From IMG/VR virus record IMGVR_UViG_3300017527_000087, positions 1 through 5,443 of that record: a DNA stretch of 5,443 nt. The stretch is one strand, 5' to 3'. The position numbers were made by a program, and so were the translations under genes. Below the pieces are notes generated by a model. It searched no databases. It saw only the letters and a program-made list of their open reading frames with translations, and had not been told where the DNA came from. The stretch comes from a virus. Shown piece after piece: positions 1 to 5,443 of the stretch (positions are counted from its first letter, which is position 1; every line of letters starts with the position of its first letter).

Positions 1-83
1 AATTTTCCATTATATAGTCTTATTGGACATTGGAATACGTCTAGTTGTAATTTATAACTTCCGAATAGTGGTCCTACTGTTGG
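1..83. repeat. Terminal direct repeat, copy 1. It is an assembly overlap of a circular genome with a 5360-nt unit.
   Basis: Bases 1..83 (aattttccattatatagtc...gtcctactgttgg) are identical, base for base, to 5361..5443. The repeat lies inside an open reading frame that reads through the junction. Confidence 0.95.
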
Positions 84-287
84 TAGTGTTTTTACGTCTG
101 CATCTAGTTTTATTGTCCATTTGTCTGCAGGCAATGCCACTTCTGACATAAATGGTACTAATGTCCCTGCCGCCATGCTACTTCTCCATGTACTACTAAG
201 GTCATGACTACTTCTGTTGTAATTTTTTAGGCTTACTTCTTGCTTGTGTCCGCTTCCTAGTCTGTCTCCTCCTATTGTTGTCTTCAT
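1..287 (-). CDS. VP1: Major capsid protein, N-terminal segment (joins 5360 across the circular junction).
   Basis: My hand translation of the minus strand gives MKTTIGGDRLGSGHKQEVSLKNYNRSSHDLSSTWRSSMAAGTLVPFMSEVALPADKWTIKLDADVKTLPTVGPLFGSYKLQLDVF.... ATG 285..287 is the first ATG after the in-frame stop at 309..311. It lies 1 nt after the TAA of the upstream ORF. The HDLS ... G-LVP ... LPxD pattern parallels the phiX174 F N-terminus (PHDLSH ... PVIAGD). Confidence 0.9.
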   Translation of the reverse strand, partial: MKTTIGGDRLGSGHKQEVSLKNYNRSSHDLSSTWRSSMAAGTLVPFMSEVALPADKWTIKLDADVKTLPTVGPLFGSYKLQLDVFQCPIRLYNGK

Positions 288-288
288 C

Positions 289-576
289 TTATTTCTGTTT
301 GTTTGTTTCTATTAATATCATCATTACCTGAACTATTCTATTCCATGTAATTTTTTTTACTTCCGCTTTTACTCGCTTTAGGCTTGTATCTGATTCTGTT
401 ACTCTATATTTTCCCATCACTCCGAAGTGATTCCCTTCTCCATCGCTTATTACTGTAAAGGGTGTTCCTTTTATTTCGTGCCTTTCAAATCCTGATTCTG
501 TATTGTTCGTGTCTTTTGTAGATTCCGATGTATTCTTTAATGACATAATTTTTGTCTTTTGTGTATTTGATTTCAT
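289..576 (-). CDS. Hypothetical 95-aa protein immediately upstream of VP1.
   Basis: Intact ORF with strongly A-ending codons throughout. It has a protein-like core (FERHEIKGTPFTVISDGEGNHFGVMGKYRVTESDTSLKRVKAEVKKITWNRIVQVMMIL). Its TAA lies 1 nt before the VP1 ATG. An alternative start is the internal ATG giving MSLKNT.... Confidence 0.7.
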   Translation of the reverse strand: MKSNTQKTKIMSLKNTSESTKDTNNTESGFERHEIKGTPFTVISDGEGNHFGVMGKYRVTESDTSLKRVKAEVKKITWNRIVQVMMILIETNKQK

Positions 577-691
577 AATTTACCTTTCTATAGTTTTGTA
601 GATTTTTCTTGTGTATTATTTCTCCAGTTTCTTCGTCTACATACGTTGATACTGTCTTGAACTTCTTTGGATCTTCTCTTACTCGATTCAT
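485..691 (-). CDS. Hypothetical 68-aa ORF. It overlaps both neighbours out of frame.
   Basis: It starts at an ATG. The first ~40 codons (MNRVREDPKKFKTVSTYVDEETGEIIHKKNLQNYRKV) have ordinary protein-like composition and A-ending codons like the large genes. The last ~30 codons overlap ORF 289..576 and look less coding-like. Confidence 0.4.
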   Translation of the reverse strand: MNRVREDPKKFKTVSTYVDEETGEIIHKKNLQNYRKVNYEIKYTKDKNYVIKEYIGIYKRHEQYRIRI

Positions 692-797
692 ATTTATATT
701 TGATTTTTCGTGTTTTCTCTATTTCTACTAATCCTTTGCATGCTACTAGTCCTATGATCATACTTACCCATAACCCTATTTCGTATTTATTCATCAC
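588..797 (-). CDS. Small putative lipoprotein or membrane peptide. It has a signal peptide with a lipobox and a very basic tail. The likely start is ATG 792..794 (the track uses GTG 795..797).
   Basis: MNKYEIGLWVSMIIGLVAC-KGLVEIEK... has a short n-region, a 12-residue hydrophobic core, and L-V-A-C matching the [LVI][ASTVI][GAS]C lipobox, with Cys at residue 19 (codon 738..740). The tail is Arg/Lys-rich. The last ~100 nt overlap ORF 485..691 in another frame. Confidence 0.5.
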   Translation of the reverse strand: MMNKYEIGLWVSMIIGLVACKGLVEIEKTRKIKYKYESSKRRSKEVQDSINVCRRRNWRNNTQEKSTKL

Positions 798-1020
798 ATA
801 GTGTTTTTAGTATTAGTTTTTTTAGTAGTTCTTCTGTGATTGTTCCATCTACTTTCTCTCCGTTTTGGTACTTACTTATTGTTAGATACCTTGTGTTCCC
901 GTTTTTACCTAGTATTTTTAACTTCATTTTCAATGTTTTATATTTTATGCGTACCGCAATATACTCTTTTTTTTTAATATGAAAATTGGTTGAATGTATT
1001 GTTCGCCTTTTTTGCCCCAA
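787..1020 (-). CDS. Small hypothetical ORF. It is 77 codons if TTG-initiated at 1020, or 46 aa from ATG 925..927. Extent and coding status are uncertain.
   Basis: The frame is open directly from a stop at 1021..1023. The only ATG is at 925..927 (MKLKILGKNGNTRYLTISKYQNGEKVDGTITEELLKKLILKTLCDE). Its TAA (787..789) overlaps the ATG of the next ORF by 8 nt, a coupling-type overlap. An A9 run sits at 967..975. Confidence 0.4.
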   Translation of the reverse strand: MGQKRRTIHSTNFHIKKKEYIAVRIKYKTLKMKLKILGKNGNTRYLTISKYQNGEKVDGTITEELLKKLILKTLCDE

Positions 1021-1044
1021 TTAAGGCACTTGTGCCGCATTATG

Positions 1045-1070
1045 CAGCCACCACCACCTACTGGTGGCTG
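1045..1070. other. 9-bp hairpin in the GC-rich spacer just after the Rep stop.
   Basis: cagccacca (1045..1053) and tggtggctg (1062..1070) are exact reverse complements around an 8-nt loop. A second short palindrome, ggcac-tt-gtgcc, lies at 1025..1036. Confidence 0.8.
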
Positions 1071-1073
1071 ACC

Positions 1074-2028
1074 TCATTTCCCATACTTTTTTTGTAGTCT
1101 TTCTAATTTCTTTAGATTTCTTCTTTGATTCTCGTAATTTCTTACTGTCCAATTGATTTTATCGTCTAGATAGCCTAGTCTCTTATTCTTGCGTTGTTCT
1201 TCTTCTAATACTGCATAGTAATCTTTTTCGCTTTCTGATATATCAATTTTTCTTCCGTTTACATATCTTACTTCCTCATCTAATTTTTCTATCCATAGTT
1301 TCTCCCTTTGTTCTTCTGTATATATCTTATTTCTGTAATATATTGGTAATGGTATCTCTTGCCCCGTTCTCAGTTTATAAGTCTCTTTAGTCTTTTTTTT
1401 TTATACATATTTCTCCTTACGTCTGGTCTATCCATATATGCCGCTCCTATTCCCCTACTTACGAACATTTTACTATTATAATTTGGGTGTTTTTGGTCTG
1501 TTTTACTTAGGTATTTCACTATATAATTTATTGTTCTTCCGTTTACATAGTCCCCTATATATACTCCTCCATATTTCCATATCGGTTCTATATCTTCCGG
1601 ATTATCTGTCCATACTATCCCGTGCATATGTATTCTTTCTGTTCTTGTTCCTCCTATTTCTGTTACTATCCAGTGTCTTATTGTTTTCTTGTATTTCTTT
1701 CTCCATCGTTCTGTGAACCTCCTTACTGCTACTTTGCACACCTCATTATCTCTGTCATATCCTCTCAATGGTTCTGCTAGTTCTTCCAATTTTTTTAGTT
1801 CTTCGTCTTTAAACGTTAGTGTTACGAAATACGCATTTTTATTTACCCTTATATCTTCATGTAGTCTTACTTGCCATTCTCTAGCTTTCTTCTTCTTACA
1901 TTCCATACATTTTCCACACCCTATCGGTACTTCTAAGACCCTTTTATCATTAATAGGGGGTATGACCCCCCTATTTTTTTATTGCTCTTATATCGAGGAT
2001 TCTTTATTAATTTTGGATATAAACACAT
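1074..2028 (-). CDS. VP4: Replication initiator (Microviridae VP4 / phiX174 gpA-like HUH endonuclease). The full gene requires two -1 frame changes, at A7 (1974..1980) and A10 (1393..1402), to give a predicted 318-aa product.
   Basis: Segment 1 starts at ATG 2026..2028 and reads MCLYPKLIKNPRYKSNKK. Segment 2 (-1 frame) reads NRGVIPPINDKRVLEVPIGCGKCMECKKKKAREWQVRL and carries FVTLTF (motif 1), IHMHGIVW (HUH) and YIVKYLSK (the YxxKYxxK two-tyrosine motif, as in phiX174 gpA YVAKYVNK). Segment 3 (a further -1 frame, with no ATG) reads KTKETYKLRTGQEIPLPIYYRNKIYTEEQREKLWIEKLDEEVRYVNGRKIDIS...LQKKYGK. Stop is TGA 1074..1076. Confidence 0.8.
1370..1906 (-). CDS. VP4: Rep central segment as an uninterrupted ORF (HUH nuclease core). 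This is the part listed in the ORF track.
   Basis: 178-aa track ORF containing all three HUH-superfamily motifs. Its first Met sits inside the conserved Cys cluster (CGKC-M-EC). The same frame is open upstream to 1978 without an ATG, so 1906 is not the true start. Confidence 0.85.
   Translation of the reverse strand: MECKKKKAREWQVRLHEDIRVNKNAYFVTLTFKDEELKKLEELAEPLRGYDRDNEVCKVAVRRFTERWRKKYKKTIRHWIVTEIGGTRTERIHMHGIVWTDNPEDIEPIWKYGGVYIGDYVNGRTINYIVKYLSKTDQKHPNYNSKMFVSRGIGAAYMDRPDVRRNMYKKKRLKRLIN
1393..1402 (-). promoter_or_regulatory. Poly-A run (A10 on the coding strand) at the second Rep frame change. Candidate -1 or transcriptional slippage site, or homopolymer miscall.
   Basis: Frame 0 reads tat aaa aaa aaa aga cta aag aga ctt ata aac tga, stopping 7 codons later. 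The -1 frame reads aag act aaa gag act tat aaa ctg and opens the 106-codon conserved-looking Rep C-terminus. Confidence 0.6.
1952..1975. other. Perfect 9-bp G5/C5-core hairpin inside the Rep 5' region, immediately 3' of the A7 run on the mRNA.
   Basis: On the plus strand, aataggggg (1952..1960), a tatgac loop, then ccccctatt (1967..1975). On the coding strand this reads AAUAGGGGG-gucaua-CCCCCUAUU. Confidence 0.85.
1974..1980 (-). promoter_or_regulatory. Poly-A run (A7 on the coding strand) at the first Rep frame change. Candidate -1 slippage site or homopolymer miscall.
   Basis: Frame 0 reads aat aaa aaa ata ggg and stops after 31 codons. The -1 frame reads aaa aat agg ggg gtc and continues into the Cys motif. 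The run's 3' end overlaps the base of the hairpin at 1952..1975. Confidence 0.6.
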
Positions 2029-2029
2029 A

Positions 2030-3124
2030 TTACTTCTTTCCTACATCAATTCCCTTTACTATTACGTCCATTGTTGATATAAAGTTTTTATATGTATCGA
2101 TGCTTATTTTTCCATCTTCGTACTCTTTTAACGCTCTGTTTCTTGCTTGTGTTTCCGTTAACATTTTAATGTTAGTATCTGCGTTAGTTGCTCCGGATAG
2201 GCTATTTCTTCTATTTGCGAATGCATTTGTATATCCTTGACTTATATCTGCCCATAGTTTTGCTATTTCTGCCGCTTGTTTTTTACCTCCATATTCTTTG
2301 ATTAGTTTGTCTTGTGATTGTGCCAAATTTGCTTGCATACCTTTATTTAGTGCGTCTGCTTTTGTTAGTGCTATTATATGCTCCTTGTTTTCTGCTGTTA
2401 GGTCTGCTGTTTCTTTCGTTAATCTCGTTTGTTGTATTAAGTTTTTTGCCTTTTCTTTTAGTTCGTTTATCATTGCGTCATAGTGTAACCCTTGTTTATT
2501 TGTTAGCATATCTTGGTAGTCTTCTTTAGCTTGTATTAACATACTATTGTTAGCTGTTTCATTAATTTGCATTTCTGTTAAACTTGTCGCCTTGTTTATG
2601 TTTGCTATCCTTGCTCTTCCCTCGTCTGAGTCTACTCCTCCTATTTTAGTTGCTTCTACTGTTGTTTTTTCTGTTTGTGCATTTAGATTTGCTATTTGTG
2701 CTTGCATCATTCCTGCTTGTAACGCACTCCCTATATCCATTGGTGCGTGACTTGTTCCCGACGCTGCACTTCCTCCGCCTTGACTTCCTGCAGTTGTTCC
2801 GCCTCCTCCTGACATTCCATACATTAACGCTGGATTCAATCCCGCTTCTTCCATATGTTTTTTCTGTGCTCCATAGTTTGTTTTGTTCCACATGTCCATC
2901 TGTAATTCATGCCCTTGCATATTTAGATTCCTTTGGTTTTGGTGTTGTATTCCCATTAGTTCTTTACTTCTGTTGTGTGCTTTTTTTGCTCTGGCATTTT
3001 GCCCTAGCATACCTATTGCTCCTCCTGCTATATTTGCTACTGTTCCCCACATATTATTTGTATTTTGATTGTTATTATTTGCTGCATTTTGTGCTGCATT
3101 TGCTACTGTGTTTCCTATTCCCAT
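2030..3124 (-). CDS. VP2: Minor capsid / DNA pilot protein (Microviridae VP2, functional analogue of phiX174 H).
   Basis: 364-aa ORF. It has an Asn/Gln-rich N-terminus, the hallmark segment HMEEAGLNPALMYGMSGGGG, then a Gly/Ser/Ala-rich tract and a long charged helical C-terminal half. Its position between the capsid module and Rep fits the family. The stop, TAA 2030..2032, lies 1 nt before the Rep ATG. Confidence 0.85.
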   Translation of the reverse strand: MGIGNTVANAAQNAANNNNQNTNNMWGTVANIAGGAIGMLGQNARAKKAHNRSKELMGIQHQNQRNLNMQGHELQMDMWNKTNYGAQKKHMEEAGLNPALMYGMSGGGGTTAGSQGGGSAASGTSHAPMDIGSALQAGMMQAQIANLNAQTEKTTVEATKIGGVDSDEGRARIANINKATSLTEMQINETANNSMLIQAKEDYQDMLTNKQGLHYDAMINELKEKAKNLIQQTRLTKETADLTAENKEHIIALTKADALNKGMQANLAQSQDKLIKEYGGKKQAAEIAKLWADISQGYTNAFANRRNSLSGATNADTNIKMLTETQARNRALKEYEDGKISIDTYKNFISTMDVIVKGIDVGKK

Positions 3125-3194
3125 TTTTCGTTCTTTTCTTAAAAGAAATTATTTTTTCTCTTGATAATTAAGTATACATGCGTACCAGTGATTA

Positions 3195-3220
3195 AAAAGG
3201 AGGTTTTTACACCCCCTTTT
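3195..3220 (-). terminator. Intrinsic-terminator-like hairpin downstream of the VP1 and 131-aa genes.
   Basis: Minus-strand RNA reads AAAAGGGGG-uguaaaaa-CCUCCUUUU followed by U then AAU. This is a 9-bp stem with one G.U pair, a G/C core and a U5 tail. It starts 27 nt after the 131-aa ORF stop and lies 70 nt before the VP2 ATG. Confidence 0.5.
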
Positions 3221-3246
3221 ACTGCTACTAATTCCATCACTCGCTT

Positions 3247-3642
3247 TTATACGACTGACGTTTCGTCTCCTCCTTTCTTCTTTAAATCTATTACTTTAGT
3301 TTCATCTTTTTTCTCTTCCTTTTGTGCTCCTGTATCTTTCGCTTTTGCTATTTTACTTTTATGCACTTTATCCATTGCTTCCGCCGCAATTTCCCATCTA
3401 TCCGTTTTGATATTATACGCCGCTAATACTCCATCTTTTCGCTCTGTAAATATCTCTGGAGCTCCATCTGTTATTGGCTCGCCATTTTCTACTACTCTTT
3501 GTATTTTCGTTTCTATGGTTTCTCCCTCTACTACTTCCGCTGAATATATATGATATTCCCGTTCTTCTCTTGGTTGTTTTTCTGTTTCTGCGTCGAATTC
3601 CTTAATTCTTGTTTCCGCAAATCTGTTTACTTTGTAACTCAT
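3247..3642 (-). CDS. Hypothetical 131-aa acidic protein between VP1 and VP2. It is a possible internal scaffolding (VP3-like) protein, judged by position only.
   Basis: Intact ORF whose ATG lies 4 nt after the VP1 stop. Third codon positions are A-rich, as in VP1. The protein is Glu/Lys-rich and contains the segment GVLAAYNIKTDRWEIAAEAMDKV. No domain is recognisable with certainty. Confidence 0.8.
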   Translation of the reverse strand: MSYKVNRFAETRIKEFDAETEKQPREEREYHIYSAEVVEGETIETKIQRVVENGEPITDGAPEIFTERKDGVLAAYNIKTDRWEIAAEAMDKVHKSKIAKAKDTGAQKEEKKDETKVIDLKKKGGDETSVV

Positions 3643-3646
3643 CTTT

Positions 3647-5443
3647 CTATAAATTAGGTATTATTTTTGCACTCATTTTTCTCCTTGCCGTTATATTTTT
3701 ACTTATCTGTACCCAAAAGTTTTGGCTACTCAACTCTGTTTCTGCGAATATATAATTAAACTTACTTGGATCTACATATGTTGTTAAGTCTGCTATACCT
3801 TGATTATCTTCTTTGTGATTATATCTTCTATTCAATGTCATAAACATTTCCTTGTCTTTCTCTGCAAAGTTTCCATAAGTCTTATTTAATGCACTCATGT
3901 AATTTATCCACGCTGGTTGCTTTCCCGCACTTTTTTTGCTTGATACGTAATTTGCTGTCATATCTGTATCGAACCATGCCATGTTATGTTCTGTGATCAA
4001 GTCTTGGTACCCTATTCCATCTAATGCCGGTTTGTGTAAATCGTCTAGTGTTTCTAAGTCCAGGTGCCATGAATTTGTTTGACTATAGTCTAATCTTGGT
4101 GTTAAACTTACTATCCCAATTATATAACTTGGTTCATCTACTTTCACTTCTACATATCCTCCTTTGTGTTTGTTTGTTAATCTTCCTCTTCCTGCTAGTG
4201 TTCCCATCGGTTGTTCTTCTCCTTGTACATTTGCATTTGTTGTACTTACCACTTCTTCAAACGCTACCTCCTTTATTAAACTCCCTTGATACACGGGATT
4301 TTCTTGTGCTTTTGCTCTTTCATGTGTATATACTGCATCTAGCCAATCATCATACGTTCCTCCACTTACTGCAATCCTATTAAGCATGTTATATACTTTG
4401 TTTGCTAGGTTTAAGCTATCTATTGTAAAGCTATCTCCCGTTGTGTCTACTGCTGTTATCTCATTAATTCCATTTGCTCCATCTATCCACTCTGTACTAA
4501 CCCAATTATTTGCTAAATCACTCTGGTATGTTTTTATCCCTAGTCCTTCTTGATTCTTTGTTATATAGTGTCCGTTTGCTCCTTCACTTAGACTTAAGCC
4601 GTATGGTGCTGTTTTTGTTCTGTCTATTTTAAACGATGCGTTGTTTTTTACATCTGCTAGAATATCCATTCTCATATCATCTATATTCTCTAATGGGAAG
4701 CTGAATAACGTTGGCTCTCCGTCTGATGGGTCTACTGTGTTTGCTATACTTGTTACTTGTACATTTATATCAATTGTTCCTGTATAGTTTGTTACGGGGT
4801 TTCTTGCTTCTAGAGACCATGTACCCGTACTTACTTCTGTGAGTTCTATTGTTCTCCATACTGTTGCTACTGAACCGAATTCGCTGTTTATGAAACATAC
4901 CATTTGACTTACATCAGGTTTTCCGAATGGGAATTGTTCGTTGTTTGCTGCCCATTCTAAGGTTGCGCTCAACCTGTAATCATTTCCTCCTATATTTACT
5001 GTTATCGTGTTTCCTAGTAGTGGGTATTCTTGTTGTCCTACTACGTTAAGTACTACATTTGTTGCATTAAATAGGTTATTGTTGTTGTCGTTGTGTATAA
5101 CTACTCCGATCTCTTCTTGTTTATTACTGTAGTATTGTTTGTATATATCCCAATACGCTAGATATGGTACTGCATTAAAGTATCTTCTTCTTGGGCTTGG
5201 GCTTTTTCCTAGTCCGCTTATCCCTAGATATTTGTGTATACTACTTGGATTTACTTGTTGGTTATCCCCTTTTGTACTGTCGTATGCTCCTGACCTTACT
5301 TCCATCTGTGGTAATTTCACCTCGCTCATATTCATACCTATATTTAGCATATTCATATGTAATTTTCCATTATATAGTCTTATTGGACATTGGAATACGT
5401 CTAGTTGTAATTTATAACTTCCGAATAGTGGTCCTACTGTTGG
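3647..5443 (-). CDS. VP1: Major capsid protein (Microviridae VP1 / F-protein family), body and C-terminus. The frame is open to the window edge and continues in 1..287 through the circular junction. Non-redundant extent is 3647..5360.
   Basis: The track ORF 3647..5356 is only the ATG-limited part. Upstream of that ATG the same frame stays open to 5443 and reads ...PTVGPLFGSYKLQLDVFQCPIRLYNGKLH-MNMLNIG.... Its large size and its position ahead of the scaffold-like and pilot genes fit the family. Stop is TAG 3647..3649. The joined gene is 287+1714 = 2001 nt, giving 666 aa. Confidence 0.93.
   Translation of the reverse strand, partial: PTVGPLFGSYKLQLDVFQCPIRLYNGKLHMNMLNIGMNMSEVKLPQMEVRSGAYDSTKGDNQQVNPSSIHKYLGISGLGKSPSPRRRYFNAVPYLAYWDIYKQYYSNKQEEIGVVIHNDNNNNLFNATNVVLNVVGQQEYPLLGNTITVNIGGNDYRLSATLEWAANNEQFPFGKPDVSQMVCFINSEFGSVATVWRTIELTEVSTGTWSLEARNPVTNYTGTIDINVQVTSIANTVDPSDGEPTLFSFPLENIDDMRMDILADVKNNASFKIDRTKTAPYGLSLSEGANGHYITKNQEGLGIKTYQSDLANNWVSTEWIDGANGINEITAVDTTGDSFTIDSLNLANKVYNMLNRIAVSGGTYDDWLDAVYTHERAKAQENPVYQGSLIKEVAFEEVVSTTNANVQGEEQPMGTLAGRGRLTNKHKGGYVEVKVDEPSYIIGIVSLTPRLDYSQTNSWHLDLETLDDLHKPALDGIGYQDLITEHNMAWFDTDMTANYVSSKKSAGKQPAWINYMSALNKTYGNFAEKDKEMFMTLNRRYNHKEDNQGIADLTTYVDPSKFNYIFAETELSSQNFWVQISKNITARRKMSAKIIPNL
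5361..5443. repeat. Terminal direct repeat, copy 2 (redundant with 1..83).
   Basis: Identical to 1..83 by direct comparison. Confidence 0.95.

Follow-up and report, generated by a model that had tools for sequence, protein, structure and literature searches.

In the microvirus genome analysed here the gene for the replication initiator Rep (VP4) is broken at two poly-A runs, and the two breaks behave differently when the sequence is compared with a second assembly. The downstream break, at a run of ten A residues (site 2), is shared by the second assembly and could be a genuine leaky frameshift of a type already known, the rescue of a disrupted frame by slippage on poly-A, in a new setting. 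The upstream break, at a run of seven (site 1), is confined to the sequence we started from. Neither break occurs in the relatives. The reading that we favour, and to which we give about an even chance, is that A10 is a genuine tract one base short which is read through by transcriptional slippage. The claim is narrow either way, since it covers a single species, known from two assemblies, and has no wider conservation.

The window, by which we mean the whole stretch of 5,443 nt that was analysed (IMG/VR record IMGVR_UViG_3300017527_000087), is a gokushovirus-like microvirus genome with every gene on the minus strand. Its two ends are exact copies of an 83-nt direct repeat, so the molecule is circular, with a length of 5360 nt. 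In the window VP1 seems to lack part of its N-terminus because of the point at which the circle was cut; once the circle is closed across the junction it is one intact 666-aa ORF, and a truncation of the VP1 N-terminus as a third break was accordingly rejected. A sister contig from the second assembly also carries a called VP1 of 666 aa, the same protein. VP2 (364 aa) and a 131-aa gene are both unbroken, which leaves Rep as the sole broken gene of the circle. The features discussed below are collected in Table 1.

Table 1. Coordinates of the broken rep gene, its two A runs and associated elements in the window
Feature	Position	Strand	Basis
Complete Rep (VP4) coding region, final stop TGA 1074..1076 included	1074..2028	-	three-frame translation
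Rep segment 1, codons 1-18, MCLYPKLIKNPRYKSNKK	1975..2028	-	translation; same as P0122 N-terminus (L016)
31-codon ORF if frame 1 is unshifted, MCLYPK...IGGSYPLLMIKGS, stop	1933..2028	-	ORF list
Rep segment 2, codons 19-212	1394..1975	-	translation
178-aa ORF as a gene caller sees Rep (ATG 1906, stop 1370..1372)	1370..1906	-	ORF list
Rep segment 3, codons 213-318, KTKETYKLRTGQEIPLPIYYRNKIY...KKYGK	1077..1394	-	translation
Site 1, A7 run (T7 on the plus strand), one A shorter than in L016	1974..1980	-	comparison with L016
9-bp hairpin AAUAGGGGG-GUCAUA-CCCCCUAUU, overlaps the last two A of A7	1952..1975	-	folding
Shine-Dalgarno-like AAGGAG, 10 nt upstream of A10	1413..1418	-	sequence
Site 2, A10 run (T10 on the plus strand), frame 2 heptamer A_AAA_AAA (1400..1394)	1393..1402	-	sequence; A10 also in L016
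Terminal direct repeat	1..83 (copy 5361..5443)	.	sequence identity, closes circle

A first-pass annotation, made from the letters alone, had described Rep as encoded in three successive frames, and three-frame translation confirms this anatomy. The ATG at 2026..2028 opens a frame of 31 codons ending at TAG (1933..1935); the -1 frame, which contains ...NRGVIPPINDKRVLEVPIGCGKCMECKKKK..., HMHG and YIVKY, runs to the TGA at 1370..1372; the next -1 frame (1077..1394, 106 codons) reads KTKETYKLRTGQEIPLPIYYRNKIY... and has no ATG, GTG or TTG near its start. The frame switches fall at the A7 and A10 runs and one added A mends each. On the minus strand the codon phases go from 0 to 1 to 2 (mod 3), so both switches are -1, equivalent to the gain of one A. 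The plus strand has nine T runs of at least 7, the number that an earlier manual scan had counted, and the positions that the scan listed are correct. The last segment as a separately initiated gene was rejected, as ATG, GTG or TTG never opens that frame. The protein of the 178-aa ORF is identical to P0121, from a 5443-nt contig of JGI/IMG.

Joined across both runs, the product has the predicted 318 aa and aligns with intact Rep genes as a single tblastn segment covering residues 1-318. It is colinear with the uninterrupted Reps of hundreds of relatives: it matches 296 GenBank phage records annotated as VP4 or replication initiator, and end-to-end alignments were also obtained with IMG/VR contigs and about 3000 database proteins, among which the closest has 72% identity. 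Segment 2 contains, besides the Cys cluster and motif 1 (FVTLTF), both the HUH motif (HMHG) and the Tyr motif (YIVKY). Residues 67-177 match the Pfam family PF23343 (REP_ORF2-G2P) with an E value of 3e-13 and 50 bits (cut-off 27.8); H134 and H136 of HMHG and Y169 and Y173 of YIVKY stand in invariant columns of a 38-sequence alignment; and a PDB fold search with the Rep model gave weak matches to HUH nuclease domains. We read the gene as that of a common type of microvirus Rep, an HUH endonuclease made from one ORF, which lacks a single A in each of two poly-A tracts of lysine codons.

The part of the protein beyond site 2 still looks functional, judging from its residues. Segment 3 retains all 22 of the 22 family-invariant residues of its region in a frame without a stop, and the structure model has a pLDDT of 81-84 over residues 211-240. 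With 22 invariant positions in the C-terminal 106 residues and a confident fold there, full-length Rep appears to be needed. The predicted structure and the PDB fold search confirmed the HUH-like core, while a clean domain boundary at site 2 was not found: residues 211-250 are confidently folded in the model and do not form a loose linker, so that the truncated product may not be a tidy functional module.

The contrast between the two sites emerged from an exact look-up of the 178-aa Rep fragment, which returned a cluster with a single other member. This protein, P0122, has 219 aa and is encoded on a 1988-nt contig (L016) from JGI sample 3300017613. Over its 1988 nt L016 is 99.8% identical to the window, and the sole indel is at site 1, where it has A8 instead of A7. 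P0122 consequently begins MCLYPKLIKNPRYKSNKKNRGVIPP... (MCLYPK...KKNRGVIPP...), the very joint that the first-pass annotation had predicted. At site 2 L016 has A10 as in the window, and P0122 ends as the window's frame does, with ...NMYKKKRLKRLIN and a stop (...YKKKRLKRLIN). A further contig of the same sample (L017, 2834 nt), which covers VP1, is 99.6% identical to the window with zero indels. L016 and L017 between them cover 14 further homopolymer runs of at least 6 bases, and the length of each agrees with that in the window; an A9 and an A8 are among them. In the central parts the window and the second assembly are separated by one SNP and one indel, the remaining differences being clustered at contig ends. 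L016 and L017 conflict where they overlap, which means that the sample has at least two strains of the virus. L016 represents the same viral population as the window.

Recoding at site 1, which had been proposed along with recoding at site 2, does not withstand this comparison, since L016 with its A8 encodes an uninterrupted N-terminus and the relatives are in frame there as well. An in-frame A8 (AAT AAA AAA AAY) is present in 36 of 117 distinct relatives, and 55 of the 117 have AAA AAG AAC. The closest intact relative (L065, 72%) has the in-frame A8 followed by the same hairpin, and the A8 is also in frame in L002. The A8 of L065 and of the 36 relatives marks this length as the ancestral in-frame state and the A7 of the window as a one-base loss. 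The run of seven is shorter than the threshold of about 9 nt for slippage (PMC1088944), and the heptamer at the site is imperfect (U_AAA_AAA). The site 1 break, private to the window, is probably a miscall or a minority or defective variant and carries no recoding signal.

The hairpin that follows site 1 folds strongly (-16.2 kcal/mol, z -3.5 as RNA; -8.4, z -3.3 as DNA). On the plus, antisense strand it has a terminator-like appearance, a hairpin with a T-run. Most relatives of the clade keep it, some with compensatory change and even those without a slippery run, and it is equally conserved where the site 1 run is AAAAAGAAC and the frame needs no shift. The codons at the hairpin positions are strongly biased, GGG being used in 67-71% of cases against ~16% elsewhere and CCC in 58% against ~10% elsewhere. 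Classical frameshift stimulators lie about 5-9 nt downstream of the slippery site, whereas this stem begins inside the A7 run and its G-C core follows just 2 nt past it. Because in-frame relatives keep the same hairpin, a role as frameshift stimulator at site 1 was rejected. From its conservation in the aligned sequences we take the hairpin to be a nucleic-acid element that is maintained independently of any frameshift.

At site 2, the A10 run is the longest homopolymer run in the genome. It is above the ~9 A/T of known slippage sites, and one added A restores the conserved ORF of 318 aa. The restored sequence, YKKKKTKETY, fits the family in length and composition, relatives having YKKGETKETY or YKKKETIETY; the site corresponds to a lysine-rich loop (YKKGET, YKKKET, YNENGET). 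A zero-frame slippery heptamer of the form X_XXY_YYZ is also present (A_AAA_AAA). Folding of the RNA downstream of A10 revealed no structure (-3 kcal/mol, z 0.2). The AAGGAG upstream of the run is weak evidence for a dnaX-like stimulator and the idea was dropped, since the hexamer occurs 9 times on the purine-rich coding strand against 5 expected and could not be told from chance; an in-frame relative, L002, has AGGAGG at the matching place. Beyond this species neither a long A run nor a frame break was found at site 2, where 125 of 125 distinct relatives are in frame with A8 at most. Being absent from the relatives, the run and its break bear no evolutionary signature of a selected signal.

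Searches for other versions of this virus returned nothing close. No intact Rep above 72% identity was found in 5.8 billion protein clusters, and neither an A11 nor an intact form of the window's Rep was called anywhere in 15 billion proteins. A VP1 protein search found no other VP1 above 62%, IMG/VR peptide scans and a scan of metagenome contigs did not improve on 72% for Rep or 62% for VP1, megablast against GenBank phages gave no match to this virus, and a GTDB genome scan no relative of any kind. Broken Reps are rare: none of 68 full Rep loci has a frame break in an IMG/VR set that was ranked by C-terminal similarity only, so that its selection is unbiased toward intact genes. Two broken relatives are known. 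In L061 the frame breaks away from any homopolymer. L033, a singleton 63% relative, has an A7 at the position homologous to site 2 and would need one more A; its Rep ends early and adjoins an unrelated HAD-like gene. L033 looks decayed or chimeric, and as a singleton with a truncated Rep beside a foreign gene it was rejected as independent support for site 2.

These data make a random assembly error at site 2 unlikely, because A10 is reproduced, the other shared runs agree in length and broken Reps are rare. The same A10 and the same stop in the second assembly speak against such an error, while the confinement of the break to this species leaves part of the argument for it standing. Most likely, the genomes of this viral population really do carry the tract of ten. 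Decoding without a shift would then give a truncated protein, 219 aa long in the sister contig, in which the HUH catalytic core is complete. The host RNA polymerase would slip on the 10-A tract in a fraction of the mRNAs, adding one A or omitting two, and these slipped transcripts would restore the frame and yield the full-length Rep of 318 aa. A contribution from -1 ribosomal slippage on A_AAA_AAA may come on top. The absence of any such leakiness outside the species argues that it would be recent and tolerated, not selected. Of the recoding proposed at the outset, a single leaky frameshift at A10 is plausible, but nothing points to an evolved three-frame system.

That one microvirus gene can give both a full-length Rep and a shorter protein derived from it is familiar from the A and A* proteins of phiX174. 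A*, however, arises by in-frame internal initiation within gene A and lacks the N-terminus, whereas the short Rep considered here would arise from a frame break and lack the C-terminus. For the slippage itself there are published precedents in bacteria, where slippage of the RNA polymerase is efficient once a run reaches 9 A or T (PMC5009743, PMC1088944). The nearest parallel is provided by tssM1 of Citrobacter rodentium and tssM3 of Yersinia pseudotuberculosis (PMC4256274), essential genes that, like rep, are interrupted just after 10-11 A. An A added during transcription restores the frame, and a truncated and a full-length product are made from one gene, the A11 tract in the interrupted tssM1 giving 20-25% full-length product (PMC4256274). 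Both this level of slippage and the need for the two products were established there by experiment, whereas the case of Rep concerns an A10 instead of an A11 and is argued from sequence. Slippage genes with A9 or T9 runs, such as those of IS elements, the Thermus thermophilus dnaX gene and 'authentic frameshift' genes (PMC1088944, PMC5009743), resemble site 2 in having a run of about 9 nt or more and a disrupted ORF that is restored at the mRNA level. They differ in being conserved across related elements or genomes, while the A10 of Rep and its break belong to one viral species seen in two assemblies. For ribosomal -1 frameshifting in E. coli dnaX and in IS3 and IS1 the signal is A_AAA_AAG or A_AAA_AAA, flanked by an SD-like element on its upstream side and a stem-loop on its downstream side (PMC4066793). 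Site 2 shares with these the zero-frame A_AAA_AAA and an AAGGAG 10 nt upstream, but no structure follows it and the SD-like hexamer is common on the strand; at site 1 the heptamer is imperfect and the hairpin too near.

The strongest competing explanation is that both breaks are artefacts, the true genome having A8 and A11 and thereby an unbroken Rep of 318 codons, and the missing A being a random under-call at site 1 and a systematic one at site 2. We consider this somewhat unlikely. Exactly one A mends each break to give a protein typical of the family, the length of site 1 differs between two near-identical assemblies, and A10, as the longest run in the genome, is also the most error-prone. 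Frame errors of this sort do occur: in L065, a 14-kb concatemer, the frames of VP1 and Rep differ from copy to copy and these differences are plainly errors. In microvirus MAGs, frameshifts are treated by the field as assembly artefacts; Kirchberger et al. 2022 assumed this of genes split into several ORFs by single-base shifts and patched them with Ns without testing (PMC9239249). Rep is split in the same manner, with the difference that the second assembly repeats one of the two breaks. Both assemblies give A10 and agree in 14 other shared runs, no A11 version turned up among the 15 billion proteins, and the absence of breaks from the 68 comparable loci indicates a low background error rate. 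Moreover, contig ends that match exactly over 83 nt suggest a de Bruijn assembly from short reads, in which miscalls between A7 and A8 would be rare. On the other hand, the discrepancy at site 1 lowers the trust that can be placed in the run lengths of the window. The two assemblies are of nearly the same strain and may have a project, the library method or even the reads in common, for which reason a systematic under-call from A11 to A10 stays a serious rival. The null hypothesis of under-calling, with which the first-pass annotation had begun, is thus still alive at both sites, although in its random form it has become unlikely at site 2.

The genome could also be truly defective or decaying, with A10 as a null mutation followed by A7, and persist briefly or be replicated in trans by intact co-infecting strains. 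Two inactivating indels in one gene are what one would expect once a first hit has relaxed selection, the sample of the second assembly does contain at least two strains, and L033 offers the example of an A7 break at the homologous site in a Rep that is cut short next to a HAD-like gene. Yet VP1, VP2 and the other ORFs of the window are all intact, the genome forms a closed circle that was abundant enough for complete assembly, and the C-terminal frame has kept its invariant residues and acquired no stop. The intact Rep of this species that a helper would provide was not found in the 5.8 billion protein clusters, and replication in trans fits poorly with the A protein of phiX174, which acts mainly in cis. 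On balance decay is improbable as the explanation of the two breaks.

That A10 is a selected slippage switch, setting a fixed ratio of a truncated, nuclease-only protein to full-length Rep, is quite doubtful, as its confinement to this species would suggest. Least credible of all, and very improbable indeed, is the model of a gene with two programmed -1 shifts, one at A7 with its hairpin and one at A10, made by the ribosome or during transcription, whose three products would be a leader peptide, a truncated nuclease and the full-length Rep: the common -1 direction of both shifts at A runs, the strong hairpin after A7, the AAGGAG ahead of A10 and the demonstrated use of A_AAA_AAA for -1 shifts by an IS family (PMC4066793) are outweighed by the in-frame site 1 of the sister contig and all relatives, a run of seven too short for slippage, a hairpin that is too close to the run and just as well conserved where no shift is needed, and a frame architecture that is unconserved at both sites outside this species, so that the three-product model is not supported.

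We found no report in the literature of recoding in Microviridae. Should the breaks be artefacts after all, they would show that even circular contigs from short reads can carry homopolymer miscalls that mimic recoding, and that a second assembly is the cheapest means of discriminating between the two. If A10 were a selected switch, it would be the first case of recoding known from Microviridae, comparable to the tau and gamma forms of dnaX and to the two forms of tssM1, and the frameshifts routinely patched in microvirus MAGs would include real biology. If, as we favour, the A10 tract is real, we would have an uncultivated ssDNA phage whose essential replication initiator is made only when the polymerase or the ribosome slips. 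This would argue against blind repair of frameshifts in viral MAGs, and slippage, known from IS elements, endosymbionts and secretion genes, would extend to the smallest DNA phages.

The window ends in an exact direct repeat of 83 nt (1..83 = 5361..5443), and because of this repeat the contig is a closed circle of 5360 nt. Once the junction is spanned, the major capsid gene VP1 reads as a single ORF of 666 aa, and its N-terminal truncation in the window is apparent only.

A clear example of frame breaks driven by error is found in the closest intact relative of the window, L065, a head-to-tail concatemer of 14.4 kb that carries about 2.7 copies of a genome of about 5361 nt. The gene calls vary from copy to copy, with VP1 lengths of 522 and 676 aa and a Rep that is either one protein of 325 aa or two pieces of 60 and 102 aa. 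The Rep of a second relative, L033 (63% identity), is broken at an A run that one added A would mend; after the break the protein ends early (…TEEEREYMFALS*), and the gene that follows is HAD-like and unrelated. In the database the truncated L033 protein is a singleton.

Two near-identical sister contigs of the window, L016 and L017, come from sample 3300017613. Near its end L017 differs from the window by five substitutions at every third base (window 3331, 3334, 3337, 3340 and 3343), all of which leave the encoded 131-aa protein the same, and this synonymous cluster speaks for genuine strain variation or recombination in the sample. The sister contigs are not identical over their shared stretch (window 527..707) either, which puts at least two strains in the sample.

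Features in the window and in related microvirus contigs
Feature	Location	Strand	Remarks
9-bp hairpin, G/C core	window 1952..1975	minus	abuts A7 run; inside Rep codons 18-27
Counterparts of this hairpin	L001, L003, L016, L018-L023, L025-L030, L033, L061, L062, L065		homologous positions
GC-rich hairpin (CAGCCACCA...TGGTGGCTG)	window about 1045..1070	minus	just past Rep stop
ATATTTAAAAAAAAAAAGTATATTAG motif with A11 run	L004 716..726; L018 4044..4054; L020 5214..5224; L021 1013..1023; L022 1680..1690		intergenic
Closest intact relative, L065	ENA ERZ26869290 ctg352156, 1..14358		
Rep frame break in L033	L033 2305..2315 (ENA OGVU01001783.1)		A7 run, position homologous to site 2 (A10 run of the window)

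Downstream of Rep, the ATATTTAAAAAAAAAAAGTATATTAG motif is conserved in several relatives of 62-66%; in L020 its 5′ flank differs slightly. Among these relatives most long A runs are intergenic.

The hairpin just past the Rep stop lies in a genome that is otherwise 35% GC and is followed by a small second GC stem. With a DNA folding energy of −15.6 kcal/mol (z −3.2), it could be a terminator or a structure related to replication.

The hairpin within Rep consists of a stem AAYRGGGGG, a loop of 5-6 nt and the stem CCCCCYRTT. It is kept in the ‘MCLYP’ clade and missing from the human-gut ‘MCLYTKY’ clade. At one position of the stem, 7 sequences pair U-A and 6 pair C-G. At the Gly codons of the stem GGG is used in 67-71% of the sequences, compared with ~16% elsewhere in Rep, and at the Pro codon CCC reaches 58%, compared with ~10% elsewhere. 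Read on the antisense strand, the hairpin has a T run after it, and there it scores as an intrinsic terminator. The structure might serve as an antisense terminator, as a priming site for the complementary strand or as an origin, all of them candidate roles.

What the first reader, a model, noticed from the sequence alone, without database searches (positions are those of the whole stretch)
1074..1402. Second Rep frame change: an A10 run followed by an ATG-less 106-codon ORF missing from the ORF track
After tat-aaa-aaa-aaa the zero frame terminates 7 codons later (RLKRLIN, stop). The -1 frame stays open for 106 codons with no methionine, so it can only be expressed as a fusion. Its text is KTKETYKLRTGQEIPLPIYYRNKIYTEEQREKLWIEKLDEEVRYVNGRKIDISESEKDYYAVLEEEQRKNKRLGYLDDKINWTVRNYENQRRNLKKLERLQKKYGK. 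Codon endings are A-rich, like the bona fide genes, and the frame ends just before the GC-rich hairpin spacer. Runs of 9 or more A/T are known sites of transcriptional slippage in bacteria and mobile elements. The catalytic motifs all lie upstream, so a truncated (178-aa frame) form and an extended form would both retain the nuclease core. No obvious hairpin follows this site.
Basis: partly seen in the sequence, partly recalled or inferred. Interest (0 to 1): 0.65.

Follow-up and report, generated by a model that had tools for sequence, protein, structure and literature searches.

The report
Microvirus Rep gene broken at A10
The start-less 106-codon frame is the conserved tail of a small phage's replication gene, cut off from the rest by a run of ten A's that is one base short; either the phage needs host RNA polymerase slippage to make its full-length replication protein, or the run was miscounted during sequencing.

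Summary
On the minus strand an A10 run (1393-1402) is followed by a zero-frame stop 7 codons later, and the -1 frame stays open for 106 codons (1394-1077, stop 1076-1074) with no usable start codon. That frame is the conserved C-terminal module of the microvirus replication initiator (VP4/Rep). It is 69% identical, without gaps, to the closest intact Rep (E 4e-48). Adding one A restores a 318-aa protein collinear with over 2,900 uninterrupted relatives.

Two facts pull in opposite directions. A sibling contig from another assembly (99.8% identical) carries the same A10, and no in-frame A11 allele of this lineage is on record. However, the window's first Rep break (A7) is A8 and intact in that sibling, and one-off homopolymer breaks occur in Rep genes of other lineages.

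No relative shares the run or the break (177 loci checked), and no frameshift-stimulating structure follows it. An evolved two-isoform device is therefore not supported.

My estimate is about 0.45 that A10 is genuine and bypassed by RNA-polymerase slippage, about 0.40 that it is an undercounted A11, and the rest that it is a defective genome or a ribosomal shift. Read-level counting of the run would settle it.

The parts
1393..1402 (-). A10 homopolymer (T10 on the + strand) at junction 2 of Rep. One extra A (A11) would read TAT AAA AAA AAA AAG ACT = YKKKKT and restore the frame.
   Evidence: The run is identical in sibling contig L015.
1370..1393 (-). Zero-frame tail after the run: AGA CTA AAG AGA CTT ATA AAC TGA = RLKRLIN then stop (TGA at 1372-1370).
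   Evidence: The same tail ends P0122, the 219-aa Rep of L015.
1074..1394 (-). The -1 frame, 106 codons with no start codon plus stop (1076-1074). It encodes the conserved C-terminal module of Rep (repaired residues 213-318), including the invariant LP.YYRN..Y...E.LW..KL motif.
   Evidence: phrog_942 match extends over residues 1-299 only when the frames are joined. AF2 predicts a folded module with pLDDT 64-85 over 210-280.
1403..1978 (-). Middle Rep frame holding the Cys cluster and the HUH nuclease core (FVTLTF, HMHG, YIVKYLSK). The ATG-started 178-aa ORF is 1906..1370.
   Evidence: (PF23343, 50-54 bits against a cut-off of 27.8), (fold matches to HUH nuclease domains).
1974..1980 (-). A7 run at junction 1 of Rep. 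The sibling contig has A8 here, giving NKKNRGVIPP as in the closest relative P0001.
1933..2028 (-). N-terminal Rep ORF (31 aa, MCLYPKLIKNPRYKSNKK...). Only the first 18 codons or so are Rep; the rest is out-of-frame read-through.
1952..1975 (.). A 9-bp hairpin (AAUAGGGGG / CCCCCUAUU) overlapping the 3' end of the A7 run. It is encoded by the conserved GG..PP codons, and on the + strand it scores as a terminator-like site.
   Evidence: (-17.3 kcal/mol, z -3.0).
1413..1419 (-). SD-like TAAGGAG (Arg codons AGG AGA) 10 nt upstream of the A10 run. It is recorded as a weak candidate stimulator only.
   Evidence: 2 found against 1.1 expected; AGGAG occurs 24 times on this strand.
1045..1070 (-). GC-rich 9-bp hairpin (CAGCCACCA...TGGTGGCTG) 4 nt after the Rep stop.
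   Evidence: DNA -13.7 kcal/mol, z -3.0.

Best explanation
The region is one gene, the microvirus replication initiator (VP4/Rep, an HUH rolling-circle nuclease of 318 aa), and not a novel overlapping ORF. Its last third (106 codons) is displaced into the -1 frame by an A-run one base shorter than the in-frame length. My best reading is that A10 is the true genomic state of this lineage. In that case standard decoding gives a 219-aa product: the complete HUH core plus the 7-residue tail RLKRLIN. Full-length Rep would then come from the fraction of transcripts in which host RNA polymerase slips backwards on the T10 template and adds one non-templated A, giving A11 mRNA and the junction peptide ...NMYKKKKTKETYK.... 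Ribosome slippage on A AAA AAA would give the same protein and may contribute. Because no relative has the run, this would be a recent indel tolerated through slippage rather than an evolved regulatory device. What is shown: the sequence anatomy, the homology, the collinearity after adding one A, and the sharing of A10 by a second strain. What is inferred: that the DNA really is A10, that slippage happens in the unknown host (possibly Bacteroidota), and that the truncated product has any role.
For: (1) The repaired Rep is gaplessly collinear with over 2,900 intact Reps of 317-337 aa. The C-terminal segment is 69% identical to P0001 with E 4e-48 and has no stop in 106 codons. (2) Sibling contig L015, from JGI sample 3300017613, is 99.8% identical over 1,988 nt and has the same A10 and the same ...YKKKRLKRLIN stop (P0122), although its junction 1 is intact. 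(3) The sibling material is a different population and not a copy of the window. L016 differs by 10 substitutions, 5 of them clustered synonymous changes, with no indels. L015 and L016 also differ from each other at 6 of 181 overlapping positions. (4) No in-frame allele of this lineage exists among about 15 billion proteins, even as a fragment: the best junction-spanning hit is 66% identical, and the window's own cluster matches only up to the junction. (5) Apart from A7/A8, the assemblies show no indel over 4.8 kb, including at the A8 and A9 runs. The terminal overlap of 83 nt fits an assembler k value, as the 123/127/77/55 overlaps of relatives do, which suggests short-read data. (6) A10 exceeds the slippage threshold of 9 or more, and insertions are favoured (PMC1088944; PMC6260861). 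Citrobacter tssM1 shows the same layout with A11 (PMC4256274). (7) No downstream RNA structure is present, which favours RNA-polymerase slippage over classical -1 frameshifting.
Against: (1) The window has a second one-base-short A-run (A7) in the same gene, and the sibling lacks it (A8). E. coli RNA polymerase slips only about 0.4% of the time on A7, so that break cannot be functional. At least one homopolymer in this window is therefore wrong or defective, which lowers trust in the other. (2) One-off homopolymer breaks in Rep occur in other lineages' assemblies, at other sites and in both directions: L179 has A9 where A10 is needed, and L184 has A8 where A7 is needed. Microvirus curators treat such breaks as assembly frameshifts (PMC9239249). 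(3) There is no conservation: 0 of 174 relatives have a break or a run longer than A8 at this site, and 3 others have an in-frame A9. (4) Only two records of the lineage exist, possibly from one project with shared library chemistry. (5) A perfectly undecayed downstream frame is equally what an artefact predicts. (6) The sequencing platform and coverage are unknown, and the k-mer argument rests on my memory of assembler settings.
Confidence: 0.45

Rival explanations
1. Sequencing or assembly artefact. The virus really has A11 (and A8 at junction 1) and an ordinary uninterrupted 318-aa Rep, and the consensus undercounts long A/T homopolymers.
For: Both breaks in the window are single-base deficits in A-runs of one gene, and adding one base to each gives gapless collinearity. 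Junction 1 is demonstrably A8 in the sibling, so a homopolymer miscount or variant reached consensus in this very contig. Comparable breaks appear in unrelated assemblies (L179, L184, and the noisy concatemer L177). Published curation practice treats them as artefacts. The downstream frame shows no decay at all. Only two records exist, and they could share a systematic bias.
Against: The same A10 occurs in a separate assembly of a distinguishable strain. No A11 allele is on record. No other indel separates the assemblies across 4.8 kb, which includes an A8, an A9 and several A7 runs. Relatives' assemblies carry in-frame A9 runs (17 of 141 Reps) and an in-frame A10 without trouble. An in-frame A11 inside a gene would itself be unprecedented among about 150 relatives. 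If the data are short-read and de Bruijn assembled, a majority miscount in two libraries is unlikely.
Confidence: 0.4
2. A10 is real but the genome is defective. It would be a recent replication-slippage mutant (with the A7 as a second hit in the window) that makes no functional Rep and was sampled by chance or persists by complementation.
For: Long A-runs are hypermutable at the DNA level (discussed in PMC1088944). The window carries two hits in one gene, and one of them (A7) cannot be rescued efficiently. No relative tolerates this arrangement.
Against: The break is shared by two strain-level variants that have diverged by substitutions, which a non-replicating genome should not achieve. The 106 codons retain every invariant residue of the family. 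From my own knowledge, the Rep (gpA) of phiX174 acts mainly in cis, which makes complementation inefficient. The window assembles as a closed circle, which implies some abundance.
Confidence: 0.08
3. A10 is real, and the frame is restored mainly by ribosomes: -1 programmed frameshifting or sliding on A AAA AAA, helped by the SD-like TAAGGAG 10 nt upstream, as in E. coli dnaX or IS3-family elements.
For: A canonical X XXY YYZ heptamer (A AAA AAA) lies in the zero frame. TAAGGAG sits 10 nt upstream, the spacing I recall for dnaX. The protein product would be identical to the slippage product.
Against: No downstream stem-loop or pseudoknot is present. AGGAG occurs 24 times on this strand, so one at a suitable distance is expected about 5% of the time. 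The window's genes lack SD motifs at their starts, and relatives are prophages of Bacteroidales, a phylum that, from my own knowledge, makes little use of SD pairing. Runs of 9 or more are better known for RNA-polymerase slippage.
Confidence: 0.05

Closest known systems
Citrobacter rodentium tssM1 (also Yersinia tssM3): transcriptional frameshifting at a poly-A tract (PMC4256274)
   Same: An essential protein is prematurely interrupted just after a long A-run (A11 there, A10 here). The conserved C-terminal domain lies in another frame with no start of its own. No SD-like or structural stimulators were found near the tssM1 site (the window has a weak SD-like match upstream; see the -1 PRF rival). 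A short form and a full-length form are predicted.
   Different: For tssM1 the mRNA heterogeneity (10-15 A) and the need for both forms were shown experimentally, and the arrangement recurs in a second genus. Here nothing is measured, the DNA length is unverified, and no relative shares the site.
Poly-A frameshifted genes of endosymbionts rescued by RNA-polymerase slippage (Buchnera mur genes with A10, Blochmannia); Shigella mxiE (T9) and spa13 (A10) (as listed in PMC6260861 and PMC1088944)
   Same: An indel in an A/T run of 9 or more is tolerated because slippage restores the frame in a fraction of transcripts. The longer product requires slippage.
   Different: Those are cellular genes in A+T-rich or virulence contexts with read-level and cDNA support. 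This is an ssDNA phage gene known from two metagenomic contigs.
Thermus thermophilus dnaX (A9) and E. coli dnaX (-1 PRF at A AAA AAG)
   Same: Two products arise from one replication gene through an A-run, and the short product ends at a nearby stop in the alternative frame.
   Different: In dnaX the in-frame product is the long one and the arrangement is conserved and functional. E. coli dnaX has an upstream SD and a downstream stem-loop, and the stem-loop is absent here.
Assembly frameshifts in microvirus MAGs (Kirchberger et al. 2022, PMC9239249)
   Same: A core gene is split into several ORFs in a metagenome-assembled microvirus and is restored by a single-base correction. The window's junction 1 behaves exactly like this.
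   Different: Junction 2 is reproduced in a second assembly of a distinguishable strain, which a random assembly error does not predict.
phiX174 gene A / A* (two Rep-related products from one gene)
   Same: A microvirus makes two products from its replication initiator gene.
   Different: From my own knowledge, A* arises by internal in-frame initiation and is the C-terminal part. Here the short form would be the N-terminal nuclease core made by termination, and the Rep families are only distantly related.

Membership tests
Microvirus VP4/Rep (HUH rolling-circle replication initiator; PF23343, phrog_942) | Profile match above the curated threshold | tested here: met
   PF23343 scores 50.2-53.8 bits against a cut-off of 27.8. 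phrog_942 'replication initiation protein' scores E 1.6e-35 over residues 1-299 of the repaired protein.
Microvirus VP4/Rep (HUH rolling-circle replication initiator; PF23343, phrog_942) | HUH metal-binding motif and catalytic Tyr motif (Y..KY..K), plus motif 1 (F.T.TF) | tested here: met
   H134/H136 (HMHG), Y169, K172, Y173, K176 and F68/T70/F73 are invariant columns in the 26-sequence alignment. The AF2 model matches HUH nuclease domains of AAV Rep, B19 NS1 and PCV2 Rep (weak E of about 1e-2, probability up to 0.99).
Microvirus VP4/Rep (HUH rolling-circle replication initiator; PF23343, phrog_942) | Single uninterrupted ORF of about 320 aa including the conserved C-terminal module | tested here: not met
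   As deposited, the gene is in three frames. It becomes collinear only after adding one A at each of two runs. All 174 relatives are uninterrupted.
Microvirus VP4/Rep (HUH rolling-circle replication initiator; PF23343, phrog_942) | Genomic context: about 5-6 kb circular genome with major capsid protein (VP1), pilot protein (VP2) and scaffold protein (VP3) | tested here: met
   The window is a 5,360-nt circle with an 83-nt terminal overlap. It has a 666-aa capsid gene hitting Phage_F (faint). GenBank relatives are annotated VP4/replication initiator next to the DNA pilot protein.
Transcriptional-slippage-dependent gene (tssM1 / mxiE / endosymbiont poly-A type) | A or T run of 9 or more exactly at the frame junction, a zero-frame stop soon after, and a homologous continuation in the shifted frame | tested here: met
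   A10 at 1393-1402, a stop 7 codons later, and the -1 frame encoding the Rep C-terminus.
Transcriptional-slippage-dependent gene (tssM1 / mxiE / endosymbiont poly-A type) | The out-of-frame run length is the true DNA state (reproducible and verified in reads) | tested here: inconclusive
   A10 is reproduced in one further assembly (L015) and no A11 allele is on record. No reads are available, and the same window has an unreproduced break at A7.
Transcriptional-slippage-dependent gene (tssM1 / mxiE / endosymbiont poly-A type) | mRNA shows heterogeneous run length while the DNA does not, and the full-length protein is detected | not testable with these tools
   This needs cDNA, ESI-MS or proteomics.
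Transcriptional-slippage-dependent gene (tssM1 / mxiE / endosymbiont poly-A type) | For a programmed (utilised) site: the run and the frame arrangement are conserved among homologues | tested here: not met
   The homologous site carries A8 or less in 141 unique relatives and an in-frame A9 in 3 more, with no breaks.
-1 programmed ribosomal frameshift cassette (dnaX / IS3 type) | Slippery heptamer X XXY YYZ in the zero frame | tested here: met
   A AAA AAA lies within TAT AAA AAA AAA AGA.
-1 programmed ribosomal frameshift cassette (dnaX / IS3 type) | Downstream stimulatory stem-loop or pseudoknot 5-9 nt after the heptamer | tested here: not met
   MFE is -1.3 kcal/mol (53 nt) and -3.0 kcal/mol (93 nt), with z-scores of 0.96 and 0.20. 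Rfam has no hit.
-1 programmed ribosomal frameshift cassette (dnaX / IS3 type) | Upstream SD-like stimulator about 10-14 nt from the site | tested here: inconclusive
   TAAGGAG lies 10 nt upstream, but AGGAG occurs 24 times on the coding strand. The motif is absent in relatives, and the likely host phylum makes little use of SD pairing (plus my own knowledge).
Homopolymer assembly/sequencing artefact | The break lies in a homopolymer and a one-base correction restores gapless collinearity | tested here: met
   for both junctions.
Homopolymer assembly/sequencing artefact | Not reproduced in an independent assembly of the same virus | tested here: not met
   For junction 2, the A10 is reproduced in L015. 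For junction 1 the feature IS met (A7 in the window against A8 in L015), so that break fits the artefact-or-variant class.

The most novel reading that the evidence does not exclude
This marine microvirus lineage keeps its essential, probably cis-acting, replication initiator permanently out of frame at an A10 tract. Host RNA-polymerase slippage would then set the ratio of a truncated HUH-nuclease-only Rep to full-length Rep, acting as a built-in throttle or a second isoform with its own role. It would be the first recoding event described in a Microviridae Rep gene.
Probability: 0.12. Interest if true: 0.6.

Novelty: new member of a known kind. Interest (0 to 1): 0.33.

Why it matters
If A10 is genuine, this would be the first microvirus, and one of very few DNA phages, shown to depend on transcriptional slippage for an essential replication protein. 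It would extend the tssM1 and endosymbiont 'rescued indel' phenomenon to ssDNA viruses. It would also give a handle on how much Rep a microvirus needs and whether a nuclease-only Rep has a function. It matters for annotation pipelines too, because curators currently patch such breaks as errors. A case reproduced across assemblies argues for checking reads before patching. If the run is really A11, the result is still useful in an ordinary way: the 178-aa and 31-aa 'genes' and the empty stretch in the ORF track are one normal VP4 gene. Even an in-frame A11 would be the longest coding A-run seen in about 150 relatives, so it would itself be a site of transcript heterogeneity.

Tried and rejected
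1. Novel overlapping gene or independent ORF. Rejected: there is no start codon and the frame shows clear Rep C-terminal homology.
2. Selection for or against A-runs in this genome. The other K-runs of three or more use AAG, which looked like avoidance, but codon-preserving shuffles show no significant depletion (P about 0.2-0.25), and a run of 11 or more at this site arises in 31% of shuffles. I dropped this as evidence.
3. SD-like stimulator. TAAGGAG lies 10 nt upstream, but AGGAG is very common on this strand, so it is kept only as a weak note.
4. Downstream frameshift-stimulating structure and Rfam elements. None found.
5. Further copies of the virus. Flank+N{8,13}+flank scans of IMG/VR and of the metagenome contigs gave 0 hits. 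Megablast against GenBank phages gave no match. Exact look-ups of neighbouring small proteins found only L015/L016.
6. Recurrent breaks at A-runs of 9 or more in relatives. Eleven heuristic candidates all turned out to be ordinary gene boundaries.
7. Short C-terminal Rep fragments in the protein collection as signs of split Reps. L178 is a circular genome linearised inside Rep. L180-L183 are intact genes cut by contig starts. L177 is a noisy concatemer. Only L179 and L184 are real homopolymer breaks, and they lie at other sites.
8. Identifying sample 3300017613 in the literature. No hit.
9. Quality check on another microvirus from that sample (L065). It is intact but has too few long runs to be informative.
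10. Solved homologue for the C-terminal module. None by sequence or by fold.
Full report
WHAT THE WINDOW IS. The 5,443-nt window is a complete circular microvirus genome: 5,360 nt plus an 83-nt terminal overlap. All genes are on the minus strand, whose composition is 45.6% A. The genes are a 666-aa major capsid protein that wraps across the window ends, a 364-aa pilot-like protein, a 131-aa scaffold-like protein, small ORFs, and the replication initiator VP4/Rep. GenBank relatives of the Rep are annotated 'replication initiator protein / VP4', with a best identity of 62%. Most metagenomic relatives come from seawater. More distant ones (47-57%) are integrated in Dysgonomonas and Bacteroides genomes.

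CHECK OF THE OBSERVATION.
- The coding strand has A10 at 1393-1402.
- The zero frame continues ...NMY KKK RLKRLIN and stops at 1372-1370, which is the end of the 178-aa ORF.
- That frame has no Met and no ATG/GTG/TTG ORF of 30 aa or more, so it can only be expressed as a fusion.
- It ends 4 nt before a 9-bp GC-rich hairpin at 1045-1070.
- No structure follows the run.
The run itself is not statistically unusual in this A-rich genome: 0.94 are expected, and 91 of 200 shuffles contain one.

WHAT THE 106 CODONS ARE. They are the C-terminal module of Rep. Joined to the upstream frames with one extra A at each junction, the gene gives a 318-aa protein. That protein matches phrog_942 in one stretch over residues 1-299 (124 bits, against 81 bits for the 178-aa piece). 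It aligns without gaps at either junction to more than 2,900 uninterrupted Reps of 317-337 aa at 61-71% identity. The segment alone is 69% identical to residues 214-318 of the closest hit, with E 4e-48 and no gaps. It contains about 25 invariant columns, including LP.YYRN..Y...E.LW..KL. The HUH and Tyr motifs lie upstream. An AlphaFold model (mean pLDDT 72.5) shows a confident HUH core and a separately folded C-terminal module. Only the core resembles any solved structure.

THE TWO JUNCTIONS BEHAVE DIFFERENTLY. The protein collection holds one other record of this virus, from JGI sample 3300017613. Contig L015 (1,988 nt) is 99.8% identical to window 527-2513, and contig L016 (2,834 nt) is 99.65% identical. 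L015 has A8 at junction 1, giving an intact N-terminus NKKNRGVIPP exactly as in the closest relative. It has the same A10 at junction 2, so its Rep (P0122, 219 aa) ends ...YKKKRLKRLIN. The sibling material is a distinct population. L016 shows 10 substitutions, including 5 clustered synonymous ones, and no indel. L015 and L016 themselves differ at 6 of 181 overlapping positions. The window's first frame change is therefore not a property of the lineage, and it cannot be rescued efficiently because E. coli RNA polymerase inserts at A7 in only about 0.4% of transcripts. The second frame change is shared.

IS A10 REAL? This cannot be settled without reads.
Points in favour of a genuine A10:
- It is reproduced in a second assembly.
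- No in-frame allele of the lineage exists among about 15 billion proteins, even as a fragment.
- The assemblies show no other indel over 4.8 kb, including at A8 and A9 runs.
- The terminal overlap of 83 nt looks like an assembler k value, as the 123/127/77/55 overlaps of relatives do. From memory, 83 and 123 belong to one MEGAHIT k-list. This suggests short-read data, in which a majority miscount at A11 in two libraries would be unusual.
- Relatives' assemblies carry in-frame A9 runs (17 of 141) and one in-frame A10.
Points against:
- The window demonstrably contains one homopolymer that is wrong or defective (A7).
- One-off homopolymer breaks occur in Rep genes of other lineages, at other sites and in both directions: L179 has A9 where A10 is needed at CRKKKAREW, and L184 has A8 where A7 is needed at ERWRKKHKK.
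- Curators of microvirus genomes routinely treat such breaks as assembly frameshifts (PMC9239249).
- The two records may share a project and its library chemistry.
- An undecayed downstream frame is what an artefact predicts.
I put a genuine A10 at roughly 0.55-0.6. That is split between functional bypass (0.45 for RNA-polymerase slippage and 0.05 for ribosomal shifting) and a defective genome (0.08). I put an undercounted A11 at 0.40.

IS IT PROGRAMMED? The evidence says no.
- At the homologous site, 141 unique relatives carry A-runs of 8 or less, typically TAT AAA AAA GAA AAA ACN.
- A dedicated IMG/VR scan for runs of 9 or more at this position found three more microviruses, all with an in-frame A9 and intact Rep.
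- None of the 174 related loci has a split Rep, although those searches keep the best-scoring loci and so favour intact genes.
- Eleven heuristic 'break at a run of 9 or more' candidates were all normal gene boundaries.
- There is no downstream stimulator.
- The SD-like TAAGGAG 10 nt upstream is weak evidence, because AGGAG occurs 24 times on this strand.
- Codon-preserving shuffles show neither avoidance nor enrichment of runs.
If real, this is a lineage-specific indel tolerated through slippage and not a conserved two-isoform device.

MECHANISM I COMMIT TO (confidence 0.45). The genome carries A10. Standard decoding yields a 219-aa HUH-core protein with a 7-residue foreign tail. Host RNA polymerase slips on the T10 template, and insertions are favoured on runs of 9 or more (PMC1088944, PMC6260861, PMC4256274). 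The A11 transcripts encode the full 318-aa Rep with junction ...NMYKKKKTKETYK.... Ribosomal slippage on A AAA AAA would give the same product. One point holds under either reading: a coding run of 10-11 A's is above the slippage threshold, so transcript heterogeneity at this site is expected whether the DNA is A10 or A11, and only the ratio of products changes.

COMPARISON WITH KNOWN SYSTEMS. The closest analogue is Citrobacter tssM1 (A11, a stop soon after, the C-terminal domain restored by slippage, and two forms). Others are endosymbiont poly-A-rescued genes, Shigella mxiE and spa13, and Thermus dnaX. The window shares their anatomy but lacks the read-level, cDNA and conservation evidence that defines those cases. 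It is a member of the microvirus VP4/Rep family by every sequence criterion except an intact reading frame.

VERDICT. If real, it is a new member of a known kind (a slippage-rescued poly-A frameshift, new for Microviridae Rep). If not, it is an ordinary homopolymer miscount. Interest is 0.33. Counting the run length in reads is the decisive and inexpensive test.

Noticed in passing
window 1952-1980: Junction 1 of Rep is an A7 run whose last two A's pair into a 9-bp hairpin (AAUAGGGGG/CCCCCUAUU; -17.3 kcal/mol, z -3.0). On the + strand it scores as an intrinsic-terminator-like site (hairpin plus T7), antisense to all genes. The sibling contig L015 has A8 here. The hairpin is encoded by the conserved GG..PP codons.
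   Followed up: partly
window 1-83 = 5361-5443; capsid gene 3647..5360 plus 1..287 (minus strand): The window is a closed circle with an 83-nt terminal overlap. The major capsid gene wraps across the ends and is 666 aa, not the 569 aa listed by the ORF finder. Relatives' contigs have overlaps of 123, 127, 77 or 55 nt, so these overlaps look like assembler k values.
   Followed up: yes
window 1045-1070 and 1025-1036: A perfect 9-bp GC-rich hairpin (CAGCCACCA...TGGTGGCTG; DNA -13.7 kcal/mol, z -3.0) lies 4 nt after the Rep stop, followed by a small GCAC/GTGC hairpin. No U-run follows, so it is not a classical terminator. It could be a site for complementary-strand synthesis or an origin-related structure in the ssDNA.
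   Followed up: partly
window, whole minus strand: AGGAG occurs 24 times on the coding strand and 25 times on both strands, against 12.7 expected; none of 200 shuffles reached 25. Many occurrences are overlapping AGGAGGAG. Meanwhile the gene starts themselves lack SD motifs. Whether this comes from codon or amino-acid bias (Gly/Glu/Arg) or something else was not examined.
   Followed up: no
window 967-975: An A9 run on the coding strand lies in the non-coding stretch between the Rep hairpin region and the 46-aa ORF (927..787), next to weak promoter-like matches on both strands. It is identical in sibling L015.
   Followed up: no
L019:6618, L070:1729, L095:1166, L065:1582, L073:1446, L107:1556: Many relatives carry a conserved A9-A11 run exactly between the capsid stop and the start of the scaffold-like gene (CCTAACCTATAAAAAAAAAAGATATG). 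The window lacks it (TTTATAGAAAGATG). This could be an A-rich translation-initiation region in an SD-independent host.
   Followed up: no
L179:640-700 (Logan SRR27853842); L184:925-945 (ENA ERZ23496726): Two other microvirus lineages have Rep broken at Lys-codon A-runs: A9 where A10 is needed (CRKKK|AREW), and A8 where A7 is needed (ERWRKK|HKK; this scaffold also contains Ns). The sites and directions differ from the window's.
   Followed up: partly
L186-L189, L191 (genome contigs): Rep relatives at 47-51% identity lie inside large scaffolds of Dysgonomonas sp. 521, Dysgonomonas macrotermitis DSM 27370, and Bacteroides, Paludibacteraceae and Candidatus Aphodosoma MAGs. They look like integrated microvirus prophages of Bacteroidales and give a tentative host-phylum clue for this Rep clade.
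   Followed up: no
L177 (ENA ERZ26869290 ctg352156, 14,358 nt): The contig holding the closest intact Rep (P0001, 71%) is a concatemer of about 2.7 genomes. Another copy of its Rep is riddled with compensating indels and stops, which is typical of a noisy long-read assembly of rolling-circle products.
   Followed up: partly
L015 versus L016 (sample 3300017613), window 527-707: The two sibling contigs overlap by 181 nt and differ at 6 positions there, and the window matches each of them at the positions where the other differs. At least two strains of this virus therefore co-occur in that sample, which probably explains why its assembly is fragmented.
   Followed up: partly
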